Source of the DNA: Candidatus Bilamarchaeaceae archaeon
GTDB lineage: Archaea > Micrarchaeota > Micrarchaeia > Anstonellales > Bilamarchaeaceae
Direction: 5' to 3'
Length of the DNA stretch: 64,000 nucleotides
NCBI GenBank assembly: GCA_038870635.1
Contig: JAVZJR010000002.1
Coordinates: forward strand, 335-64,334
Every line of letters starts with the position of its first letter. Positions within the stretch are counted from its first letter, which is position 1. The position numbers and the translations under genes were made by a program. The notes beneath the pieces are model-generated. The model made no database searches and was not told where the DNA came from. It worked only from the letters and a program-made list of their open reading frames with translations. Of the stretch, positions 1-64,000 are shown in pieces.

Positions 1-1430
1 GTTTTGTTAACACAAGTAATAACCTTATTTATGGTGCTGCTAATGGCATGGGGATATTATATAATAATACTCATTACGGTTATATTGCAAGTAATATAAT
101 AAACGAATCATTTACAGGAATCTTCCTTAATTATTCTAATTCGAACCTGCTTATTGATAATATAGTATATAATAACTCAAAGAACGGTATTGAAATTTTT
201 GAATCTAATCAAAATAACCTTCTAAACAATACAGCATACCTAAACGCCGAACAGGGTTTCATAGTGTCTTCTTCTGATTACATAAATATCAGTGAAGGTG
301 AATCATATAACAATTCTTATTCTGGTTACTTCCTTATTGCAACTACTCAATCAGTTATAAGAAATGTTACTTCTTATAACAATACCCAACACGGCGTAAT
401 GCTCGATAGCTCTGGAAATAATAATATAACAAACAATATCTTAGTCGATAATTTATACTCCGGTGTTTATATCATAGGCTCCTCCGATGATAACTTTATA
501 ACATTCAATAAAATAGAGAACCCAAATGCTCAATACGGTGGTATTTATTCACTTACATCAGTTAGGATTTATATATATAACAACACCATAAATAATAGTC
601 GCATTGGTGTTAATCTTGTTAACTCTAATACGATGTTTATTGCAGATAATAACATAACAAATAATAGCATTATGGGAATTTATTTTGATCCTAACACTAT
701 GTCAGTTGAGATTTCAAATAATTATGTGTGTTTCAATGATCGTATGGATATAAATAACAGCGCTTCTTACAGTTATACAAATACTGGCCAGCTTGATCGT
801 TGTGATTATTGGTATAACTGGAGTGAGAATAATCACTATGGTTGCGAATATTCCTGTTCTGGTTTATGGCATAGATTTTTCGGCAGTGCTAACGGGACAA
901 TCTACTTAACAGATAATGACAGCGCTACAGATAGGTATTTGTTCAAATGGGCTGGTGCATCAGTAAAAAATGTTTATTTTGCTGACAGCGATGCTGTAAT
1001 TGACTGGCAACAACTACAAGCTATCGGAAGAACAACATCAAATACGCCAAGCTCAAATGATTTTGTTGAATTAGATAACGCGCTCCTAAGCAGTTCTTTC
1101 CCAGATAATATACAAACAACTTACTCTACAGATGGAAGCACTCCAAAAGAAACAGATGATTACTCTGTTTATGGAAGAGATGTTTATTATGTTCCGGTTG
1201 CAAACTCAACCTTACCAGATACAATTTTCAAAACTGGTATAATGTGGGATATGTCTGATGGCGGAACAGAATATGATGGTTCTCAATCTACTGTTTGGGT
1301 TGTTAAACCTCAGCAAAACGAAGTAGAAGATGCGTACGGAGTGTATAATTATTTGGCAATGATTCCGTATACTTTGGCTACATCAGAAGGTTCGACAGAT
1401 ACTGTAACAATATACTTGGAAATTGAATAG
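1..1430 (+). CDS. C-terminal part of a large right-handed parallel beta-helix (NosD/PbH1-like) cell-surface protein, 5'-truncated by the window
   Basis: Frame is open from nt 3 into the ORF at 48. Repeated N-N-x-G-I-x-L-x-x-S-x-x-N-x-I-x-x-N motifs, Asn/Ser-rich, followed by a distinct Cys/Trp/Asp-rich C-terminal domain. Confidence 0.8.
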   Translation, partial: FVNTSNNLIYGAANGMGILYNNTHYGYIASNIINESFTGIFLNYSNSNLLIDNIVYNNSKNGIEIFESNQNNLLNNTAYLNAEQGFIVSSSDYINISEGESYNNSYSGYFLIATTQSVIRNVTSYNNTQHGVMLDSSGNNNITNNILVDNLYSGVYIIGSSDDNFITFNKIENPNAQYGGIYSLTSVRIYIYNNTINNSRIGVNLVNSNTMFIADNNITNNSIMGIYFDPNTMSVEISNNYVCFNDRMDINNSASYSYTNTGQLDRCDYWYNWSENNHYGCEYSCSGLWHRFFGSANGTIYLTDNDSATDRYLFKWAGASVKNVYFADSDAVIDWQQLQAIGRTTSNTPSSNDFVELDNALLSSSFPDNIQTTYSTDGSTPKETDDYSVYGRDVYYVPVANSTLPDTIFKTGIMWDMSDGGTEYDGSQSTVWVVKPQQNEVEDAYGVYNYLAMIPYTLATSEGSTDTVTIYLEIE

Positions 1431-1438
1431 CTTATTTT

Positions 1439-2881
1439 TTATCCTTTTACAACACCCAATGGTTTTAGTCTTGCAACTATATCGCTTATACCAGCATCCT
1501 CTACACTTTTGACAACATCGTCTATATTTTTGTAAGCATCAGGTGCTTCTTCTGCTATAACCTTAGGTTCTGTTGCTCTAACATATATTCCATCTCTATC
1601 CCATAGTTCTTTTGCAACTCTGTTGCCTTGATGCGTTCTTATTGCCTCCCCTCTGCTCATTGTTCTTCCTGCCCCATGGCAAGTTGTTCCCCAAGCAACT
1701 TCTAAACCGCGTGGATTACCTACTAAAACATAACTTGCAGTCCCCATACTACCCGGTATTATTACAGGTTGGCCGATTGATTGATATGCCCGTGGTAATT
1801 CTGGTCTTCCTTTTGGGAATGCTCTTGTTGCCCCTTTTCTATGAACTATTAATTTTCTTTTTTTTCCATCAACAACGTGCTCCTCAAACTTTGCAATGTT
1901 GTGTGCCACATCGTAGATGAGCCTTATTTCATCACCGATACCTTTACCAAAGACTTTATCAAAACTTTCGCGTGTCCAATGCGCTATAATATGCCTATTT
2001 GTAAAAGCATAATTAACAGCGCACCGCATGGCTGCAAGATAGTTTTGTGCCTCTTCTATATCAAGCGATGCATAAGCCAATTCTGGGTCAGGAAGCCATA
2101 GATTTTTCTTTCTTGCAAGATTAAGTATAGGTGGTATGCTATCGCTACATATTTGATGGCCATAACCACGTGAGCCACAATGTATCATAACTGTAACTTT
2201 TCCTTCTTCTAAACCAAAAGCCTTCGCAACTTCTGGCAAATATATTTTTTCAACAACCTGTATTTCAAGAAAGTGATTTCCTGCGCCAAGAGTGCCAAAT
2301 TGGCTTTTTCCTCTTTTTTTAGCAGTTGGGGATACTTTTTTTGGATCCGCCCCCTCAATTCTTCCATATTCTTCGCAATGTTCTTTATCCTCTTTTGTAC
2401 CATATCCTTTTTCTAACGCCCAATCAACACCTAAAACAGCAGCTTCATCTAATTCTTCATGGCTTAATTTTATCCTTCCTTCACTTCCAACACCACTTGG
2501 AACATCTTTAAAAAGCGTGTCACATATTTGCCTTATTTTTGGTTTTACCTCTTCTCTGTGAAGCGGGGTCGTAAGAAGACGTACGCCGCAATTTATATCA
2601 TACCCCACTCCACCGGGGCTTACTATTCCATCAACAGCATCAAAAGCAGCCACACCTCCTATTGGAAAACCATATCCTTCGTGTCCATCTGGCATGAGTA
2701 ATGCGTGTTTTATGATTCCAGGCAATCCTGCGACATTTTTTAGCTGGTCTAATGTTCTATCTTTTTTGACACCATCTATTATATTGTCATTAGCAAATAT
2801 GAAAGCAGGCACTCGCATATCTTTGTCCTGTTCCATTTTCCATATTGCCTTATCTATTTTTTTAAGTTGCATAATCATCAC
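1439..2881 (-). CDS. rtcB: RNA-splicing (tRNA) ligase RtcB; likely start 2872
   Basis: Motifs MPDGHEGYGFPIGG, GVGYDINCG, LGAGNHFLE, HCGSRGYGH, HRKGAT, HGAGR, EEAPDAYK. Confidence 0.97.
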   Translation of the reverse strand: MMIMQLKKIDKAIWKMEQDKDMRVPAFIFANDNIIDGVKKDRTLDQLKNVAGLPGIIKHALLMPDGHEGYGFPIGGVAAFDAVDGIVSPGGVGYDINCGVRLLTTPLHREEVKPKIRQICDTLFKDVPSGVGSEGRIKLSHEELDEAAVLGVDWALEKGYGTKEDKEHCEEYGRIEGADPKKVSPTAKKRGKSQFGTLGAGNHFLEIQVVEKIYLPEVAKAFGLEEGKVTVMIHCGSRGYGHQICSDSIPPILNLARKKNLWLPDPELAYASLDIEEAQNYLAAMRCAVNYAFTNRHIIAHWTRESFDKVFGKGIGDEIRLIYDVAHNIAKFEEHVVDGKKRKLIVHRKGATRAFPKGRPELPRAYQSIGQPVIIPGSMGTASYVLVGNPRGLEVAWGTTCHGAGRTMSRGEAIRTHQGNRVAKELWDRDGIYVRATEPKVIAEEAPDAYKNIDDVVKSVEDAGISDIVARLKPLGVVKG

Positions 2882-4089
2882 CCGAATATGGCCTTTACCT
2901 TTTTTAGCCCTTCTTCCAAAGCTTCTATATCTTTTTGTGAATTATAAATATAGAAACTTGCTCGGTTACTACCTTCTGGTAATCCTAATCTTGTGTGGAG
3001 CGGCATGGCACAATGATGACCGCTTCTTATAGCTATTCCCTCTCTATCAAGAATAACACTAACATCATGCGGGTGGACACCTTTTATTGAGAATGCGACA
3101 AGTGCAGTTCTTTTTTTACTATCAAGAGGTCCGATTATTTTAGCACCGCATCGTTCTATGCATTCAATGGCTGCGTTAGTCAGTTCTATATCGTGTTTTC
3201 TTATTTTTTCTATCCTTATTTCATTTATGTAATCTATTGCTGCACTAAGACCCACTGCTGCATCAACTGGCGGTGTGCCTGCTTCAAATTTATAAGGAAT
3301 GTCGTTCCAAATGCTTTGTTCTATGCTTACTTTTCTTATCATTTCGCTTCCGTATAAAAATGGCTCTATTTGTTCAAGTAGTTCTTTTTTTCCGTAAAGC
3401 ACGCCAATGCCAAATGGTGCAAGCATCTTATGGCCTGAAAAAGCAAAAAAATCACAGTCTAGCTCTTTTACATCTATTTTTAAGTGCGGAATTGCTTGCG
3501 CCCCATCGACAACAACTATTGCACCTGTTTCGTGCGCTCTTTTGCATATCTTCTTCACATCATTTATCGTTCCCAATACATTGGAAGCCATTGTTACAGC
3601 AACGATTTTTGCTCTATCTATCTTATCATATTCTTCTTCATTCAGTGTTCCATCTTCTTTTATATCAATTACAATAAATTCAGAGTTTTTTCTTTTGCTT
3701 AACCATTGCCACGGCACAAAGTTGCTGTGGTGCTCCATTATGGTTGTTGTTATGTTATCTCGAGAACCAAGCATTTTTTCATAACCGCGTGCAACGATGT
3801 TTATTCCTTCTGTTGTATTTTTAGTGAATACAACTTCAGCTTCATTACAACCTATAAAAGAAGCAACTTTTTTTCTTGCACTTTCATATGCTTCGGTTGC
3901 TTCTTCTGCAAGTTTATGCAAGCTGCGTGCTACATTCGCGTTTTTGTTTTCCCAAAATTCCACTACTGCATCTATTACTTTTTTTGGTCTTTGTGTGGTC
4001 GCAGCCGAATCAAGATAGATCAATCTTTTTCCATCAATTTTTTGTTTGAATATCGAAAAGTCTTCTTCGTTTACTAAAGCTTCTATCAT
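2878..4089 (-). CDS. sufS: Cysteine desulfurase, SufS family
   Basis: YLDSAATTQRP, EHHSNFVPW, DGAQ, FSGHKM (PLP Lys), RSGHHCAMP (catalytic Cys). Confidence 0.95.
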   Translation of the reverse strand: MIEALVNEEDFSIFKQKIDGKRLIYLDSAATTQRPKKVIDAVVEFWENKNANVARSLHKLAEEATEAYESARKKVASFIGCNEAEVVFTKNTTEGINIVARGYEKMLGSRDNITTTIMEHHSNFVPWQWLSKRKNSEFIVIDIKEDGTLNEEEYDKIDRAKIVAVTMASNVLGTINDVKKICKRAHETGAIVVVDGAQAIPHLKIDVKELDCDFFAFSGHKMLAPFGIGVLYGKKELLEQIEPFLYGSEMIRKVSIEQSIWNDIPYKFEAGTPPVDAAVGLSAAIDYINEIRIEKIRKHDIELTNAAIECIERCGAKIIGPLDSKKRTALVAFSIKGVHPHDVSVILDREGIAIRSGHHCAMPLHTRLGLPEGSNRASFYIYNSQKDIEALEEGLKKVKAIFG

Positions 4090-4607
4090 CTCCCTCTCAA
4101 CCTCTCTTCAAATATTTTTTTTCTTGCATCTGCAAGATAACGATAAACAGATGAATGCATAGCACCATTAAGAATTTTTTCTACTGCTGTTTTTGCATAT
4201 TCCATCGTGTCTGGTTTTGAAATTATTGCAATTGTATTACCATAAATGCTTATTTTGCTTTCAGTGGCACTTTCTATTTCTTTCTTAGTTTTTCCTTTTT
4301 CTCCTATAACTCTTCCTTTTACTCTTTTTATACTGTTTTCGTTTTTGAAATAATCCTTTAGATGATATATGTAGAGGTCAAAATCTCTTTCTATTAGTAA
4401 TAGCGCATCTCTAATATCGAACCCTCTACCTATTGCAATTATAACGTTTTTTGAGAAGTAAATGTCTTGTGGCTCTCCTCTTAGGGCGATTTCGTTTTCT
4501 TCGTTAATTTCTATTTCTATATTACATTTTTTTTCGAGTAGTTCTTTATTTTTTTTATCTTTTATAATTTTGACTCGTTCAACTGGTATTTTTATTATTT
4601 CTTCCAT
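4086..4607 (-). CDS. KH-domain RNA-binding protein, Dim2/Pno1 family (pre-rRNA processing)
   Basis: AIGRGF and KGRVIGEKGKTK KH motifs; GAMHSSVYRYL. Confidence 0.88.
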   Translation of the reverse strand: MEEIIKIPVERVKIIKDKKNKELLEKKCNIEIEINEENEIALRGEPQDIYFSKNVIIAIGRGFDIRDALLLIERDFDLYIYHLKDYFKNENSIKRVKGRVIGEKGKTKKEIESATESKISIYGNTIAIISKPDTMEYAKTAVEKILNGAMHSSVYRYLADARKKIFEERLRGR

Positions 4608-5392
4608 TTTATCACTATCCTCCTCAATGTTTTTTTAGTTTCTTCATCAGTTTCTTTTTCAAGATGATTTTTTATTTTTTCTACTGCACTTTCAGTTAAT
4701 TTCACTTTACTAAGATTTTCCGCAGCTGCTCGTCTTATACTTACGTCCCAATTTGAAAGAAGCGATAATATCACTTCTACACTTTCTTCGTCTCCTGCTA
4801 TTCGAAGACCTTCTATTGCCCTTAATTGGTTTTCTATACTGTCTCCTTGCGCGAATATCTTTAATTCTCTTTTTACTGACATGGCGAGTTCTTTATTCTC
4901 TAAATAGGCAATATAAAAAAGCCCAACTGGGTAGAAATTAGGATTTCTTATCACTTCTTTAAAAAACTCTATTAACTTTTCTTTTTGATCTTTGTTAAGC
5001 GCCTGTTTTAAATATTTAAGTAACTCCTCACTTAACCATTCTTTTTCCTGAAACTCTATTAATGCCCCCAGTACTGCATCTTTCCAATTATTATTCAAGA
5101 ATAATGAGAAAATCATTTCCAAAAGTTTTGCCGTGCTTATCCCATACTTTTTTGAGCTTTTTCTCTCGATAATTGACTTAACAATGCTTATAAAAGTGAA
5201 TCTTTGCTCGTATGCAAGTTTTAACAATTCTTCATCAATCTCTTTCTTTTCTTTTTTCTTTTCTATTATCTCCCAAAAAACATCTCTTATGTTTCTATCT
5301 GGGCCTAACTCAAATTTGCCTAGTTTCGGCTTCTCCTCACTGCCACTTGCATATTCGCTATCGTCATCTCCACCGTGTGTCTGCTTTGGCAT
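4595..5392 (-). CDS. HEAT-repeat-containing protein
   Basis: C-terminal QLRAIEGL...ILSLLSNWDVSIRRAAAENL HEAT-like units. Confidence 0.65.
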   Translation of the reverse strand: MPKQTHGGDDDSEYASGSEEKPKLGKFELGPDRNIRDVFWEIIEKKKEKKEIDEELLKLAYEQRFTFISIVKSIIERKSSKKYGISTAKLLEMIFSLFLNNNWKDAVLGALIEFQEKEWLSEELLKYLKQALNKDQKEKLIEFFKEVIRNPNFYPVGLFYIAYLENKELAMSVKRELKIFAQGDSIENQLRAIEGLRIAGDEESVEVILSLLSNWDVSIRRAAAENLSKVKLTESAVEKIKNHLEKETDEETKKTLRRIVIKWKK

Positions 5393-5423
5393 ATGTAAAT
5401 TTTGCAGTGTATTTATTTATTTC

Positions 5424-6437
5424 TTATGTTTTTAATGGGATTAACCATACAGCGTTCTCCTTATTTTTAAATTTTATTGCGTTTTTTTCATTAACGTTCA
5501 TGAATAATCCTTTTCCGTCTTCAGTGTGTAAATCAAAAAGTTCGCTTATATCCATTCCAACTAAAAGAAGCATCTTTATATTGTTTTCAAAGTAAAGAGT
5601 ATATATTTTTTTTTCTTTTTCTAACTCTTGTTCGTAAATCTTTCTTATACTTTCTGGTAGTTTCTCTTTTTTCATTTCATATGATTTTTTTCTTTCGGCT
5701 AACCTTATTTCTAATACTTTTTTGTATTCTTCTTCTACTTTCTTAAGTTTTTCAGCAACTTTTTTTGGGTCCACTCTAGTTCCTTCTACAAGTTTTAAAT
5801 TATTTAGAATGTCTTTCACTTTTTTTTCTAATGTATCATCACAAATAATATATTGATTTTCTGTTTTTTCTTCACTTAATCTTATTCTTTTTAGTAACAT
5901 TATTATTTCATCTAATAAATTTTTTATCAAATAGTGGCTTTCCATTTCTATCTTTTGAATTTTTTGGAATTCATCTATAATTTTTTTTACTTCACCATAA
6001 TATTCCTTATTTTTTATGTCCATGAGGTGGTTGTTAAGACTAGTTATCACATATACAATCATTATTTTACAAAATGATATTGTTTTATTTAAGACTTCAT
6101 TGTAATCTTCTTGTTTGATTTTTTCACTTAGTTGTAGTATAACTTTTTGGAGTGGCTCTAATAGTTCGTATTGTTTGTTTTTTCTTAATTCGTTTTGGAT
6201 AAATATTATGCTATCTTTATTTTCATTAAAGAATTTTATAACTTCTTTGGATTGATATTTCATTAATATTTTGTTTTTTATTATAATTTCTTCTCTTTTT
6301 TTTAGATCCTCTACCAATAAAGCGTATCCTTCCATTTTTTTTAACTTACTACTAGAATTATATATTTCGCTAATCTTCTTTAGTAAATTCTCGGAATTTG
6401 CTAATTCTTTTTTTGTGTTAATATATGTACTTTTCAT
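5424..6437 (-). CDS. Hypothetical helical/coiled-coil protein
   Basis: 337-aa ORF, K/E-rich, co-oriented with downstream genes; no recognised motif. Confidence 0.6.
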   Translation of the reverse strand: MKSTYINTKKELANSENLLKKISEIYNSSSKLKKMEGYALLVEDLKKREEIIIKNKILMKYQSKEVIKFFNENKDSIIFIQNELRKNKQYELLEPLQKVILQLSEKIKQEDYNEVLNKTISFCKIMIVYVITSLNNHLMDIKNKEYYGEVKKIIDEFQKIQKIEMESHYLIKNLLDEIIMLLKRIRLSEEKTENQYIICDDTLEKKVKDILNNLKLVEGTRVDPKKVAEKLKKVEEEYKKVLEIRLAERKKSYEMKKEKLPESIRKIYEQELEKEKKIYTLYFENNIKMLLLVGMDISELFDLHTEDGKGLFMNVNEKNAIKFKNKENAVWLIPLKT

Positions 6438-6506
6438 GTTATTATATAATATAATACATTTTTTAATACTTTCTATAACAAAAAATCATCAAAAACAGTA
6501 AGAATT

Positions 6507-6589
6507 GCAGGGGTAGAGATTTGAACTCTAGAAGGGACTAACCCACCAGCCCCTCAAGCTGGCGCGTTTGACCGCTCCGCCACCCCTGC
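6507..6589 (-). tRNA. tRNA-Leu(GAG), intronless
   Basis: Minus strand GCAGGGG..CCCCTGC acceptor stem; CCAGC-TTGAGGG-GCTGG anticodon arm; long variable arm; TTCAAAT T-loop. Confidence 0.95.
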
Positions 6590-6596
6590 TTAAGGA

Positions 6597-7157
6597 TTAC
6601 TTAAGTGCTTTTTTTATTTCATTTATTTCTGTTTTTATTTCGTCGCAAGCGCGTAAAATTACTTCTGCAGGCGGCATATGGTAAAAACTTTCAACGAAAA
6701 AATTAAACGAGTCGTTTTTTATACCATAACTAACCAAGCCTGATTGGTATTTGGCGTGTTTTGTGCCTCTATTAAGTGCCGTTTTTGCCTCAAATCTTAC
6801 CCTTTGTTTTTCACCAAGTGTTATTATCGGTATGTTCTCTTTTGCAATATAGATATCCTTGTCGCTTGATTTCATGTCCTTTGCATACGCGATACCTGGA
6901 CCTTCAAAGTCTAAATAAAAAGTGACTTCTTCATTGATGACTTTTTTTGGTGTTACGATTGGCATGAGGCCTAATCGATGCGCGATGTACTCATCCCAAA
7001 ATGCGCTTGTGTTTTCGTAAAACTCAACTTTCTCTATAGCGAGAACAGGCACCTTAACCATAGAATATCTTCTCAGCATATTTGCGAAATAATTTGATAT
7101 GTCTTTTGCGATAAATTCTATTCTGTTCTCGTGTTTTTTTGAAAGTGTTAATTCCAT
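6597..7157 (-). CDS. rpoD: DNA-directed RNA polymerase subunit D (Rpo3)
   Basis: ANMLRR, ENTSAFWDEYIAHRLGLMP, KHAKY; follows rps11. Confidence 0.93.
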   Translation of the reverse strand: MELTLSKKHENRIEFIAKDISNYFANMLRRYSMVKVPVLAIEKVEFYENTSAFWDEYIAHRLGLMPIVTPKKVINEEVTFYLDFEGPGIAYAKDMKSSDKDIYIAKENIPIITLGEKQRVRFEAKTALNRGTKHAKYQSGLVSYGIKNDSFNFFVESFYHMPPAEVILRACDEIKTEINEIKKALK

Positions 7158-7628
7158 CTAGACCCTCCTTCCCCTTCTACCGCCTTTTTTCTTCATTGAA
7201 TCGGTTGGTAATGGGGTTACATCTTCTATCTTTAGTATTCGCAGACCACTTCTCGCTATTGTTCTCACTACGGCTTGTGCGCCTTGGCCCGGAGTTTTTG
7301 CACCTACCCCCCCTGGCGCTCTTATTCTTACATTAACATAACCTATTCCTTTGTCCTTTAAAGCGGTGGCAACTTTTAAAGCCGCTTGCATAGCTGCATA
7401 TGGCTTTCCTTCTTCGCGATGTGCTTTAACCATCATACCGCCACTCGCCCAGGCTATTGTTTCAGCTCCAGATATGTCGGTAGCTGTTATGATAGTATCG
7501 TTTTTTGATGAATAGACATTAAGCACTGCTGTTTTCTTCTTTTTTGCAGATGCACTGCTTGTTGTCTGTGTATGTTGTTTTTCTTCTTCTTTGTTAGAAA
7601 CATTTTCTTTTATTTTTTTCTCATCCAT
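7158..7628 (-). CDS. rps11: 30S ribosomal protein S11 (uS11)
   Basis: [35 protein letters not shown]. Confidence 0.97.
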
Positions 7629-7645
7629 ACGACCACCCGCTTCTT

Positions 7646-8185
7646 TTATTCCATTTTATTTTCACCTTCGCTTGGTGCTTTTTTTTCTTCTTTAAACTCA
7701 CCAGCTGATAAATCTATTGGTTTTGTATATTTTATTGTATCTTCTTCTTTTGCTAAAACAAGATAGCTTGGTACATTTACCTTTCGACCATTAACAGAAA
7801 TAAAACCGTGGGTTATTAGCTGTCTTGCTTGTTTTGGACTTTTTGCAAGACCTTTTCTATATACGATTGTTTGCAATCTTCTTTCTAAGATATCTCTAAC
7901 TGATAGAGAAAGAATATCATCTATAGTTCCACCTTTCATTATTCCTAATCTTGAAAGTTTTGTCAGTATTTTTTTAGCATCTGCCAATCTTTCTTCTTCA
8001 CCAAGCGATAATAATCTTCTGGCTTCTCTTCTATACTTTCGTAGTTCTTCGTCCGCTTTCCATATTTCGCTTGAGTTTTTAAGTCCATATTCTTTCTTTA
8101 GTTGTGTATCTCTCTTTATTCGATCTTCGTCCCACAATCTTTTTGGTTTTGAAAACTTATTCCTTAAGCGTCTTGGGTCTCCCAT
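7646..8185 (-). CDS. rps4: 30S ribosomal protein S4 (uS4)
   Basis: [28 protein letters not shown]. Confidence 0.97.
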
Positions 8186-8193
8186 TTACTCAC

Positions 8194-8841
8194 CTACTTC
8201 TTCTTTTCTGCGGCCGGGGCAGCTGCTTTAGCCGGAGCTGATGCTTTTGCAGGTCCAGCAGCTCCACCTTTCTCTGCTGGTTTTGCGCCCCCTTGCGCAG
8301 CAATTACTGATTTCCTCATGACACCTACTGCCATTCCTTTTCTACCGGTATTTCTTGTTCTCTGTCCTCTTACTTTTTGTCCATAGAAGTGTCTATAACC
8401 TCTCCAACTATATATTTTCTTTTCTCTTTCAATGTCTTGGGTAGTAGCGAAAATTAAGTCATTCATTATTAAATGCTTATTTTCTCCTGTGGTGTAATCC
8501 TTGTTTCTGTTTTTTATACAGTCCGGTATTCCGTATTTATCTAAATTGTAGAGTATGCTATCTATTTTTTCTATTTGTTCATCAGTTAATTCTCCAACTG
8601 TCATATTTATTGGTATATTCATCTGTTGACTTATTATGTTGGCTGCAGCAGCTGCCATAGTGTGCCCTATTCCCTTTATTTTTAATAGGCCATTCTTTAA
8701 TGTAAGATTACCTTTCATATCCTTTCCAGCAATTCTCACTATCCCTCTTCTTCCACTCTCTTTTTTTTCCTCTTGTTTTTCTTCCTTTTTTTTCAGTTCT
8801 GCCTTTTTTTTCGGAGGTGTTTTTCCTACTGCCATAATCAT
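8194..8841 (-). CDS. rps13: 30S ribosomal protein S13 (uS13) with Ala/Pro/Lys-rich C-terminal tail
   Basis: IKGIG, SWRGYRHFYGQKVRGQRTRNTGRKG. Confidence 0.96.
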   Translation of the reverse strand: MIMAVGKTPPKKKAELKKKEEKQEEKKESGRRGIVRIAGKDMKGNLTLKNGLLKIKGIGHTMAAAAANIISQQMNIPINMTVGELTDEQIEKIDSILYNLDKYGIPDCIKNRNKDYTTGENKHLIMNDLIFATTQDIEREKKIYSWRGYRHFYGQKVRGQRTRNTGRKGMAVGVMRKSVIAAQGGAKPAEKGGAAGPAKASAPAKAAAPAAEKKK

Positions 8842-9099
8842 TCACCCTATTCTACCTACCTCTTCCACTTCATATTCACTAACGTGGGCGATATTCGGTA
8901 TTTTCTCTTCTATTTCGTTCATTCCCCCAGCATTATCATTTAACAGAAATGTTACTTTTATTACCTTTATCCCAAAACCTACCTCTTCTTCCCAAATTTT
9001 GCTTACCTTTGCCACTTTCTCAAGTTCTTTTTTTACTTTCTCTATGTTAGCAGGATCATCAACATAAACTTTTATTTTTGCAACAACATTGTACTCCAT
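8842..9099 (-). CDS. ef1b: Elongation factor 1-beta
   Basis: EEVGFGIKVI motif; GGTGA RBS before ATG at 9099 (ORF track start 9138 is too far upstream). Confidence 0.9.
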   Translation of the reverse strand: MEYNVVAKIKVYVDDPANIEKVKKELEKVAKVSKIWEEEVGFGIKVIKVTFLLNDNAGGMNEIEEKIPNIAHVSEYEVEEVGRIG

Positions 9100-9110
9100 A
9101 CTTTCACCTA

Positions 9111-9257
9111 CTAAGGACCAATAAAGCCACATTTGCATTCGTAGTTTACTCTATTCTTCCTGCAAAAGTTACAGCGAACTATTTTCTCACCGCACTTTGG
9201 ACAAGGAAATTCTGCAAATTCCTTTGTATTCCTACCACAACTTGTGCATCGTTTCAA
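9111..9257 (-). CDS. Small Zn-ribbon protein (DUF1610/COG2888-like), 48 aa, TTG start; absent from the ORF track
   Basis: Hand translation MKRCTSCGRNTKEFAEFPCPKCGEKIVRCNFCRKNRVNYECKCGFIGP; GGTGA RBS; conserved position upstream of ef1b in archaea. Confidence 0.88.
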   Translation of the reverse strand: MKRCTSCGRNTKEFAEFPCPKCGEKIVRCNFCRKNRVNYECKCGFIGP

Positions 9258-9396
9258 TTAATCACCAAATAAAATGCCAGATTTAGTGGAAATTTATTTA
9301 TATTAGATATATATTTAAACATTGCGCCATTGAAACTTTTTTACAATTAACGAAAGTGATTTAAACATTTGTCGTTGTATACTTTGTGGTGGTTGT

Positions 9397-10086
9397 GTGC
9401 AGCAAGTAAAGCGGGAGATTGCAGGAGAAATAACATTATCTTCTAACCCAGGAGAAACTATGCGAAAGTGGAGAGAAATATTCGAAATAAGTCAGGTTGA
9501 GCTTGCTCGCTTTATGAAAGTTTCTGTTTCAACAATAAGTGATTACGAAGGCGGAAGAAGAAAATCACCCGGCACTGCTGTTATTCATCGTTTTGTTGAA
9601 GCGCTCTTTGCGATAGATGCATCCAAGGGCGGTAAGATAACTCAGAAATTTGCGGAGCGTGAGAAATCTCCTCAAGAATTTTTTGAAACACACGAATTTG
9701 CAAGAAGCATCCCATTATCAGATTTTGCTAATCTAATAAAAGGAGAAATAATAACAAACAAGGATATTGTCGAAAGCAAGAAAATATATGGTTACACCTT
9801 AATAGATAGCATAAAGGTTATACTTGATATGCCTCTTTCTTATTTTCAGAACCTTTATGGTAACATAAACGAGCGCGTTTTTATATTTATGGGCGTTAGT
9901 ACTGGCAGGAGCCCGATGGTTGTTTTACGCGTTAGTCCATCAAAGCCATCCGCAGTTGTCCTTCACAATATTGAGCCTTCAAAGATTGATAAGTTGGCTT
10001 TAAAAATATCTGAGAAAGAAAAACTACCGATAATAGTTACTAAAATGCCAATAAGCGACATAAAAAAAGTTTTGACAAGGTTGTGA
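9397..10086 (+). CDS. Archaeal XRE-family HTH transcriptional regulator (COG1709-like)
   Basis: IAGEITLSSNPGETMRKWRE, SVSTISDYEGGRRKSPG, STGRSPMV. Confidence 0.85.
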   Translation: MQQVKREIAGEITLSSNPGETMRKWREIFEISQVELARFMKVSVSTISDYEGGRRKSPGTAVIHRFVEALFAIDASKGGKITQKFAEREKSPQEFFETHEFARSIPLSDFANLIKGEIITNKDIVESKKIYGYTLIDSIKVILDMPLSYFQNLYGNINERVFIFMGVSTGRSPMVVLRVSPSKPSAVVLHNIEPSKIDKLALKISEKEKLPIIVTKMPISDIKKVLTRL

Positions 10087-10437
10087 TTAAAGCAACTTAA
10101 GTTCTCCAAAAATTTCATCTAGTTTTTTTTCATCCCACGGACCGGCTGCAAAACAAGTTATCGTACCTGGTTCTATTTGCGTATGGCCAGCATCCCGAAC
10201 GAGTTCGCACGGGATTCCATTTTTTTTAGCAATATCAAAATATCTCAAAAGTTCCTCTTCACCCTTTACCTTAAGAACTACTTTTTTTTGCCCCTCCCTA
10301 ATCCATTCTTCTGCTACTTCTGGATTTGTTTTTTTTACTTTTTCATATGAAATAAGAGAAGCATGGGAAGATTGTGCCGCAATTTTTCCTTTGCCCATCT
10401 CTAAATCGCTTCTAACAACAATTACTTGCTTATACAT
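10087..10437 (-). CDS. pth2: Peptidyl-tRNA hydrolase Pth2
   Basis: [36 protein letters not shown]. Confidence 0.96.
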
Positions 10438-13281
10438 TTACTCACTCTTTATTATTCTTATCTTTACTACTCTCCCATCGATTTCGTTCTCTTCAGCACC
10501 TTTATCTTCTTCATAATAGACGGCGGTTGCATTAACTATCTGTTTCAATCTTTCTTCATATTTTTTGACTATTCCTTCTATCTCCTTATCGCTTGAAAAT
10601 TTTACTGTTATCCGGTCTTTCTCAACAAGTTTTGCCTTTTTCCTCATGTTTTGTATTCTTCTCTTTATGTCGTTCAGTATACCTTCTTCATAAAGCTCTT
10701 GCTCAATGCGTTTGCTTATATGCACAACCCCTCCTTCAAAGGGTGAAGAAGCGTATTCGCCACTGGGTGCACTTTCTACTAATTTTGTTTCTTTTGCGTT
10801 AAGCGTGGTGCAGATAGCTTCCTTAAATTGACTTACTGCTTTGCTTACTTCTTGAGATTTAGTTTCTATGTATGTTGTTTTTATTGGCCATCTTGTTTTT
10901 ATTTTCGCGTTTTGTCTTGCCAGTAAGCCTGCTGTTATTATCCCTTGGATAATCTCCATTCTTTTCTCACTTAGCATGTCTATTTCAGCTGGATTTTCTA
11001 CCACCATACTGAAGAGATTGATAGATTCTTCTTTCTCGAACTTCCTGAAAAACTTTTGGTATATATATTCTGCTAAAAATGGAGACACTGGTGCAAGCAT
11101 TATTAAAGAATTAAGAATGGATTGATAGATCACATAAAGCGCTTCGTTTTTTTTCTCTTCATTGGCCAACCTATCTTTTGCCAGCTTCATATAAAATCTG
11201 CTTAAATCATTTGTTATGAAATTTCGGAGTTTCTTTACTGCATTGTTTATTTCATAATTCTTGAAAGCGTTGTTATAATCTCTTATCGTGCTATTTAATC
11301 TGCTAAGCAGCCATTTATCCTCTTCTGTTAATTCTAAACCATCCCTTTCTATTTTTTCATTCGGATAGAATCTTTCAAGAAAAGTGCCTAGATTGTAAAT
11401 TATGTTTATATCACTGTACACTGTTTTAAGTTCTGTCCAGTTAAATTTTATTTCTTCCCATATTGTATTACTTAAGCCCCACATTCTAAAAGTATCCGCG
11501 CCATTTTTTTCTATTATCTCCTCAATAGGCACAAAATTCCCAAGCGATTTGCTCATTTTTTCTCCATGTTCATCTACGAAAAAGCCGTGCATGAGCAATC
11601 TTTTGTAAGGTGAGGCGTTGTACCTTACAATTCCTGAGCCAAGAAGAGAGTAGAACCATCCTCTTATTTGGTCTTGGCCCTCTATTATTATTTCACTTCT
11701 TTCACCATATTTTTTCGCTTCCTCATTTGTGAGCGATGCCCATACTGCATTACCAGAATCGAACCAAACATCTAACACATCTTTTACTCTTTTAGCATTG
11801 CCGCCACATTCACAATTTATCTCTATTTCATCAACATATGGTCGATGCAACTCTACATTTTTTGGCAATTCTTTTTTTGAACCTATTACATGGATTTTTT
11901 GGCACTTCTCGCATTTCCATATTGGCAATGGTATGCCCCAATATCTCTGTCTTGAAATACACCAATCAGGTGCGACCTCGACAAAATCCCTAAATCTTTC
12001 TCCTGCAAATTTTGGGTGCCATTCAATGTTATTTATTTCATCCATCATTTTTTCTTTTGTTTTTGATATTGTTATGAACCATTGTTTTGTAGTTAGGAAT
12101 ATGAGGGGTGTTTTACAACGCCAGCAGTGCGGGTAACGATGTTTTATTCTACTTGCATATACCAAACTTCCATTTTGTTCTAAGAGCTCTATTATTTGGG
12201 AGTTCATCTCTCTAACATTTTTTCCTATAAACATTTCTCCAGCTTCTTCTGTATATCTTCCGCTTTCATCTACTGGTGAAAACGCTTCGATATCATATCT
12301 TTTACCTATTATAAAATCTTCTTGCCCATGTCCAGGTGCACAATGCACCAATCCGCTTCCATCTTCTAAGTTTACATATTCATCGCTTAATACTACTTTT
12401 CTGTTTGCTATCTTTTTTATCTTATCTTGGAAAGGATGTTCATATTCTATATCTTTTAATTTTCTTCCAGCTATTTCTTCAAGGACAACTGCATTTTTTT
12501 CTGTTATACTCATAAGATAGTCCAATCTGTCTTTTGCGAGATACCAAATTTCATCGTCGACCTTTGCTTTTACATATGTAAAAGTTGGGTGTGCCATGAC
12601 CGCCATATTTGCTACAAGTGTCCAGGGAGTAGTTGTCCATATTATCAAATATTCATTTTCTTTATTTTTTATCTTAAACTTAACAAATATGCTGGGGTCT
12701 GTTTCCTCTCCATACTCTAATTCATAATTAGCCATCGTTGTTTCGCATCGATAGCAATATGGTAGTACATAAACTCCCTCATGCATTAAGCCTTTATCCC
12801 AAGCCATTTTCAACGTATGCCATGAAGATTCTATGTATTCGTCTTTGTATGTAATGTAAGGTTTATCCCAATCCATCCAAACTCCCAATCTCTTAAATTG
12901 TCCGCTCATTACTTCAATGTATTTTGTTGCAAACGCTTTGCATTTTTCTATAAACTTGTCTATTCCGAGTTTTTCGATTTCTCTCTTGTTTTTTATACCC
13001 AACTCTTGCTCTACCTTTACCTCTATAGGAAGCCCATGCGTATCATACCCTGGTTGTGCCCTTACGTCCTCCCCACGCATTCTGTGATAACGACAAACGG
13101 CATCTTTTATGCATTTGTTCCAAGCTGTACCTGGATGGATTTGACCAGTAGCATAAGGTGGCCCATCGCAAAAGTAAAACTTTACTTGCGATTTTGCAAC
13201 TCTTTCCTTTGCTTTTTCGTATATTCTGTTTTTTTCCCAAAACTCTAGTATTTCTTGTTCTATTTTCTTGTAATCGTACAT
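10438..13281 (-). CDS. ileS: Isoleucine--tRNA ligase
   Basis: DGPPYATGQIHPGT, WTTTPWTL, DWCISRQRYWG, EGQDQIRGWF, KMSKS. Confidence 0.97.
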   Translation of the reverse strand: MYDYKKIEQEILEFWEKNRIYEKAKERVAKSQVKFYFCDGPPYATGQIHPGTAWNKCIKDAVCRYHRMRGEDVRAQPGYDTHGLPIEVKVEQELGIKNKREIEKLGIDKFIEKCKAFATKYIEVMSGQFKRLGVWMDWDKPYITYKDEYIESSWHTLKMAWDKGLMHEGVYVLPYCYRCETTMANYELEYGEETDPSIFVKFKIKNKENEYLIIWTTTPWTLVANMAVMAHPTFTYVKAKVDDEIWYLAKDRLDYLMSITEKNAVVLEEIAGRKLKDIEYEHPFQDKIKKIANRKVVLSDEYVNLEDGSGLVHCAPGHGQEDFIIGKRYDIEAFSPVDESGRYTEEAGEMFIGKNVREMNSQIIELLEQNGSLVYASRIKHRYPHCWRCKTPLIFLTTKQWFITISKTKEKMMDEINNIEWHPKFAGERFRDFVEVAPDWCISRQRYWGIPLPIWKCEKCQKIHVIGSKKELPKNVELHRPYVDEIEINCECGGNAKRVKDVLDVWFDSGNAVWASLTNEEAKKYGERSEIIIEGQDQIRGWFYSLLGSGIVRYNASPYKRLLMHGFFVDEHGEKMSKSLGNFVPIEEIIEKNGADTFRMWGLSNTIWEEIKFNWTELKTVYSDINIIYNLGTFLERFYPNEKIERDGLELTEEDKWLLSRLNSTIRDYNNAFKNYEINNAVKKLRNFITNDLSRFYMKLAKDRLANEEKKNEALYVIYQSILNSLIMLAPVSPFLAEYIYQKFFRKFEKEESINLFSMVVENPAEIDMLSEKRMEIIQGIITAGLLARQNAKIKTRWPIKTTYIETKSQEVSKAVSQFKEAICTTLNAKETKLVESAPSGEYASSPFEGGVVHISKRIEQELYEEGILNDIKRRIQNMRKKAKLVEKDRITVKFSSDKEIEGIVKKYEERLKQIVNATAVYYEEDKGAEENEIDGRVVKIRIIKSE

Positions 13282-13385
13282 TTTCTTCCCTCGATAAAAT
13301 GAAGATTATATCTCTTATGTTTTTTAAATTGTTTTATATTTTTTATGATTTCTTTTTTTAAACATTCTTATACATAATTTACAAT

Positions 13386-14330
13386 ATGAAGAAAACAATC
13401 GTTTTTGCAATAGCTGCTGCCTTTACTTATAACACTGCGTTTAATTTTGATTGTTGCCGACCCAATTTTTATAATAAGCCAGTTCTCGCAGAAGAATACT
13501 TTTCTGTTGGTCAGAATTTTTATCAATCCAAAAAAATTAATGAAATACTGAAAAAAATTCCCTCTACAAATTCGACCAAAGAAAAAGCTCAGATAATCTA
13601 TGATGTGTTTGCAGTTAAAAACAAAGGTTTGAAAATAGATGAATCTCAAAATGGCAAACGGGCGCCTAGACTTATAGATGAAACACTTAAAAATGGCGGA
13701 GATTGTAGTGAATTCGCATTTGTAATAGCTGCGGCAATTAAGCAACTACATTTAAGCGGTGGTGCATTGCTTGTTAAGATGAAAAATGCATCTGAGGACG
13801 TGCAGCATATTGTCGTTTATGTTAAGGATGGTAATAATAGGATAATCATCGACCCGCAAGCTGACGATTTAAATAAAGTGCTTGATGGTTCCGTCTATAC
13901 TGTGATAGCAGATTTGTCTTTTGAACAATTACCATATATGTTTTATAGGGAATACGGCGATTATTATAGAAATTCTAAAAACTTAGATAAAGCGATTGAA
14001 TATTACAAGCGTGCAGTTGCTATTTATGAGAAGGACCCTTATGTTCTTTGCAATCTTGCCAATTTTTACCATAAAAAAGATGATTTGGTTAGTGCCTATC
14101 AATATGCGGAAAAAGCCCTTGCTCTTTCGTTAGGGGATAAAAAAAAGAAAGAAATGCTAAGAATAAAAGTAGAATATCTCGTAAGTTCTGGTGTGGACGA
14201 GTGTGCCAATGGAAACACCATCAAGGGCAGAAATCTTTTGAATGAGGCAAAAAATATTGGTGAAGTAAATGGGGTTATAGATAAAAACGATATGAGTATA
14301 ATAGAAGAAAACTTAAAAATTTGTAAATAA
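13386..14330 (+). CDS. Secreted transglutaminase-like (Cys-His-Asp) domain protein with C-terminal TPRs
   Basis: N-terminal signal-like MKKTIVFAIAAAF; GGDCSEFA / QHIVV / IIIDP; TPR-like YGDYY..KAIEYYKRAVAI..NLANFY. Confidence 0.7.
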   Translation: MKKTIVFAIAAAFTYNTAFNFDCCRPNFYNKPVLAEEYFSVGQNFYQSKKINEILKKIPSTNSTKEKAQIIYDVFAVKNKGLKIDESQNGKRAPRLIDETLKNGGDCSEFAFVIAAAIKQLHLSGGALLVKMKNASEDVQHIVVYVKDGNNRIIIDPQADDLNKVLDGSVYTVIADLSFEQLPYMFYREYGDYYRNSKNLDKAIEYYKRAVAIYEKDPYVLCNLANFYHKKDDLVSAYQYAEKALALSLGDKKKKEMLRIKVEYLVSSGVDECANGNTIKGRNLLNEAKNIGEVNGVIDKNDMSIIEENLKICK

Positions 14331-15545
14331 TTAAAGAAGGTTTATTATGCCTTTTTGTTGCATTGCACGGAGAAGATAAAGACTACCGCATATTAAAACT
14401 GCGCCAGTGTTTTTTGCAGTTGAGAATGCTTTTTTGAGGTCTTTTTCAACTACGCTATGAGTGTACCTTTTTGCTTCTTTAGAAATCTCTTCAGCAGGCA
14501 CGCTTTCATCGCCATACTCTGTTGCAATAAAGATGGTTGCGTAGGGGCAAAGCAGTTCTAACATCTTCTGCCAGTCCTTTGTTTTTTTTGCCGCGAATAT
14601 AACCGCAAGATTTTCATATTTAAACATATAAAGGTTTGTTACAAGGTTTCCAATGCCGTCTGGATTATGCGCACCGTCTGCTATCACTAATGGTTTTTGG
14701 GATAACACTTGTAGCCTTCCCGGATGGATGGTTTTTTCTAAACCTTTTCTTATAGCATCTTCAGAAACCCCTATCTCTTCTGCTGCTGCAACTGCTAACG
14801 AGGCATTTGTTATTTGGTAATGTCCTAAAAGAGAGGTTTGTAATCGGGAATAAAAATCGTATCCAAGGTAATCAAAAACATTGCCTTTTGCGTTTGTTGA
14901 AACGCATTCTACAAAAAAATCCTCACCTAAAGAACGCAAATGTGCTTTAGTTTTTTCTGCTTCTTTTTTTATTATAGATAAACCATATTCCGCAGCAGTT
15001 ATAGCACTTCCACCTTTTATTATGCCAGCTTTTTCCCATGCTATTTTCTCATAAGTAGTGCCAAGCATTTCTGTATGGTCGAGTTCTATTTTTGTTATTA
15101 TTGAGATGACAGGATTTGCTACATTTGTTGCATCATACCTGCCACCCATCAATATCTCAACTACTGCATAATCAATGTTTTTATCGTTAAAATACTGATA
15201 AGCTAAAGCGGCTAATCCTTCCCAGTATGTGATAGGATTCTTTTTTGCTTCTTTGACTATCATCTCTTCGTAATCTAAAAGTTCCTTTTCGCTTATCCAC
15301 TTTCCATCTATTTGTATTCTCTCGCAAGGAGAAATTATGTGAGGAGAATAAAACGAGCCAACTCGATATCCCTCTTCTTTCAGTATTTGTGATAGATATG
15401 CAGTTGTTGAACCTTTTCCATTTGTGCCAGTTATCAATATCGTCTGGTAATTGTTTTGAGGATTATCTATTGCATCCATAAATTTTTTTATTCTTTCTAA
15501 TCCTGGTTTTGGATCAGTGCCAAGCTTTTCCAGTGGCTCTAACAT
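14331..15545 (-). CDS. folC: Folylpolyglutamate synthase / dihydrofolate synthase
   Basis: ITGTNGKGST, SPH..ERI, GGRYDATN, WEKAGIIK, DGAHNPDG; start at 15545 assumed (ORF extends to 15575). Confidence 0.93.
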   Translation of the reverse strand: MLEPLEKLGTDPKPGLERIKKFMDAIDNPQNNYQTILITGTNGKGSTTAYLSQILKEEGYRVGSFYSPHIISPCERIQIDGKWISEKELLDYEEMIVKEAKKNPITYWEGLAALAYQYFNDKNIDYAVVEILMGGRYDATNVANPVISIITKIELDHTEMLGTTYEKIAWEKAGIIKGGSAITAAEYGLSIIKKEAEKTKAHLRSLGEDFFVECVSTNAKGNVFDYLGYDFYSRLQTSLLGHYQITNASLAVAAAEEIGVSEDAIRKGLEKTIHPGRLQVLSQKPLVIADGAHNPDGIGNLVTNLYMFKYENLAVIFAAKKTKDWQKMLELLCPYATIFIATEYGDESVPAEEISKEAKRYTHSVVEKDLKKAFSTAKNTGAVLICGSLYLLRAMQQKGIINLL

Positions 15546-16368
15546 TCTTCTCAGCAGCCTCCACAACATTTTCAAGAAGCATTGCTACTGTCATTGGCCC
15601 CACTCCGCCTGGGACAGGGGTGCAACTCGCTTTTTTTATTACTGAATTAAAATCTACATCGCCAACAAATCCAGCCGCAGTCTTGTTTATGCCAACATCT
15701 ATTACAACTGCATCCTGTTTTACCATGTCAGCAGTTATTAGTTTTTCTTTTCCAGCAGCAACTATTAATATGTCTGCCTGTTTAGTATGCTCAGAAAGTT
15801 TTTCAGTTTTTGAGTGGCAGATAGTAACCGTCGCATTTTTTCTTAAAAGTAAAATGGCAAGAGGCTTTCCGACTACATTACTCCTTCCTACAACCACTGC
15901 ATGCTTTTTTTCTATTGGTATATTATAATATTCTAAAAGCCTTATCACTCCTGCGGGCGTGGCAGGGAGAAAACCAGGCATACCAACAAATAATTTTCCT
16001 AAATTTGTAATTGTCCAACCATCTACGTCTTTTTCTGGGGATATTGCATTTATCACTCTGTCTTGGTTTATATGCTGTGGTAAGGGCGCCTGTACTATAA
16101 AACCATCTATCTCTTTGTCATTGTTGAGTTTTTCTACTAAGTCGAGTAATTCTCTCTCAGGAACATTTTCAGGAAGCTTTATTAGGTTTGCATTTATTCC
16201 TATGCTCTCTGCTTTTTTTATCTTGTTATTAACATAGAGCTCAGAGGCAGGGTCTTCTCCAACAAGAATTATTACTAACGATGGTTTTTTTGGGAGTGAT
16301 TGCACTCTTCTTTTTAAATTTAGAAGAATGGCATCAGCGGCATCCTTTCCTGAGAGTACACGATACAT
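15514..16368 (-). CDS. folD: Bifunctional methylene-THF dehydrogenase/cyclohydrolase
   Basis: YVNNK, EKDVDG, PATPAG, VGRSNVVGKP, TPVPGGVGPMT. Confidence 0.96.
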   Translation of the reverse strand: MYRVLSGKDAADAILLNLKRRVQSLPKKPSLVIILVGEDPASELYVNNKIKKAESIGINANLIKLPENVPERELLDLVEKLNNDKEIDGFIVQAPLPQHINQDRVINAISPEKDVDGWTITNLGKLFVGMPGFLPATPAGVIRLLEYYNIPIEKKHAVVVGRSNVVGKPLAILLLRKNATVTICHSKTEKLSEHTKQADILIVAAGKEKLITADMVKQDAVVIDVGINKTAAGFVGDVDFNSVIKKASCTPVPGGVGPMTVAMLLENVVEAAEKNVRATGKAWH

Positions 16369-16440
16369 ACTAATAATTTTCACACGAGTAATTTAAACTT
16401 ATTGTTTTATTTTTTATATGCTCTATTGGGTCGTGGAACT

Positions 16441-16983
16441 ATGAAAATGGCTTTGAGGGAGGAAATACTCGCAAAAAGGAATAATCTACCTCTAGAAGAA
16501 CAAAAAAGACTTAGCGAGATAATATGCGCTAATTTAATTCAGCGCCCTAATTTTATAAAAGCAAAGTGTATTGCTTTTTATCTTGCCAAAGGTAGCGAGG
16601 TTGATTTAAGATTCGCTATTGAGAAAGCAATCGAAGATGGTAAGGATGTGCTCGTGCCGATTACAAATGACCATATTGAGATGGTACTTTTTGAGAGCTT
16701 TGAAAGACTAAAACCAGGTCGTTTTGGCATTTCTGAACCGATTGAAAAGGTAGAGGGCCCGCCCCCTGATGTTATAATTGTGCCAGGTGTTGTCTTTGGT
16801 TTATGTATGCATAGGATAGGTTATGGAAAAGGTTATTATGACCGCTATTTGAAAACGACAAATGCATATAGAATTGGAGTTTGTTATGATTTTCAGTTGC
16901 TTGATAGACTACCATCTCATAATTTTGATGAACCAATGGATGAAATAATTACAGAGAAAAGAATAATAGTAAAAAAATTTTAG
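16441..16983 (+). CDS. 5-formyltetrahydrofolate cyclo-ligase
   Basis: FGISEP, DVIIVPG, RIGYGKGYYDRYL, HNFDEPMD. Confidence 0.93.
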   Translation: MKMALREEILAKRNNLPLEEQKRLSEIICANLIQRPNFIKAKCIAFYLAKGSEVDLRFAIEKAIEDGKDVLVPITNDHIEMVLFESFERLKPGRFGISEPIEKVEGPPPDVIIVPGVVFGLCMHRIGYGKGYYDRYLKTTNAYRIGVCYDFQLLDRLPSHNFDEPMDEIITEKRIIVKKF

Positions 16984-18440
16984 CCGAGGAAGCCGCGGAC
17001 CCATGCTGCCCGTAGTATATCCTCTTCTACTTCTAATTGTCTTTCCATATTTTTCATTATTATGCTCGTTATTTTGTTGTGTGCATAGTTTTCTTCATAA
17101 TCTACATCCAATGTGGCTATAGCATGTTCGATATTGGTTTTTAACTGGTGAGGAAAATATTTCAGATTTTCTTTATTTAAGAACGGTAATGCTGTTTTTA
17201 TATCATTGAGAAAATTTGGGTAGACCTCAACTATCTCTTCTATATCTTTTTGATTTAAAGCGCTAAGCCCAAGAATTTCTGGTGGAAAACCATACGAATA
17301 TAAAGCAGCACAAAATCTTATGGCGCGCGGTAAAACAATACCTATCCTGCTTTTTCTTGAATACCCAAAAAGACCAACGTGAAGTTTTCGCATCCTTCTT
17401 TTTGGTATGTAAACACTCATTCTGTTTGCATTGTCAGCTACTAGCACAATCTCTTTTTCATACTGTGCTATTATTTTCTCTATAATCGGTATTATTCTAC
17501 TTTCATCTACTGCTATCGGTTGGCCAGTTGGTGTGTTTTCGATTTTATCTATTGCTGCTCGGACCTCTTCTTCATCGTTATCATATTTGAATGATGATTG
17601 TATTGTAAAGGTGTGTACTGAAGGATACCCTTTTAATATATGATCACAATTACTTGGTTTAAAATTTCCTCTGAAAGGAGCAGAACCGCATCCGAGTATT
17701 GGATAAATTGTTTTTGATTGTTCTATACTTACTTCTCTTAGCCTATCAAGGGCAAGTTTTACCAAGAGGACTGCCGCAGTGGATGAATAATTAAGAGCAG
17801 GATCACTTCTTGCTATCCAAAAACGCATTTCTTCTTCTTTTGTTTTTTCGAGGTATTCTCCTGCTATTTTGCCTGCGTTTATTATTGCTTCTTTTGTTTC
17901 AACTAAAGGAATTACTTTTATGTCCTTTGGCTCTATCTCTCCGACCCATTCTTTAATCTTCTGGTCAATTATTAAGTTTTCCTCTATTTTAGAGATATAA
18001 TCTCTGTAAAATTGCTTTACTTTTATGGCTTCAGTTGCAGAGGAGCACATTGGTAGAGCAACTTCAAAAACAGGCGTCACTCTTTCTCCATAGAAAAATG
18101 TCGCCGTGTCTGCGCTTCTTGCTATACTCATAAGTGTTTCAAGAAGAACCTTTGCATCATTTTTTTCAACAGCTGGGTTTGGCACTCTATAGGTAAGGCG
18201 GACATCAACACCTGGTTTTTTTCTCCTAAAAAATGCTTCATACTTTGCAAGTAGTTTTTTAACCACAAAGTTATCAACTTCTTTTCCTTCGTAATCCCAT
18301 AGTTGCTCGCGGCATTTTAAATGAGAGAAAACATAGAATGCTTCTTTTATTTCGTCTTCCCAATCGAAAACATTACTGTTGCAAAAAAATGGTTGTCGTA
18401 CATTGTCAGGATGCTGCGTAGACATTGTTCTTGGTATCAT
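16980..18440 (-). CDS. ppcA: Archaeal-type phosphoenolpyruvate carboxylase
   Basis: IPRTMSTQHPDN, ARSDPALNY, GCGSAPFRG, TIQSSFKYD, LPRAIRF. Confidence 0.95.
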   Translation of the reverse strand: MIPRTMSTQHPDNVRQPFFCNSNVFDWEDEIKEAFYVFSHLKCREQLWDYEGKEVDNFVVKKLLAKYEAFFRRKKPGVDVRLTYRVPNPAVEKNDAKVLLETLMSIARSADTATFFYGERVTPVFEVALPMCSSATEAIKVKQFYRDYISKIEENLIIDQKIKEWVGEIEPKDIKVIPLVETKEAIINAGKIAGEYLEKTKEEEMRFWIARSDPALNYSSTAAVLLVKLALDRLREVSIEQSKTIYPILGCGSAPFRGNFKPSNCDHILKGYPSVHTFTIQSSFKYDNDEEEVRAAIDKIENTPTGQPIAVDESRIIPIIEKIIAQYEKEIVLVADNANRMSVYIPKRRMRKLHVGLFGYSRKSRIGIVLPRAIRFCAALYSYGFPPEILGLSALNQKDIEEIVEVYPNFLNDIKTALPFLNKENLKYFPHQLKTNIEHAIATLDVDYEENYAHNKITSIIMKNMERQLEVEEDILRAAWVRGFLG

Positions 18441-18441
18441 G

Positions 18442-19722
18442 CTACCCCTTCTTTTTTTGAGATTTTTTTATTTCATCCATTAATTGTAATAAGCCTTCTG
18501 CCATTTCTTTTATTTTTTCGTCATCACTTTTTTTAAGGTCACTTACTATTTTTTTTATGTTATCATTTTCCAAGAGGGCAATGTTTTCATTTTCTTTTGT
18601 CTGTGTTATCATGTTGCCAAGCATTTCTATTGTTGCTATCTTTATATCTTTGTTTTCATCACCCAGTAATTTTTCTATCGTTTCATCGAATTCATATTCA
18701 GATATTTTTTTGTGAATGCCTAGCGCACCTATAAACGCTATTGCGCTTTTCCTTAATAAAACATCAGTAGATTTCTCTGCGATTTCTTTTACCCTCTCTG
18801 TAATATCGTTATCTACATTTTCCACTCCAAATTTTTCTATTAAACCACCATACAAAGTTATTCCAAGTAATACCGGTTCTTTTTGTTCTGATATAATTAA
18901 TTCTTTTATTTTGCTGCTGATTTCTTTATCTTTTAACGGATTATTTTTTATTTGTGGTAATGCATAAAAGAGGCAATAACTGACCGCAAGATTTGTAGTA
19001 GGTTCTCCTTTTTGTAACTGCTTTTTTAAAAATTTTAAAAAACCTTCTTCGCTTTGAGGAAAATTTTTTATGTTTGCGCCTAATTGAATGGCTTTCCCTA
19101 GAGACCACAGAGCTAAAAGGTTTGTTTCTTCTTTCTCACTTAGCGTTAAAATTTGTCTAAACAATAATTCATTTTGTTTCTTAGCTATTTTTTCGCCAAT
19201 GTACTCCCCAAGTAATTTTATCACGTCATTCTTTAAAAAGGGAATATCAGCGTATTTTTTCATCTCTTTTTCTATTTCTTGTATATTTAAGAGACCATCA
19301 TCAAAAAAGTATTTTTTGGTGCTTAGTTCGATGTTTAGGGTGTAACCATTAGTTTTTAGAAAAGCCCAAAATTCTTCATCTGGCGGTTTACTAAATGTCG
19401 CATTTTTTTCTTTTATTAAGAAGAATGGGTATTCCGTGGCAAAGTTATAAGGTTCTGAAAGAAGAATATCTTGTTCTTCATCATTTACTTTTTCATAATC
19501 CAATAAGTAGAACTTTATCCCTGTTTTTTGGCTTATCAAAGTTAATTTTTTTATTATCTCTTCTTTGTTTTTTAGGTCTTTTGAAGAGAATACAAAAATT
19601 ATACCTTTTTTTACATCATTTAATGAGTTTATAGTTATGAGAAAATTTTCTTCACGTACTGGTATTGCACCTAGTGTACCCTCCCCTTTTTTTTCTTCTT
19701 TTTTTATTTGCATTCTTCCCAT
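18442..19722 (-). CDS. HEAT/ARM-repeat protein
   Basis: Units such as VLLRKSAIAFIGALG and LLGDENKDIKIATIEMLGNM. Confidence 0.6.
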   Translation of the reverse strand: MGRMQIKKEEKKGEGTLGAIPVREENFLITINSLNDVKKGIIFVFSSKDLKNKEEIIKKLTLISQKTGIKFYLLDYEKVNDEEQDILLSEPYNFATEYPFFLIKEKNATFSKPPDEEFWAFLKTNGYTLNIELSTKKYFFDDGLLNIQEIEKEMKKYADIPFLKNDVIKLLGEYIGEKIAKKQNELLFRQILTLSEKEETNLLALWSLGKAIQLGANIKNFPQSEEGFLKFLKKQLQKGEPTTNLAVSYCLFYALPQIKNNPLKDKEISSKIKELIISEQKEPVLLGITLYGGLIEKFGVENVDNDITERVKEIAEKSTDVLLRKSAIAFIGALGIHKKISEYEFDETIEKLLGDENKDIKIATIEMLGNMITQTKENENIALLENDNIKKIVSDLKKSDDEKIKEMAEGLLQLMDEIKKSQKKKG

Positions 19723-19752
19723 AATTACATTTCTCAGAGAACTATAAAAAAT

Positions 19753-21048
19753 CTATGGGTAGAGTCTGCTTATAGTTCTGGGGAAGGGTATTGCATCGCG
19801 GATATGCGGTAGGTTAAGGACCCATTTTGTAAGACGCTCGATGCCTAAGCCAAATCCAGAGTGTGGCACAGAGCCATATCTTCTAAGGTCAACATACCAT
19901 TTGTAATCTGGTGAATTCGGATCAAGCCCAAACTTCTTCATTTTTGTGACAAGTTTATCAAGTTCCCATATTCTTTGGCTTCCGCCTATTATCTCGCCAT
20001 GTCCTTGTGGTGCAAGCAAGTCATCATTTAGCACATATCCCGGCCTGTCTGGGTCTTCTTCCATATAAAACGCCTTTATTGCTGATGGAAAATGATGAAC
20101 AAAAACAGGGACATCGTACTCTTTTGTTAAAAGCGCTTCTTCGTCTGCACCAAAATCATCACCTTCTTTCATGTTTCCTCCTAAATCATTCACTTTTGCG
20201 ACTGCATCTAAATAATCTAAACGCGGAAAAGGTGGGACGACCTTTTTTAAATCATCTGGATTTCTCCCACACTGTTCCAGAAGGTCAGGATGATTTTTTA
20301 CCATTTTTTGTACTGCATACGATATCATTTCTTCTTGAAGCTTCATGTTGTCTTTCCAATCATACCACGCCATCTCAGGCTCAAGGTGCCAATACTCCGC
20401 AAGGTGCCTTATTGTTCTGCTTTTCTCTGCTCGAAAAGAAGGTGCAAGAACATATACTTTTTCGTGAGCGTACACAAAAACCTCGGCGTACAATTGCGAG
20501 CTTTGTGTGAGATATGCTTTTTCACCAAAATAATTAAGCTCAAAAAGCGTTGCCCCTCCCTCACACTCTGCTTTTGTTATTATTGGGGGGGCTAGTTCAA
20601 AAAAATTCTCTTTCGCAAAAAATTCTCTGAGATAGCCAACAAGATAATGGCGCGCTTGCATTATCGCAGTCATCTTTCTTGAGCGTAGCCAAAGGTGGCG
20701 TACATCTAAAAGAAATTCATCGCTCAAATCTTTTGATATCGGGTAAGGTTCTCCTTTTGATATAAATCTTACCTCTTTTGCTTGAAGTTCTACTCCACCA
20801 GGCGCTCTTTCATCTTTTTTTACTTCTCCTTTTATTTCCATTGAACTCTCTATAAAACAAGTCGTTGCCGCTTCCCAACTCTGTGCATCAACTTTATCTT
20901 TTTTTATCGCACATTGTATTATTCCCGTTGAGTCGCGCATGATTACAAATGCTAAACTTCCACTCGTTCTTTGGCGGTAAACCCATCCTCTTATTGCGAC
21001 ATTTTCGCCTTCTTTTTGTGCGAGCACTTCTTTTATTTTTTTAAACAT
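19753..21048 (-). CDS. asnS: Asparagine--tRNA ligase
   Basis: YLTQSSQLYAE, FRAEKSRTIRHLAE, YGSVPHSGFGLGIER. Confidence 0.95.
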   Translation of the reverse strand: MFKKIKEVLAQKEGENVAIRGWVYRQRTSGSLAFVIMRDSTGIIQCAIKKDKVDAQSWEAATTCFIESSMEIKGEVKKDERAPGGVELQAKEVRFISKGEPYPISKDLSDEFLLDVRHLWLRSRKMTAIMQARHYLVGYLREFFAKENFFELAPPIITKAECEGGATLFELNYFGEKAYLTQSSQLYAEVFVYAHEKVYVLAPSFRAEKSRTIRHLAEYWHLEPEMAWYDWKDNMKLQEEMISYAVQKMVKNHPDLLEQCGRNPDDLKKVVPPFPRLDYLDAVAKVNDLGGNMKEGDDFGADEEALLTKEYDVPVFVHHFPSAIKAFYMEEDPDRPGYVLNDDLLAPQGHGEIIGGSQRIWELDKLVTKMKKFGLDPNSPDYKWYVDLRRYGSVPHSGFGLGIERLTKWVLNLPHIRDAIPFPRTISRLYP

Positions 21049-21165
21049 ACATTCACCTTTTCAAAGATAGAGAAGTATTAAATTAAAATATTTCTTTATT
21101 TTTCTGTTTTTTTATCCTTTACACTGCATATCATTTTTTAAAACTTTTTTGTTATATATATATGT

Positions 21166-22578
21166 ATGTCCTATCTTGTTTCTAAAAAAAATTTATTTAC
21201 TCATAAAAAGATGGAAGATTCGTTTTTAAGTAAATCGCCACTTTTTGATGAGAATACGAAACAAAAACACACGTGTTTTGAAAGAGTGTGTGAGAAATTG
21301 TTAACTATTCCAAGGAGAATCTACTCACAAGAGCTTTTGCCATATTTAAATAATACAGAAAAGATTATTGCTAATGGAATTTACGATGGAAAGACAAAAT
21401 GGGAAATAGTTAGAAATGCTTTGGCTGTTATAAAACTGCCCACATTCTATAGCGGAGTCCAATCTCTTGAAAAAAAGATTGATTATTGGTTTGAAAATGG
21501 GCGTATATTAAAAAAACAAAATACTGATCGTATAAAAGAAATAGTGAATAAAGCGATTAAGAGCAAAAGGTACCATAAAGAAATTCTGCCTTTTTTAAAT
21601 GAGCAAGAGAAAAAAGCAATTTCTGTTATTATTTCAAAAGATCAACCAAGGATGAGGGATGTTGGGGAAGTCATAGGTCAAACTGCTGCTTTAAATATCA
21701 TAAAACGCCTTCTTTTTTATTTAGAGAGATGGGAGCAGCGTGGTGTTTTTAAAAAAACAAAAAAAGAAATTAATCAAAAAAAACCATTTGTTCAAACTTT
21801 AACTGAGTTGAAAAATTTAACTTTGCAAAAGCTTAGTAATGGTTATACCTTATCTAATATCGCATGGGACTATAATCTTTGGCTTACTCAATACCAGTTA
21901 CTTGAGTATATAATTAATAATGATGTGAATATAAAAAGTGAAGAATTGGCTCGTAAACTTTCTATTGTTCCCGCAGGGGTTTTTTACACTGCTCACTCTT
22001 TAATAAAAAAGTTATCTTCTGAACCATCTATTGATAAAAATAGACGCAGTCTTCTTCTAAAAGTTAGAAAAAATTTTAAAAAAATAGGCCAAGAAAGATA
22101 CGAGAAAGAGCTTGCACCTTTGTTAAGAGAAAGTGAACGCGAAGTTGTTGATATTTTACTAAAACCAGCTGCTCCACCCTTCTATGTTGATCTTCCAAAA
22201 TCTGTTTTTTTCTATAATCAACAATTAAAATCTATCAATAAAAAAATAGACTGCTTTTTAAAATTTGGAAAATTGAAGGGCTTTTCTATTCCCCCCGATG
22301 GTGTTGTTTTTTTACTTAGAAAAAAAATTATTGCTGCACTAAAAGAAGGTTTGACAACTGAGCAGATTGCTTCCTCTATATTAACGAAAAAAAGTAGTAT
22401 ATTAAAATTGAAGAAAACTTTAAACTTTATTGTTGCTAATAACGAATCACCAAAGTTTCTACATTTGGCAGAGAACTGCGAATTTGAAAAAGGCTATTTA
22501 TTGCACTTATTAAGAAAAACAAAAAAATTTTTAGATAAAAAAACTACTCGTCGCTCGCGTAGCGGAAGTTCTCAGTAG
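21166..22578 (+). CDS. Hypothetical protein with several HTH-like units resembling sigma-70 region 4/LuxR
   Basis: Three repeats R-x(1-2)-Y-x-x-E-[LI]-[LA]-P-x-L-x-x-x-E-[KR]; extra HTH-like SEELARKLSIVPAGV. Confidence 0.5.
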   Translation: MSYLVSKKNLFTHKKMEDSFLSKSPLFDENTKQKHTCFERVCEKLLTIPRRIYSQELLPYLNNTEKIIANGIYDGKTKWEIVRNALAVIKLPTFYSGVQSLEKKIDYWFENGRILKKQNTDRIKEIVNKAIKSKRYHKEILPFLNEQEKKAISVIISKDQPRMRDVGEVIGQTAALNIIKRLLFYLERWEQRGVFKKTKKEINQKKPFVQTLTELKNLTLQKLSNGYTLSNIAWDYNLWLTQYQLLEYIINNDVNIKSEELARKLSIVPAGVFYTAHSLIKKLSSEPSIDKNRRSLLLKVRKNFKKIGQERYEKELAPLLRESEREVVDILLKPAAPPFYVDLPKSVFFYNQQLKSINKKIDCFLKFGKLKGFSIPPDGVVFLLRKKIIAALKEGLTTEQIASSILTKKSSILKLKKTLNFIVANNESPKFLHLAENCEFEKGYLLHLLRKTKKFLDKKTTRRSRSGSSQ

Positions 22579-23005
22579 CAAATTCGTATTCGAATATCTC
22601 ATCTTTTTTAAAGAATCGTTCTATTTCTTTTTGTGCAGTTTCCTTTGAGTCGCTAGCGTGTATTACATTTCTGGAAGTACTATTCGATAAATCGCCTCTC
22701 ACTGTGCCTGCAGGTGCTCTTGTTGCATTAGTTGGCCCTAACATTGTCCTTACTACTTCAACCGCTTCCTTTCCCTCTATTATCGCTGCGATTATAGGGT
22801 GGGTCGTCATGAATTTTTCCAAATCGGGATAGAATGGTTTTTCAACCAAATGTGCATAATGTTCCTTTGCTAAGGTAGGTGTCATCTTTAACATCTTTAA
22901 GGCCACAATCTTTAGTCCTTTTTTTTCAAATCTCGAAATTATCTCTCCTACAAATCCACGTTGTATGGCATCTGGCTTAAGCAATATTAACGTCCTTTCG
23001 CGCAT
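22544..23005 (-). CDS. ndk: Nucleoside diphosphate kinase
   Basis: ERTLILLKPDA, GTVRGD, RNVIHASDS. Confidence 0.97.
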   Translation of the reverse strand: MRERTLILLKPDAIQRGFVGEIISRFEKKGLKIVALKMLKMTPTLAKEHYAHLVEKPFYPDLEKFMTTHPIIAAIIEGKEAVEVVRTMLGPTNATRAPAGTVRGDLSNSTSRNVIHASDSKETAQKEIERFFKKDEIFEYEFATENFRYASDE

Positions 23006-23014
23006 TCATTTCAC

Positions 23015-23233
23015 CTATTTGCTTTTTTCTTTTGTTTCTTTTTTTGTAGCTGTTGCCTCTTTGAATTTTCTGCTGGCTTTTGTCCATTTGAATTTTCTGC
23101 CAGTTCGATTAAGACCAAGAAGGTTTTTTCTGCATTTGCTTGAACAAAAGAGATATGTTGTGCCATCTTTTTTCACGAACATTATGCCTTTTCCTTTTGC
23201 TATGTACTCGGCGCAAAATGAGCATACCGCCAT
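23015..23233 (-). CDS. rpl24e: 50S ribosomal protein L24e
   Basis: CSFC..GKGIMFV...FCSSKC. Confidence 0.95.
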   Translation of the reverse strand: MAVCSFCAEYIAKGKGIMFVKKDGTTYLFCSSKCRKNLLGLNRTGRKFKWTKASRKFKEATATKKETKEKSK

Positions 23234-23237
23234 AGCA

Positions 23238-23441
23238 TCACCTTGTCTTTATCTCTTTTGCTTCTCTCTCAGTATCTGTAAGAATTATTATCATGCCTTT
23301 TTTCACTGGTCCTTTTACATTTCTTAGTATAACTCTTCCTGCGTCAGGCCCTTCAAGCACCTTACAAAGAACTTGGTAGATCTCTCCATACACTCCTGTT
23401 TTTGTTCTTATTTCTACTATTTCAACTGGAAATCCTGCCAT
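23238..23441 (-). CDS. rps28e: 30S ribosomal protein S28e
   Basis: RTKTGVYGE, RNVKGPV, TEREA. Confidence 0.95.
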   Translation of the reverse strand: MAGFPVEIVEIRTKTGVYGEIYQVLCKVLEGPDAGRVILRNVKGPVKKGMIIILTDTEREAKEIKTR

Positions 23442-23455
23442 ATTCTATATTCACC

Positions 23456-23836
23456 CTATTGTTTGGCAGTAGGTTTTGGCAACTTCTTAATAATATCTTG
23501 TAATTTTTCAGTTGCACCGCCCGCATTCTCTACTGCAACTGCCGCAGTTGGTACACCGATTCCTACTGCCTTTCCAAGTTCTGTTTTGCTTGGTACAAAA
23601 GCATAGGGAATACCCTTTTCCTTACACAGTACTGGAAGATGAATCGCTATCTCTTCTGGTGTTATGTCTGTTGCTATAACAACCATTTGTGCAGTTTTTC
23701 TTTCAACTGCTTTGGTCGTCTCATTTATTCCTTTTTTTACTTTGCCGCTCTCTTTTGCTACTGAGAGCATTTCCAATATCTGTGGTATTAAATCCCCTGG
23801 CATTTCTATATCAACCAATTTCGCCATATTTTTCAC
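23456..23836 (-). CDS. rpl7ae: 50S ribosomal protein L7Ae
   Basis: KKGINETTKAVER, LPVLCKEKGIPY, ELGKAVG. Confidence 0.96.
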   Translation of the reverse strand: MKNMAKLVDIEMPGDLIPQILEMLSVAKESGKVKKGINETTKAVERKTAQMVVIATDITPEEIAIHLPVLCKEKGIPYAFVPSKTELGKAVGIGVPTAAVAVENAGGATEKLQDIIKKLPKPTAKQ

Positions 23837-23859
23837 CTCAATTTTTTATCTCATCGGTT

Positions 23860-24051
23860 TTAGTCTTCAATATAAGATTTGAATTTTTTTCTTTTATCCA
23901 TTTGGCCCCAGCAATCCTTGCATATACGTAAGTGGCCGACCTTCTTTCTTTTTGAACTTTTAATACACGCGTTGCAGAGCTTTCTGTTGCAATAATCACA
24001 ACGCTCTAATTTGGCGCTCTGCGCGCCGCATCTTTCACAGGTTTCAATCAT
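23860..24051 (-). CDS. Small Zn-finger protein (four CxxC pairs)
   Basis: CERC, CDYC, CNAC, CKDC; GAGGTG RBS; heads the rpl7ae operon. Confidence 0.75.
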   Translation of the reverse strand: MIETCERCGAQSAKLERCDYCNRKLCNACIKSSKRKKVGHLRICKDCWGQMDKRKKFKSYIED

Positions 24052-24134
24052 TTAAAGCACCTCTAGATTAATATAAATAAAGCATTAGCAGGTTTCTTTC
24101 TTGCTACAAAACCTTTTTATTGGTTTGCAATTTG

Positions 24135-25547
24135 CTATATTGCGAGTTTCCTCCTTCCTCCTTTTAGTGCAATTGCAGTAAGGCGCGTGGCGTTCTTTTT
24201 TTCATTTTCTAGCTGTTTTATTATTGGCTTTGGATCTATATACCCCCATAATTTTAGAGCTTGTGCCAACTCTTTATGGGTTTTTGCGTACTTAGGAGCA
24301 GGAATCCCTTCCATAGCTGCTTCTATTGCTTGTCTCATTGAAATCGCACCAGCGCATGTTCCACCAGGATGACCATGAACGCCTGCTCCTGCTTGTATGT
24401 TTGTGTCATTGCCATGTAATGCTATTAGCGCATCCACTCTACCTGCGTCTAAACCACCAGAAGCTATACTCAGAACTGGCTTTATATGAGGCGCAAACTC
24501 CATCGCAAGCGAGCCAAAATATAGTTTTTCTTCTAATTTATATTGATCTGCGATATCATGATATCTCTTTATTATAAGAGGTGTTCCCTCCATTTTTCCA
24601 ACCCCTGTTCCTATGTGTAATTGATCGATTCCTATTAATCTATAAAATTTTTCATATACTTGAAAATTGATACCAAAAGTACCTCTATTCACAGCAGCAA
24701 AACCCGCTCGATGAGCATGCGTCGCGAAGCCATATCTTCTTGTCACCTCTACCACGCTTTCAAGTAAGGCAAGCCCCATAACGTAAACATCCAGCATAAC
24801 TATGACATTTTTTTGCAATCCCATTGAGTTTAGATAATCTATTCTCTCTATCATTTTTTCATATTTATCTGATATGTTGCTTGAATATACTTTATTCTCA
24901 CCTGTTTCGTCCTTTGCTTTTTCTATTGCTTTTACTACTTCGTGTAATCTGTCTTTCCACTTGCAGAAATCTTGATCCACTAGGTTTTCATCATCCTTAA
25001 CTAAATCCAATCCACCAGCATAGGATTCATAAGCTACGCTTGCCCATTCTTTTGGTGCAAGACCAACTTTTGGTTTTACTATTGTACCTACATGTGGTCT
25101 TCTTGTTTTTTGTGTACCAATAATTTTACGCAATCCTTCAATCCCGTGCAACGGTCCTTTAAAAAGTTTTTGATAATCGAGCGGGAAGGATATATCGCAA
25201 ACATATAATTCTTCTAATTCCTTCATTCCGAATATATTGCCAAGCACAGATGCTTGGAATTGGGATATGTTTTTAGTGTCAAAATGTTCGATTGGATATG
25301 CAATCCACACAAAACCAGAGTTGTTTGTCACTTTATCTATTCTAAAAACACGTGCTCTGTATTTTTTCCAAACAAAATCATTCATTGTTTTTAATTTGGT
25401 CCAAGAGCCTACGCTGCTCTCAGCAGCTATCGCTTCTGCTATATTTTCTATATTTGCTTTTCCCTTCGCCCAGAAAAGAACTACAAAATCATTATTTTTA
25501 TTTGGTTTGTATTTTAAGTCTGTATATTTATACCCACCATATGCCAT
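24135..25547 (-). CDS. rbcL: Ribulose-1,5-bisphosphate carboxylase, form III-type
   Basis: Catalytic set present: AESSVGSW, LGNIFG, VKPKVGL, KDDE, HAHRA, LHIGT..GKMEG, SGG, GAGVHGHP. Confidence 0.93.
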   Translation of the reverse strand: MAYGGYKYTDLKYKPNKNNDFVVLFWAKGKANIENIAEAIAAESSVGSWTKLKTMNDFVWKKYRARVFRIDKVTNNSGFVWIAYPIEHFDTKNISQFQASVLGNIFGMKELEELYVCDISFPLDYQKLFKGPLHGIEGLRKIIGTQKTRRPHVGTIVKPKVGLAPKEWASVAYESYAGGLDLVKDDENLVDQDFCKWKDRLHEVVKAIEKAKDETGENKVYSSNISDKYEKMIERIDYLNSMGLQKNVIVMLDVYVMGLALLESVVEVTRRYGFATHAHRAGFAAVNRGTFGINFQVYEKFYRLIGIDQLHIGTGVGKMEGTPLIIKRYHDIADQYKLEEKLYFGSLAMEFAPHIKPVLSIASGGLDAGRVDALIALHGNDTNIQAGAGVHGHPGGTCAGAISMRQAIEAAMEGIPAPKYAKTHKELAQALKLWGYIDPKPIIKQLENEKKNATRLTAIALKGGRRKLAI

Positions 25548-25563
25548 AAAACCACCCTAAATT

Positions 25564-26700
25564 TTAAATTAATTTAACCAAACCTCTTCCAACCTCCGGG
25601 ATGTTGCCACCAAGCAGATTGGTGCTATTGAGTACAAATGTCATAGTTATAATCATTGCGATTAAGGGCGCGATGCACACAGCATTTACCATTGTCTGTA
25701 GTAATATCAGTATTCCTTTGCCACCAAGTCCAAGAAAGTTTTGTATCGCATCTTTATACGCTTTTAAGAAAGTTATACTTTTCGTTACGCTTGAAAAGCC
25801 CCCCCACCCGCAACCTTCTTTTATTTCTGAGAAATCAGGTACGCTACATAGCTGTTCGTAATGTAAATTTATTTGTTCTGGGGTGCAGGTTGCTTGAAGG
25901 GGGTTTTGATAGTTGTGCGCGGTCAGAGAAGTTGTTTCCCATGTAGAGGGAAGACTTATAGAAGAGAACATTACATACGCAGCCGGGAATACAAAATAAA
26001 ATCCAATAGCAGCAGCCATAAAATAAGCTCCAGCTCCTCTTGTTGGCGGTAAAGCGCGAAGTGCGACCCCGACTGTGAAAAAGAAGCCTGCAAATACTTT
26101 AATGAATTTTATTATGTACATCAAAACATAATACGCATAAAGATAGAATGACAATATGCTTGTAACATTTTTTATTCTTTCAGCGATAGGTTTAATACCA
26201 AAACCAGTTGCAAGTTCAGACATGAATATTTCACTATACCAACTTGCTGCTGCATCTACTGGAATACTCAAAACATACAGCGCGTCGAGTGTTCTTATAG
26301 CACAGTTTTTAGTAGGAGAAAGATAAAGATCAATATAATCCGAAGGTGCGCTTATAGGTGCACTTATCTGTGCAGTTGGAGAAAAACAACCGAATGTTGC
26401 CAAGTATGATGTTTTTAGTATTACATCATCTAAAAGAGGTTCTCCTATAGCAATTAGAAACCCTACTACTATAACAATCGCAATCGTTGACATAGCATAT
26501 ACAAATTCAGTTTTTGCTATTTGCTCAAGATTTTTAAGAGAGAATATTCTTGATAGAACTATTAGTCCGGCCGCAGCCACTATAGCGATTCCAGAAATAA
26601 TTATGGATAACGTCATCCAATCTGCATATGCTGACCTCATAAATGTTTGAGCACGCACGATTGAAAAAAACAAAATTAAAAACAAAAGCATTTTTTTCAT
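25564..26700 (-). CDS. Polytopic membrane protein, paralog 1 of 6 (CedA/VirB6-like candidate)
   Basis: Signal peptide; hairpin LSRIFSLKNLEQIAKTE; core GVALRALPPTRGAGAYF..FYFVFP; C-terminal LLGGNIPEVGRGLVKLI. Confidence 0.75.
   Translation of the reverse strand: MKKMLLFLILFFSIVRAQTFMRSAYADWMTLSIIISGIAIVAAAGLIVLSRIFSLKNLEQIAKTEFVYAMSTIAIVIVVGFLIAIGEPLLDDVILKTSYLATFGCFSPTAQISAPISAPSDYIDLYLSPTKNCAIRTLDALYVLSIPVDAAASWYSEIFMSELATGFGIKPIAERIKNVTSILSFYLYAYYVLMYIIKFIKVFAGFFFTVGVALRALPPTRGAGAYFMAAAIGFYFVFPAAYVMFSSISLPSTWETTSLTAHNYQNPLQATCTPEQINLHYEQLCSVPDFSEIKEGCGWGGFSSVTKSITFLKAYKDAIQNFLGLGGKGILILLQTMVNAVCIAPLIAMIITMTFVLNSTNLLGGNIPEVGRGLVKLI
26663..26700. repeat. 38-bp near-identical repeat encoding the signal peptide of paralog 1; second copy at 31798-31835 (paralog 5)
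   Basis: gaaaaaaacaaaattaaaaacaaaagc(a/g)tttttttcat, 1 mismatch. Confidence 0.9.
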
Positions 26701-27761
26701 TATATCAGCCTCATAAATGAACTCAAATCAACTTCCTCGCCTAAAGACTTACTCAAACCGCGCGCCGTCTGCACAAAAATAAAAGTATTGAATAGCGGAA
26801 TCATAACACCAATCAGAAAAGCTCGCGCTATTATTCCTGAAGCAAAAGCAACTACTGTGAAAAATAGTGAGCCAAAGAAATTTTGTATGAATTTATAAAT
26901 CATAAAAACTGGAGAGAATATGAGCGTCCATATAGTTAAATCGCCAAATATCATACTCTTTATTGTTTCTACTGTGTTAGTTAGGTCATTTGTTATGTTT
27001 GCGAGCGTAAGGAAGTTATTAAAAGATGTAAGAGGCCCGTCATCAGAATATAATACGACATAATCCAACGTTATCAATAGCGGAAAAGCGATTAATAAAA
27101 CCGCGCTTATTGCTATTATGCTGCCCCCTACTTTTCGTGTTGGCGTGAAGCAACGAAGAAAAACTCCAAGAGGTAAATAATATTTAAGAAAAGCATCCAG
27201 TGCAAATAGATAAGTAAAATATTGGGCATAATTTACTATATACGCAACCACGAGGGTTATCATTGATGTTCTGAGCAATTGTTTTAGCGGACCTGCTGTT
27301 CCTGCAAGCGGTGTTGATACAAAACCAACTCCTAAAGGCCTTGTGTGTGGATTTGCAGAAGACATAAGATCAATGGGCATATTGTATATGTAGGTTATCT
27401 GTACCCAACCTAAAATATCTTCTTTTACCTTTATGAAATAATCACCTGTAATATCATAAACGTTTTTAGTCGGTGCGGTTCCAGCTGGTATAAAGTTTGA
27501 TGGTACTACTGTTCCAATTGTTATATTATTTAAGGTGCCTACAATCATAACTATAAAAGAGAGCATTATCGCAGAAACAATGAGTTCAGTAAGTTCGAGT
27601 TTTACACTTCCTTTCATTTGTTCATTTCTCCAAAGTGTTGCCCAAATATATACAAAAGCAAGAAGTATGGCAGAGGTTGTTAATGCAAGTGTAGAATTTG
27701 CTATAAGGTCTCCTGGGAAACCAGCCAAAGCCGAATTTATTATTTCTTGAGCAGTAAGCAT
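26700..27761 (-). CDS. Polytopic membrane protein, paralog 2 of 6
   Basis: YIWATLWRNEQMKGSVKLE; GVFLRCFTPTRKVGG..IAFP; LGEEVDLSSFMRLI; stop overlaps next start (TAATG). Confidence 0.75.
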   Translation of the reverse strand: MLTAQEIINSALAGFPGDLIANSTLALTTSAILLAFVYIWATLWRNEQMKGSVKLELTELIVSAIMLSFIVMIVGTLNNITIGTVVPSNFIPAGTAPTKNVYDITGDYFIKVKEDILGWVQITYIYNMPIDLMSSANPHTRPLGVGFVSTPLAGTAGPLKQLLRTSMITLVVAYIVNYAQYFTYLFALDAFLKYYLPLGVFLRCFTPTRKVGGSIIAISAVLLIAFPLLITLDYVVLYSDDGPLTSFNNFLTLANITNDLTNTVETIKSMIFGDLTIWTLIFSPVFMIYKFIQNFFGSLFFTVVAFASGIIARAFLIGVMIPLFNTFIFVQTARGLSKSLGEEVDLSSFMRLI

Positions 27762-27770
27762 TTATTCACC

Positions 27771-28997
27771 TTATATGATTTTTAGGAATGACATGTAATT
27801 AACATCCGCCGCACCTAGCCGTCCTGCAATTTCTCTAGCATAAGTTAATGTTATGAACACTGAGAAGAATGGAAGTACCGCTCCCATAATTACCACATAG
27901 TATACGCTATTCCTAAGAAGATCGTATGTTCCTACAGCAATCACACCGCAAATTAGGGGAATTAATGCCCCTCCACCTAATATGCCGAATGCAAGGGCCA
28001 TTCCAGTCAAGCCAAAAACACCGCTCTTGGCAACAATGTCTTTTAGTTGTTCTAAGTTGTCTACTAGATATGGTTGAAGAAGTTTGTGTGTTTCGTACAT
28101 GATTATAAACATAATTGGATACATAATGAGCAATGCAATCATTAAAGAAAAAAGAGCAACACCAACTTGTCTTGTTTGAGGAAAAGCTCTTAAAAATATT
28201 GATAAGGGAATGAATAATGACCAACTCCATTTTTTTATGAAGCATAAAAGTATACCTTGGGCCAACCATTCACCTAATGCTAAACCCATTGATTGTAGTC
28301 CTATTGAAACAAGGTCAATAAAAGGTTTAAGAGCAGTGCCGAGATTAAAATTATACATAGAACGGAAGTTAGTACCCACATACATTGTTGCAGTGTAAAA
28401 AATGTGTAAAAGCGTGTTGAAAAGAACCATTGCAGTGTAATTTTTTGATATCTCTGCTACCATTAAGCGAGTAAATGCTATTGCTGCATCTATATATGTA
28501 TCTTTTCCATAATAAACTGGATCAGTAGGTGGTATATTGGAAGTTACAATTTTATAAAAGTAGTTTCCACTTGTTATAATCCCTATAATGACAAGAACAT
28601 TTATTATTGTAAACAATATTGTTATCGATTCATTTTTGACAAATACAATTAAGTTAGGCATCTGGAATATCTGCCCTATCATATATATCAATGCTTCAGC
28701 AAAAATCACTATTATGAGAGCAAGAATTGTTAGTTCTAAGTAGTCAAAGAATACGGGGGCCGGTTCACAACTACCAGTGCTCAACGCCGCAAACATTAAT
28801 GTTACGCCACTGCTGGCCGCTGTAACAGTTACGCTTCCTGTTCTTATGAATGCATCTGCTACATTGTTTATTGTATCCACAGTGTCACTTATGAAATTTT
28901 GAAAATCTGATTCTGTCGGCTGGGCGGTTTGTTGGGCATAAAGAGCGCATGAAAGAAAAATTAAAGATATTATAAAAACAAAATTTTTATTCATCAT
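27771..28997 (-). CDS. Polytopic membrane protein, paralog 3 of 6
   Basis: YMIGQIFQMPNLIVFVKNE; SIFLRAFPQTRQVG..IMYP; LGAADVNYMSFLKII. Confidence 0.75.
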   Translation of the reverse strand: MMNKNFVFIISLIFLSCALYAQQTAQPTESDFQNFISDTVDTINNVADAFIRTGSVTVTAASSGVTLMFAALSTGSCEPAPVFFDYLELTILALIIVIFAEALIYMIGQIFQMPNLIVFVKNESITILFTIINVLVIIGIITSGNYFYKIVTSNIPPTDPVYYGKDTYIDAAIAFTRLMVAEISKNYTAMVLFNTLLHIFYTATMYVGTNFRSMYNFNLGTALKPFIDLVSIGLQSMGLALGEWLAQGILLCFIKKWSWSLFIPLSIFLRAFPQTRQVGVALFSLMIALLIMYPIMFIIMYETHKLLQPYLVDNLEQLKDIVAKSGVFGLTGMALAFGILGGGALIPLICGVIAVGTYDLLRNSVYYVVIMGAVLPFFSVFITLTYAREIAGRLGAADVNYMSFLKII

Positions 28998-30322
28998 ATC
29001 AACCTTGTTAATCCTGCGAGTTCGATATCACCGCCAAGTGTCATGGCAATAGAACGTGTTGCGGCTATACTTCCAAAAATACTGAAAATGAAAAAGAAAA
29101 CAGAGAAAAAGGTGATTCTCGCAGTTATGTCTATATATCCATTATCTCTCCAATCATTGACTGTATCGACAGCAATATTGTGCGTGAAGAAATAAGTAAA
29201 CCATTCTAACATAAACTTTCCTGCTTCAACGACAATATTTTCTTTCTCGCTATCTGATGTTTTTGACCCTAAATCAAAACTGGGATTGAGTCCTTTTTCC
29301 TTTATGTATTTTTGTCTTTCATCCGGAGTCATTAATTGGAGAGCAGCATCAACCTCTTGCGTTTTTCCATAATCTTCCAATATTGTTATCCCACCTATAG
29401 TAGTGTTACCACTTGCGTTTATATATAACGTGTTTATTATGGGCGGGTCGTATGATCCTCTTGGATTTGCTTCTGTATTAGAAAGCCAGGTCGGTCGTGC
29501 TTCTTCTTTTATTTTTATAAGCAGCAAGCCACCTAACGCATATATTGATGGGTAGATGAAATAACCAGTTAGGGCTAAAGCCATCAGTAATCCTCCTAGA
29601 CGACGAGTAAATGTAAAAGTTCGAAGAATACCTCCACTTACCAGCATAATTGGGAATACGGCAATCGCGAAATATTTTATTAATATTTCTTGGAATTTCG
29701 TTAGAAACAATATTCTGGTAAGCCATTTGAAAGAGTATTCAATAACTTGGTTTCTTCTTGAGAAAAAACCTTTCCAAGGTACCCACATCTCCATTCCCAT
29801 CTTTTCATATATTGTTTGGATTGTTACAGAACTCTCAGCAATCATAGACGTCCAAGAGTAAGTGCGTAAAAGATTATATCCAAATATTCTTCCTTCTTCA
29901 TAAATTGTTCTTAAATAATAAATAGCAAGACGCAAATGACATGCAGAAATGTTTTCGTAACCATAGATGTTTTGTCCAGCGTTACAAAGGTCTACTTTTT
30001 GTTCTACATAGCCTGAAGGCGTGGGTACCTTTATGTAAGTAACTGTATTGCTTTGTCCGAGATTAAGTGCAGCGCTTGTTATCATTGTGACTATTGGTAC
30101 CAAGGAGAATAACAAAACAATTATTATAATAGAATAGAATATTTCGTAGAGCTCCATTTTTGCCCAGCTTTTTATTTTTTCATTCATTAAAAATGAGCCT
30201 ATTAAGTAGATGATGGACACTATTAAAGTAGCTATAATGAAAAAAACTCCTGTAAGGGCGATGTAATTTTGTAATAGCGCATCTACGAATGTTGCCGTGT
30301 CCATTTCAATCCCTTTTGACAA
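28994..30322 (-). CDS. Polytopic membrane protein, paralog 4 of 6
   Basis: YLIGSFLMNEKIKSWAKME; GGILRTFTFTRRLGG..FIYP; LGGDIELAGLTRLI. Confidence 0.75.
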   Translation of the reverse strand: MSKGIEMDTATFVDALLQNYIALTGVFFIIATLIVSIIYLIGSFLMNEKIKSWAKMELYEIFYSIIIIVLLFSLVPIVTMITSAALNLGQSNTVTYIKVPTPSGYVEQKVDLCNAGQNIYGYENISACHLRLAIYYLRTIYEEGRIFGYNLLRTYSWTSMIAESSVTIQTIYEKMGMEMWVPWKGFFSRRNQVIEYSFKWLTRILFLTKFQEILIKYFAIAVFPIMLVSGGILRTFTFTRRLGGLLMALALTGYFIYPSIYALGGLLLIKIKEEARPTWLSNTEANPRGSYDPPIINTLYINASGNTTIGGITILEDYGKTQEVDAALQLMTPDERQKYIKEKGLNPSFDLGSKTSDSEKENIVVEAGKFMLEWFTYFFTHNIAVDTVNDWRDNGYIDITARITFFSVFFFIFSIFGSIAATRSIAMTLGGDIELAGLTRLI

Positions 30323-31835
30323 TAAACTTTATCAATGCGTTTATAAACGCTACCGTAATGACCATGGATACTGCAGGAGCAAAAAAACCAAAAAGCGATA
30401 TTGTTGCGATGTAGTCTAATATAGTCATATATTGACTAATCATTATGAGCATGATGGTTCCTTCAAATACTAAGGGTTGAAGAGCTATGGAAAGTGTTTG
30501 GGCTGCAGATGAACTAAATACGCCTACAATTTTTGGAATTAGAATTGCTGGCGCGCTTAATGTAAAAAAGTTAACGCCACAGATGTGCGCTATCAGCTCT
30601 ATTGGTTCTCGATATGTGATACCTATCTCGTTAAACACTATTGCGTTTATTATATATGTAAGGGGATAGACAACTTGCAATCCTATAACTATGGCTAAAA
30701 GAAAAGCGCCAGCATCTTTTGTTGGCGGAAAAAAACGTAGGACAGCACCTGCGGGCAAGAGTAATGGCACAACTAGCGCATCTATTATCAAAAGCAAAAG
30801 CAATTGTGCTTTTAAACTTCCCTCCAACATTATAAGGCTGTTTGCTAAAATTCCAGAAAGAGTGGTAAACGTATCCATTCCTGGATAGATTTTATATACC
30901 GTGCTCAGTACTGATTCACCTGTTCTCTTATAAAATGTATTTAGTACAGAAGTGCAGACTTGGATTGTATAGCAATCTGTTCTTGCTATTTCAGTATCTT
31001 TTATTATTTTTTCTAAGATTAAGGCTGCTCCTGCAGGTACGCTGGGAGCTTTTTCTAAACCACTTATGCCGGAGTTCTTCATTAAATTGTTGGCGAACTC
31101 TGTGCTCACCGAGAAAAATCCAAATATAAATATTATTATAAGTATTGCGCTTGTAAGATCGGATAGTTCGACTGTAAGGTATGCTTCCCATTCTGGTACT
31201 TTTAAAACCTTTGAGGCCAGATATGTAATGAGTACAATACAGCCTATCATCACTATTATAAGAGCTAAAATTTGCTTGTAAAAATCAGTAATTGGTATGG
31301 GTATCTGTAGAGCGAATTTTGCAATAACTTCGAAAAGAATTATATATAAAACCGAAGCCATAATAGTTGCAATTATTATTGTTTGTGACCAATCTGTTGC
31401 CTTTGCTCTAGTTTCTGCACCAAAAAGTTGGCCAACTATATATACTAAAGCTGCTGTAATAGTGAGTAGTATTATGAGGTTTAGTAATGAATCTCTAGCA
31501 AGTCTTGCTACTTCAACTATCATTTTGTCAAGTGTTAGTGTCGGTGCTCCACCAGTGACCCAATTAGGCAAGAATGCATATAATAGAATGAGAACAATAG
31601 TAGATACGAAACTTGCAGCTATAAGAGTCTGCGCCCAATTTTGTATTTTTGCTCTAGTTTCTGCACCAAAAAATCCTGCTAAAATATAGGCTGTCGCAGA
31701 CACCACTAAGGCAAGCATAACTAATCCTATCAAAAGTGCCTCTACTGTTCTTGCCCAATCCGTGGCAATGTCTAACACACTTTGCCCAGCCACCAAAGAA
31801 AAAAACAAAATTAAAAACAAAAGCGTTTTTTTCAT
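30306..31835 (-). CDS. Polytopic membrane protein, paralog 5 of 6, with two extra N-terminal pilin-like hairpins
   Basis: Two FGAETRAK..W units, then YLASKVLKVPEWEAYLTVE; GAVLRFFPPTKDAG..VVYP. Confidence 0.75.
   Translation of the reverse strand: MKKTLLFLILFFSLVAGQSVLDIATDWARTVEALLIGLVMLALVVSATAYILAGFFGAETRAKIQNWAQTLIAASFVSTIVLILLYAFLPNWVTGGAPTLTLDKMIVEVARLARDSLLNLIILLTITAALVYIVGQLFGAETRAKATDWSQTIIIATIMASVLYIILFEVIAKFALQIPIPITDFYKQILALIIVMIGCIVLITYLASKVLKVPEWEAYLTVELSDLTSAILIIIFIFGFFSVSTEFANNLMKNSGISGLEKAPSVPAGAALILEKIIKDTEIARTDCYTIQVCTSVLNTFYKRTGESVLSTVYKIYPGMDTFTTLSGILANSLIMLEGSLKAQLLLLLIIDALVVPLLLPAGAVLRFFPPTKDAGAFLLAIVIGLQVVYPLTYIINAIVFNEIGITYREPIELIAHICGVNFFTLSAPAILIPKIVGVFSSSAAQTLSIALQPLVFEGTIMLIMISQYMTILDYIATISLFGFFAPAVSMVITVAFINALIKFIVKRD
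31402..31672. repeat. 25-bp identical direct repeat inside paralog 5 (31402-31426 and 31648-31672)
   Basis: tttgctctagtttctgcaccaaaaa, encoding FGAETRAK on the minus strand. Confidence 0.9.
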
Positions 31836-31838
31836 TTT

Positions 31839-33125
31839 TCACACCAATTTTGACAATCCGGGCAATTCTGCTTCTCCCCCTATGAGCAACGCAATATTTC
31901 TGTACATCGTAACTGTTATCATTATCTCGGCTACTGTGGACACAGTGACAACTACAAACAGTTCTGCTAATTTTACTATTTGATCGGTTAAAAGAGTATA
32001 TATGCTTAATGTCATGCCAACAGGAAATAATATGCTTCCAGAACCAAAAAGATATTTTAAAAATCCACCGCTATATGTAATCATTTCTTTCGTCGCTTGC
32101 CATATCGCATCTAAAAAAGGACCAACTACAGGTATATTGGTGCTTACTTTTACTAACTTATCAACAGCACATAGCATATATTTTGCTGCTTTTGCCAAAT
32201 TTGAATCACTGTCTATTATTCCGCATGCATTTTTAGCCGCACTTGCAGCTTCTGCTCCTTTTTCACTTCCCATCTTTTCTTGAATGGCTTGGTCCTTGTT
32301 TTTGATATCATTTATCATATTATTTATATCACTTTGACTCATTTGTGTTTTGAACGGACTAGCTTGTTCGATATAGTTGTAATCAAACTTTAATCCGTAA
32401 ACATCAAATATTGTATAGAAAGAAAGCATTACTGCAAGAGGATATACAAAATATAATGCAAAACAAACTGCTATTATTGTTGAACCAGTAGTTCTTGTGA
32501 AAGGATTCGACCGCAGTACTATGCCAAATGGGAGTAGTACGAGAGGTATAACATTTTTAACAAAAATCATAAGAAGGCTTTTTCCCCATACAGCTAGTAC
32601 AAGTAAGCCGACACCGTCTACGACAGTAGTGAGCGCGTTGCTTATTAGTCCTATTCCACCATATGGTGCGATGTAAAGTGAAAATAAACCGATGCCGCCA
32701 GGCAGTGTCCCGAGGTTAAAGCTTAGTGTTGACATAAAACCCAAAAAGAAGTCTATAAGAGCCAATCTTAGATAAAGCGAAAATAATTCATTTCTAAATA
32801 CTTCTAATTGTAATAATGCCAGATTGATATGGCCAATTGGCAAGCCCTTAAACATACCGCTTTGCACTTCGGCTGTATTTATCAACGCAGATATAACATT
32901 AAACAAAAAGCTATCAAAGCTTAACCAAAAAAGTATTATTACTAAAGAAAAAATGAATGCTGCTATATTTTCCTGTGCTAATGCTTTGTGATCAGGATGT
33001 TGAGTAATCGAAGCAAAAATATAAAACATTAAAGCAAGCGCTATTGAAATTACTAGGCAAATGCCTATTATTTGCCATGCTCCGGTTGGCAATGACATTA
33101 GTATTAATGGGAACGACAGTAACAT
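31839..33125 (-). CDS. Polytopic membrane protein, paralog 6 of 6 (first in operon)
   Basis: YIFASITQHPDHKALAQE; GIVLRSNPFTRTTG..FVYP; IGGEAELPGLSKLV. Confidence 0.75.
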   Translation of the reverse strand: MLLSFPLILMSLPTGAWQIIGICLVISIALALMFYIFASITQHPDHKALAQENIAAFIFSLVIILFWLSFDSFLFNVISALINTAEVQSGMFKGLPIGHINLALLQLEVFRNELFSLYLRLALIDFFLGFMSTLSFNLGTLPGGIGLFSLYIAPYGGIGLISNALTTVVDGVGLLVLAVWGKSLLMIFVKNVIPLVLLPFGIVLRSNPFTRTTGSTIIAVCFALYFVYPLAVMLSFYTIFDVYGLKFDYNYIEQASPFKTQMSQSDINNMINDIKNKDQAIQEKMGSEKGAEAASAAKNACGIIDSDSNLAKAAKYMLCAVDKLVKVSTNIPVVGPFLDAIWQATKEMITYSGGFLKYLFGSGSILFPVGMTLSIYTLLTDQIVKLAELFVVVTVSTVAEIMITVTMYRNIALLIGGEAELPGLSKLV

Positions 33126-33212
33126 AATTACCTTGTTTTATTATATTATGGCTACAAATAAAAATATATGTAATTTAAGTTTTAATGAACAAATATTTCG
33201 AGCGGGATTTTT

Positions 33213-34505
33213 ATGTATAGGACACATTATATAAACGAAGCAAAAAAAGAGGTTGACAAAAAAGTAACGGTAGCAGGTTGGGTTCATGATATGCGTGATC
33301 TTGGAAAGATAAAATTTATACAATTACGAGATAGAAGCGGTATAATCCAGGTTCTTATCAAAAAAGGTATGGTGCCAGACGAGTGTTTTTCTTTTTCTTA
33401 CAATAAAGAAGATGTTTTTTCTTTTACTGGTATTGTGAAAGAAAGCAAAATCGCAGCAGCAGGTGTGGAGCTTGTTGCAGAGTCTGTGCAACAGCTAAAT
33501 AAAGTTGAGATAAAACTACCTGTTGACCCTACTGGTCGAGTACCCGCAGAATTAGACACTCGTTTAGATTATAGATATATTGATTTGCGCAAGAGGGAAG
33601 TAGCATTGTTATTTGAAGTTAAATCAATTGTTGCAAATTCTTTTCGAGAGCGTCTCATTCGCTATCATAATTTTGTTGAGATTCATCCCTCTGCGATAAC
33701 TGGTGCGGCTACCGAAGGAGGCGCAGATGTTTTTCAGTTACAATACTTTGAGAATAAAGCATATCTTGTGCAATCACCACAACTTTACAAGCAACTTGCG
33801 GTCATTGGAGGTTTTGATCGCGTGCTCATAACAATGCCTGTTTTTAGAGCGGAAAAGCATAACACTACTACTCATCTTAATGAAATAACTCAGATGGACA
33901 TAGAGATGGGTTTTGCGGACCATAAAGATGTTATGAAAATTCTTGAGGATGTTGTTTTATACATTCTTACCGAAGTTAAAAACAATCTAGGCGAAGAGAT
34001 AAAAAATACTTTTGGTGAAATCTCTGTTCCTTCTTCTATTCCTCGTTATACTTACACCCAGCTTGTAGATAAATTAAATTCTGAAAACTTTTCCATGAAA
34101 TGGGGCGATGATTTCTCAAAAGAAGCTGAGAAAAAAATCTCTGAAATATTAAAAGATGAACTTTACTTTATATATGATTGGCCTACTGAAGTACGTGCGT
34201 TTTATTCTATGCCATCCCCAGAAAATGATAAGATATGTCACGCATTTGACCTTATGTACCGTGGTTTAGAAATATCAAGCGGCGCTCAACGTATTCACCA
34301 GCCAGCAATGATAGAGACACAATTAAAGAAAAGAGGACTTAATCCTGCCAATTTCGAGTTTTATATAAAAGCATTTCGTGCAGGAGCACCACCACATGCT
34401 GGTTGGAGCATTGGTTTGGAGCGTTTTGTTATGAAGATATGTAATCAACAAAATATTCGGGAAGCAATGCTTTTCCCTCGCGATAGAACCCGTCTTTATC
34501 CGTAG
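33213..34505 (+). CDS. aspS: Aspartate--tRNA ligase (archaeal type)
   Basis: GWVHDMRDLG, YLVQSPQLYKQ, FRAEKHNTTTHLNE, GAPPHAGWSIGLER. Confidence 0.95.
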   Translation: MYRTHYINEAKKEVDKKVTVAGWVHDMRDLGKIKFIQLRDRSGIIQVLIKKGMVPDECFSFSYNKEDVFSFTGIVKESKIAAAGVELVAESVQQLNKVEIKLPVDPTGRVPAELDTRLDYRYIDLRKREVALLFEVKSIVANSFRERLIRYHNFVEIHPSAITGAATEGGADVFQLQYFENKAYLVQSPQLYKQLAVIGGFDRVLITMPVFRAEKHNTTTHLNEITQMDIEMGFADHKDVMKILEDVVLYILTEVKNNLGEEIKNTFGEISVPSSIPRYTYTQLVDKLNSENFSMKWGDDFSKEAEKKISEILKDELYFIYDWPTEVRAFYSMPSPENDKICHAFDLMYRGLEISSGAQRIHQPAMIETQLKKRGLNPANFEFYIKAFRAGAPPHAGWSIGLERFVMKICNQQNIREAMLFPRDRTRLYP

Positions 34506-34513
34506 TGGTTTTT

Positions 34514-35254
34514 ATGAAAACAATAGCTGTAACCAATGACGATGGGTATACTGAAGGAGCAATGATTCTTTTACGCATTGCCAAAAAGCATGCAGAAAAA
34601 GCATATGCTGTTTTACCAAATCGTCAAAGAAGCGCGATATCCGCTGCCCTTACTCTTCACAAACCCCTTCGCTTGATAGAACATGAGAAAGATGTGTATA
34701 CCCTTAGTGGAAATCCTGCTGATTGTGCGATATTTGCAATCCATTCTAAAAAATTTCCAAAACCAGATATGATATTGTCAGGTATAAATTGGGGGGATAA
34801 TGCAGGCATGTCCCCACTCATAAGTTCAGGCACTATTGGTGCTTGCTGGAAGGCAGCTCTTTATAGTGTTCCCTCGATTGCGTTCTCTCTTTACAAGGAT
34901 CCAAATGACCGCCTTGGTTGGCTAAAAGCAGGTAATTGGAGAAGCGAGTTGCTTGAGAAAAAAGTAGAAGAAATATTTTTGATGCTAAAGCCGAAACTTA
35001 AAAATGGTATCTTCTTTGTTGTTAATCTTCCTTCTGTTGAATATCTCGCGAATGCGAAGATAGTGTATCCAAAAAAACTTCAACCTGTTCGTTTTAGTGT
35101 TAATATAGACGAGCGTTTTGACCCATACGGTCATCCTTATTATTGGATAGGGGGCGAGGGGAGGGACCCTCTTGAAGGAAGCGACCTTTATGAAATTGCG
35201 ATTAATAAAAACATAACCATAAAGGAGATACGCATTTCATCTCTTGTTGATTAA
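34514..35254 (+). CDS. surE: 5'/3'-nucleotidase SurE
   Basis: VTNDDG, RQRSAIS, SGNPADC, SGINWGDN, SGTIGA. Confidence 0.93.
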   Translation: MKTIAVTNDDGYTEGAMILLRIAKKHAEKAYAVLPNRQRSAISAALTLHKPLRLIEHEKDVYTLSGNPADCAIFAIHSKKFPKPDMILSGINWGDNAGMSPLISSGTIGACWKAALYSVPSIAFSLYKDPNDRLGWLKAGNWRSELLEKKVEEIFLMLKPKLKNGIFFVVNLPSVEYLANAKIVYPKKLQPVRFSVNIDERFDPYGHPYYWIGGEGRDPLEGSDLYEIAINKNITIKEIRISSLVD

Positions 35255-35274
35255 GAAAGATATTTTAATTTTGG

Positions 35275-35907
35275 TTGAGAAATATTTGCATGGCGTTGTT
35301 GTCTATAAAACCAAAATCGAGATATACGAAAGATGCTGTTCTTGCAGAAATAGAGAAAGGGGATATAAAATCTGCTTCTAAAATAGTTTTTAATTTCACA
35401 CATAGCGATAAAGAAAATTTTGAAAGCAAAAAAGAGGTAATTAAAAAATTTTGCGACAAATACGGTGAAAAAGCTTTGAGTTATATCTACGACTATGCTT
35501 TTAGGATTTATGGGCTTACATTTACTTCTCCGCAAATTTTTGAGAAAAAATATCCACATCTTGTTGATGAAATAAAGTCTCTTGCATATGGCTTTTCTTA
35601 TTTTGGTTATGATGGTTTTAGGGCAATCGCTCGTCTTGTTTATTCTTCAGTACAGCCAAGTGTTAATGTTTTTACGAATAATTATCCTCTTTCTGTTTCT
35701 TTGGCTTATGCAACATGTATTTTGTTTAAAAAAGAAAAAAAGAGTAGTGATGAAATGTATAATCACATAAAGGAGTATTTGCTTAAAGGTGACTTAAAAG
35801 AAACTTCAAAATTAGTTTTTGTTACAATGATAAAGCTGCTTGATTTTTCAGATAAATTGAGAAGCGATGGTGATATACCTGAAAAAACTAAAAATATGTT
35901 AAGGTGA
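35275..35907 (+). CDS. Hypothetical protein
   Basis: 210-aa ORF; internal repeat KGDIKSASKIVF / KGDLKETSKLVF. Confidence 0.6.
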   Translation: MRNICMALLSIKPKSRYTKDAVLAEIEKGDIKSASKIVFNFTHSDKENFESKKEVIKKFCDKYGEKALSYIYDYAFRIYGLTFTSPQIFEKKYPHLVDEIKSLAYGFSYFGYDGFRAIARLVYSSVQPSVNVFTNNYPLSVSLAYATCILFKKEKKSSDEMYNHIKEYLLKGDLKETSKLVFVTMIKLLDFSDKLRSDGDIPEKTKNMLR

Positions 35908-35911
35908 GAAA

Positions 35912-36967
35912 ATGCCTGCTCTTAAAGAATATAGAGAAGATGAGAATCCTGCTCAAAAAATAGGGGTCGCTGCTCAACAGTTAATCCAAATAAAGGAAGT
36001 TGCGCAAGGAAGAATGAGCCACCCAACCCTAACGCAGCAGCAAGCTCAAAAGATTTATGAGAAGTATGGTGATGCCATAGATGGATTGATAGCTCTTTCT
36101 AAATTGCAACTAACTAAACTAAATTATTTAGAAAGCAGCGTTTTAGAAGAAACGTTGTTAAAGGCCGCTGGTAAGAGTTTGGCAGTGTTTGCATCTGTTG
36201 GTTATGTTTACGCTAAAGCCATTGAAAAAGTTGGTCCCTATGTTCCTCTTATTGGGGGAGAGGTGAAGGTTGCTACACCACAACAGATAAGAGATGCCTA
36301 CTATGCAGGAGACGAAATGGTAGAGGAAAAGCGAAAAGCGCTAGATAGGTATAACAACGCAGTTTTTGTTCTTAACAAGAGCTTTGAAGACATATCAAAA
36401 AATTATGTAGCACTTGTAGAAGCAATTGTCAGTGGTAATGAATCTAAAATAAATTCATATACTGAAAAGTTAGCAAATTCTATGAAGGAAAGCGCTAAGG
36501 CGTTGCAGGATGTTAAGATTGCTGCCGAGGGGGTCGGTTTAACATCACAAGCAATTGGGGGCGCACTTGGCGTTTACAAAGATTTTTTATTAGAAATCGG
36601 CGTTACTGTGGCGATGATGGGTGTGACTAAAGTCGGGATGAGTGCTGTTGGTAAAGGGCTTAAGTATATCGCGGATACCCCACAAGTTCAAAAAATATTG
36701 AGCGCAATTAGTGAAGGAGGTGTTGGCACAGCTCGAAGTATTGCTCAGGGAAGTAGTGGATGGAGTAAAGCTGTTTTTGGATTTGGGAGGAAAACAGCTG
36801 AATTTGTTAGTAAAACAGCTGAAAAAAAATGGGTGAGGCCCACCGGCAAATTAGTTAAGGGCAGTTATAAAGGAGTTAGTGCTGCTGAAAACTTTTATTA
36901 TGAACTTAACACACAAAATAAGTCGAATAATGCTAATCAATTAGAGTTGGCATCAAGTTTATTTTAG
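35912..36967 (+). CDS. Hypothetical helical protein with coiled coil and Gly/Ala-rich hydrophobic hairpin
   Basis: 351-aa ORF, 4 nt after the previous stop; hydrophobic stretch AIGGALG..IGVTVAMMGVTKVGMSAVG. Confidence 0.65.
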   Translation: MPALKEYREDENPAQKIGVAAQQLIQIKEVAQGRMSHPTLTQQQAQKIYEKYGDAIDGLIALSKLQLTKLNYLESSVLEETLLKAAGKSLAVFASVGYVYAKAIEKVGPYVPLIGGEVKVATPQQIRDAYYAGDEMVEEKRKALDRYNNAVFVLNKSFEDISKNYVALVEAIVSGNESKINSYTEKLANSMKESAKALQDVKIAAEGVGLTSQAIGGALGVYKDFLLEIGVTVAMMGVTKVGMSAVGKGLKYIADTPQVQKILSAISEGGVGTARSIAQGSSGWSKAVFGFGRKTAEFVSKTAEKKWVRPTGKLVKGSYKGVSAAENFYYELNTQNKSNNANQLELASSLF

Positions 36968-37926
36968 ATTTCAATTTTTTTCTCAAAAGGGATAACCCCG
37001 TTTCTATACAGATATTTTTTGATAGCTATCTCTTCCTGAGTTTGTGGCATATATCTTAAATAAGAATCTTCTCTTTTGCGTTCATCTTTAAAGTATTTAA
37101 AGAGTTCTAATGCGAGTTGTATCATTTCGTCTGTCTTTATTTTTGCAATGAATCGTGCTGCCAAGTCCATATATTTTTTTTCATAAAGAAGCTCTGCAAA
37201 ATCCATAAGCCATTCTTCTTCTTTTTGACCCATTAGTCTTTCGCAAGTATAAATAGCAAAAATTTTTGCTTCTCTATAAAGTTCTTCTATTTCATTTTGT
37301 ATTTCGCCAACTTTGTCTGTTAATATAGCTGGTGAATCAATTAATTCATTTCGATCTCTTTCTATTTTTTGTACTTTTTTTATTAAATTGGCTATTATCT
37401 TGCGAAATTTCTTCTTGTATTTTTTTGTAGAAAATTTTATATCGTTTTTTTCTATTTTTTGTATTATTGTTTTTACGAGATCGTGTCTTACATCGTAAAT
37501 AAATCTTTGGTCATCACATATCTCTATTATTTTTTCGGCAATCATGGTTGGATTATACTCAAATAATACTGTCATGTAGCGAGCGTATCTAAATGGTTCT
37601 ATTTGCAAGCCATTTATCATTTGTTTTGGCAATTTTTTTATTTTTCCATCTTTAATCCACTCACCGAGAAGTTTGTATGCTTTTAATCGCACTCGTTTGT
37701 CTTCCTCTCTGTTCGCAAAGCAGAAAACCAAACAGTTGGCCTCGCTTGTCATATTGAATTCCTTAATCCAGGAGAGGGCTATTATTTTTTCAGTTATGGT
37801 ACTTTTTTTATCAGTTAATACGCTACTTATTTTTGGTATCATGTTTCGTAATTTTTTTTTATTTCTTCTCATCTCTTCTTTTAAAGCATTTAGTTCCATT
37901 ATACTTTTTTTATTTAAAAATGACAT
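36964..37926 (-). CDS. Helical-repeat (HEAT-like) hypothetical protein, paralog of 37944-38879
   Basis: Aligns by eye with neighbour: S.VL..EK...L..IK..N...E.DK...L..W...K..K.PK...G; C-terminal YL...[VI][IV]PF. Confidence 0.6.
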   Translation of the reverse strand: MSFLNKKSIMELNALKEEMRRNKKKLRNMIPKISSVLTDKKSTITEKIIALSWIKEFNMTSEANCLVFCFANREEDKRVRLKAYKLLGEWIKDGKIKKLPKQMINGLQIEPFRYARYMTVLFEYNPTMIAEKIIEICDDQRFIYDVRHDLVKTIIQKIEKNDIKFSTKKYKKKFRKIIANLIKKVQKIERDRNELIDSPAILTDKVGEIQNEIEELYREAKIFAIYTCERLMGQKEEEWLMDFAELLYEKKYMDLAARFIAKIKTDEMIQLALELFKYFKDERKREDSYLRYMPQTQEEIAIKKYLYRNGVIPFEKKIEI

Positions 37927-37943
37927 CTTAACACTCCCTTTCT

Positions 37944-38879
37944 TTATGATTTCCGTTGTTCATTTGGTAAAAAAGGTACTATATTTTTATTTAGAAGATA
38001 ATTATACAATTTTTTTTGAATTTCTATTAACTTTTCTTTATTAGGTAGATTTAGAACATTGTTTACTTTTTCGATATAATTGTATATTTGCACAATTGTT
38101 GGTACTTTTTCACGATCTTCCATTTGACTATTCATAATGAGATCTACAGCTGGTGCAAAAAATTTAAGTTCTAAGAGTGTATCAAGAAGAAAGAAAATTG
38201 GCGCATAATCATTTTTTTGTAACTTGTAATGCTTTATGATGTCAGCGGTGATTGTTGCATCAATATATATTTCGCGCATCTTTTTTTCTAATACTCCATC
38301 TATCAAAAATTGTTTAAGTTCTAAATATTTCTTTAATTCAACAAGCCTCTCTGTTGTTTTAAAAAGTCTTTTGGAGAAGCATGAACTTTTAATCTCTACT
38401 TCATATTTTTTTGTTAAATTTTCTATTAAGAGATGCAAGTATATTTTATTTTCTGCCTCTATACTATCTTCATTCAAAAGGTTTATTGTTTTATTTACAA
38501 AGAGAGATGGTGAAAATTCTGCAAGAAAATAGAAGAGATAATAATAATCTTTTTTATTTTTCTTTATACCTTCGCTTAACGCTTTTGGTATTTTATTAAG
38601 TTTTTTGCTTTCAAACCAATTTTTTAATGTCTCTAGTATTGTCGACTTTATGTATTTATCTTTCTCTTTTACGTAAAGACGAATGAGCTCATTAGAGAAG
38701 ACAACTAAATTATGCTTTTTTATATATGCTAACACTACTCTTTTTTCAACAAAAGTGTCCCCTCTTTTTAGCACTTCACTTAACAAAGGCTCTTGCTTTT
38801 TAATATCTTTTCCTAGGTTTTTTGTGTTCTCTACTTTTTTCTTGAATTCAATTAATTTCATATTTCGGTTATATTTCAA
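37944..38879 (-). CDS. Helical-repeat (HEAT-like) hypothetical protein, paralog of 36964-37926
   Basis: Same shared pattern as the adjacent ORF. Confidence 0.6.
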   Translation of the reverse strand: MKYNRNMKLIEFKKKVENTKNLGKDIKKQEPLLSEVLKRGDTFVEKRVVLAYIKKHNLVVFSNELIRLYVKEKDKYIKSTILETLKNWFESKKLNKIPKALSEGIKKNKKDYYYLFYFLAEFSPSLFVNKTINLLNEDSIEAENKIYLHLLIENLTKKYEVEIKSSCFSKRLFKTTERLVELKKYLELKQFLIDGVLEKKMREIYIDATITADIIKHYKLQKNDYAPIFFLLDTLLELKFFAPAVDLIMNSQMEDREKVPTIVQIYNYIEKVNNVLNLPNKEKLIEIQKKLYNYLLNKNIVPFLPNEQRKS

Positions 38880-38945
38880 GTAGAATCACCCGCTTTAAAT
38901 ATCGTAATGTATTATATTATGTTATAATTTGTTTATAAATGTTGC

Positions 38946-39524
38946 TTAAAAACCAAAAGATGTTCTAAGATATGATACTCCTAGCGCCATGATAAAAAGA
39001 GCCACAATCTTAGAACTTATTTCTATTATCTGTGCTCCCAGGATTTTCTTTATTAAAAAAGCATTGTAGAGAAGAAGCCACGATATTAAAAGGCAACAAA
39101 CTATCGCACTCGTGGTTATTAAATAGCCCACTTCATTAGACATTATTACAACAGCAGTCATAAGACCCGGCCCTGTTAATATTGGTGTTGCAATTAGGAC
39201 TGCAACCGTGCTCATATCATCCTGTTCTCCTTTGTTGAAATTTATGCCGAGTATTCCTTCAAGACCGAGTAAAATAAGAACTATTCCGCCTGTTATTTTT
39301 AGATCAGACAAACTTAAGCCTAGAATGTTTAAAAGTTGCGGCCCTATAAAAAGAAAAAGTATAGCGAGAGTGCCTGCGATTACAACAGCTTTTGTTGCTG
39401 CTATTTTTATTTGTTCTTGGCTTTGCTTTTTAGTTAGAGAAAGAAAAACAGGTATGCTTGCAATTGGATCCATTATTATAATTAAATAAAAAAAAGTAGT
39501 TAGAAATAAAGGTAGTTCCTCCAT
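38946..39524 (-). CDS. marC: MarC family integral membrane protein
   Basis: IIMDPIASIPVF, ITGGIVL, ATPILTGPG; six hydrophobic segments. Confidence 0.88.
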   Translation of the reverse strand: MEELPLFLTTFFYLIIIMDPIASIPVFLSLTKKQSQEQIKIAATKAVVIAGTLAILFLFIGPQLLNILGLSLSDLKITGGIVLILLGLEGILGINFNKGEQDDMSTVAVLIATPILTGPGLMTAVVIMSNEVGYLITTSAIVCCLLISWLLLYNAFLIKKILGAQIIEISSKIVALFIMALGVSYLRTSFGF

Positions 39525-39528
39525 TCTA

Positions 39529-40764
39529 TCACTCGCGATAAATTGGGAAGTTTCTACAAAGCTCTTCTACTTCTGTTCTTATCTTTAATTTTAATTCTGA
39601 GTCATTTGGATTGTCTATTATTTTAGTTATCATTTTTCCTATTTCTTTCATCTCGCTTTCTTTCATCCCTCTTGTGGTAAGAGCCGGCGTACCAAATCTT
39701 AAACCGCTTGTTATGAATGGACTTTTTGTGTCGAATGGGATAGTGTTTTTATTGCATATTATACCTGCTTCTTCTAAAGCTATCTGCGCATCTTTTCCGC
39801 TTATTCCTTTTTTTGTTAAGTCTACTAATATTAAATGGGTTTCTGTTCCACCTGCTACTAACCGCATACCATTTTCCTGTAATTCTTCCGCAAGTGCTTT
39901 TGCATTCTTTACGATTTGTTTTGCATATTCTTTAAAAGATGGTTGAAGTGCTTCGTGGAAGCATACTGCTTTTGCTGCTATTACGTTTTCTAGTGGGCCA
40001 CCTTGCATACCTGGGAATACTGCTTTATCTATTTTTGTTCCTATCTCTTCGTTTTTGCCCATTATCATCGCCCCTCGCGGCCCTCTTAATGTTTTATGCG
40101 TTGTGCTTGTTATTACGTCAGCATATGGAACAGGTGAATTGTACACTCCGCCCGCAACAAGTCCTGCAAAATGGCTTATGTCTGCCATCATTACTGCCCC
40201 AACCTCATCACATATAGAGCGGAATTCTTTGAAATCTATCATTAAGGGGTAGGCAGTATAACCACATATTATTAATTTTGGTTTTTCTTCTATTGCTCTT
40301 TTTCTTATTGCATCGTAATCAAGCGCTTCTGTTTCTTTATCTACTCCATATGCAACTGCCTTAAACCATTTGCCTGAAAAGTTTACTGGAGAGCCGTGGG
40401 TAAGATGTCCGCCCTGCGGAAGCTCAAGACCCATGAATTTGTCTCCTGGGTTTAGAAAAGCAAAAAAAGCGGCTATGTTTGCTGATGCGCCTGAATGTGG
40501 CTGTACATTTGCGTGTGCAGCTCCGAATAGTTTTTTTGCGCGTTCTATTGCGATTGTTTCTATTTGATCGACATATTTGTTTCCAGCATAATATCTTTTT
40601 CCAGGGTATCCCTCTGCGTATTTGTTTGTGAGTACTGAACCTGTTGCTTCCATAACCGCTTTGCTTGCGTAATTTTCCGATGCTATCATCCTTAATGTAT
40701 TTTTTTGGTATTCTTCTTCTTTTTTTATCAATTCATATATTTGCGGGTCAGTTTGCTTTAGCAT
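39529..40764 (-). CDS. glyA: Serine hydroxymethyltransferase
   Basis: [32 protein letters not shown]; ATG at 40764 after GGTGG RBS. Confidence 0.97.
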
Positions 40765-40857
40765 ATATCCCACCAAAATGGGTTTTGGAAAAGAAGGATT
40801 AAAAATAAATCTATCCTTCTAAATGCTACTATCCTGAGATGGTGATAGTGTCATAAC

Positions 40858-40920
40858 TATATATCATAGGGGTAGCGATTGTGTAAACGACGATTCGTTT
40901 ACAGCTCGCTACTGTCATAA
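40858..40920 (+). other. Degenerate copy of the tRNA-Leu(TAG) 5' end folded into a long hairpin
   Basis: tatatatcataggggtagcga vs tgtatatcgcaggggtagcga (18/21 identical); stems gtagcga/tcgctac and tgtaaacga/tcgtttaca. Confidence 0.6.
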
Positions 40921-40948
40921 GAATATAATAACGGTATAATTGTATATC

Positions 40949-41105
40949 GCAGGGGTAGCGAAGATACGTGGTGGTTAAAAAAACTATTGCGTATTGAAAT
41001 GGTCAAACGCGTGGGGTTTAGGACCCCATGGCTTAACATCACCATTGCTTTTTGGCAATGGTTGTGGGCCAAGTGCCTTCGCAGGTTCGAACCCTGCCCC
41101 CTGCA
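40949..41105 (+). tRNA. tRNA-Leu(TAG) with two non-canonical introns: D-loop (about 40964-40999) and variable arm (41036-41072)
   Basis: Removing both inserts gives a cloverleaf congruent with the two intronless Leu tRNAs in this window; anticodon TAG at 41019-41021. Confidence 0.88.
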
Positions 41106-41112
41106 TTTTTGC

Positions 41113-41246
41113 GCCGAGGTCGCATAACCCGGTAGTGCGTCGGTCTTGAACTGTTTTAAAGGACAACCGATCCCTTTGGGATTGCAGGTTCAAAAGCTTT
41201 CGCTGAAGCAAAGATCTTCAGCAGGCTGAAAGTCCTGCCCTCGGCG
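41113..41246 (+). tRNA. tRNA-Ser(TGA) with introns at canonical 37/38 (41151-41164) and T-loop 59/60 (41195-41232)
   Basis: GCCGAGG/CCTCGGC-G acceptor; TCGGT/ACCGA anticodon stem; variable arm; perfect BHB at 59/60 (TTCA/TGAA). Confidence 0.88.
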
Positions 41247-41308
41247 TTAAAAATCTTGTTATGGGAGAATACTCTAATCTTTTAAATATTTTATATTCTA
41301 AAAAGTGT

Positions 41309-42523
41309 ATGCGTTTTCTTGTCATTTCACTTATTTTTTTATTTATGAGCATAACGTATGGCCAAAACTTTTCCAGTGAAGATGTAATAAAAAAAATGTA
41401 CTATGATAATTTTGCTAATACCTCCATTAATGATTTCATAATTGTTGAAGGAAGCAGTTTAAGTACAACCGAAGTTGCTGCAATAGAATATTTTAAAGTT
41501 CAATATCGTGATTTTCTTTCTTATTATACTCCTCTTAATGATTCAGAAAAAACATTTGATGTTATAGAAAGCGCAACCAGAGAAAAAGTGATAGTTCTTA
41601 TTGGCGGACCAACCCAAAATAAAATATCGGAAAAAATAGTTTCATTAGGTTGGGTTAAAGAAGATAGTAAAATAAATTACTATGGTTTTATTGTTCAAAA
41701 CGGTACAACCCCAAAAGGAGCAAAGATATACATTGTTTCAGATAATAAAGGTTACAGCAACTTGCCCAGAAAAAGTTTAGAATATTCCCCTCTTGCATCT
41801 TTTGTTCCACGGGAATACGTACCCGCGGCAGCAACAGGAATAAGTTTTATTTTTCTTCATCTATTGAATTTTTTTCAAACTGTTATTGAAGAGTTTTTAG
41901 GGGAATTTGCAAAGAAAGAAAAGAAAAATGAAAATAAAAACGAAAGCAAAATAAAGAAATATGGCTTGGAATTGTTTTCCTTTGTTTTAGCCTCTTTTGT
42001 TCTTGCATTAGGTATAACTTGGACATTCATAGGTTTAAGCCGAAGTTTTGTCTTTTATTTTATTCTTAATTTTATAATTTGTTTTTTCATTATTCTAGTC
42101 TACGACGGCTTTAGATGGATTGGTGCAAAAATAATTAAAATTCCTGTGCGTTATGTATTTTGGCCAAGTGGTGCAATAATAACTTTTGTAAGTAGTTTGC
42201 TTGGGAATCCCTTTGGTCTTGCAGGAGTTTTGGTTGAAGAAACAGAGAATATAAAAGAAAGATGGAAAACTGGTATTATGAATTTAGGAGCATCTTTTTT
42301 CACTATTTTTGTTGCACTTATATTTTTCATATTAAACTTCTTTTTTCCTTCTGAATTTTTTCAAAGTATATTCAGCGCGTCCTCAACCATAGCCATGGTG
42401 AGTATGCTTCCTATCGGTTCTTTGGGCGGAAATGAAGTAAGAAAATGGAATTTTTTTGCTTGGTTTTTTAGTTTTGTTTTTATTAGTGGTGTCTACATTG
42501 TAATAACTTTTTTAATTGTATAA
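41309..42523 (+). CDS. Membrane protein: N-terminal exported domain plus M50-peptidase-like TM domain lacking catalytic residues
   Basis: Signal-like MRFLVISLIF; VLIGGPTQN; TM domain FWPSG..LAGV..MLPIGSLGG, with YDGFR where HExxH is expected. Confidence 0.6.
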   Translation: MRFLVISLIFLFMSITYGQNFSSEDVIKKMYYDNFANTSINDFIIVEGSSLSTTEVAAIEYFKVQYRDFLSYYTPLNDSEKTFDVIESATREKVIVLIGGPTQNKISEKIVSLGWVKEDSKINYYGFIVQNGTTPKGAKIYIVSDNKGYSNLPRKSLEYSPLASFVPREYVPAAATGISFIFLHLLNFFQTVIEEFLGEFAKKEKKNENKNESKIKKYGLELFSFVLASFVLALGITWTFIGLSRSFVFYFILNFIICFFIILVYDGFRWIGAKIIKIPVRYVFWPSGAIITFVSSLLGNPFGLAGVLVEETENIKERWKTGIMNLGASFFTIFVALIFFILNFFFPSEFFQSIFSASSTIAMVSMLPIGSLGGNEVRKWNFFAWFFSFVFISGVYIVITFLIV

Positions 42524-42573
42524 ACAAATGCTGACAACAATTAAAAACATAGGTTAATAATTAATCAACACCT

Positions 42574-42645
42574 GCCTCCGTAGCTCAGCGGTAGAGCGCC
42601 CGCTTCGTAAGCGGGATGTCGGGGGTTCAAATCCCTCCGGAGGCT
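42574..42645 (+). tRNA. tRNA-Thr(CGT), intronless
   Basis: GCCTCCG/CGGAGGC acceptor; CCCGC-TTCGTAA-GCGGG; TTCAAAT T-loop. Confidence 0.96.
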
Positions 42646-42658
42646 TTTTAGTTATTCT

Positions 42659-42862
42659 TACTGTTTTCTTGGCTTCTTACTGTTTTCTCTGTATTTCTAA
42701 TGTTTTCTATGTGCCGTTTCTCCAGTATTCATCGGTGCCGGCAGGGGTTTTTATGTTTTCTACTGTATTCTTGGCTTCTTACTGTTTTCTCTGTATTTCT
42801 AATGTTTTCTATGTGCCGTTACTCCGGTTTTCAGCGGTGCCGGCAGGGGTTTTTATGTTTTC
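42659..42862. repeat. Tandem duplication, 2 x 102 bp
   Basis: Copies 42659-42760 and 42761-42862 are near-identical, with differences clustered in a ~15-nt central patch. Confidence 0.9.
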
Positions 42863-42880
42863 TCCTATTTTCATTGCTTC

Positions 42881-43018
42881 TTACGAAGCCTTTGACTTCT
42901 ATCATCTCATGGCAAAGGCTTACGCTCACCCAAACCCTAAGGTGTTCTATCTGTTTATTTTTTATTTACGAAGCCTTTGACTTCTATCATCTCATGGCAA
43001 AGGCTTACACTCACCCAA
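42881..43018. repeat. Two 53-bp palindromic direct repeats separated by a 32-bp spacer
   Basis: 42881-42933 and 42966-43018, 1 mismatch; each has a 9-bp inverted repeat aagcctttg/caaaggctt around an 18-nt loop. Confidence 0.9.
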
Positions 43019-43079
43019 TGGAGGTGGTTTTAAGAGGTTTAAGTCACCTTTTTAAATCTTCACGAGCTACAAAAAGAAC

Positions 43080-44183
43080 ATGGTAAATTTTTTTGTGTTA
43101 GAGGGGGTTATACCTGATTTCATTCTTTCTCTCTTAAAAGGACTACCAGGAGGGGATTTAGTTTTTTTTCTTTCTCTACTTATTCTTGTATATTTAATAG
43201 TTTTTATTATCCTTAAGATAGTCTTAACGATACTTAAGTTTTTAAGTAGCAAAACAAAAACAACGCTTGATGATGATCTACTCAGAGTAGGTGAAAAATA
43301 TTCGCATTTTTTTGCTATTCTTTTTTCAGTTTTCTTATCATTACAAACAGTTTATCCAAATTTGATTTTAGGCAAATATGATGAGACACAGGTTTTCATA
43401 ATTCTTTTTCTTGGTCTTTTATCATTTTTTATAGCTGAGATACTGGATACTATATTAGTTTGGTATGGAATGAGCATTCAACCTCCTGAGAGGAAAAAAA
43501 TTTCACCAAAGCAAATATTTCCATTTGTGCGTACTCTGATTAAAGCAGCAGTGCATCTGATATTCCTTATTTTTATATTGCAATTTGCAGGTTTTGATAC
43601 CGCTGCTCTTCTTACTGGATTGGGTGTAGCTGGTTTAGCAGTGGCTTTGGCACTTCAAGATACACTTGGAAATTTCTTTGCTGGCATTCACATATTAATG
43701 GATAAACCTTTTAGAGAAGGTGATTATATACAGATGGATAATGGAATGGAGGGCACAATTGATCGTATTGGCTGGAGAACAACAAAAATAATTACCCCAG
43801 ATAACAATGAACTAGTGGTGCCAAATTCAAAACTCTCAAATGCGATAATAAAAAATTTTGCAACACCTGATAAAAAAGTGCTTGTTTTTTACGAAATTGG
43901 TGTCTCTTACGATAGCGACCCAGATGAAGTAGAAGATGCAATTCTTAAAGTTATACAGCGAGTCGCAGAGAAAAACACAAATCTTGATCCATCTAATGCT
44001 TTTGTGAGACTCCAACAATTTGGCGATTTTGCATTAATATTTCGCTTTGGTTATCATGTGAATGGTTACTCCAACCGTTTTCCTGTGCTTAGAGAAATAA
44101 ACAAAGAACTGTTAAAAGAGTTTAGAAAGAGAAAGATAGAGATACCCTTCCCAATAAGAACAGTTATAACGAAGAAAGACTAA
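43080..44183 (+). CDS. mscS: Small-conductance mechanosensitive channel (MscS family)
   Basis: LGVAGLAVALALQDTLGNFFAG, DKPFREGD, IGWRTT, VVPNS, IEIPFP. Confidence 0.93.
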   Translation: MVNFFVLEGVIPDFILSLLKGLPGGDLVFFLSLLILVYLIVFIILKIVLTILKFLSSKTKTTLDDDLLRVGEKYSHFFAILFSVFLSLQTVYPNLILGKYDETQVFIILFLGLLSFFIAEILDTILVWYGMSIQPPERKKISPKQIFPFVRTLIKAAVHLIFLIFILQFAGFDTAALLTGLGVAGLAVALALQDTLGNFFAGIHILMDKPFREGDYIQMDNGMEGTIDRIGWRTTKIITPDNNELVVPNSKLSNAIIKNFATPDKKVLVFYEIGVSYDSDPDEVEDAILKVIQRVAEKNTNLDPSNAFVRLQQFGDFALIFRFGYHVNGYSNRFPVLREINKELLKEFRKRKIEIPFPIRTVITKKD

Positions 44184-44419
44184 CGTTTTTTCTTTTTCTT
44201 ATTTTGTTTAACTTTTTTTCTATGGTTTTTTTCTTTTTTGCTTTTTATTTGTTTTTTAGACTTTCTTAAGATTTTTTTCTCTTTACCCTTGCTAATTTGC
44301 GCTTTTTTTGGTTGAGTTTTTGTTTCTTTTTTTTCAGGTTCTTTTTTCTCTTCTGAAATTTTCTCTACAAGTTTTCTTATCAGTTCTCTTGCGGTTTCGC
44401 TCATAACTTTATTTCTCAC
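44180..44419 (-). CDS. Small Lys-rich basic protein
   Basis: 79-aa ORF filling the gap between mscS and the divergent TPR gene; low complexity so could be spurious. Confidence 0.45.
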   Translation of the reverse strand: MRNKVMSETARELIRKLVEKISEEKKEPEKKETKTQPKKAQISKGKEKKILRKSKKQIKSKKEKNHRKKVKQNKKKKKR

Positions 44420-44455
44420 AGAGTATTTAAAAAAATGTGCTAAAAATAAAATACG

Positions 44456-44962
44456 ATGGTCTATTACGAAAAACTACAGAAAATGTTTAAGGAAGGTAAA
44501 TACGCAGAGATAAAATCTTTTTGCGAAAGCGAGCTACAACTCCATCCAAATGATATAGATCTTACTTTTTATTATGCCAGCAGTCTTGAAGCTTTGGGTG
44601 AGCACGAGAAAGCAAGAAATTATTTTGAAAAACTCTTTAATTTAACTAAAGAAAATATATTTCTTATTTGCAAATCCATACCGTCTTTTGCATTAGGGGA
44701 GCGGGCGAAGGCAAAAGAGGATATAGAAAAAGTTTTAAAGGTAGAAAAAGATCCGAACATACTCTTCTATGCTTTCAAGGTAGCTGTAAAGAATGGAGAA
44801 AGCACTACTGCGAAACATGGCCTTTTTTTAGCACTTAAAACTTCACCTGAGAAAACAATAGAAAACCTACAAAAATTTTTTGAGGAAGTTAAAGGTACAA
44901 GCATTGAGCGTCGTGTTTTCTTTGTCTCTATAATAAATTTGTTGAGGTCACTTCCTAAGTAA
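44456..44962 (+). CDS. TPR-repeat protein
   Basis: FYYASSLEALGEHEKARNYFEKL TPR-like unit. Confidence 0.7.
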   Translation: MVYYEKLQKMFKEGKYAEIKSFCESELQLHPNDIDLTFYYASSLEALGEHEKARNYFEKLFNLTKENIFLICKSIPSFALGERAKAKEDIEKVLKVEKDPNILFYAFKVAVKNGESTTAKHGLFLALKTSPEKTIENLQKFFEEVKGTSIERRVFFVSIINLLRSLPK

Positions 44963-44964
44963 AT

Positions 44965-45049
44965 GCAGGGGGCCGGATTTGAACCGGCGAACTCACTAAG
45001 AGACAGGATCTTAAGTCCTGCGCATTTGACCAGGCTTTGCTACCCCTGC
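44965..45049 (-). tRNA. tRNA-Leu(TAA), intronless
   Basis: Minus strand CAGGA-CTTAAGA-TCCTG anticodon arm; variable arm; GCAGGGG/CCCCTGC acceptor. Confidence 0.96.
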
Positions 45050-45075
45050 TTTTTGATTTTATAATTATTTTATGC

Positions 45076-46224
45076 CTAATTTATAATTCTATTTTTTTCT
45101 AATAAATTTTCTATTATTTTGTTTATATACTCTTCTGCTTTTTCTTCATCTTCTATAAGTTTTTCTAAAAATTCACTTGTTTTTATGTTTTTTAATTTTC
45201 CTTTAAGTCGCTCTTCTAATCTCATTCTTCCAAATTCCTTAACAGAAATATTTGTTTCTCTTAATTTTTTTATTTCTTCTATTTTTTCGCTTATATCCGC
45301 CGCGTTTAATTCATTTGATAGAAAAACAAGCTTATCGTTTATCCTTAATCGTATGTCTGAGCTTTTTAAACCTTCGCGCAATGTACCACATAGTTTTATT
45401 GCAATTATCGCTTCTGGGTAAATCAAGCGCAAGTTTGCTATTTTTTCTTCTACTTTTGCTATGACTTCATTCTCACCCGCCTTTTCAAAATTCAACTCTT
45501 CGTAAATAAATTTTCTTGTTTTTGTTGGAAAAAAATCTGCTTTTTTTGTCTTAGTGTCATATATAATATAACCTTTTGGTTCTGTTTCTTCTTTTTTTAG
45601 TTGCGTTATCACAGTGCTACCAGGAACTATTAACTTGCCATTTATTTTTTCATATCTCTTGTGGATATGACCATTTATAACTAAATCAAAAGGTAGTTTT
45701 TCTATAAATTCTAGACTGAGGCCACTTTGATTTACTATTTCATTTATGTTTTGGTGAATAACTAAAATATTAAATGCGTCTGGGAGCGGTGGATATCTTT
45801 CAATTGTTTGTTTTATTGTTTCTTCTGCTTGCTCTTCTGGTACACTTCCAATACCAATTATAGCGATTTTCTCATCACCTTCATCTATCACAACTCTCTG
45901 TGCATCGATGTACTCTAAAGCTTCACTGGTGGCCAATACGTTAAGAGGATTGTCAAAACCTTTTGACCTTCTCTCGTGGTTTCCATGTATCGCAATAATT
46001 CTTATCTTACTTTTTTTGAAAATCTCTATAGCCCTTCTTATCGTTTCTAAACGTGGTATCCTCGAATCAAAAATATCTCCTGCTATTATTACTACTTTTA
46101 CTTTTTCGGCTAATTCCTTTAGCATTTCCTCTGGCTGTGTGTAAGAGTCTTCCTCGAATCTTGCATAACCGAGATGAAGGTCAGATATTATACCTATTTT
46201 CACGGTAAAAAAAGGCAAAAACAT
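45076..46224 (-). CDS. mre11: Mre11/SbcD-family nuclease; likely GTG start near 46203
   Basis: Phosphoesterase motifs DLHLG, GDIFD, GNHE, HQ, GHIH. Confidence 0.85.
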   Translation of the reverse strand: MFLPFFTVKIGIISDLHLGYARFEEDSYTQPEEMLKELAEKVKVVIIAGDIFDSRIPRLETIRRAIEIFKKSKIRIIAIHGNHERRSKGFDNPLNVLATSEALEYIDAQRVVIDEGDEKIAIIGIGSVPEEQAEETIKQTIERYPPLPDAFNILVIHQNINEIVNQSGLSLEFIEKLPFDLVINGHIHKRYEKINGKLIVPGSTVITQLKKEETEPKGYIIYDTKTKKADFFPTKTRKFIYEELNFEKAGENEVIAKVEEKIANLRLIYPEAIIAIKLCGTLREGLKSSDIRLRINDKLVFLSNELNAADISEKIEEIKKLRETNISVKEFGRMRLEERLKGKLKNIKTSEFLEKLIEDEEKAEEYINKIIENLLEKNRIIN

Positions 46225-46255
46225 ATTTAAAAAGAGTTTGGTTGTTTTAATCTGT

Positions 46256-46336
46256 ATGCCTGGCGAGATTATTCTTTACTCAATACTCGTCGCGGCCGTT
46301 CTGGTCGCAACTTATCTTTTGACCAGAAAAATTTAA
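46256..46336 (+). CDS. Putative 26-aa single-pass membrane microprotein
   Basis: Hand translation MPGEIILYSILVAAVLVATYLLTRKI; TATA-like tatttaaaaa ~30 nt upstream; stop abuts tRNA-Ile. Confidence 0.5.
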   Translation: MPGEIILYSILVAAVLVATYLLTRKI

Positions 46337-46441
46337 GGGCCCGTAGCTCAGCCCGGCTAGAGCGTTCGTGCTTTATGCGACGAAACTGATAATCGGGCAT
46401 CTGAAATCGAAAGGTCTGGAGTTCAAATCTCCACGGGCCCA
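46337..46441 (+). tRNA. tRNA-Ile(GAT) with two introns: 30/31 (46369-46384) and 37/38 (46392-46405)
   Basis: Spliced arm TTCGA-CTGATAA-TCGAA; BHB at 30/31 has helix CGTT/GACG; acceptor GGGCCCG/CGGGCCC-A. Confidence 0.9.
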
Positions 46442-46450
46442 TTTTTATAA

Positions 46451-46915
46451 TTAACTCGGAGGTTTTTGTTCAAAGTATCTTCTAAACTTCTCAGTAAGGA
46501 AAAGACGACTGCTTCTGCCTTCTTTTTTTTGTTTTATAAAACCACTTTCAGTTAATTCTTTTATATTTCCATATGTTTGTGTGCCCATTTTCTTGACTAG
46601 TTCAGATTTTAATATACCATCGTGTTTCGATATAAAGGCAAGCGTTCTAAGAGCACTTCGACTTATTTCTGCTTCTTGTGCAAACTCTTTCACTCGATCG
46701 ATATATTCATTTCTTACTCTTAATTCATATTTTCCTTCTATTTCATTTATCTCTATTGCGCTTCCTCTTTCATCATATTCTTTTTTTAACTCATCAACGA
46801 GATTTTTTACATAACCGATTGCACTTATGCCAGTCACTCTCTTAAAGTCTTCTAACGTTAGTGGTTTCGCAGATATAAAAAGAGCCGCTTCTATATATCT
46901 TTTTTCTTTTTCCAT
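46451..46915 (-). CDS. scpB: SMC-Scp complex subunit ScpB
   Basis: IEAALFISAKPL, ALRTLAFI, FLTEKFRRYF. Confidence 0.88.
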   Translation of the reverse strand: MEKEKRYIEAALFISAKPLTLEDFKRVTGISAIGYVKNLVDELKKEYDERGSAIEINEIEGKYELRVRNEYIDRVKEFAQEAEISRSALRTLAFISKHDGILKSELVKKMGTQTYGNIKELTESGFIKQKKEGRSSRLFLTEKFRRYFEQKPPS

Positions 46916-47452
46916 TTATTTCAACCCCAGTTTCTTTTTTAGTTCTGGAGAATAATTAACTTCATCAATTACCCTTTTTTTATATTTTATGGCAAGAGCA
47001 ATTTTTTGTGCTGCTTTCAATGGTGTTGTTTTGGTTGTGTCCACTTCTATTGGTCTCCAGAGATATACATCCATCACTCGTTGAACGCAATAATCCAGAA
47101 GCTCTGCTTCGATATTTTCATCTACTTTGCTTTTACTATATTTTCTTGCTTCCAGTCTTTTTCTTAGTACATCTGGATGCGTTCGTAAAACGATGACATA
47201 ATCAGCCGGAATAACTACTTCGCAGGCAAGATGGCTTTCTACCACATAATTGTCTTTTCCTATAAAATAATCTTCTACTATTTTTTGTAATTTCTTTATG
47301 TCTACTACTTTTTCACCATCTTCTATTTCAGCTGCGGCTTGGCGATCTATTAACTCGCTAAGTGATATGTACTCCAATCCTAGCATGCCAGCAAGCCTTC
47401 TGGAAATTTCACTTTTTCCTGTACCGGGCACACCCGTAACTACTATTTTCAT
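46916..47452 (-). CDS. Atypical adenylate kinase AK6/Fap7
   Basis: VTGVPGTGKS, VESHL, LEARKYSKSKVDENIEAE. Confidence 0.88.
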   Translation of the reverse strand: MKIVVTGVPGTGKSEISRRLAGMLGLEYISLSELIDRQAAAEIEDGEKVVDIKKLQKIVEDYFIGKDNYVVESHLACEVVIPADYVIVLRTHPDVLRKRLEARKYSKSKVDENIEAELLDYCVQRVMDVYLWRPIEVDTTKTTPLKAAQKIALAIKYKKRVIDEVNYSPELKKKLGLK

Positions 47453-47460
47453 AAAAGCAC

Positions 47461-47841
47461 CTAAATTTTATTCATCAATTCTTTTAGATAATTTTTTCCA
47501 TTTTCTATCGTATTTTTTCCTTTTTCAGTAATCTTATAATATTTTCGCCTTCCATCAAAAGTCGATTGAATTAAACCCTCTGCCTCTAGTTTATAGAGAA
47601 CAATGTAAATCATTATTTTATTTGGTTTAAATCCAAATCTTTTTTCTATTTCGCTATCAAGAGCATAAGCGTATACTTTTTCCTTTTTTAGAAGCGAAAG
47701 TATATATAGCCAAATATTTCCTGAAGTGAGGTGGTGCTTTAATCTTCGCAGAGGGCTTGTTTCTTCTTTTAACTTATCTTCCACCTTCATATTTGCACCA
47801 TTTAAACAATCAGAGCAATAAATTAAATACCTTGGTTTCAA
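47461..47841 (-). CDS. PadR-family transcriptional regulator (start probably later, at MKVED)
   Basis: LYKLEAEGLI, RRKYYKITEKGK. Confidence 0.85.
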   Translation of the reverse strand: MKPRYLIYCSDCLNGANMKVEDKLKEETSPLRRLKHHLTSGNIWLYILSLLKKEKVYAYALDSEIEKRFGFKPNKIMIYIVLYKLEAEGLIQSTFDGRRKYYKITEKGKNTIENGKNYLKELMNKI

Positions 47842-47863
47842 TATTTTTTAGGTGTAGTTTAAG

Positions 47864-48454
47864 ATGGACGAGAAGTTTATTATTACGCCGGACGAGAAGG
47901 AAAGCGCTGTAGAAGAAGAAAAGAAAAAAGAGAAGCCCCCTAAGTTCGTTAAGCTTTTTGACGAGGACCAGATAGAAATAAAACTTTTGGGCACAGATGA
48001 CGTTGAGAACACAGTAGCTGTTATGAAAAAATGTGCGTTTGATGTTACAAAAGAAGAAGTTTTCAAAGTAATCTTTTATGGTTTTAGTTATGGTTGCTAT
48101 GACAATAGGATGCTTGTAGCCGCGGGTCTTTCTTGGCCTACTGTTTATGATTCTGATAAAAAGACCATCGTCGCTGGTGAAAAATACAACGCTCTTTATC
48201 TTGAAGAGCCAGCAGTTCTTTTGATGTATGAAGGACGAGGTCTTAGAAAGATTCTTGTAGAAGAACGTGAGAAACTTGCAAAATCACGAGGTCTAAAATA
48301 TGTACTCGCCCTTTTAGATAAGGAAACACCGCGCGTGAGTATAGAAGATTACATAAAAGAGTCTGGTTCACAATTAGAAAAAATTTATTTAGAGCTAGGG
48401 TATAAGTTTATCCCAACTCAATATGGAGTGCTTGCTGTTAAAAAGGTTGGGTGA
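47864..48454 (+). CDS. GNAT-family acetyltransferase-like protein
   Basis: Motif A-like VLLMYEGRGLRKILV; YLELGY. Confidence 0.65.
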   Translation: MDEKFIITPDEKESAVEEEKKKEKPPKFVKLFDEDQIEIKLLGTDDVENTVAVMKKCAFDVTKEEVFKVIFYGFSYGCYDNRMLVAAGLSWPTVYDSDKKTIVAGEKYNALYLEEPAVLLMYEGRGLRKILVEEREKLAKSRGLKYVLALLDKETPRVSIEDYIKESGSQLEKIYLELGYKFIPTQYGVLAVKKVG

Positions 48455-50207
48455 GGTATTGCTTAAAAAACTAATATTTCTTTTAGCATTTTTGTCTATT
48501 CTTAGCGCTTGTGATGAGAGTATAAGTTTCCCTCTCGCAGCCATTACTAATTCTAATAGTGGTGGTGTTGTAAACGTGACTGTTAAATCTTTTGAGTCTG
48601 AGACACCGCACATTTTTGTTTCTCTACCTCCTTATTACGGGATAGATTTACAGCGCTCAATTGTGGATGCCATTAAATATGGAAATTCTGGAAATTGTAG
48701 TTTTGTAGTATATTTTGATAGTTCTTCTGAGTATATGGAAGGGCCCAGTGCGGGCGCAGCTTTTACAATTGCGGCGTATCTATTGAGCAACAACTTATCT
48801 CAGTATAAAATGCCCGTTATAACGGGTGCGATTGGCCCTGGTGGCATCGTACTTCCAGTAGGGGGTCTTTATGAAAAAGCTACGGCATCGGCCAGAGCTG
48901 GAGTCGATTTATTTGTTTTTCCAAAAGGAGACTTATACGACTACATCATGGTTAAAAAAGTGGAAGAAAAAACCAAAATGAAAACAGTGGCAGTGAAAAC
49001 AATAAATGAAACTATAGAACTTATTTTATACAACAAGACCCCTGCGGTAACTGAATTCCTATATGTATCTTACACTGAAAACATATCTAATTACGAAGGA
49101 AAAAAGAGCGCAGATTTTTTGCCTATTGCCAAGAAAATGATAGAGCGCGAGAAAGAAACCATCGAAGAACTCAACGAAAGTGCAGAGGTTTGGATTGTTG
49201 ATTATTTTTCAGCGCTTACACGAGACTGTGATGAAATAGCTTCGAAAGGATATTATTACACTGCTGCTAATAAAGCTTTTTTGGCTTATGTTGACACTCG
49301 TTCCCTTATCTTTGTTTATACTGGCAAACCTTCCTATGAAGAAGAAAAAGAGAGAGTTCGTTCTTGTCTTGCATCATTGCAAAGACCAAAATTGACTGAG
49401 GATAATTTGGAATGGGTAGCTGCTTTTGATCTTAGAAAAGCATGGGCTGAAGACAATCTTCATAAAGCAAATATGTCTTCGAGTCATCTACTTGATCAAG
49501 AACTCGCTGCTTATAAGGATCTTGTTTTTGCCGAAGCATGGTGTCTTGCGGCTGTAGATTTTGAAAAAAAAGCCAATGAAAAAGCAAAAGGTAATGAATT
49601 AGATGAAAATTTGCTAGAAAAGATTGCAATGGATTATTACATCGCAGCAAATAAAACTATCCATTCAGCTGATACACAAGAGCGTTTTGAGATTGCGACA
49701 CGATTATACAATGATAAGAAATATTTAGCAGCAATATTTGATTTTATATATGTTTTATCAATGGATGAAGCAAGAGCTAACTCTTCTATTTTAGGAGAAT
49801 CTGAAATCTCAAAAAGCGTGAACGAGATGGCAAAAGTTGATGCTCGATATACATGGCCGTCTATCTATCGTAGTCAGGCTGTTTTTATGATTTCTTCCCC
49901 CCAATCAGATTATTCTGGTGCTTATTCGTTATTTTTGTTCTCGCAGAATCTTGACCACGCTTTAGAAAAAATTCATAATGTTTGTATAAACCAGAAAACC
50001 GATAAAGATGAGAAAGGGATTGGTCTTTCATTACCCTATCTTTCAACAGACACTATTTTTGGTGTTGTCATAGTGGGAATGTTTATATTACTTGCCTTTC
50101 TTTTATTATACATCCTCCCAAAAACGAAAGGGCGATCATATGAAAGAGAAAATCTCCCGGCTCATAGAGCTTCTCGCAGAGCGAGAAAGCGTAACATTGA
50201 AGGTTGA
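48423..50207 (+). CDS. Archaeal Lon-like S16 serine protease (COG1750-like), exported, with C-terminal TM anchor
   Basis: EGPSAG Ser with Lys 43 residues downstream (GGLYEK); N-terminal hydrophobic signal; C-terminal TM helix. Confidence 0.85.
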   Translation: MECLLLKRLGEVLLKKLIFLLAFLSILSACDESISFPLAAITNSNSGGVVNVTVKSFESETPHIFVSLPPYYGIDLQRSIVDAIKYGNSGNCSFVVYFDSSSEYMEGPSAGAAFTIAAYLLSNNLSQYKMPVITGAIGPGGIVLPVGGLYEKATASARAGVDLFVFPKGDLYDYIMVKKVEEKTKMKTVAVKTINETIELILYNKTPAVTEFLYVSYTENISNYEGKKSADFLPIAKKMIEREKETIEELNESAEVWIVDYFSALTRDCDEIASKGYYYTAANKAFLAYVDTRSLIFVYTGKPSYEEEKERVRSCLASLQRPKLTEDNLEWVAAFDLRKAWAEDNLHKANMSSSHLLDQELAAYKDLVFAEAWCLAAVDFEKKANEKAKGNELDENLLEKIAMDYYIAANKTIHSADTQERFEIATRLYNDKKYLAAIFDFIYVLSMDEARANSSILGESEISKSVNEMAKVDARYTWPSIYRSQAVFMISSPQSDYSGAYSLFLFSQNLDHALEKIHNVCINQKTDKDEKGIGLSLPYLSTDTIFGVVIVGMFILLAFLLLYILPKTKGRSYERENLPAHRASRRARKRNIEG

Positions 50208-50925
50208 TTATTTAAAAGGAAAAAAGCAAGATAGTGTAAATAAAACTTTTCTCGAACTTATCGAAAAGATGAAAGTGATAGACGCAGAAATTTCTAATCT
50301 TACGAATATGATAAACTCTAATAACGTTCAATTCTACCTCTTTGGTTTTGATGAGCTTGTTGCTACCGAAAACTTATCAGTTGTGCCTCCAGAAGAAAAA
50401 GCGATAGCGATAGAAAAAAAAGAAGGACCGATTTTTGATATTATAAAAAATCGCTTAAAAATTTTAAAAAAGAATTTAGAAATGAGAAATGAATTAGCTT
50501 CTATTTATCACATTCTTCTATCTATGAAAGATGAAAACTTGCGAAAGGACATTACAGATGCCATAAGATCACAAAAACCATTGAGCAGAACTATTGAATG
50601 TAGTGACGAGAAAACAAAACATCTTGTTCGTCTTTTATCTCGTTTTGGTCTTTATAATATAAATGAAAAGAAATACGTCGTCTCAAGGGAGGTTATTTGG
50701 CTTGAGGGAGAAGAAGCAAAGAGGATGGATGGGATACTGGCAGAACTTGCTCGCTTGGAGCCAGAGCTTCAATGGAAAAACGCTCAAAGACAGATAAAAA
50801 ATTTCACCGAAGATGAAGAGAAAGAATTCGCGGAGGTTCAGAAAAAATATCTTGAATTGTTGAATCTTCGTGATGAAATAATAGCAGAATACAAGAAAAA
50901 AGAGGAAGCGTTAAATCTTCTTTGA
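50139..50925 (+). CDS. Hypothetical coiled-coil protein
   Basis: ORF 50092-50925; ATG at 50139 (MKEKIS); no recognised motif. Confidence 0.6.
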
Positions 50926-52437
50926 TACATAAGGTCCTTCTTTTTTGTAACCTAACTTATAGTAATATTCTCGTGCGCCAACACCACTTATCACTATTAT
51001 TTTTTTATATCCTTCTTCGCGCGCTTTTTCCTCAGCATAATTCATAAGCATTTTTCCGATTCCCGTGTGCTGCACTTCGCCTTTTTCGCCTATTTCTTTC
51101 TCTTCTCCATAAACATGTAATTCACGGATGAGTGCAGTATCTTTATCTATTTCATCTCTAAAAATATACCCATTGGGGAGTCTCAATCTAACAAAACCAG
51201 AAATCACTTCATCATTTTCAAATGAAATAAAAAATTCTGTACCTTTACTTGCTTTATACTTTCTCTCTTTTAAATCCATGTTTTCTATTGTTTTTCTTTT
51301 TATTCCTATTTCACGGTTCCTTATTTCTTTTATCTTTATGCGTTTTTCATTAATTTTTCTTTCAACGAGTTCTCTAAGGTTACTCTTTTTTACACCTTCA
51401 CTTATCATATTCGCTGGTATGTCCCTTTGTATTCTCATAACTCTAACGTAAGGTGGGATATAACGATACATTTCAGATATTACGTCTGCTGCTTCGTCGG
51501 TTGTATATGGTTGGTATTCACCTTTTTTCCACATATCATAAAGAATGGTTCCATCTATGCAAAGTGTTGGATATATCTTTAACATATCAGGCCTAAATCT
51601 TTGGTCTTGAAATATTTTTTTTATCATCTCTATGTCTTTTCTTTTGTTGCTTCCTGGAAGACCTGGCATTATATGGTAGAGCACCTTAAATGCAGAATCT
51701 TTTAGAAGAGCAGTGGCTTCTACCACATCTTTTACTGTGTGTCCTCTATTTATCCTTTTATATATCTTATTATCTGGATGTTGCACGCCAAGCTCTACCC
51801 TTGTTGCTCCGTATTCTAGCATTTCGTTTATCTCTTTCTTGCCGCACACATCAGGTCGAGTTTCTATTGTTAGTCCAATTACGCGGTTTTTAGCATTTTC
51901 ATTTTGCTTTTTTGCTTCCTCCAGTGTTTTTGCTTTTTTTCCATTCATTGTTTCGTAGATTGATTTTATGAAATTATGTTTATACTCGAATGGCATTTCT
52001 AGAAAAGTACCGCCCATAACAACAACTTCGCATTTATCTGTCGGGTGTCCTGTGGCTTTGTATTGTGCGAGACGTGCTTTAACTTGTTTGTGCGGCAAGA
52101 AATTGCTTCCTCTTGCTCTTAATGCAGCCGGTTCCTCTCCTGTGTAACTTTTTGGAGCTTTTCCAGTGTATGCGCAATATATACATGAATGTTTGCAAGA
52201 GTATTGCGGCTTTACCATCACCGCGATAGTCGTTATGCCAGAAAGCGTTCTTATGGGTTTTTTTCTTAATAAAGGTAGAAATTTTGTTGGTATTTTTTTT
52301 GTTGCAATAATTTCTGCGTTTGTTGGTACTCTGTAGGAATATAATTGTGCGGCTTCTTTTTTCATCTCTTCGATGTCTTTTCTACCTCTTTTAAGTCCCT
52401 CTAAGATATAATCTGCTATAAGTTTAATATTTTTCAT
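50911..52437 (-). CDS. elp3: Elp3 radical-SAM/acetyltransferase (tRNA U34 carboxymethylation)
   Basis: CKHSCIYC, PKSYTGEEPA, ETRPD, ELGVQ, KIYPT, RELHVYG, QHTGIG. Confidence 0.96.
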   Translation of the reverse strand: MKNIKLIADYILEGLKRGRKDIEEMKKEAAQLYSYRVPTNAEIIATKKIPTKFLPLLRKKPIRTLSGITTIAVMVKPQYSCKHSCIYCAYTGKAPKSYTGEEPAALRARGSNFLPHKQVKARLAQYKATGHPTDKCEVVVMGGTFLEMPFEYKHNFIKSIYETMNGKKAKTLEEAKKQNENAKNRVIGLTIETRPDVCGKKEINEMLEYGATRVELGVQHPDNKIYKRINRGHTVKDVVEATALLKDSAFKVLYHIMPGLPGSNKRKDIEMIKKIFQDQRFRPDMLKIYPTLCIDGTILYDMWKKGEYQPYTTDEAADVISEMYRYIPPYVRVMRIQRDIPANMISEGVKKSNLRELVERKINEKRIKIKEIRNREIGIKRKTIENMDLKERKYKASKGTEFFISFENDEVISGFVRLRLPNGYIFRDEIDKDTALIRELHVYGEEKEIGEKGEVQHTGIGKMLMNYAEEKAREEGYKKIIVISGVGAREYYYKLGYKKEGPYVSKKI

Positions 52438-52807
52438 CTTTTTTCACCAGAGCCGCCTTTAAAGCTTCTAATGAAAGAAACGCGCATTTTGAACCGGTAT
52501 CTTTTTCTTCTATTTTGAGTTCCTTTTTAACTGCATCTTCGCCTATAGTGATGGTGTTCTCTATCCTACTATTTTTTATTGCTTCAGTAAGAATGGAAAA
52601 GCCAGCTATTGCCGCAGCACATCCCATCCCATCAAAAGATGCATCCTCGATTTTGCCATCTCTTATGAGTAAGTAGAGTGTGAGGTTATCTCCGCATCTT
52701 TTATTAGATACATCTTGGATGTGGGTGGCGTTTTCTATTTTTCGCAAATTGTGTGCATTCTTTGAAATCTTTATTGCTCTCTCGTAATCCATGATAAAAA
52801 ATACCAA
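52424..52807 (-). CDS. SufU/IscU-type Fe-S scaffold / sulfur carrier
   Basis: NKRCGDNL, FDGMGCAAA, KCAFLS: three conserved Cys plus Asp. Confidence 0.85.
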   Translation of the reverse strand: MVFFIMDYERAIKISKNAHNLRKIENATHIQDVSNKRCGDNLTLYLLIRDGKIEDASFDGMGCAAAIAGFSILTEAIKNSRIENTITIGEDAVKKELKIEEKDTGSKCAFLSLEALKAALVKKDEKY

Positions 52808-52843
52808 CCAAGTTTTTTAAATAGATTAGCATAATGTTCATCT

Positions 52844-53674
52844 ATGAGACTTGTTTCTCTGAATTTTTCTGATTACTTTGAGCCGAACATCCAAATGAAA
52901 AAATTCCCTGATGGTGATAACTACATCTGCCTTCCAAAAATTGAAGGAAGCGATGTAACCTTATTCCACCGTCTTTATCCAGAGCAAGATAGCGCATTAG
53001 TGCAAGCATTTCTTATGCTTAACACACTTAGAAAAAAAAATATTAAGACAACACTTGTTTCACCTTATCTTCCTTATTCCCGTCAGGATAAGCTTTTTAA
53101 AGAAGGAGAGGCTTTAAGTGCCGAGATAATTTGTAATCTTCTTTTTTACTCCGGTGCTGCGCGTCTTGTTACTGTTGATTGTCATTTTCTAAAAAAAGAA
53201 GGAACATTCAAATATGGTGAGTTGGAGATAGTAAATCTCTCTGCCAAGAATCTGTTGGTTGAGCAAGCGCGAAAGCTTGCGGACGGAGATGTGGAAGTAA
53301 TCAGTCCGGATATGGGCGCAAATTACTTAGTAGCAGATTTTGGCGGCAAAAGCATGAAAAAAATCCGAGGAGAATATGAAAGTGGTGATACTGCTTATAG
53401 AAAAATAGAGAGAGTGGAAATGGATTTTGATGTTAAAGGAAAAAACGTGTTGATAATAGATGACATGATATCAACAGGTGGTACAATGCTGAGGGCGATT
53501 GAGAATGTTAAAAAAGGAGGTGCTAAAAAAGTTTTATGCGCTGCAACCCATGGTTTTTTCCTTAATGATTGTCTCTCAAAACTAAAGCAAAAGAGTGACT
53601 ATGTTTTTGTAACTGATTCCATTCCATCGCCTGTTTCGTCAGTTTCGCTTAAAAGTCTTCTGGCTAATTTTTGA
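52844..53674 (+). CDS. prs: Ribose-phosphate pyrophosphokinase
   Basis: KFPDGD, PYLPYSRQDKLF.EGE, SPDMGA, IDDMISTGGT, ATHG. Confidence 0.93.
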   Translation: MRLVSLNFSDYFEPNIQMKKFPDGDNYICLPKIEGSDVTLFHRLYPEQDSALVQAFLMLNTLRKKNIKTTLVSPYLPYSRQDKLFKEGEALSAEIICNLLFYSGAARLVTVDCHFLKKEGTFKYGELEIVNLSAKNLLVEQARKLADGDVEVISPDMGANYLVADFGGKSMKKIRGEYESGDTAYRKIERVEMDFDVKGKNVLIIDDMISTGGTMLRAIENVKKGGAKKVLCAATHGFFLNDCLSKLKQKSDYVFVTDSIPSPVSSVSLKSLLANF

Positions 53675-53675
53675 T

Positions 53676-56600
53676 TTAAAAAGTAAACTCAATGTTTGTT
53701 GCAGGGCCTTTCTTTTCATCTGTTGGTTTATTTGGATTATTTGGTTTGCTGCTCGGCTGTTCTCCTTTTATCGGTTTTCTACCCTCTTGTTTTATTTTAG
53801 GCTTTTTTTCAGAATTAAGATTTTCCCCTGTTTGAAACGGTCTTTCTGTTTTTGGTTCCTCTACCCTATTTTGTTTTATTTCTTCTCTTGATGGTCTTTT
53901 TCCTGTTTTTTCTTCTATTTTCTTCTCTTTTTCTACTAGTGCTTGTTTTTCTAAAAGTATTTTTAGGATGTTTTCACCTGCTTCACTCTGCAAGTCGAAG
54001 TTTTTCAGCTTTATTAAGCCGTTCTCTTCACTTTTTCTGATAATTTCTATTAAATCATTTTCGTTTGATATTGTGTACTTTTCTCTTATGTTCTTTAATA
54101 TATCTTTTAGTTTTTCTATTTTATTTTCTTTACCATTTAATGAAATAACATATTCGACATTCTCCTCTTTTATCTTGTAAGGGTCTAGATCAAGCATTTC
54201 TTTTATGTCTAATGATTTTTCTAAGTATGGCGGCAATGGCTCCAAATCGATGTTTAATTCATCTCCAACTTTCCACCCATCGTTTTTTAATTTTTGTATG
54301 AATTGTGCGGCATTTTTTATATGATATGGGGCTGCACCTTTTGTTAGCAGTTTTGCTATTTCTGGATAATTTATTGCTATCTTGTAAAGGAATCTTGCAT
54401 CCTCTGCGTTAAGACCATATTTATTCTTGTAACCATCTATTTCTTTATTGTAAATATAACTCATAGTTATAAGTTTCCATTCCTGTTCTTTTATTTGTGA
54501 ATAAGAGAGAACATACTCTGTTTTTGTCGGCCATCTCCACAATGCAGCACCATTTTTTCTTATCTCCCAATCAAATGGGTTTAAAGTATATTCTTTAACT
54601 ATTTTTCCTTTATTTTCTATGCTTTTTAGTATTTCTACAACATTGTCTGCGTGTTCTTTGTTCAAAATCCAATTTATTTCCTTTCCTTTTTGTCCGTTGT
54701 TGATTATTCTTTCTCCTCTTGTAACTTCTTCAAAATAAAGCGCAAGTTCTGGTTGTTTCCTAACATAGTCAATGTTCTCATTCTTTTTTACGCCAAAATT
54801 TTCTTTTATGTACCTTTTAGTTATCTTTCTTTCTTTTCCGTTTTGATCTTTTAATACGAGAGTAAGAATTCCATCATCATCTTTCTTTGCTACTCTTTCA
54901 ATAATCGTGGGTCTATCTCTTAGGCTAAGTTTTATTGCTAGGTCTTCTACTAAGGTATCTGGGTATACGCCACTCGCTATATAGAGAAGCAAAATACCCC
55001 CTAGGATTCTTGTTATGGTAGTATTTATTATTACACCGATATTACGGGGAAGGAAGCCCCACATCGCATGTGGATAAGTATGCTTTATGTTATCACGTAT
55101 TGCTTTAACACCTAAAACTTTAAATGATGCTTTGCCTAGCGCAAGAGCTATTTGGATAGCGATCCACACGCCCCACCATTTTAAAAATTTATATGAAATT
55201 CTTTCGATTATTTCCCAGCCCCTTTCTAAAAATCCTTTTGGTTTTTGTTGTTCATTATTTGGGAGCATTTGTATTTCTATTTTAGGATCTCTTATGTATT
55301 GCCGTGCTACAAGTAAATCTAAGCGAGAAATTCCTTTAATGTCTTTTTTTTCAAGCTCTTTTCTTAACTCGCTCACAAAACCCATCGATGGGTATAACCT
55401 ACACTTAAGAGAGTTTATCGCCGTTTTTGTTTTTTCTGCTTCTTCATCTAGTTCTTCAAATTTATTTGCACGATTGTCGTTTATTATGTTGCTTAATTTT
55501 TTTATTTTATCATTTACATTAGATATGACCTCCGGTATGTTCATCACATTTGCATAATTTGAATAGAGTAGTTTAACTTCTTCTGATCTGTTTAGTGTCC
55601 TCCTTTTTACGCTGTTGTTCCAATCATCTATTACTTCTTTTATTGAATTTTCCATTTCATTGTAAAGATGATTGAGATTTTGTTCTCTCGCTTTTTCTAA
55701 TTTTTCTTCAAGTTGCTCGAGCTTTTGGTAGAGTTTGAAACTTTCATCTAATTTTGAGTCCGTCGCTTTTTTCTCGTTTAAAAATGAGCTGTTTGCTGTT
55801 TCCAGATGCCAAAACGCAAGCTTTTCCTTATCTTTATTAGTTAATGTTCCATAGAGTAGATAAAATATCCTATTTTTTGTTTCTTTATCTGCTTGTGGAT
55901 GTATTAAGTAATTATCATAGAACTTCCATAATTTTTCTTCTATTTCATTTTTATTAAAATCTTTTTCTATTATCTCTTTTATTTTCTCTCTTGGTATTAA
56001 ACTCATACTAGTGTATCGTTTAATTTTTTGTTCGATGAGGGGGGCCGGTTCTGACGTTAAGAAAGCAAGAACTCCTCCAATTACCTCTCCAGGTTTTTTA
56101 TCATCTTTTTTTGCTGCAAAATCTTTAAGTTCAAGGTATAACATCTCTAGCCATTCATCTTTTGAACCTATAGTCGCTAAAATTATCTCTGTATCATATT
56201 TGTCAAGTTGCCTTATTGCTTCTTTTTTTGCCTTTAACTTTGCCGCAAGCGCATTCCTTTTTTCTTTTATAGTGAGGCCTATTTGGGGATTTTGGTACTC
56301 CCCTCCTTTAAGTATGCCTTTTATTATCCACTGGTCCTCTGGTGTCACAATCTCTTTTTCATATGGTGTTAGGTATGTTTCTTCTTTTACTACTTTGATA
56401 AATTCATCACTACATATTAGCGCGGCTATAGAACGGTCTCTCTCAACATTATTTAACATTGCTGAAATAAACTCTACAGCCAAATCTCGGTCTGCTTTTT
56501 GCTCAGTTTTTTCATTACCTTGAACGACTATCTTGCATGTTGATTGGCGTTGGCTTTCAGGATTTGTTTCTGCTTGTTCTTTTTTTCTTCTGAAAATATT

Positions 56601-56699
56601 AATCGGATTTAAATACGAAGTCCATCTTTTATTTTGAGTTTTTTGGTTGTCTATATTTTGATTTCTAACCATATCTTGCTGTTTGTCAACATTTTGCAT
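53676..56699 (-). CDS. Large hypothetical membrane-anchored protein (1007 aa)
   Basis: Long helical/coiled-coil N-half; two central hydrophobic segments; Pro/Lys/Glu low-complexity C-tail. Confidence 0.7.
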   Translation of the reverse strand: MQNVDKQQDMVRNQNIDNQKTQNKRWTSYLNPINIFRRKKEQAETNPESQRQSTCKIVVQGNEKTEQKADRDLAVEFISAMLNNVERDRSIAALICSDEFIKVVKEETYLTPYEKEIVTPEDQWIIKGILKGGEYQNPQIGLTIKEKRNALAAKLKAKKEAIRQLDKYDTEIILATIGSKDEWLEMLYLELKDFAAKKDDKKPGEVIGGVLAFLTSEPAPLIEQKIKRYTSMSLIPREKIKEIIEKDFNKNEIEEKLWKFYDNYLIHPQADKETKNRIFYLLYGTLTNKDKEKLAFWHLETANSSFLNEKKATDSKLDESFKLYQKLEQLEEKLEKAREQNLNHLYNEMENSIKEVIDDWNNSVKRRTLNRSEEVKLLYSNYANVMNIPEVISNVNDKIKKLSNIINDNRANKFEELDEEAEKTKTAINSLKCRLYPSMGFVSELRKELEKKDIKGISRLDLLVARQYIRDPKIEIQMLPNNEQQKPKGFLERGWEIIERISYKFLKWWGVWIAIQIALALGKASFKVLGVKAIRDNIKHTYPHAMWGFLPRNIGVIINTTITRILGGILLLYIASGVYPDTLVEDLAIKLSLRDRPTIIERVAKKDDDGILTLVLKDQNGKERKITKRYIKENFGVKKNENIDYVRKQPELALYFEEVTRGERIINNGQKGKEINWILNKEHADNVVEILKSIENKGKIVKEYTLNPFDWEIRKNGAALWRWPTKTEYVLSYSQIKEQEWKLITMSYIYNKEIDGYKNKYGLNAEDARFLYKIAINYPEIAKLLTKGAAPYHIKNAAQFIQKLKNDGWKVGDELNIDLEPLPPYLEKSLDIKEMLDLDPYKIKEENVEYVISLNGKENKIEKLKDILKNIREKYTISNENDLIEIIRKSEENGLIKLKNFDLQSEAGENILKILLEKQALVEKEKKIEEKTGKRPSREEIKQNRVEEPKTERPFQTGENLNSEKKPKIKQEGRKPIKGEQPSSKPNNPNKPTDEKKGPATNIEFTF

Positions 56700-56804
56700 A
56701 AATCCACCCGTACAATTTATTTATTTGTGATTATAAGAGTTTTTAAATGTTGTTATAATATCTAAAATGTTGTTGTTTTTTAAATGCATTTTCAATTAAC
56801 TTTT

Positions 56805-57668
56805 CTAAACATCTATAACAAAACCATCATAAGCAAAAAAGGTATTCTTAAATATTTTTTTAACGCGTTCTTCAAAAACGCTTAGATCAGGATAGCGTGG
56901 ACTAAAATGCGTGAGGACCAATTTTTTTACGTTTGCTTTGAGTGCTATCTTTGCTGCATCTTCCATAGTTGTGTGTAATCTTTCTTTTGCTTCTTTTTCA
57001 TTCTCTTGTGAAAACGTCCCTTCGTGTATAAGCAAATCTGCATCTTTTGAAAAAAGTATAGTTTCTTTTTGTGGAAGTGTATCCCCACTGTAAACTACTT
57101 TTCTCCCTTTTTTTATCCAGCTTATGTCCTCTAATTTAACTTTTTTGTCATTTACTATAAGATAACCTTTTTTTTCTATTTCTTTAAACATTTTTCCTCT
57201 GATGCCTGCTTCCTTTGCCTTTTCTTCATAGAACTTTATTTTATCTTTTTCTTGGAAGATGAAACCATAAGCATTTTTGCAGTGTTTTACTGGGAAGGCG
57301 GAAATAGTATAGCGAGACCCTTCATGTAATATTCCTTTTTTCATTTTTTTAAAATTTACGAATTGGTATTCGTCCTTTATCCATTCAAAATCTGCAAAAC
57401 CAAAAACATCTATTTTCTTTTTGGTGTGTGAAAGAGTAAGAGTCTCAAGAAGACCAAAAATGCCAAGATAATGATCGATATGTGGGTGGCTTATGAAAAT
57501 TGTATCAACGCTTCCATAGCTCACACCATATTTCATCATTTGTCGTTGTGTGCCTTCACCGATGTCAAACAACATAAGATCTCCTTCATATTGAAGAGCA
57601 ATTGAAGGCATACCGCGTTCTTTTGTTGGAGCACTTCCGCTTGTTCCCAAGAAAGTTACTCTTAGCAT
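56805..57668 (-). CDS. rnz: Ribonuclease Z
   Basis: FLGTSGSAPT, GEGTQRQ, SHPHIDH, YSGDT, HEGTF, THFSPRY. Confidence 0.95.
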   Translation of the reverse strand: MLRVTFLGTSGSAPTKERGMPSIALQYEGDLMLFDIGEGTQRQMMKYGVSYGSVDTIFISHPHIDHYLGIFGLLETLTLSHTKKKIDVFGFADFEWIKDEYQFVNFKKMKKGILHEGSRYTISAFPVKHCKNAYGFIFQEKDKIKFYEEKAKEAGIRGKMFKEIEKKGYLIVNDKKVKLEDISWIKKGRKVVYSGDTLPQKETILFSKDADLLIHEGTFSQENEKEAKERLHTTMEDAAKIALKANVKKLVLTHFSPRYPDLSVFEERVKKIFKNTFFAYDGFVIDV

Positions 57669-57676
57669 ACTGAATC

Positions 57677-57994
57677 TTACTCTAAATTAGAATTAAAACT
57701 TTTCCTATTGCTTACTATAGCGTTTTTCTTTACTTTTTTTGGTCTTTCAAAATGGCGAAAAGTTATTTTTTCTCCATCTACATCTACATAACCGTCGTCA
57801 ACAAAAAAGCGAAAAACACAACTGTTTTTTTGTATCTTTCTTTCCTTTTGTTCACTCTCGATAACAAGCATATTTTTGGTTTCATCTACTACTGTTCCTT
57901 TTAATCCAACAAGATGTTTTTGTGAACTTTTAACTATTTCTACATTTAAACCAATAAAAGTTGAGTGAAGGATATTTTTTTTTGTTATGGGCAC
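57677..57994 (-). CDS. rnp1: Ribonuclease P protein subunit 1 (Rpp29)
   Basis: FIGLNVEI, GTVVDETKNML; position after SUI1. Confidence 0.92.
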   Translation of the reverse strand: MPITKKNILHSTFIGLNVEIVKSSQKHLVGLKGTVVDETKNMLVIESEQKERKIQKNSCVFRFFVDDGYVDVDGEKITFRHFERPKKVKKNAIVSNRKSFNSNLE

Positions 57995-58005
57995 ATTCTC
58001 GCCTT

Positions 58006-58329
58006 TTATTGTTCTACTTCTATTATTTCTGAGGGATAGCCCATCTCTTTTAGTATTTTTTCTATATTTTTTACATGATTACCTTGAAGTACTATCATCC
58101 CTTCTTTTGCTGTTCCGCCGCATGCAAGCTTTTGTTTTAATATCTTAGCAGTTTCATCTATTTGATTTTGGTCTATCCCTTCAACTATTGTAACTAGTTT
58201 TTTAAATTTGGCTTTTGTAGTGTATACTTTTATTTTTGCTGTGCCTTGTTTGTCTAATTCTTGGCATACGCAAATCTCTTTTGGCATACCACATTTAGGA
58301 CAGATGCTTCCCATTGTTTTATCAACCAA
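58006..58329 (-). CDS. Translation initiation factor SUI1 (aIF-1)
   Basis: CPKCGMPKEICVC, LKQKLACGGT, LQGNH. Confidence 0.94.
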   Translation of the reverse strand: MVDKTMGSICPKCGMPKEICVCQELDKQGTAKIKVYTTKAKFKKLVTIVEGIDQNQIDETAKILKQKLACGGTAKEGMIVLQGNHVKNIEKILKEMGYPSEIIEVEQ

Positions 58330-58331
58330 CC

Positions 58332-58505
58332 TTATTTTTTATTTAATATTGTTTTTAATTGAGCAATTGTCTTTTTAAGTGCTTTTGTTTTTTCTTTTTT
58401 ACCTTCGCCTCTTGCTTCCAAGATGGCTTTTTCAAGTTCAGCTATTTTTTTCTCTGCTTCTTGTTTCGTCATATTTTTCAATTCATTCTTTTTTATAATC
58501 GCCAT
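58332..58505 (-). CDS. rpl29: 50S ribosomal protein L29 (57 aa; absent from the ORF track)
   Basis: Hand translation MAIIKKNELKNMT...LKKTIAQLKTILNKK between rps3 and SUI1. Confidence 0.88.
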   Translation of the reverse strand: MAIIKKNELKNMTKQEAEKKIAELEKAILEARGEGKKEKTKALKKTIAQLKTILNKK

Positions 58506-58506
58506 T

Positions 58507-59160
58507 TTAACCCTCTCTTTTATCCTGTATTGCGGCTGCAGTTTCTATAACCTTTGGTAACGCTATTTTTTGCGGCGTTTTGTCAGGGAATACTGTTCCT
58601 GGTGGTACTATTCTGACTAATACTCCAATGACGCCAGATTTTGTGTTTGCATTTATGTGAGCTTCTTTTACAAGTTTCATTGGTTCGCCAGCTTTTGGTA
58701 TATACCCAGCCATAACTCTTAGTCTTTTAGAACGTGCACCTTTTGCGCCTATCTTTCCAGCCGCTACTATTTCTGCCCCTATCGCGCCGGCCCTCATTAT
58801 TTCTTTTAGCATAAAGTGAAGCACTGCTCTTATCTTTTTCCCCATTTCTATGTGTTTAGCTGCTCGTTTTCCTACAAGCACTGGCTCTAAAAAAGGTTCT
58901 TGTACTTCAACAACGCTTATCTGCGGATTTTCTATTTTAAATTTATTTTTTATTTCGTTTGTCAGTTCATTTATTATTCTTCCTTCTTTGCCTATTATAC
59001 GCGCTGGATTAAGAACTTCTAAGGTTATCCGTGTCATCATAGGTGTTCTTTGAATCTCAACAGATGCTAAACCGGCTCTTTCGAGTTTTTTTTCTAAATA
59101 CTTTGTCAACTGATATTTAGAGAATGGTTCCTCAATTAATTTTTCGTTGTATATCATCAT
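58507..59160 (-). CDS. rps3: 30S ribosomal protein S3
   Basis: IIGKEG KH motif, AGAIGAEI, KSGVIGVLV. Confidence 0.95.
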   Translation of the reverse strand: MMIYNEKLIEEPFSKYQLTKYLEKKLERAGLASVEIQRTPMMTRITLEVLNPARIIGKEGRIINELTNEIKNKFKIENPQISVVEVQEPFLEPVLVGKRAAKHIEMGKKIRAVLHFMLKEIMRAGAIGAEIVAAGKIGAKGARSKRLRVMAGYIPKAGEPMKLVKEAHINANTKSGVIGVLVRIVPPGTVFPDKTPQKIALPKVIETAAAIQDKREG

Positions 59161-59672
59161 CCCACCTTGCTTTTCATTTTCTCATCTTTATCTTTTTTTT
59201 CAGGAGGTTTTACCTCTATTTTCTGTGGCTGCTCAAGTGGTTTTAGTACGATTTCCACTCGTGCTAGCTCGTAATTAGAACGCATCCATCCGCCACGGGG
59301 TGCCACCCGCGGGTACTCTGCCTTTTTGTTTGCACACGCCCCTATTATTTTATACTTCTCTCCTAAACCACGGGCATTACCATTCGCAATCGCACTCTTC
59401 AATAACTTTAATACTATTTTAGCTGCTTTTTTAGGATACCTTCCTTTTTTGCCACCGAGTTCTCTTCGATGCCCTATTTTTTTAGAGAACTTTTTGTAAA
59501 GTACTGCTGCTTTGCCATCTACAACTTTTTGAAGGAAAGTTATAGCCCAACCTGCCTGTTTTCCTCTTATTCTTCCACAAATTTCTGTTAAATCTTTATA
59601 TGAGGCATCAACACCTTCTACGCGTGCAAACGCGCATTCATCTGGAGAGAATTCTAAAGAATATCCTTTCAT
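59157..59672 (-). CDS. rpl22: 50S ribosomal protein L22
   Basis: GRYPKKAA, RVAPRG; true start ATG 59672 (MKGYSL). Confidence 0.95.
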   Translation of the reverse strand: MKGYSLEFSPDECAFARVEGVDASYKDLTEICGRIRGKQAGWAITFLQKVVDGKAAVLYKKFSKKIGHRRELGGKKGRYPKKAAKIVLKLLKSAIANGNARGLGEKYKIIGACANKKAEYPRVAPRGGWMRSNYELARVEIVLKPLEQPQKIEVKPPEKKDKDEKMKSKVG

Positions 59673-59682
59673 ATTAATCACA

Positions 59683-60087
59683 TCATTTAAGAGGTACGAA
59701 TTTACTACCTCTTGTCGCGCCCACTCCTGGTCCAGAGTGTAAAACTCTTGCAGTAGTATGAGAAAAATCACCCAGCCTTTTTCCAATCTTGTGCAATGTT
59801 ATATCTACTCTCTTATATTCTTTTCCATTGTAGACACCAAAAGTTAAGCCGAGCCATTCGGGCAATATGACTGCATCTCTTATTTTTGTTTTTATCATTT
59901 TTTTGGGATTAGTTTTTTTTATTTTTCGTACTTTCTCTATGAATTTTTTGAGAGTTGGATTGAGATTCAATCTTTTTAGTGTTCTTCTTTCACGCGCATT
60001 TAAAAGTTTCATTGTTTCCTCCATGCTCAAGTTTAGTAGTTTTTCTTCCTCTACTCCTTTCCAAACATCTTTTCTTATAGTAACCAT
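59683..60087 (-). CDS. rps19: 30S ribosomal protein S19
   Basis: VYNGKEY, IGKRLGDF, HSGPGVGATRGS. Confidence 0.96.
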   Translation of the reverse strand: MVTIRKDVWKGVEEEKLLNLSMEETMKLLNARERRTLKRLNLNPTLKKFIEKVRKIKKTNPKKMIKTKIRDAVILPEWLGLTFGVYNGKEYKRVDITLHKIGKRLGDFSHTTARVLHSGPGVGATRGSKFVPLK

Positions 60088-60101
60088 TTAATCACCTTTA
60101 C

Positions 60102-60857
60102 TTATACCTCTTCAACTTCTTCTCCTGTTTTCTTCCCTTTCTTTCTGCCGGTAGTTCTTGCTGCGATGTGTCCTACTTTCGCACCAGGTGGTGTATCTCT
60201 TCCTACTGTGGTTGGTTTGCCAACATGATGTTGTTTTCCACCGTGTGGGTGGCAATATGCTGCCATATGCACGCCTCTGTTTCTTGGCCACAACTTTTTC
60301 AATGTTTTTCTGTATCTATAATATGCATTTCCTGCTTTTAGAAGCGGTTTTTCCAGTCTTCCGCCCCCAGCAACTACGCCTAACTGTGCTCTACAGTCAC
60401 CTGACAATATTACTGTTTTTTTACTTGGGAGTTTTACATATACATTATTTTTTTCTCTTGAAACTATTATGGCATACGACCCAGCAGTTCTTACATATCT
60501 GCCGCCATCACCTGGTATTTTCTCTATATTAAATATATAAGCACCATCCGGTATTCTGTAAAGTGGTAAAACACTTCCTAATTTAAGCTTTCCTTGTGCT
60601 CCAATTTCAAGTGTATCTCCCACTGCTATTCCTTCTGGTGCAAGTAGGTATCCTTTTTCTCCATTATCATAAGCTACTTCAATAAGGGGTGCGGTTCTAC
60701 CAGGATCATCTACTATATCTATTACTTTTCCTAAAAGAACACCTGTTTTTTCAATATCATCGTACTTTCTATAAGCAAGATCAGTTTTTCCCTTTGTTGT
60801 AGCAAGATATCTTCCTCTTCCAGCACCTCTTTTTTGTGATTTTAACCTCTTTCCCAT
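60102..60857 (-). CDS. rpl2: 50S ribosomal protein L2
   Basis: MGKRLKSQKRG, DPGRTAP, AGGGR, HPHGG. Confidence 0.97.
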   Translation of the reverse strand: MGKRLKSQKRGAGRGRYLATTKGKTDLAYRKYDDIEKTGVLLGKVIDIVDDPGRTAPLIEVAYDNGEKGYLLAPEGIAVGDTLEIGAQGKLKLGSVLPLYRIPDGAYIFNIEKIPGDGGRYVRTAGSYAIIVSREKNNVYVKLPSKKTVILSGDCRAQLGVVAGGGRLEKPLLKAGNAYYRYRKTLKKLWPRNRGVHMAAYCHPHGGKQHHVGKPTTVGRDTPPGAKVGHIAARTTGRKKGKKTGEEVEEV

Positions 60858-60867
60858 ATGAGCACCT

Positions 60868-61119
60868 CTATGCAATCATTTTTAACTTTGCAGCAATTTC
60901 ATCTGCTTTAAAATTCTTATCAAGTTTAACTATTGCTTGTTTTTTTCCATTGCTGTCTATGAGTGTTCTCACAGCCACTACCTTAACACCAAACAATTTT
61001 TCTACTTCTGCTTTTATATCTTTTTTTGTTGCCCTTTCACTAACAAAAAACCTTATGGAATTCTCCTTTTCTATCAGTTGAAGACTTTTTTCTGTTTTTA
61101 ACGGTCCTTCTATTATCAT
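60868..61119 (-). CDS. rpl23: 50S ribosomal protein L23
   Basis: TEKS, KKDIKAEVEKLFGVKV, GKKQAIVKL. Confidence 0.95.
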   Translation of the reverse strand: MIIEGPLKTEKSLQLIEKENSIRFFVSERATKKDIKAEVEKLFGVKVVAVRTLIDSNGKKQAIVKLDKNFKADEIAAKLKMIA

Positions 61120-61865
61120 ACTCTATCACCAAATTTTTTTGCAAGAGCATCTATTGCATTTTCTGTATATATTGTTAATCTACCCGGGTGCGCACCGGGA
61201 GCTAAATGCATAACTTTTAGTTTTTTGACATCTATCACATCAACACCTGGAATATTTTTGGCTGCTTTTGAAAATTTTGAAACAACTATCAATGGTCCCT
61301 TCTTTCCATTATTTTTAGCTTTTTCTATTATTGTACTTAGATTAAGTGATTGTAGTAATTGTAGTGCTTCTTTGGTTTTTTTGATTTCTTCAAACTTACT
61401 ATCAATTACCAGCGGAAGAGAAATTGATAATTTTTCATTCATTCTTTTTGCTACTATGTCATGCATTGCTGTCATTGATATAGCACTTTTAAGTGCTTTT
61501 TCGTATTCTTTTTTATTTATTTTTTCAACAATCTTTTTTTCTGGTTTTGGTGGATGGGCTCGATGGCCTTTTACTGCAAGAGGTACTCTTTTTACTTTTC
61601 CCAACCTTCCTTTTGGTAAGACTTCGTGCGGAAGATGAGGTATACCTCTATTTTTAACCGCACCATAATCTTCCTTTCTGCCTCTGTATCTAGCGCTCGT
61701 TTCAAAACCTGCCCATGGATAATTGCCTTTTGGTTGTTTTAGTTTGCTCTCATCGCTAAGAACAGCACGTTTTATTAAATCTGGTCGTGGCAATTCTTCA
61801 AAACATTTAGGTAATTTGATTTCCCTAGAAACTTTTCCTTCAAGTGAATATACGCTTGCTTTCAT
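61116..61865 (-). CDS. rpl4: 50S ribosomal protein L4
   Basis: RPDLIKRA, GHRAHPP, LAPGAHPGRLT. Confidence 0.95.
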   Translation of the reverse strand: MKASVYSLEGKVSREIKLPKCFEELPRPDLIKRAVLSDESKLKQPKGNYPWAGFETSARYRGRKEDYGAVKNRGIPHLPHEVLPKGRLGKVKRVPLAVKGHRAHPPKPEKKIVEKINKKEYEKALKSAISMTAMHDIVAKRMNEKLSISLPLVIDSKFEEIKKTKEALQLLQSLNLSTIIEKAKNNGKKGPLIVVSKFSKAAKNIPGVDVIDVKKLKVMHLAPGAHPGRLTIYTENAIDALAKKFGDRV

Positions 61866-61869
61866 TTAA

Positions 61870-62811
61870 TCACCTTGGTTCTGTGGATATCGCAGTTAAT
61901 TTAACATCTGCTGGCTTGGTGTTCCTTGCGGAAACTCTTATCTTGACAAGCCTTTTTGTTGGCCCTGGAACAGAACCTTTTAATATTATATAATCATTTT
62001 TAACAACCCCATAATGTGGATAGCCGCTTTTTATGTTTATATCTGCCGGATTTGTTCCGATTTTTATAATCATTTTATTGAACTCGGTTCTAGTATGATA
62101 CCCCATTTGACCTGCCTGCGGAACAGTATAAGCAACTATTGCTGGATGAAATGGACCTAATGTACCTACGTGTCTTCGTTTTCCTGTTGCTTTTCTTCTT
62201 TGAATAGCTACGCCAAATCTTTTTACTGGCCCTTGCCATCCTTTACCTTTTGTTACTGCGCTTACATCTACAAATTCCCCTGGTTTAAATATTTCACTAA
62301 CTCTTATCTCTTTACCTAAAAGAGATTGCGCATATTCTATTTTTTCTTTAATATCTTTACCGCCACAAGCAAGTTCCATAAACTCTGCCTTCTTTTTACC
62401 CAAGCCTGTTTTTTGTGGTTGTGTGCATACTAAAAGACGGATTTCTTTTACTTCTTCCATGTTAATATTTTTGTTTTCTTTTTTCTTTCTTATACCACTT
62501 GCTTTTAATACTGTCTCGTTGTCAGTATGAATTTCACCAATTGAATTTTTATCATCATAATATCTTATTCCATATACCAGAACTGGTGGAACTTCTATTA
62601 TTGTTGCAGCACTTACAATCTCTTGTCCTTTAGTAGGAGATTCAGTTGGATCTATATATGCTACATTAGTCATTCCTACTTTGTAGCCAGGTATTCCGAG
62701 TAATCTTTTTTCTGCTCGCTCAGGCCACCATAGCCTTACGTTTTCGCTTTTTGCTCTTTTTCTTGGCCTAAAAGCCATTGACCCTTTTCTGGGTCTTCTT
62801 TTGTCTACCAT
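61870..62811 (-). CDS. rpl3: 50S ribosomal protein L3
   Basis: RPRKGSMAFRPRKRA, GYKVGMT, TKGKGWQGPVKRFG, QAGQMGYHTRTE. Confidence 0.97.
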   Translation of the reverse strand: MVDKRRPRKGSMAFRPRKRAKSENVRLWWPERAEKRLLGIPGYKVGMTNVAYIDPTESPTKGQEIVSAATIIEVPPVLVYGIRYYDDKNSIGEIHTDNETVLKASGIRKKKENKNINMEEVKEIRLLVCTQPQKTGLGKKKAEFMELACGGKDIKEKIEYAQSLLGKEIRVSEIFKPGEFVDVSAVTKGKGWQGPVKRFGVAIQRRKATGKRRHVGTLGPFHPAIVAYTVPQAGQMGYHTRTEFNKMIIKIGTNPADINIKSGYPHYGVVKNDYIILKGSVPGPTKRLVKIRVSARNTKPADVKLTAISTEPR

Positions 62812-62905
62812 TCTCTCACCTCGCGTTGCCCGTCGGTAACAGCCTAAAATTCGATTGAAAAAAGGCCGTTCCTTCTTCGGGACGCCCTCTCACTGAGTAG
62901 AGGTT
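62812..62905 (-). promoter_or_regulatory. GC-rich, hairpin-forming 5' leader of the rpl3 operon
   Basis: Three short inverted repeats (62825-62840, 62864-62886, 62886-62903); TATA-like TTTATATA at ~62914-62921; GAGGTGA RBS. Confidence 0.45.
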
Positions 62906-62995
62906 ATGATTGGTATATAAAGAAATATTTATAAATGATATATGTATTTTTAAATTAGTTTTTATTTTAAAAATATTGGCGCGGGGTTTTGATTA

Positions 62996-64000
62996 ATGGA
63001 TAGATTAAAGCGCTCGGCTTTAATATTCTCATTGTTAATAGTATTTATTCCTCTACTTTTTTTTGTTTATTTTGCAGATAGTGTTATAGAGCTGAGTCAT
63101 AGTGAATTTTTGCAACAAAATATAAGCGATGATATCCTAGACCAAAATGCAGAGACGGAAAATAATGCTTCTTTCGTTGTAGAAGCCAACACATCTTTTG
63201 TTAATATAGACGAAGTAGTCGAACAAAACATAAGCGCAGAGCAAAATGAAATAGCGCCCCAAGTTTTCTCTTCTGATGATAATTCTACTCCTCCCGTCAG
63301 CAATTTTATTGATTTGGATGAAGTTATTACTCAAACCACTACCGAAGAAAACAACACATCTTTTGTTGATATAGAAGAAATAATAGAACAAAATACAAGT
63401 ACGGAGCAAAAAGAAGATGTTTCTGTCTCTACATCTTCTGAAAATACTTCTGTAGAAAGCATTACTAACACAAATGAGTTTGTAAATTTAGATGAATTGG
63501 TGAGCCAAGACGTGAGCAAAGAAGAAAATCAATCATCTCTTGTCTATGAAAATAGTAATGATTTTTTTATTTTTCAAAAAAATGTAAAAGTAGAAAAGGC
63601 AGTTTATGAAAAAATTTTAAGTGGAAAAAAAGAGCGTGTTATTGTTGTACTCAAAGATGGCGAATCTTATAATAATCTTAAAATAGAAAAGAAAAAACTG
63701 TTTAATCGTAATAAAATTTATGTTTCCTCTAACATAGGGGAAAAAGAACTGCAAGAGCTAATCAATAGCAACTTAATTGAAAGCATATATATTGACAGAG
63801 AAGTTAGGGCTTCGCTTGCAGATTCTGATGTTATCATTAGATCAGAAGAAGCGAGAAACTCGTTTGGGTTTAGTGGCGATGGCATAGGGATTTGTCTTCT
63901 TGATACTGGCGTAGATTTAAACTCGGTAAATAATATCGAAGGCGGTTATGATTTTGTTAACAATGATGATAATGCACTGGACGATAATGGTCACGGTACA
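62996..64000 (+). CDS. Subtilisin-like (S8) serine protease with N-terminal membrane anchor, 3'-truncated; absent from the ORF track
   Basis: Open frame 62996 to window end; TM helix, acidic linker, I9-like prodomain, then ICLLDTGVD (Asp) and DDNGHGT (His). Confidence 0.9.
   Translation, partial: MDRLKRSALIFSLLIVFIPLLFFVYFADSVIELSHSEFLQQNISDDILDQNAETENNASFVVEANTSFVNIDEVVEQNISAEQNEIAPQVFSSDDNSTPPVSNFIDLDEVITQTTTEENNTSFVDIEEIIEQNTSTEQKEDVSVSTSSENTSVESITNTNEFVNLDELVSQDVSKEENQSSLVYENSNDFFIFQKNVKVEKAVYEKILSGKKERVIVVLKDGESYNNLKIEKKKLFNRNKIYVSSNIGEKELQELINSNLIESIYIDREVRASLADSDVIIRSEEARNSFGFSGDGIGICLLDTGVDLNSVNNIEGGYDFVNNDDNALDDNGHGT

Follow-up and report, generated by a model that had tools for sequence, protein, structure and literature searches.

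The locus is an array of six genes, M1 to M6, all co-oriented on the minus strand of the window (the whole 64,000-nucleotide stretch of Micrarchaeota DNA that was analyzed). M1 (31839..33125, 428 aa, position-1 subfamily) is predicted to span the membrane with five transmembrane (TM) helices; its core motif reads GIVLRSNPFTRTTG and its C-terminal tail IGGEAELPGLSKLV. It is followed by M2 (30306..31835, 509 aa, position-2 subfamily), in which a signal peptide and a pair of VirB2-like pilin domains precede a 5-TM core with the motif AVLRFFPPTKDAG. M3 (28994..30322, 442 aa, position-3 subfamily) carries the core motif GGILRTFTFTRRLGG and the tail LGGDIELAGLTRLI; the public databases hold a 436-aa version of M3, which corresponds to an ATG start six codons downstream. 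A signal peptide is again present in M4 (27771..28997, 408 aa, position-4 subfamily; core motif SIFLRAFPQTRQVG, tail LGAADVNYMSFLKII). The shortest of the six is M5 (26700..27761, 353 aa, position-5 subfamily), with core motif GVFLRCFTPTRKVGG and tail LGEEVDLSSFMRLI, and the array ends with M6 (25564..26700, 378 aa, position-6 subfamily; core motif GVALRALPPTRGAG, tail LGGNIPEVGRGLVKLI), which shares a nearly identical signal peptide with M2.

An earlier note on this DNA had described six co-oriented, tightly packed ORFs of 353 to 509 aa, and the ORF coordinates bear this out. The spacings from M1 to M6 are +3, −17, −4, +9, and −1 nt; four of these were given correctly in the note, while the fourth had been put at 10 nt. 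All six of the core motifs that it quoted are found in the sequences, and its C-terminal tail “LGG-x-x-[ED]...L-x-[KR]-L-[IV]” is indeed present in five of the six proteins. The tail is missing from M2 only, and position 2 is likewise tail-less in every genome examined. Between M1 and the divergent aspS gene lies an AT-rich intergenic region of 87 nt (33126..33212), with TATA-like runs and an AGGT 5 nt ahead of the ATG of M1. The array's promoter probably lies here. The divergent aspS-surE pair next to the array is kept in the relatives L001 and L002, and aspS is also near the array in L003 and L012.

Pairwise identities among M1 to M6 are only 17 to 21%, and pairwise phmmer comparisons gave matches that were weak and of low bit score but collinear. 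Such figures would suit a reading in which the six ORFs form no real family, the motifs having arisen by chance among hydrophobic proteins or the ORFs being spurious. We made an HMM from 60 M3 orthologs alone and ran it on the genome's full set of 2,157 ORFs that are 60 aa or longer. This M3-only HMM matched exactly 13 family members, with E values from 1e-162 to 2.9e-6 (6.7e-18 for M1). It then matched two VirB2-like pilins (E 1.4e-3) and, beyond these, nothing else up to E = 10. Against the other paralogs, the M3-only profile gave E values of 1e-6 to 1e-18. Since it retrieves just the family and then the pilins, the similarity among M1 to M6 is far beyond chance. M1 to M6 are true paralogs of one polytopic membrane-protein family, as had been proposed in the earlier note despite their low identity.

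At E <= 1e-3, a profile of the whole family matched 3,409 cluster representatives, and every one of the 97 M3 homologs is an unnamed Micrarchaeota protein. In a tree of 43 proteins, grouping followed array position and not genome. The tree had 7 label changes compared to a minimum of 6, while shuffled labels averaged 28.8 and none of 200 shuffles was as low. Position-specific tails are also kept across six genomes. The six subfamilies are ancient and anciently differentiated, and their gene order is fixed. On the basis of the 3,409-representative family, the position-wise tree, and the M3-only genome search with its lack of false matches, we rejected chance similarity or spurious ORFs, to which we give practically no credence. 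The conservation of each position's orthologs across the phylum and confident AF2 models of both M3 (pLDDT 83.6, pTM 0.79) and M5 (pLDDT 87.5, pTM 0.80) also speak against it.

Combining the AF2 helices with hydropathy and charge analysis, we predict that each M subunit starts on the periplasmic side, crosses the membrane with five TM helices, exposes a large outer loop, and ends in the cytoplasm. By hydropathy and charge, the TM1-2 and TM3-4 loops are short and basic, and the long loops bear Cys residues or sequons. M2 has four helices beyond the five, which derive from its two fused pilin domains. Work by Jakubowski et al. in 2004 is said to have given VirB6 this same N-out, 5-TM, C-in topology with a large outer loop. 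CedE has been published with it as well (PMC11868833). Using the M5 model, Foldseek placed the TrwI/VirB6 chain 7o3v_G at rank 8 with a nonsignificant E value of 0.22, a probability of 0.77, and TM-scores of 0.31/0.36 (<0.5); of the 50 matches listed, this chain had the top TM-score. The 50 matches listed for the M3 model included no VirB6. A fold likeness of the M family to the solved VirB6 (TrwI) is therefore only suggestive.

Searches of Pfam and NCBIfam with M1 to M6 returned no match, and no Ced channel model was among the NCBIfam results. PF04610 (TrbL/VirB6) was not found at E <= 1 for M1 to M6 or at E <= 0.1 among 110 diverse family members, and the M-family profile gave nothing relevant when compared with PDB sequences, TrwI included. 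The earlier description of these proteins as CedA/VirB6-like is supported in part: their T4SS/Ced-like gene context stands, but for membership of VirB6/TrbL/CedA there was no match in Pfam, NCBIfam, or the PDB profile search, and the Foldseek E value was the 0.22 above, for one of the two models. That neither sequence nor structure gave a significant match to VirB6/TrbL/CedA would fit an independent envelope or transport complex that is not a T4SS, e.g., a scaffold for S-layer or lipoprotein anchoring or a system for lipid or metabolite uptake. The envelope-gene neighborhood would then be incidental, and the likeness to VirB6 and pilins would reflect convergent helical hairpins.

The pilin domains of M2 bear on this point. 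Domain 1 (31533..31781, minus strand, aa 19-101) has the motif GFFGAETRAKIQNW, and domain 2 (31290..31535, minus strand, aa 101-182) has the motif GQLFGAETRAKATDW. They matched a Micrarchaeota pilin-like HMM, built with both repeats included, at domain E values of 1.3e-28 and 2.1e-29, respectively. The domain 1 motif also occurs in the free-standing pilins of L003 and L012 and in those of our genome, where two VirB2/TrbC-like pilin genes lie outside the window on contig C1 (C1:207057-208208). The same two-repeat fusion is found in the L001 and L002 orthologs of M2. We know of no description of tandem pilin domains fused to a channel-type subunit.

The M2 repeats alone had no Pfam match. Among 84 pilin-family members searched at E <= 0.01, the two most frequent Pfam families were TrbC/VirB2 (PF04956, 29/84) and T4SS_pilin (PF18895, 27/84). 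Precomputed PF04956 or PF18895 annotations exist for some members, and most, including the pilins of this genome and the M2 repeats, score under the Pfam gathering cutoffs. The top PDB match of the pilin profile was TrwL, the R388 VirB2, at E 0.1. A signal peptide and a pair of hydrophobic helices with a short basic loop between them characterize both the M2 domains and the free-standing pilins of this genome. At the family level, the Micrarchaeota pilin family is homologous to VirB2/TrbC pilins.

The N-terminal hairpin of the M family, which the earlier note had called pilin-like, also appears to resemble the cognate pilin. This resemblance is weak but consistent, with three search directions agreeing, and it involves hydrophobic helices. 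The pilin profile aligned in register with the hairpin using hhalign (E 4.6e-4, probability 33%), the pilin HMM matched M3 residues 30-84 (E 0.007), and the M3-only profile reached the pilins as given above. A likeness between N-terminal hairpin and pilin has been reported for CedA/CedA1 and VirB6/VirB2 (PMC9905601). Against a non-T4SS complex with convergent hairpins stand the bona fide pilin domains in frame within M2 and the fact that pilins were the sole non-family matches of the M3 profile in the genome.

A genome search found no HerA/VirB4-type ATPase on the window's contig and two on contig C1. ATPase module 1 (C1:175315-178234) and ATPase module 2 (C1:385647-391881) each have a CedB/VirB4-like ATPase after a 2-TM protein; the motor does lie elsewhere, one of the two possibilities named in the earlier note when no ATPase was seen in the window. 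The ATPases of this genome have AAA_10 and DUF87 above Pfam cutoffs. Their best NCBIfam matches were CedB (4.5e-30), VirB4-like CD1110 (4.3e-27), and CedD (7.9e-22), ahead of HerA repair helicases. These scores are far under the equivalog cutoffs, so the ATPases are relatives and not orthologs. The 260-aa 2-TM partner resembles CedB positions 9-174, and the adjacent ATPase resembles CedB positions 229-549. By this alignment, the 2-TM partner is the counterpart of the N-terminal part of CedB, with the ATPase split into two genes.

Contig C1 also holds a second six-gene M array (C1:223624-230968), followed by the gene of a giant 1,507-aa Cys-rich lipoprotein, and a singleton M-family gene (C1:199673-200692). 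Both lie outside the window, so the operon of six ORFs is real as an array but is not complete as the set of such genes. In this genome, as in the order it belongs to, arrays and ATPase modules are unlinked, and the window array also lies apart from the pilin genes. The link to pilin and ATPase genes thus rests on relatives and on co-occurrence. In S. acidocaldarius, cedA and cedB are unlinked as well, and components may be dispersed, as here. The separation of arrays from ATPase modules and the giant lipoprotein after the second array are what an independent envelope complex might look like.

The M family was present in 135/151 Micrarchaeota genomes. When scored against the ATPase 2-TM partner, 134 of the 151 had both, 16 had neither, 1 had the M family only, and 0 had the partner only, with the genomes being partly non-independent phylogenetically. 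Within the family f13, the M family and the partner are present or absent jointly. In L003 and L012, two pilin-like genes are contiguous with the six M genes, a pair of 2-TM genes, the gene of a DUF87/AAA_10/P-loop_TraG ATPase, and further accessory genes, and the array adjoins 2-TM partner genes in 8/9 f9/f10 genomes and also in f11 genomes. The synteny survey suggested in the earlier note thus found pilin and ATPase genes flanking the array in relatives. These data support that the array belongs to a T4SS/Ced-like gene set. The near-perfect co-occurrence and the direct adjacency to partner genes in f9, f10, and f11 argue against a complex independent of T4SS, which we consider quite improbable. 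We found no publication that describes the system.

We infer that the six M proteins co-assemble, one each, and that they probably form the cytoplasmic-membrane platform of a chromosomal T4SS-derived machine. This platform role is filled by VirB6 in bacteria and by CedA/CedE/TedA in Crenarchaeota. The platform would draw pilin from the membrane and polymerize it, and/or be the membrane channel itself, while its conserved cytoplasmic face would dock the hexameric ATPase. The C-terminal tail, in the five subunits that have it, would make up that docking face together with the LR-x-FP-x-TR-x-x-GG turn and the invariant E of loop 1. To our knowledge, no counterpart of this turn or of the LGG...L-x-[KR]-L-[IV] tail has been described in VirB6/TrbL. 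The variable outer loops with their Cys residues or sequons may face the envelope or the host. What we infer beyond this concerns assembly into a hetero-oligomeric ring, pilus formation, the cargo (DNA or other), the direction of transport, and a role in host contact.

The same gene set could be an apparatus for pilus assembly and adhesion only, in which the VirB2-like pilin attaches the cell to hosts or surfaces and nothing is translocated. The pilin genes are the best-supported T4SS component, M2 itself carries fused pilin domains, the outer loops are variable and surface-like, and no relaxase, coupling protein, or DNA-processing genes were seen in the clusters examined. However, the ATPases are nearest to the DNA-translocating CedB/CedD and to VirB4, and characterized VirB6-type platforms do both pilus biogenesis and substrate passage. 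The archaeal relatives Ced and Ted also transport DNA (PMC9905601, PMC11868833). We judge adhesion alone to be unlikely and favor the T4SS-derived platform.

A bolder form of the platform reading, which we hold to be doubtful, is that of a near-universal chromosomal T4SS-derived machine in which a fixed hetero-hexamer of differentiated VirB6-like subunits is matched 1:1 to a hexameric split-CedB ATPase. Here it would have been duplicated into two specialized machines, one with pilin domains in a subunit and the other with the giant Cys-rich lipoprotein. The two machines together would act as a symbiont-side conduit for DNA, lipids, or other macromolecules from hosts into biosynthetically poor cells.

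Ced of the Sulfolobales (CedA/CedE, CedA1, CedB/CedD) and Ted of the Thermoproteales (TedA, TedC, TedB) are, like the system here, chromosomal, domesticated, and T4SS-like, without an outer-membrane complex. They share with it a HerA/VirB4-clade ATPase, with CedB and CedD as best NCBIfam matches here, as well as a pilin of the VirB2 kind and a polytopic protein (5-6 TM) with a pilin-like N-terminal hairpin (PMC9905601). Ced has a duplicated channel subunit (CedA, CedE) and two complementary ATPases (PMC11868833). Where Ced and Ted have one or two channel-type proteins, we find six fixed, differentiated paralogs in conserved order. The whole array is duplicated in this lineage, one subunit has two in-frame pilin domains, and the motor consists of two proteins, the ATPase proper and a 2-TM N-terminal piece. 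No Ced model in NCBIfam shows detectable sequence similarity to the M family. The carriers of the system are host-dependent DPANN archaea, as opposed to free-living Crenarchaeota. The Ced/Ted function is DNA-damage-inducible (UV) import of DNA between cells, and DNA is a putative cargo of the Micrarchaeota machine.

With VirB6/TrbL (PF04610; TrwI of R388, 7o3v), the M family shares the predicted arrangement of an outside N terminus, five membrane-spanning helices, a large outer loop, and a C terminus in the cytoplasm, and it is likewise associated with a pilin of the VirB2 kind and an ATPase of the VirB4 type. The R388 VirB6 is a homopentamer, while six distinct paralogs are encoded here. Compared to the VirB2/TrbC pilins TrwL, TedC, and CedA1, the M2 pilin domains are in tandem and fused to a channel-type subunit. 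The MPF-FATA T4SS of Patescibacteria (CPR) is, like the system here, chromosomal, relaxase-poor, and near-universal in an ultrasmall, host-dependent lineage; it has VirB4, VirB6-like, and VirB2-like parts and a proposed role in episymbiotic lifestyle (PMC12102498). It is bacterial, though, with recognizable VirB4/VirB6 families and a single VirB6, whereas in Micrarchaeota the ATPases are nearer to CedB/CedD and an array of six paralogs from no recognizable family would supply the platform.

With a T4SS-derived gene set in about 90% of sampled Micrarchaeota, there are now named candidates (pilin, platform, and ATPase) for how DPANN archaea tap their hosts. If our model is true, this would be a third archaeal T4SS branch beside Ced and Ted. 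It would also be the first six-fold platform of the VirB6 type to be built from multiple paralogs, a point that matters for the mismatch in symmetry between a pentameric VirB6 and a hexameric VirB4. M2 would then represent a natural pilin-platform fusion, supporting the proposed shared origin of VirB2 and VirB6.

The six membrane-protein genes M1 to M6 form a co-oriented array on the minus strand of the window (33125 to 25564), with ORFs of 428, 509, 442, 408, 353, and 378 aa in that order and intergenic spacings of +3, −17, −4, +9, and −1 nt. The earlier note had proposed that the six are paralogs, and the core and tail motifs it quoted were all found in their sequences. Pairwise identity is merely 17 to 21%, and pairwise phmmer matches are weak yet collinear. 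For a test of paralogy, we compared a profile built from 60 M3 orthologs alone with every ORF of 60 aa or longer (n = 2,157) in the genome, a Micrarchaeota MAG of the Candidatus Bilamarchaeaceae. Exactly 13 proteins stood out, namely M1 to M6, the six members of a second array, and a singleton, with E values of 1e-162 to 2.9e-6, which bears out the claim of paralogy. The next matches were two pilin genes (E = 1.4e-3), and no further match appeared among these ORFs up to an E value of 10. Beyond this genome, a search of 1.84 billion proteins with a profile of 33 members of the M family, as we call the six and all their homologs, gave 3,409 matching cluster representatives (E ≤ 1e-3; the best 150 of the 3,409 were listed). 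Every homolog is annotated as a hypothetical protein.

The 33-member alignment and two confident AF2 models (M3, pLDDT 83.6; M5, pLDDT 87.5) gave a common plan. TM1 and TM2 form a long helical hairpin whose short basic connecting loop carries a near-invariant E (“AK-x-E”), followed by a variable outer region in which Cys pairs or N-x-S/T sequons are frequent. TM3 and TM4 form a second hairpin, with a near-invariant LR-x-FP-x-TR-x-x-GG motif at the cytoplasmic turn. A second variable outer region then leads to TM5, after which the protein ends in a short C-terminal tail (LGG-x-[DE]-x-x-x-L-x-[KR]-L-[IV]) modeled at low confidence. The hydropathy and charge pattern and the signal peptides carried by M2, M4, and M6 predict an N-outside, C-inside topology; all conserved positions would then face the cytoplasm, with the variable parts on the outer side. 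Two of these signal peptides, in M2 (window 31790-31835) and M6 (window 26655-26700), are nearly identical, MKKTLLFLILFFSLV and MKKMLLFLILFFSIV, while the mature proteins are only ~19% identical.

In a maximum-likelihood analysis of 43 proteins (six genomes), the sequences grouped by array position and not by genome. With 7 label changes, the tree came close to the minimum of 6; when labels were shuffled, the mean rose to 28.8, and 0 of 200 shuffles reached so low a value. Tail variants are likewise position specific and kept across genomes, and the tail is always missing at position 2. The same position-specific tails recur in the second six-gene array, which lies outside the window on another contig of the genome, C1 (223624-230968; 430, 323, 692, 320, 348, and 328 aa). 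Directly after it lies a 1,507-aa Cys-rich lipoprotein, so that array and lipoprotein together span C1:223624-235491. The second array is orthologous to that of locus L011 (Anstonellales), whose cluster has a 1,431-aa protein. Since this orthology holds and the genes group by position, the entire array was duplicated once the six subfamilies already existed. The singleton M-family gene is also outside the window (C1:199673-200692). In six other surveyed genomes (G011, G023, G033, G100, G135, and G145), a singleton M-family gene adjoins an extra copy of the 2-TM gene that resembles the N-terminal part of CedB, a recurrent mini-module; such a pair is all of the system that G145, of family f13, possesses.

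The note had found no ATPase in the window and concluded that a motor must be either absent or encoded elsewhere. Two ATPase modules were indeed located on contig C1 (175315-178234 and 385647-391881), outside the window. In one pair of adjoining genes, a 260-aa 2-TM protein aligns to positions 9 to 174 of the CedB model (E = 9.5e-5) and a 477-aa ATPase to positions 229 to 549 (E = 4.5e-30), so the pair represents a split CedB-like protein. The best NCBIfam matches of the ATPases of this system are CedD, CedB, and VirB4-like conjugation ATPases, ranking above HerA repair helicases.

A survey of synteny, which the note had suggested, joined this motor to the array. At loci L003 and L012, from a distant Micrarchaeia lineage, the six M genes lie within one co-directional cluster. 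There they are preceded by two small signal-peptide-plus-hairpin proteins and followed by two 2-TM proteins, a DUF87/AAA_10/P-loop_TraG ATPase, and accessory genes (encoding a small helical, a Zn-ribbon membrane, a coiled-coil, and a large membrane protein). The L003 ATPase (L003:15822-18965) has a LAGLIDADG intein inserted immediately after its P-loop (GAGKS); the L012 ortholog (502 aa) has none. In families f9 and f10, the array directly adjoins the 2-TM partner genes in 8 of the 9 genomes examined, and it does so too in the listed f11 genomes. Duplicated arrays (the organism's own order and families f14, f15, and f17) go with a scattered layout of arrays and ATPase modules, as seen in this genome with its two of each. 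Across the 151 species genomes of Micrarchaeota surveyed, 135 had the M family and 134 had the 2-TM partner; 134 had both, 16 had neither, 1 (89% complete) had the M family alone, and 0 had the partner alone. Within family f13, the two are present or absent in step.

The small hairpin proteins of L003 and L012 are VirB2/TrbC-like pilins. Among 84 pilin-family members, the two most frequent Pfam families at E ≤ 0.01 were TrbC/VirB2 (29/84) and T4SS_pilin (27/84), and one or the other domain stands in the precomputed annotation of some members. The top match of the pilin profile in the PDB was TrwL, the VirB2 of R388 (E = 0.1). In the genome studied here, tandem VirB2-like pilin genes lie outside the window at C1:207057-207500 and 207780-208208. 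The two proteins are nearly identical over the first ~120 residues and diverge solely at the C-terminal end, a pattern suggestive of gene conversion or a recent duplication in which the tips vary. Repeated pseudo-ORFs sharing peptide-like strings (…FLASYCFLCISNVFYV…) occur at C1:180600-181060, 204186-204575, 206548-206841, and 218039-218353. They identify a dispersed repeat element, copies of which lie close to the pilin and array loci.

Pilin-like sequence also occurs within the M family. M2 has two tandem pilin domains (aa 19-101 and 101-182) between its signal peptide and a 5-TM core, with domain E values of ~1e-28 against a Micrarchaeota pilin HMM that was built with these repeats included. 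The same pilin-pilin-platform fusion is found in the M2 orthologs of two relatives (L001 and L002). In hhalign, the pilin aligns in register with the N-terminal hairpin of the M family (probability 33%, E = 4.6e-4); the pilin HMM matches M3 residues 30 to 84 (E = 0.007), and the M3 profile in turn matches the pilins (E = 1.4e-3). The resemblance between hairpin and pilin is therefore weak but consistent, and likeness of the same kind has been reported for CedA/CedA1 and VirB6/VirB2 (PMC9905601).

The reading of the six as VirB6/CedA-like fared less evenly. Pfam and NCBIfam scans of M1 to M6 gave only noise, with no PF04610 or Ced match; a Pfam scan of 110 diverse M-family members gave no PF04610 (TrbL) and no recurrent weak TrbL match; and the M-family profile found nothing among PDB sequences. 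Among the 50 Foldseek matches listed for M5, the highest TM-score (0.31/0.36) belonged to TrwI (7o3v_G), a solved VirB6 structure, at a probability of 0.77 but with E = 0.22; TrwI was absent from the 50 listed for M3. TTYH channels, the top match for the M3 model, were rejected as long-helix noise (TM < 0.2). While sequence profiles are negative, architecture and gene context fit the role, and we therefore take the M family to work like VirB6/CedA, as a candidate rather than an established member of that family.

Housekeeping genes lie on both sides of the array, with aspS and surE divergent upstream and a form-III-like RuBisCO gene, ndk, and L7Ae downstream. A tblastn search of plasmids with the ATPase returned solely distant bacterial VirB4/DUF87 matches (24 to 28% identity; 25 best of 382 records). 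Given these distant matches, the aspS and surE synteny, and an even G+C content throughout the array region, origin of the system from a mobile element is unlikely. The RuBisCO gene (window 24135-25563) starts 16 nt past the M6 stop, with GGTGG before the start and no promoter space between, and, in this genus, may be cotranscribed with the array. The linkage is not conserved: the arrays of L001, L002, L013, and L003 have no rbcL after them, and rbcL was therefore rejected as a general last cistron.

The nearest described systems are Ced/Ted and the Patescibacteria T4SS; a full-text literature search turned up no account of a T4SS/Ced-like system from Micrarchaeota. In our model, the six subunits would co-assemble in the cytoplasmic membrane as a platform, and we infer a hetero-hexamer because the six ordered subfamilies are strictly co-conserved. 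The conserved cytoplasmic turn, first-loop glutamate, and C-terminal tails would dock a hexameric split-CedB ATPase, and the variable outer loops would be directed to the envelope or host. The platform could extract and polymerize the VirB2-like pilin, act as a channel, or both. Ced and Ted import DNA (PMC9905601, PMC11868833); given the lifestyle of Micrarchaeota, host-derived macromolecules are a plausible alternative cargo.

Follow-up and report, generated by a model that had tools for sequence, protein, structure and literature searches.

Why a polytopic membrane protein should begin with two copies of a small helical hairpin, and why the two copies should share a run of DNA that is identical at every position, are the questions raised by the gene P5 (g1; 30306..31835, minus strand). 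It lies in a window of 64,000 nucleotides, the whole stretch of DNA analyzed here, from a Candidatus Bilamarchaeaceae archaeon. P5 is a 509-amino acid open reading frame and the second gene of an operon of six closely packed, co-oriented paralogous membrane-protein genes running from position 33125 down to 25564. Paralog g0 (31839..33125, minus strand, 428 amino acids) is the first gene of this operon, and paralogs g2 to g5 (25564..30322, minus strand; 442, 408, 353 and 378 amino acids) complete it. Together with its divergent AspRS and SurE neighbors, the six-gene operon is a conserved core-genome feature, and most Micrarchaeota carry it. The assembly containing P5 has a size of 859 kb and is ~90% complete. 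P5 orthologs are 505-530 amino acids long, and the closest database match (96% identity) originates from a Candidatus Bilamarchaeaceae MAG.

P5 is composed of a signal peptide, two pilin-like units, a hairpin common to the paralogs and a polytopic core. The signal peptide (31779..31835, minus strand; residues 1-19, MKKTLLFLILFFSLVAGQS) contains a helix at residues 2-15 in our AF2 model. Unit 1 (31536..31778, minus strand; residues 20-100) has helices at residues 20-55 and 58-88, connected by the loop FGAETRAK and followed by an external linker rich in Pro and Gly. In unit 2 (31287..31535, minus strand; residues 101-183), the same FGAETRAK loop joins helices 102-137 and 140-176. The units, 82 amino acids each, contain TAYILAGFFGAETRAKIQNW and LVYIVGQLFGAETRAKATDW, respectively. 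An open reading frame of 130 amino acids on the opposite strand (31297-31689) overlaps the units and was taken as a shadow of the coding frame. A third hairpin (31077..31286, minus strand; residues 184-253) shows an invariant KVPEWEAYL loop in alignments of orthologs. It marks where the ancestral paralog body begins; orthologs without units start at the same point. The polytopic core (30306..31076, minus strand; residues 254-509) contains the invariant motif LPAGxxLRFFPPT[KR]DAG and invariant cysteines at positions 294 and 419.

The AF2 model of P5, calculated from 98 sequences, has a pLDDT of 89.3 and a pTM of 0.76 and contains 13 long helices, several of which are strongly hydrophobic. Each unit is modeled as a helix pair (31-37 residues per helix, unit pLDDT 93-98) with hydrophobic cores flanking the loop. 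Cleavage of the signal peptide, itself inferred, would place the N-terminus outside; the GAETRAK loops are thus predicted to face the cytoplasm, with both ends of each hairpin located outside. Both loops, with the consensus Y-x-x-G-Q-x-F-G-A-E-T-R-A-[KR], are kept in P5 orthologs down to 32% identity. In a tree of the units, unit 1 forms a supported clade of its own (98/85) beside the unit 2 sequences, which indicates that the duplication is older than the divergence of the clade and that no wholesale concerted evolution has taken place.

An earlier note on this DNA had described two FGAETRAK units ahead of the paralog hairpin and a 25-nt DNA repeat, and the open reading frame and a repeat search confirm both. 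We observed a direct repeat of 60 nt with 77% identity and a spacing of 246 nt, corresponding to 82 codons, and an exact run of 25 nt, which reads TTTGCTCTAGTTTCTGCACCAAAAA on the plus strand. Copy 1 (31648..31672, minus strand) covers codons F56 to A62 and flanking bases in the unit 1 loop, and copy 2 (31402..31426, minus strand) covers F138 to A144 and flanking bases in the unit 2 loop. In the sense direction, the run is TT TTT GGT GCA GAA ACT AGA GCA AA, that is, seven whole codons (FGAETRA) plus 2 nt on each side. Wobble identity had been claimed for the entire FGAETRAK motif; it holds for seven of the eight residues but not for the Lys codons, which differ between the units (AAA versus AAG). 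The flanks diverge, as stated at the time: outside the motif the same codon is used at only 5 of 16 informative identical residues, and the whole units share 47% ungapped identity. The 25-mer has no further copy in the genome. The same 25 nt are present in two assemblies with 95.5% nucleotide identity, but several synonymous sites separate the two loops in L067 and L001, relatives with 67% and 59% protein identity, respectively. This makes a conserved DNA or RNA element improbable. Of the two origins initially suggested, gene conversion is plausible, and a constraint at the RNA/DNA level is unsupported.

We prefer to explain the 25-nt identity by short-tract gene conversion between the units, a tract that would have been seeded in the one stretch where the protein is strictly conserved. 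Chance together with codon preference is a serious rival, according to which the identity is uninformative and simply follows from the strong codon bias of an AT-rich genome at residues that do not vary. Five of the seven motif codons (TTT, GCA twice, GAA and AGA) rank first for their amino acid, and GGT and ACT rank second; the free-standing genes described below use nearly the same codons (GGT GCA GAA ACA AGA GCA). The finding was also picked after the fact, and the identity is lost in the two relatives mentioned above. Against this, the probability that all seven codons are identical is only 0.0015, given identical residues and the codon usage of this genome, and the distribution of shared codons (7 of 7 in the core, compared with 5 of 16 outside) has a hypergeometric probability of ~0.003. 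Across 26 genomes, the same codon is used at 57% of identical residues in the two motif cores, where local codon usage predicts 35%, and at 45% in the motif flanks (34% predicted). The family-wide core codon identity of 94/170 (55%) exceeds an expectation of ~72 (43%; permutation p<0.0002). This excess persists after correcting for the codon ranks specific to the motif and omitting one obvious case, although noisy rank estimates could inflate it. In L011, an identical run of 75 nt and 94% identity between the two units make gene conversion clear. In addition, the first 38 nt of P5, coding for the signal peptide, match those of P1, the last paralog of the same operon, at 37 of 38 positions, while most P1 orthologs have no signal peptide at all. 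The L011 run and the P5/P1 identity together indicate that short-tract ectopic conversion is active at the P5 locus. Chance and codon preference alone remain possible, if not the account we lean toward, and part of the identity could stem from selection for preferred codons. P5 is, in our reading, a probable example of intragenic short-tract gene conversion.

Where the units come from was assessed with a unit HMM run on all six-frame open reading frames of the genome. Besides P5 itself (i-E 9e-21 for unit 1 and 6e-23 for unit 2), it returned two tandem free-standing genes at C1:207057-207500 (147 amino acids) and C1:207780-208208 (142 amino acids), with an i-E of 2e-18. The two genes are identical in their first 366 nt. 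Their proteins consist of a signal peptide, a linker rich in Gly and Ser, a hairpin (...VIYTAGQIMGAETRARANVWATAML...) and a short tail, and in the stand-alone protein modeled with AF2, helices span residues 49-88 and 91-126 around a GAETRA[KR] loop. The stand-alone small open reading frames that had been proposed as a check on the units thus exist, and we detected the family in 106 of 121 sampled Micrarchaeota genomes. In the protein database, it comprises 761 small proteins, the homologs being 105-150 amino acids long with a hydrophobic leader. The family alignment features an invariant Cys before helix 1, another after helix 2, and the near-invariant core Y..GQ.MGAETRARA.VWAT. One candidate member, the open reading frame L018:3745, had extreme branch lengths in the tree and was rejected as an artefact of a loose regular expression in the seed. 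A tblastn search with one pilin-like member against 72,556 plasmids gave zero matches.

Comparison by hhalign of the stand-alone family with the P5 orthologs revealed homology to unit 2 (99.4%, E 1.9e-21) and to the signal peptide plus unit 1 (99.1%, E 1.2e-18). In the latter alignment, positions 17-114 of the stand-alone proteins match P5 residues 3-105, so that the P5 signal peptide aligns with the leader of the free-standing family. From this homology we conclude that P5 consists of a paralog body to which two pilin-like genes have been fused. The same comparison with the N-terminal hairpins of the five other paralogs yielded nothing significant (best g3, 26% over 28 columns), which leaves a pilin-like nature of all paralog hairpins unsupported.

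We observed alternative fusions of the module in other genomes. It is present twice on g1 in our genome and in ~45 species, which represent two genera of the sample. Five genomes (L046, L049, L050, L055 and L060) have unit-less g1 orthologs of 314-345 amino acids. Two of these (L046 and L050) carry one module on g0, L049 carries one each on g0 and g5, and L055 and L060 have no fused module. The g0- and g5-fused units cluster with the free pilins rather than with the P5 units (support 99/100), indicating that these fusions are independent. Recurrent independent fusion is classical evidence of physical interaction. Judged from sequence comparison, the recurrent fusions would link the pilin-like family to the six-paralog complex and tie this complex to a putative Ced/T4SS-like machine.

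We compared the stand-alone family to known pilins. When members were scanned singly, PF18895 (T4SS_pilin) matched 46 of 81 and PF04956 (TrbC/VIRB2) 35 of 81. The best PF04956 scores are 27.1-27.3 bits (cut-off 27.9) and cover profile positions 8-98 of 98, and the best PF18895 score is 22.3 (cut-off 26.6). One member matches the NCBIfam model TrwL (NF033899) at 2.9e-6, with 27.6 bits against a cut-off of 100. These three models are the best or near-best matches, but no family member attains the curated Pfam or NCBIfam cut-offs of PF04956, PF18895 or NF033899. The stand-alone protein of the genome itself reaches only E 0.55 with PF18895, and no pilin-family match was found for P5 orthologs in the Pfam/NCBIfam scans. 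Models for Yip1 and Cyt_bd_II match members about as often as the pilin models. With 60 reversed members, no pilin family was among the 25 most frequent ones; their best E was 9e-4, which puts the noise floor at ~1e-3. A study of Patescibacteria includes VirB2-like proteins at i-E<0.001 and coverage above 50% (PMC12102498), and under this rule several members of our family would count as VirB2-like.

Structure comparisons add little to this. A profile search of the PDB with the stand-alone family and a PDB sequence search with P5 found no pilin, and each returned only a spurious proteasome motif. Foldseek likewise found no pilin in the PDB for the stand-alone hairpin; it returned generic helical hairpins only, all at E >= 2, and the fold is too simple to discriminate. 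The model is that of a long helical hairpin behind a signal peptide and is compatible with a pilin. A fold unlike that of pilins together with a lack of stand-alone homologs would have refuted the original proposal. This condition does not refute it: homologs exist, and the predicted fold is pilin-compatible, but the Foldseek comparison does not discriminate.

The genomic context is a stronger argument for pilin character than the model scores. The genome contains two modules in which a protein with two transmembrane helices (2-TM; 260-273 amino acids) is followed by an ATPase of 477-529 amino acids. The best NCBIfam match of the ATPase is CedB (4.5e-30), followed by VirB4-like CD1110 (4e-27), both scoring better than HerA. 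For the 2-TM protein, the match is to the CedB N-terminus (9.5e-5); the genome has no PF03135 (VirB4 N-terminal domain). On the basis of these matches, we consider the 2-TM protein and the ATPase to be a putative split CedB/VirB4. In five other lineages (L081-L085), we observed one to three pilin genes directly upstream of genes for a 2-TM protein (~270 amino acids), the ATPase (~523) and two more proteins (~245 and ~870 amino acids). This upstream arrangement is the order virB2-virB3-virB4. In a sixth locus (L086), a pilin gene is nearby, on the other side of the ATPase. In the genome under study, pilin genes, ATPases and the six-gene operon are found at three separate loci, with ~178 kb between the pilin genes and ATPase module 2 and ~30 kb between them and module 1. 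Adjacency of the operon to pilin or ATPase genes was not seen, its conserved neighbors being AspRS and SurE. Pilin genes often occur in tandem arrays of 2-4 copies.

We also observed that the components co-occur. The ATPase is present in 113 and the paralog family in 108 of the 121 genomes. The same ten genomes lack both the pilin and the paralog families, and their ATPase match is absent or weak. The association of paralogs, pilin and ATPase is thus close to all-or-none, but the ten genomes sit in five related families and represent few independent events.

In the earlier note, the units were said to resemble VirB2/TrbC-type T4SS pilins. The stand-alone homologs, the best scores on VirB2-type models and the gene context bear this out. 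We regard the assignment of the hairpin family as pilin-like, of the VirB2/TrbC type, as largely supported; it rests on sequence, with all scores sub-threshold and no direct comparison to VirB2 or CedA1 profiles. An alternative is that the family represents a two-helix accessory subunit of an ATP-driven membrane machine, which forms no filament and matches pilin models by convergence, as a signal peptide with a hydrophobic hairpin behind it. P5 would then merely include two integrated copies of this subunit. The sub-threshold scores, the frequent Yip1 and Cyt_bd_II matches and the negative outcome of the Foldseek and PDB sequence searches would all be accounted for, as would a polytopic core without VirB6 or CedA signal (see below). 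Yet three independent VirB2-type models are at or near the top, match over their full length and in register, and vanish upon reversal of the sequences. The gene order corresponds to virB2-virB3-virB4, next to an ATPase that best matches CedB and VirB4, and the tandem arrays resemble the VirB2 arrays of Patescibacteria. We hence view a filament-free accessory subunit as rather unlikely, without being able to dismiss it.

The six paralogs themselves are harder to place. Pfam and NCBIfam scans of all six paralogs, P5 included, and of 20 orthologs yielded no meaningful match, and no similarity to CedA, VirB6 or TrbL was found. A Foldseek search of the PDB with the whole P5 model had no match below E 0.5, and its 50 best matches do not include VirB6. 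P5 is, however, a polytopic protein whose N-terminal region is homologous to its cognate pilin, with two units detected at 99% in the hhalign comparison. Beltran et al. (PMC9905601) showed homology of the CedA N-terminus to the pilin CedA1 and, in the same way, of the VirB6 N-terminus to VirB2. P5 would extend this pattern, a pilin-homologous N-terminus on a platform protein, to a tandem double module and to a new phylum. By analogy, we propose that the six paralogs work like a VirB6/CedA platform, but we do not claim that they belong to either family.

These findings together suggest, with a confidence only slightly above an even balance, that P5 is a subunit of a six-paralog complex with two fused and retained VirB2/CedA1-like units, whose shared 25-mer arose by conversion. 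In this clade, a free-standing VirB2/CedA1-like pilin gene would have been fused to the 5' end of P5 in two copies, along with its signal peptide. The units would then stay covalently attached and serve for docking or nucleation, so that free pilin subunits, encoded by the two tandem genes elsewhere in the genome, may be recruited to or polymerized on the six-paralog platform. Split CedB/VirB4-like ATPases, also encoded elsewhere, could power this machine. The data show the repeat, the homology of the units with the stand-alone family, the gene order, the distribution across genomes and the alternative fusions; pilus formation, retention of the units and docking are inferred, and no filament, processing or expression data are available.

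It is very improbable that P5 is instead a polyprotein cut at the unit boundaries by an external protease or signal peptidase to free pilin subunits. In favor of such cleavage, VirB2 and TrbC pilins are indeed matured by proteolysis (PMC9905601), and helix 2 of each unit passes outward from the inside, as the hydrophobic core of a signal peptide does, with a conserved Pro and a turn rich in Gly behind it. Against it, nearly every genome having the system contains dedicated free pilin genes, each coding for its own signal peptide; the linker between the units differs among orthologs in both length and sequence and has no conserved A-x-A-type site; the Cys pair that is invariant in free pilins is missing from the P5 units; AF2 gives a confident model of the units in the context of the full-length chain; and some lineages have no fused unit. 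Of the two fates initially considered, released subunits or a covalently fused pilus base, the free genes, the linker and the missing Cys pair leave release unsupported, and we favor the fused base. Drawing on the analogy with CedA and VirB6, we think it most likely that the units remain covalently attached and serve in docking or nucleation, for which there is no direct evidence.

Retained units would also allow for a more far-reaching scheme, which we offer as speculation and think unlikely to hold in all of its parts. Here, the six paralogs would form a pseudo-hexameric channel of the VirB6/CedA type. Its built-in pilin modules would nucleate a VirB2-like tube of protein and lipid, with the split CedB/VirB4 ATPases as the motor. 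The tube would serve as a conduit to a Thermoplasmatales host, a 'cytoplasmic bridge' that carries DNA, nucleotides or lipids from the host to the Micrarchaeota cell. The symmetry mismatch of platform and tube would be determined by how many modules are fused (0, 1 or 2) and where (on g0, g1 or g5).

It has long been asked by what means DPANN archaea adhere to their hosts and obtain material from them. To our knowledge, almost none of the machinery for host attachment or uptake has been assigned in DPANN archaea beyond giant proteins of nanohaloarchaea with VirB4-like domains. These ATPase domains have been noted in a previous study (PMC10266531). Our analysis provides a testable parts list for Micrarchaeota, namely a widespread family of VirB2/CedA1-like pilins, split CedB/VirB4-like ATPases and a six-paralog complex. 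A literature search retrieved no description of VirB2-like pilins, of their arrays or of pilin-platform fusions in Micrarchaeota.

We compared the proposed system to those already known. The Ced and Ted systems (PMC9905601) are also found in archaea and have a hairpin pilin, TedC also having a cleaved signal peptide. They share a polytopic partner with a pilin-homologous N-terminus, and CedB is the best NCBIfam match of our ATPase. Ced/Ted pilins have been described in Thermoproteota, where the partner has one pilin module; P5, from a DPANN lineage, has two. A single CedA contrasts with the six-paralog operon of Micrarchaeota, which has no detectable CedA or VirB6 similarity, and CedB is split here into a 2-TM protein and an ATPase, with the components scattered over the genome. 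The Patescibacteria T4SS (PMC12102498) resembles our system in that it is a chromosomal, T4SS-like core-genome system of ultrasmall episymbionts with a VirB3-like partner and with arrays of divergent VirB2-like genes near virB4. It differs in being bacterial and MPF-FATA-derived, with a recognizable VirB6, and pilin-platform fusions are not mentioned in the passages of the article that were consulted.

With VirB2 and TrbC pilins, the Micrarchaeota family shares a small precursor with a signal peptide, two hydrophobic helices and a short basic loop. Tandem arrays are another common trait, as is, in other lineages, the position of the family gene ahead of a 2-TM protein and a VirB4-like ATPase. 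Unlike in VirB2/TrbC systems, two tandem copies are fused to a polytopic protein, and no filament has been shown. T-pilin and TrbC are cyclized head to tail, whereas in the Micrarchaeota family the conserved Cys pair may tie the ends together instead.

The 5'-most 38 nt of P5, the second gene of the six-paralog operon, are identical at 37/38 positions to those of P1, the last paralog of the same operon (P5, window 31798-31835, minus strand, MKKTLLFLILFFS; P1, window 26663-26700, minus strand, MKKMLLFLILFFS). The identity is also present in same-genus relatives and is absent from L067, a relative with 67% protein identity to P5. Because most P1 orthologs lack a signal peptide, the P1 leader is probably a recent acquisition, copied from the P5 5' end. 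Exchange within a single gene is seen in the P5 ortholog of another Micrarchaeota locus (L011:10001-11551), whose two pilin-like units are identical along a 75-nt run and match at 94% of nucleotides across 84 nt, a clear intragenic gene-conversion tract.

We compared P5 to a 95.5%-identical relative and found 44 of the 68 differences in one 127-nt patch of the polytopic core (window 30462-30588; P5 gene nt 1248-1374, aa 416-458), with only 6 differing positions in the two pilin units. This distribution suggests that the patch is a mosaic or diversifying segment, possibly located in an external loop. Two cysteines of the P5 core (window 30306-31076), C294 and C419, are invariant. Free pilins, the stand-alone homologs of the P5 units, likewise contain two invariant cysteines, C61 and C138 in their alignment A3, located on either side of the hairpin. 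Both pairs may form extracellular disulfides. By analogy with the conjugative pilins T-pilin and TrbC, which are cyclised head to tail, the free-pilin disulfide could represent a non-covalent-backbone analogue of this cyclisation.

Two paralogous ATPase modules lie outside the window, at genome C1:175315-178234 (module 1) and C1:385647-391881 (module 2). In each, the gene for a 2-TM protein of 260-273 aa is accompanied by that for a split CedB/VirB4-like ATPase of 477-529 aa. A ~240-aa protein comes next, which in module 2 is followed by an 862-aa protein with two TM helices. Other Micrarchaeota keep the same module operon, with pilin-like genes ahead of it. At two distant Micrarchaeota loci (L079 and L080), the free pilin-like gene is located downstream of an uncharacterised 1420-1435-aa protein and is followed by several conserved small ORFs, and there is no ATPase <10 kb from it. 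This arrangement may represent a second conserved neighbourhood of the free pilin-like gene.

Also outside the window, two tandem free pilin-like genes (genome C1:207057-207500 and C1:207780-208208) are contained in a 708-nt duplication of 97% identity; their first 366 nt are identical, and divergence is confined to the C-terminal tails. A repeated intergenic element outside the window (genome C1:180624-181058, 204186-204575 and 206548-206841) lies within a few kb of ATPase module 1 and also downstream of the pilin gene pair. The copies yield look-alike spurious ORFs (...FYVRWTYVFIGHRSR...).

Follow-up and report, generated by a model that had tools for sequence, protein, structure and literature searches.

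The tRNA-Leu(UAG) Locus

The window analyzed in this work, a stretch of 64,000 nt, belongs to a Micrarchaeota genome (G000) of 859 kb in 8 contigs, with a G+C content of 35% and a completeness of 89.6%. It contains a working tRNA-Leu(UAG) gene at 40949-41105 (Table 1) whose D-loop and variable arm are interrupted by introns. The gene is missed by the default tRNA finders; the intron mode of ARAGORN spans it and mis-assigns its identity. Its exons are defined by orthologues in relatives, one of them intron-free (G005) and another with the D-loop intron only (G002). The neighbor on the upstream side is a divergent gene for serine hydroxymethyltransferase (SHMT). On the downstream side a tRNA-Ser gene stands about 7 nt away, directly followed by an ORF of 420 residues (41261-42523, + strand) without a Pfam match. 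Farther on, two hairpin-plus-T-run units of about 102 nt and further modules of the dispersed arrays (42646-43020) abut the 3′ end of a tRNA-Thr gene (42574-42645); the ORFs listed there (42669-42980 and 42700-43086) are probably spurious.

The feature of interest lies between the SHMT gene and the tRNA. There, the end of the tRNA leader and the first 13 nucleotides of the tRNA are present a second time, offset by 83 nt from their working counterpart, and the two 21-nt copies agree at 18 positions. Within the tRNA part of this dead stub, nt 3-13 are identical to the gene (11/11), and nt 1-2 read AT in the stub vs. GC in the gene. The 11-mer common to the two occurs at these two sites only in the 859 kb genome, and the score of the repeat alignment was reached by none of 2000 shuffles of the upstream 135 nt (local alignment). 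Outside the tRNA part the likeness of the leaders is modest: 15 of 18 positions match, TGTCATAA being included in this stretch, with a shuffle p of ~0.016. Stub and gene are separated by a gap of 70 nt that holds no ORF.

Nucleotides 7-13 of the stub are locked in a hairpin of two helices in which every pair is Watson-Crick. Folded as RNA, this hairpin has a calculated energy of −19.5 kcal/mol (z = −4.5); folded as DNA, it has −13.9 (z = −6.2). None of 200 shuffles equaled it. Its 3′ arm is the exact reverse complement of the stub (40872-40878) and of nt 7-13 of the working tRNA (40955-40961) at the same time. The 8-nt motif TGTCATAA stands after this hairpin and again after a smaller one farther upstream, which is probably a part of the ancestral tRNA-Leu leader. 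Much of this anatomy had been described in the original prediction: an 18/21 copy of the 5′ flank and first tRNA nucleotides some 83 nt upstream, a 16-bp two-helix hairpin at 40872-40912, the complementarity of its 3′ arm to tRNA positions 7-13, and a common sequence after both hairpins. All of these were borne out, and the smaller hairpin, placed there at 40828-40849, needed a slight correction of its coordinates. A comparison of 40828-40920 with Rfam gave no match at the gathering score, the matches with E up to 10 being at chance level. The AT-rich stretch in the present leader may serve as a promoter, to judge from its position. Read from the outside toward the gene, the arrangement is a copy of the gene end, a perfect hairpin, the complement of the copy, a linker, and the true tRNA; it is referred to below as the cassette.

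Table 1. Features of the tRNA-Leu(UAG) locus and of the other cassettes in the same genome. Positions are those of the window unless G000 is named.
Feature	Position (strand)	Description	Basis
Small leader hairpin	40829-40848 (+)	5-bp arms 40829-40833 / 40844-40848, 10-nt loop	
First TGTCATAA motif	40849-40856 (+)	8 nt, after the small hairpin	Identical to 40913-40920
Direct-repeat copy 1	40858-40878 (+)	Leader end followed by the dead tRNA-Leu stub (nt 1-13)	18/21 identity to 40941-40961
Dead stub	40866-40878 (+)	tRNA-Leu nt 1-13, nt 1-2 altered	
Two-helix hairpin	40872-40912 (+)	Outer helix of 7 bp (40872-40878 / 40906-40912), inner helix of 9 bp (40882-40890 / 40895-40903), CGAT loop, internal loop TTG/GC; sequesters stub nt 7-13	
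Inner palindrome	40882-40903 (+)	Member of a repeat family dispersed across the genome and the order	
Inverted copy of tRNA nt 7-13	40906-40912 (+)	3′ arm of the outer helix	
Present leader of working tRNA-Leu	40913-40948 (+)	Second TGTCATAA (40913-40920) and AT-rich, TATA-like stretch (~40921-40932)	
Direct-repeat copy 2	40941-40961 (+)	Leader end plus nt 1-13 of working tRNA-Leu	
Working tRNA-Leu(UAG) gene	40949-41105 (+)	Introns in D-loop and variable arm	ARAGORN intron mode; partial Rfam tRNA match; orthologues in G005 and G002
Asn, CAU, and Glu cassettes	G000 C1:77122-77360 (−), C1:157311-157560 (−), C2:97261-97470 (−)	One or two upstream stub-plus-hairpin units each	

The Ancestral 5′ End

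The question of which copy is the older one can be approached by comparison with the sister species G005, which has the same divergent SHMT gene upstream of its tRNA-Leu(UAG) and no cassette. Its tRNA starts 93 nt from the SHMT ATG; the corresponding distances in the window are 104 nt for the stub and 187 nt for the working gene. The small hairpin also has a counterpart upstream of the G005 tRNA, with its middle pair changed on both sides. The spacing and the small hairpin thus indicate that the stub marks the old start of the gene, and the comparison makes the working 5′ end, together with its AT-rich leader, the added copy. Nor is there a cassette at the tRNA-Leu(UAG) genes that were examined in two other genomes, G002 and G003. 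It may be added that the 50-nt spacer between tRNA-Leu and tRNA-Ser of G005 (L022, reverse strand) contains a hairpin whose core and CGAT loop are the same as in the window.

The idea of a decayed tRNA duplication, one of those raised in the original prediction, can now be narrowed. The part that stands is a partial duplication covering the leader end and nt 1-13; a decayed whole gene is not what we see, since nothing past nt 13 resembles the tRNA. The same prediction held that a lack of conservation in relatives would speak against it, and on this point the outcome is divided: the orthologous locus of G005 is without the cassette, but the architecture is widely recurrent.

Cassettes at Other tRNA Genes

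Four of the 34 tRNA genes checked in G000 (Leu, Asn, CAU, and Glu) have an upstream copy of their own 5′ end. The tRNA-Asn cassette comprises three copies of a 33-nt unit with two different hairpins between them; the CAU tRNA cassette has nt 1-17 followed by a hairpin and a linker, and the tRNA-Glu cassette is made of two 45-nt units. At these three cassettes, a short motif after the hairpin equals the reverse complement of tRNA-Leu nt 7-15. A CRISPR-like reading of the repeat-hairpin-repeat units was considered and rejected, the "spacers" being palindromes common to several loci and genomes.

The same layout is present in relatives, with at least 12 cassettes among G001, G011, G100, G006, G003, G022, G088, G090, G072, and G078; these genomes were sampled via motif searches and the prevalence figures are therefore biased. 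In at least 12 cassettes besides the one in the window, the 3′ arm is the exact inverse of the adjacent gene-end sequence. In G001, which is of the same genus, and in G011 of another genus, perfect repeats of ~50 nt flank the hairpin, the repeat consisting of the leader and nt 1-13 of tRNA-Leu(UAA). The 3′ arm of this hairpin complements the stub, and, as read from the sequence, 1-2 nt of microhomology mark the join between the inverted copy and the re-copied leader. A tRNA-Leu cassette of a third genus (G100) is arranged in the same way. All four of the tRNA-Leu cassettes, that of the window included, break at nt 13 and have a common internal loop, TTG(A)/(A)GC; their inner stems differ. A degenerate pattern search returned true Leu cassettes in these 4 of 176 genomes, its other matches being mostly coding-sequence noise.

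Beyond tRNA-Leu, cassettes at tRNA-Ser (as in G006), tRNA-Gly, and tRNA-Val genes are found in two families of the order, with an end copy of 9-17 nt, a complement of 5-11 nt, and a linker of 4-39 nt. A short linker motif recurs across genera and beside tRNAs of different kinds. At tRNA 3′ ends there are three mirror-image cassettes with the outside-to-inside polarity unchanged, which argues for a process at the level of DNA. In another genus, three species have the hairpin beside the same tRNA-Ser; it stands at the 5′ end of the gene in two of them and at the 3′ end in the other. Such presence and absence, together with the shifts between the 5′ and 3′ ends among species, indicate that the placement of cassettes turns over quickly. 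Downstream of the tRNA-Leu(UAG) gene of G023 (L026, ~506-640), tandem 57-nt repeats each end in the last 8 nt of the tRNA; they are a 3′-end analogue with no obvious perfect hairpin.

Could the hairpin be a binding site on DNA, that is, a palindrome recognized by a protein as part of a promoter or insulator arrangement in the space between SHMT and the tRNA genes divergent from it? An inverted repeat as perfect as this one (9-4-9), located between divergent genes, would suit such a role, and the hairpin core is conserved across genera. We nevertheless regard it as very unlikely. The duplicated tRNA end and its inverted copy are left unexplained by it, cassettes employ several unrelated hairpins whose half-sites differ from one cassette to another, and no T-tract follows hairpin 40872-40912, which for this reason is unlike an archaeal terminator.

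The Cassette in the Transcript

The original prediction had proposed that the leader acts in cis on the folding and splicing of pre-tRNA-Leu. Partition-function folds of the precursor point the other way. The 3′ arm is predicted to pair with the stub over 6.9 of its 7 bp and with the real tRNA over 0.0-0.07 of 7. The predicted acceptor stem hardly changes, at 5.6 of 7 bp with the stub in the transcript and 5.8-5.85 without it, and the pairing of the stub with the 3′ acceptor strand amounts to 0.18 of 7. What the folding predicts is a self-contained, inert hairpin that barely alters the folding of the tRNA. An RNase P RNA was found in the genome (87 bits, exceeding the family cut-off), so the leader can simply be cut off.

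A wider version of this idea would have the hairpin and stub transcribed with the tRNA as a functional 5′ leader, for processing, stability, or regulation, or as a stable small RNA. We consider it unlikely, and the arguments on its behalf deserve a closer look. The repeat around it has diverged, yet the hairpin remains perfect, which could reflect selection. Where the linker measures 4-16 nt, transcription of the tRNA can start only from a promoter lying ahead of the stub, and the hairpin must therefore be transcribed there. The structure is also kept with different sequences in the four Leu cassettes: their alignment shows both-sided changes at 10 of 16 pairs, with 89% of the cells paired and one cell G-U. 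Covariation in related genomes had been proposed as a check in the original prediction, and such both-sided changes were indeed found; however, they are expected of a DNA palindrome by construction, and a set of four cassettes is too small, and its members are possibly too closely related, for a genuine test. The absence of G-U pairs from the core stems (in the whole-cassette folds, 16 of 250 pairs are G-U) also speaks against an RNA function, as does the nearly nil interaction predicted with the tRNA. A leader of importance to the tRNA would, moreover, be hard to reconcile with the sporadic occurrence of the Leu cassettes, with their being missing at the syntenic G005 locus and in the examined G002 and G003 genes, and with the mirror-image copies at 3′ ends, which would yield different RNAs.

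The stub could also be, or have been, a real 5′ exon joined to the body of the tRNA by the splicing endonuclease, left over from the transposition of an intron or from a split tRNA. This reading, which the original prediction had put forward as well, we find extremely improbable. It draws on the position of the cassette, 2 nt from the D-loop intron site of tRNA-Leu(UAG), and on the many non-canonical introns and the broad-specificity endonuclease of the Micrarchaeota (PMC3239211). It draws further on the roughly tenfold enrichment of perfect hairpins of at least 8 bp in or just upstream of tRNA genes: 8 of the 76 such hairpins in G000 lie inside a tRNA gene or up to 150 nt upstream of one, in ~1% of the genome, and three of the tRNA-associated ones lie in introns. 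At a low probability, this enrichment keeps alive a link between palindromes and the gain of introns. As a separate observation, tRNA introns with perfect 8-9 bp Watson-Crick hairpins in the style of the cassette ones are present at 41041-41062 of the window and at C1:157338-157450 of G000.

Several results, however, are at odds with an exon. A scan of stub plus gene for splice motifs, defined as two cuts one repeat period apart with a fully paired 4-bp central helix, found none with its cuts inside the stub and the gene, the scan being a permissive and weak one. The stub used as a 5′ exon would give an A1/C72 mismatch, and the gene downstream is complete as it stands. A genome-wide search for a split-tRNA 3′ partner with a complementary leader returned ends of repeat arrays only. 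At 20 sampled loci the hairpin core was in no case located within a tRNA gene, and a reverse transcriptase was not found in G000. Together, the results at the RNA level count against a leader switch, an exon, and a split gene; a stable RNA derived from the leader may still be produced.

Dispersal of the Hairpin and the Search for Enzymes

The inner hairpin is a member of a large family. Of 176 genomes in the order, 78 contain a 14-nt hairpin core (at most one mismatch allowed), in 1-37 copies each, and the reversed control was near zero. At least 6 of the 20 sampled core loci are within ~60 nt of a tRNA gene. G000 itself has 3 copies of the core and 7 related copies. The two core copies besides that of the window also have the CGAT loop and adjoin tRNA genes, and the seven related ones, which are 88% identical to the inner hairpin and its flanks, mark the distal ends of modular repeat arrays found downstream of stable-RNA genes. 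A second hairpin family, with a 9-nt loop, is almost private to G000. Two additional sites in this genome are worth recording (C6:8478-8510 / C6:8840-8876): directly adjoining the 5′ end of one tRNA gene is a perfect hairpin of 8 bp with a T6 run after it, and a degenerate relative of the window hairpin lies 14 nt upstream of another. In relatives of genus g19 (L052, L057, L042, L046, and L051), the core forms the first half of a conserved two-hairpin module within an outer stem; short direct repeats often stand on either side of this module, which is located away from tRNA genes.

A dispersed and enriched core, its frequent proximity to tRNA genes, its variable presence between sister species and between the two ends of the same tRNA-Ser, and the fixed break point and conserved internal loop of the Leu cassettes would suit a mobile sequence. 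It may be envisioned that the palindrome is a non-autonomous mobile element of a REP-, MITE-, or homing-like kind, for which an enzyme acting in trans recognizes the hairpin and the tRNA ends and inserts it, with the gene end being regenerated. We regard this as possible though rather improbable, since the enzyme side of the story is lacking in G000. In this genome, 89.6% complete, there was no match to a Y1 transposase (PF01797), TnpB, a tyrosine recombinase (PF00589), a GIY-YIG nuclease, or the reverse transcriptase already mentioned, and genus g1 gave no GIY-YIG (PF01541) match. The GIY-YIG matches in the family are mostly single genes with frames of ~520-590 aa, a few being shorter or cut, and are read as UvrC, judged by size alone. 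Y1 genes are present in 25 of 98 genomes of the family, including the four richest in the hairpin, but six Y1 loci of relatives carry other, unrelated hairpins. Beyond synteny, no protein recurs beside the hairpin. The lengths of the duplications (8-52 nt), their absence at most hairpin copies, and the use of several unrelated hairpins by the cassettes also weigh against such an element.

A Proposed Origin

We hold with moderate confidence that the cassette is a by-product of events at the DNA level, in which a palindrome lodged in the D-arm region of a strongly transcribed and structure-prone gene, the 5′ end of the gene was regenerated by template switching, and the stub was left to decay. 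The order of events that we infer, with no function for the product, would be as follows. A small palindrome of the family dispersed in the Micrarchaeota would have become inserted in the ancestral tRNA-Leu(UAG) gene, behind nt 13. In the same replication or repair event the polymerase would have switched templates, copying first the inverted nt 7-13, which would be the present 3′ arm, and then the leader end and nt 1-13 once more, which would be the head of the working gene 83 bp downstream. The outcome would be a duplication-inversion-duplication junction. The abandoned stub would be dead, its decay having begun at nt 1-2. The arms would have stayed perfectly Watson-Crick, plausibly through quasipalindrome template switching that homogenizes the arms of inverted repeats. 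Should the old promoter still fire, stub and hairpin would be a part of the 5′ leader and be removed by RNase P.

The templated inverse arm and the microhomology in G001 and G011 are, in our reading, the hallmark of a series of template switches. Template switching at quasipalindromes is especially frequent where DNA is heavily transcribed (PMC3820800) and also homogenizes repeat arms (PMC8604942); perfect stems can in this way be obtained without selection. Against template switching stands the source of the inner palindrome, for which there is no local template: within 3 kb, the inner hairpins of four cassettes have matches of 8-9 nt at chance level only. The break fixed at nt 13 in the four Leu cassettes, the shared TTG(A)/(A)GC loop, and the recurrent linker motif go beyond what copying errors alone would produce. 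These features, together with the palindrome that has no local template, suggest specific recognition by an enzyme or a function.

A further reading, which we consider quite doubtful, is a machinery that inserts small palindromes at fixed positions, 8-17 nt inside either end of the tRNA genes of Micrarchaeota, after which the end is regenerated or the hairpin is kept as a non-canonical intron. If there is such a machinery, the cassettes would be a visible trace of the gain of tRNA introns in archaea. If the cassettes are by-products, as we favor, the tRNA genes of these tiny, repair-poor archaea would be hotspots of complex template switching, and annotators would have to be warned that tRNA stubs in these genomes are not scars of integration. 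If they are instead mobile or functional, they would represent a new target-regenerating element or a new class of leader, and may bear on the origin of non-canonical tRNA introns.

Comparison with Known Systems

A literature search found no published description of the layout of the cassette, and the tRNA-end hairpin cassette is apparently undescribed. It has, nonetheless, likenesses to several known systems. Related to the origin proposed above are the junctions produced by quasipalindrome template switching and the duplication-inversion-duplication junctions (PMC3820800, PMC8604942, PMC7202029). In common with these, the cassette has an inverted copy of the neighboring sequence beside a hairpin at the junction, arms that are perfectly Watson-Crick, microhomology at fresh junctions, and a highly transcribed gene as its site. 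Template-switch events, however, use local templates only and have no fixed break, whereas the cassette has a dispersed inner palindrome, a break at nt 13 in tRNA-Leu, and a conserved internal loop, and for some of its inserted bases no nearby template was found.

The bacterial REP/BIME sequences, which are mobilized by RAYT transposases of the Y1 type, and the archaeal palindromes derived from IS200/IS605 are likewise short, dispersed, extragenic, polar with respect to the strand, and often organized in multi-hairpin modules. The many dispersed copies of the palindrome in the order agree with this pattern. The differences are that a cognate, repeat-flanked Y1 (RAYT) gene is missing, G000 having neither Y1 nor TnpB and the Y1 loci of relatives being associated with other hairpins, and that REP insertion neither duplicates nor inverts its target, whereas the cassette duplicates it. 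A MITE would carry inverted repeats at its ends and duplicate its target site over a fixed length; the duplications here are 8-52 nt long and often absent, and the 3′ arm of the cassette copies the target and is not carried by the element. As for a homing-like element, there is no small GIY-YIG nuclease gene between the stub and the tRNA.

Partial tRNA genes are also left by integrating elements in the form of att duplications (PMC9897764). These enclose kilobases of element DNA together with an integrase. The two copies in the cassettes are 30-70 nt apart and accompanied by an inverted copy, and no integrase was found: G000 has no PF00589 match, and the 70 nt between stub and gene are free of ORFs.

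The systems nearest to the cassette in lineage are the disrupted tRNA genes of ARMAN-2 (Candidatus Micrarchaeum acidiphilum; PMC3239211). The introns of ARMAN-2 lie within the gene and are excised at motifs of the bulge-helix-bulge type, whereas the cassette lies outside a working gene and has no such motif, no pair of cuts across a 4-bp helix that would give a functional tRNA having been found in the permissive and weak scan. A split tRNA gene would have a separate 3′ piece with a complementary leader; here there is no such piece, and the adjacent gene is complete. The likeness is in the setting, since ARMAN-2 has hairpin-rich insertions at non-canonical positions of its tRNA genes, and a hairpin-rich insertion of the same kind is found in the D-loop of this very tRNA-Leu gene.

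Follow-up and report, generated by a model that had tools for sequence, protein, structure and literature searches.

The tRNA-Ile(GAU) gene described here carries two introns that are separated by a mini-exon of only seven bases, and the BHB folds at the two splice sites are mutually exclusive because U27-U28 and C32-U33 are common to both; one molecule presents one motif at a time. The reading we prefer, at a probability of about 0.6, is that a long-range helix between the D-loop and intron 2 frees the motif of intron 1 (positions 30/31), which is removed before intron 2 (positions 37/38). We regard it as a functional gene for tRNA-Ile(GAU), and probably an essential one, in a small archaeon of Micrarchaeota type from hot springs. 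The assembly comprises 859 kb at 35% G+C and is about 90% complete, and the sequencing runs containing DNA of this genome are nearly all hot-spring metagenomes; a search for runs with the locus returned no RNA run, a result that carries no information on expression. Coordinates (Table 1) refer to the window, i.e., the whole stretch of 64,000 nt that was analysed.

Table 1. Features of the tRNA-Ile(GAU) gene and the RNA ligase gene in the window.
Feature	Position	Strand	Evidence or remarks
tRNA-Ile(GAU) gene, 105 nt, mature length 75 nt	46337..46441	+	Rfam; spliced form equals intronless orthologues
Exon 1: acceptor 5′ strand, D-arm, position 26, anticodon-stem positions 27-30	46337..46368	+	Sequence reading, orthologues
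D-loop strand (positions 15-21) of long-range helix	46351..46359	+	Minimum free energy, RNAalifold, covariation
CGTT (C25-T28), 5′ strand of 30/31 BHB central helix; partner GACG at 46379-46382	46363..46366	+	Fully (100%) paired in 6 orthologues, with pairing preserved through one A-to-G change
Intron 1, 16 nt, non-canonical position 30/31	46369..46384	+	BHB geometry: central 4 pairs, inner 2, outer 2
GACG within intron 1, 3′ strand of 30/31 BHB central helix	46379..46382	+	
Mini-exon ACTGATA, positions 31-37, with anticodon GAT	46385..46391	+	Sequence reading, orthologues
CTGA (C32-A35), 5′ strand of 37/38 BHB central helix; C32-T33 double as 30/31 outer helix	46386..46389	+	
Partner strand of long-range helix: U36-A37 and intron 2 nucleotides 1-7	46390..46398	+	Minimum free energy, RNAalifold, covariation
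Intron 2, 14 nt, canonical position 37/38; relaxed hBH (bulge-helix-loop), no inner helix	46392..46405	+	Central helix 3/4 pairs
TCTG within intron 2, 3′ strand of 37/38 BHB central helix	46400..46403	+	U-U mismatch here, U-G in relatives
Exon 3: positions 38-73	46406..46441	+	Sequence reading, Rfam, orthologues
RtcB-type RNA ligase gene (Pfam match region), expected exon joiner	1442..2746	-	PF01139, 558.7 bits, E 2e-168; G000:C2:1776-3080

Gene structure

The Rfam tRNA model (RF00005) spans the gene end to end with 48.4 bits (gathering score 29), and its alignment leaves 39 extra bases in the anticodon arm. Excision of both introns gives a 75-nt tRNA with the arm TTCGA/CTGATAA/TCGAA and restores a canonical cloverleaf. 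The orthologues L019 and L029 are uninterrupted 75-nt genes with exactly the anticodon arm predicted for the spliced product, a genome of the same genus (G006) also carries tRNA-Ile(GAU) without interruption, and the spliced body is identical at 71-75 of 75 positions to orthologues with an uninterrupted GAU loop. The initial annotation had placed introns of 16 and 14 nt around the mini-exon, and this structure is confirmed by Rfam, by the sequence and by L019 and L029. The identity set of Escherichia coli tRNA-Ile consists of GAU in a 7-nt loop, U33, A37-A38, A73, C4-G69, U12-A23 and C29-G41, and every one of these elements is readable in the spliced sequence.

The 30/31 boundary is unambiguous. 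Intron 2 can be placed in six slide registers that give an identical product, owing to a repeated ATCG, and a BHB arises at the 37/38 register only, both here and in 24/24 orthologues that carry intron 2 (three or four of the four central pairs form, and the 5-bp anticodon stem provides the outer helix). From the sequence alone several formally valid parses remain, so comparison with relatives decides the parse.

A DNA search of the genome, at the roughly 90% completeness of its assembly, found a single full-length match to tRNA-Ile(GAU). In four DNA sequencing runs the gene is identical in contigs of other samples, with zero differences inside the gene; the joined, intron-less form was not found in these contigs, which cannot reveal rare variants. 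This tRNA decodes AUU and AUC, which are very common codons at 35% G+C, and with a single gene copy to supply it, four cleavages and two ligations must be accurate.

ARAGORN overlooks the gene at default settings, and with the -i option it calls a tRNA-Phe(GAA) with a single 32-nt intron, a call that the orthologues contradict. Parses with other anticodons (CGA, CGG, UGA, GAA and others, taken over all one- and two-deletion parses) lack BHB geometry and do not resemble the intronless orthologues. A composite 37-nt intron, which would begin at the 5′ site of intron 1, end at the 3′ site of intron 2 and so skip the mini-exon, was rejected because it has only 2/4 central-helix pairs when examined by hand. 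It is extremely improbable that the gene is a misparsed tRNA-Phe or a decaying pseudogene, in spite of the ARAGORN -i call and of the abundance of loosely BHB-like windows in any 105-nt sequence: the Phe parse requires a mismatched stem and a shortened D-stem, an ordinary tRNA-Phe(GAA) gene is present elsewhere (C3:35582-35670), the Ile arm is fixed by the intronless orthologues, the same sequence recurs in contigs from other samples, and no other tRNA-Ile(GAU) is present in the genome at its roughly 90% completeness. For annotation, this is another gene missed or mislabelled by standard tRNA finders in DPANN genomes, where such errors give the false impression that an essential tRNA is absent.

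The genome also carries an intron-containing tRNA-Ile(UAU) gene (G000:C1:181082-181181, minus strand; orthologues L012, L024 and L025), which ARAGORN mislabels as Ser. A tRNA-Ile(UAU) has been reported for ARMAN lineages without TiaS (PMC3239211).

Splice motifs

A BHB was defined as two 3-nt bulges around a 4-bp helix at the junctions, cut after the second bulge nucleotide, and the relaxed forms hBH and HBh′ were allowed. Intron 1 shows the strict geometry. The central helix of its motif (motif 1) is formed by C25-G, G26-C, U27-A and U28-G, i.e., four pairs including one G-U, and is flanked by bulges of C29, G30 and U on the 5′ side (expected cut after G30) and of A, A and A31 on the 3′ side (expected cut before A31). 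An inner helix of 2 bp (GC/GC) closes a 5-nt loop, and the outer helix consists of C32-G24 and U33-A23. When intron 1 was shuffled, 0.5% of 20,000 trials yielded a central helix of 4 pairs together with an inner helix of 2 pairs. Among the orthologues, the helices of motif 1 are invariant or show one-sided changes, and hence have no compensatory support.

Intron 2 shows the relaxed hBH form. The central helix of its motif (motif 2) contains C32-G, G34-C and A35-U with a U-U mismatch at U33, there is no room for an inner helix, and after removal of intron 1 the 5-bp anticodon stem serves as the outer helix. The helices initially assigned to both motifs are as described (CGTT/GACG with C32-T33 in the outer helix for motif 1, CTGA/TCTG with one mismatch for motif 2), and so is the restored anticodon stem as the outer helix of motif 2.

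Competition between the motifs, which had been suggested for one place, occurs at two. U27-U28 belong to the central helix in motif 1 and to the outer helix in motif 2, and C32-U33 belong to the outer helix in motif 1 and to the central helix in motif 2. Motif 1 also uses C25, G24 and A23, which breaks three of the four D-stem pairs. This disruption of the D-stem was not part of the initial annotation, nor were the low probability of motif 1 in the folding ensemble and the covarying helix between the D-loop and intron 2 that are described below.

Each intron contains a short copy of neighbouring exon sequence. Intron 1 ends in CGAA, which recurs in the 3′ strand of the anticodon stem, and intron 2 begins with ATCG, as does exon 3. 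Each intron is therefore able to form a decoy anticodon stem. These repeats could be a trace of intron insertion or part of the folding pathway.

Folding of the precursor

At its free-energy minimum the precursor does not adopt the cloverleaf. Bases 15-20 of the D-loop pair with bases 2-7 of intron 2, and exon bases 27-30 close on the CGAA at the end of intron 1, the mimic of the anticodon-stem 3′ strand, in a hairpin that dominates locally. A register slip of 2 nt separates the strict motif 1 from this hairpin, and the motif has a probability of about 0.001 in the free ensemble.

The cost of each motif was calculated by constrained folding, in which the motif was forced, the remainder refolded and the energy expressed in kcal/mol above the minimum; all such costs are limited by nearest-neighbour energy models, which deal poorly with 3-nt bulges and with protein-bound folds. 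In the full precursor, motif 1 costs 5.6 kcal/mol (3.9-7.7 in seven orthologues) and motif 2 costs 11.9 kcal/mol (11.9-20.7). Removal of intron 1 brings motif 2 to 5.7 kcal/mol (5.0-8.4), while motif 1 with intron 2 removed stands at 9.1 kcal/mol (5.6-9.2), no cheaper than in the full precursor. The ranking is the same in all seven two-intron orthologues tested and at 37, 50, 60 and 70 °C. Before any splicing, motif 2 retains a single pair of its outer helix, next to a junction.

Removal of intron 1 before intron 2 is the most likely order on these models, because motif 1 is cheap and motif 2 costly in the unspliced precursor. The initial annotation had stated that the 30/31 intron must go first. 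Constrained folding favours that order, in seven orthologues and from 37 to 70 °C, but the word 'must' draws on energy models only and is too strong.

A helix between the D-loop and intron 2

RNAalifold, applied to an alignment of six orthologues, predicted unprompted a 9-bp helix between the D-loop and U36-A37 with the adjoining part of intron 2 (columns 15-23 with 54-62). Together with the two outer pairs of motif 1 it makes one helix of 11 pairs, which is 93.9% paired in the six orthologues. Compensatory changes from C-G to U-A are found at two pairs (16:61 and 18:59), and two further pairs show one-sided changes that preserve a wobble; the covariation equals that of the T-stem in the same six sequences. 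Shifting the partner strand by 1-3 columns lowers the pairing of the whole counted structure (29 pairs) from 97% to 27-42%.

Comparison of the duplex energy with that of shuffled introns gave p = 0.015 for this genome (G000) and p ≤ 0.015 for G000, G001, G002, G004 and G005. The value was 0.002 in G029 and 0.03 in G007, where the complement is internal to a non-homologous 50-nt intron, and 0.09-0.15 in two genomes of genus g15, which have one internal mismatch. The helix occurs in 8/8 genomes that have the 30/31 intron, also where the introns differ (G007 and G029), though these genomes are confined to three genera and few independent events underlie the association. Among ten orthologues without intron 1, the duplex test did not find D-loop complementarity in eight; the exceptions are G005, of the same genus, and L020.

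Wherever motif 1 is part of a constrained fold, the D-loop helix is present too, stacked coaxially outside the short outer helix. It nests exactly around motif 1 and, within the limits of the energy models, makes the motif about 8-13 kcal/mol cheaper than it is in folds without the helix. As modelled, the helix would open the D-stem and extend the outer helix of motif 1; helix and D-stem can form together only as a pseudoknot. The helix and motif 2 appear incompatible because the 5′ splice site of intron 2 lies within the helix: judged from geometry, their coexistence would require a pseudoknot in which a linker of 1 nt spans a 6-bp helix, which is sterically implausible. On our reading, the helix makes motif 1 affordable and keeps the precursor in the conformation that would allow excision of intron 1.

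Proposed order of splicing and alternatives

The proposed pathway begins with an unspliced precursor in which the D-arm would not be in its cloverleaf form, and the D-loop would be paired with U36-A37 and intron 2 nucleotides 1-7, leaving G22-C25 free for the outer and central helices of the 30/31 motif. Intron 1 would therefore most likely be out first, cut by the ε2 endonuclease, with the exons rejoined by RtcB. Ligation would create the 5-bp anticodon stem, which provides the relaxed 37/38 motif with its outer helix; removal of intron 2 would follow, again by the ε2 endonuclease and RtcB. The analysis shows the structure of the gene, its mature sequence, the exclusivity of the two motifs, the covarying helix and the presence of the enzymes; the order of removal and the purpose of the long-range helix are what we infer. 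Against this order, the broad specificity of the ε2 enzyme could permit cleavage of the 37/38 motif despite a three-way junction in its outer helix.

Splicing without a fixed order, where the precursor samples both folds, the endonuclease takes either and both single-intron intermediates arise, would fit with the position of each motif several kcal/mol above the minimum in every state, with a permissive enzyme (PMC3239211) and with the departure of some introns of Cyanidioschyzon merolae in either order (PMC3728597). It is an unlikely account given that, before any intron is removed, the motifs lie 6-17 kcal/mol apart in seven of seven orthologues (subject to the energy models), and that motif 2 at this stage keeps just one outer pair next to a junction. 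The reverse order, with the 37/38 intron out first and the 30/31 intron later, is considerably more doubtful. Motif 1 would survive the loss of intron 2, since it needs just C32-U33 from downstream, but motif 2 is the costliest fold of the full precursor, and motif 1 becomes no cheaper once intron 2 and the D-loop helix are gone (5.6-9.2 compared with 3.9-7.7 kcal/mol on the same models). In C. merolae, moreover, the 37/38 motif is always processed last (PMC3728597).

What the D-loop helix is for can be stated with less assurance. Our tentative suggestion, held at somewhat below even odds, is that the 37/38 intron has been recruited, through the covarying D-loop helix, as a folding scaffold in the same RNA for its 30/31 neighbour. 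If so, one intron would be needed for efficient removal of the other, both would be locked in, and the splicing order would be hard-wired. A somewhat less probable view is that the helix is real and unrelated to intron 1, perhaps keeping the precursor in a shape unlike a tRNA and so delaying modification or aminoacylation, or being a relic of the origin of intron 2. The complementarity in G005 and L020 despite their lack of intron 1 agrees with this view, as does the geometric conflict of the helix with motif 2, of which it may be a simple competitor. Against it stand the presence of the helix in all eight genomes with intron 1, including that with a non-homologous 50-nt intron (G007) and G029, and its nesting around motif 1 in every case, with a modelled saving of about 8-13 kcal/mol. 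The covarying helix offers a concrete and mutable experimental handle.

Splicing enzymes and genomic context

By its gene content the genome has the machinery for both introns, because it encodes an ε2 EndA and RtcB. EndA is a three-unit ε2-type protein of 389 aa, encoded at L031:1207-2376 on the minus strand, of which residues 4-389 match the ARMAN-2 ε2 structure (PDB 4fz2) with E 7e-127. It keeps Y160, K161, K228, Y236, H251, R275, K282 and W384, residues that correspond to those of catalysis, bulge binding and the broad-specificity loop (ASL) (PMC12397907). In vitro, the ε2 enzyme acts on BHB substrates of the strict form and on relaxed BHL substrates alike (PMC3239211, PMC12397907). ARAGORN finds 33 tRNA genes in the genome, of which about 20 need a modelled intron.

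A second ORF with an endonuclease domain (173 aa) lies outside the window (L032:1249-1770, plus strand, equal to G000:C2 about 102149-102670). It matches the catalytic domain PF01974 with 37.4 bits and is distant from solved EndA structures (E about 3e-4).

Directly upstream of the tRNA gene, a 26-codon ORF (46256-46336, plus strand) encodes a hydrophobic peptide starting MPGEIILYSILVAAV, and its TAA abuts the first tRNA base. A TATA-like sequence (TTTAAAA) precedes its ATG by about 25 nt. In a contig of a different sample, one nucleotide of the ORF is deleted at 46315 and one is inserted at 46319, so that the frame is kept overall. The ORF could represent a genuine micro-gene transcribed together with the tRNA, or simply the leader of the pre-tRNA.

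Comparison with known systems

Adjacent introns have been described in the pre-tRNA-Pro(GGG) of ARMAN-2 (Candidatus Micrarchaeum acidiphilum), where they occur in the T-loop at 53/54 and 59/60, six bases apart (Fujishima et al. 2011, PMC3239211). The present archaeon resembles ARMAN-2 in the type of lineage, the ε2 endonuclease, the many non-canonical or multiple introns, the placement of two introns a few bases apart in one arm, and the relaxed BHL motifs, for which the in vitro cleavage data are those of ARMAN-2. Unlike ARMAN-2, the pair lies in the anticodon arm (30/31 and 37/38), with the anticodon isolated on a 7-nt exon, and the two motifs are mutually exclusive, whereas a strict motif is reported for the ARMAN-2 pair. 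A helix between the D-loop and an intron is absent from the ARMAN-2 description (PMC3239211).

Some archaea have nested introns, the last BHB of which forms only after the others have been processed (stated in PMC3728597, citing Sugahara 2007 and Tocchini-Valentini 2009). In the present gene, too, the BHB of the last intron would await removal and ligation, and the precursor is predicted to fold away from the cloverleaf. The nested multi-intron pre-tRNAs concerned are reportedly those of Crenarchaeota, which Sugahara and colleagues in 2007 and Tocchini-Valentini and colleagues in 2009 are said to have found to be processed sequentially. Crenarchaeota are, however, another phylum, and their enzyme is of the (αβ)2 type, in contrast to the ε2 enzyme here.

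RT-PCR of intermediates from the nuclear multi-intron pre-tRNAs of C. merolae shows that processing follows a fixed order in which 37/38 comes last (Soma et al. 2013, PMC3728597), and the order of removal correlates with the calculated free energy of the BHB (PMC3728597). That organism is a eukaryote whose motifs can fold independently, with order following stability, whereas here the motifs compete for the same nucleotides.

Ordered removal of nested archaeal tRNA introns and the adjacent introns of ARMAN-2 are already published, and the concept is not new. The part that may be new is the conserved scaffold between an intron and the D-loop. The locus is a compact natural test of a permissive endonuclease on overlapping substrates, and could show whether introns come to depend on one another.

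Distribution in the family

A DNA search of 60 related genomes found tRNA-Ile(GAU) orthologues in most. The 30/31 intron is present in 8/99 family genomes, which belong to three genera (4/7 in g1, 2/3 in g15 and 2/3 in g2); this count includes G029, whose 39-nt intron is missed by a 3-8 nt loop pattern, and excludes a one-mismatch match at G009:C22.

The orthologue of G029 (genus g2; L045:1329-1532, minus strand, equal to G029:C12:41675-41878) is 204 nt long and apparently contains four introns, at 30/31 (39 nt), 37/38 (14 nt), 45/46 or 44/45 (19 nt) and 58/59 (57 nt). Their removal gives a 75-nt product that is identical to an intronless orthologue at 71/75 positions. Introns 1, 2 and 4 have 4/4 central-helix pairs, and intron 3 has a relaxed motif only. 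To our knowledge, the published maximum for one tRNA gene is three introns, and the literature searched yielded no tRNA gene with four. In other genera (L010, L011, L014, L017, L018, L023 and L026), a D-loop intron of 40-90 nt accompanies the 37/38 intron. Across the family, interruptions of the tRNA-Ile(GAU) gene occur at no fewer than five different positions, and several genomes have none.
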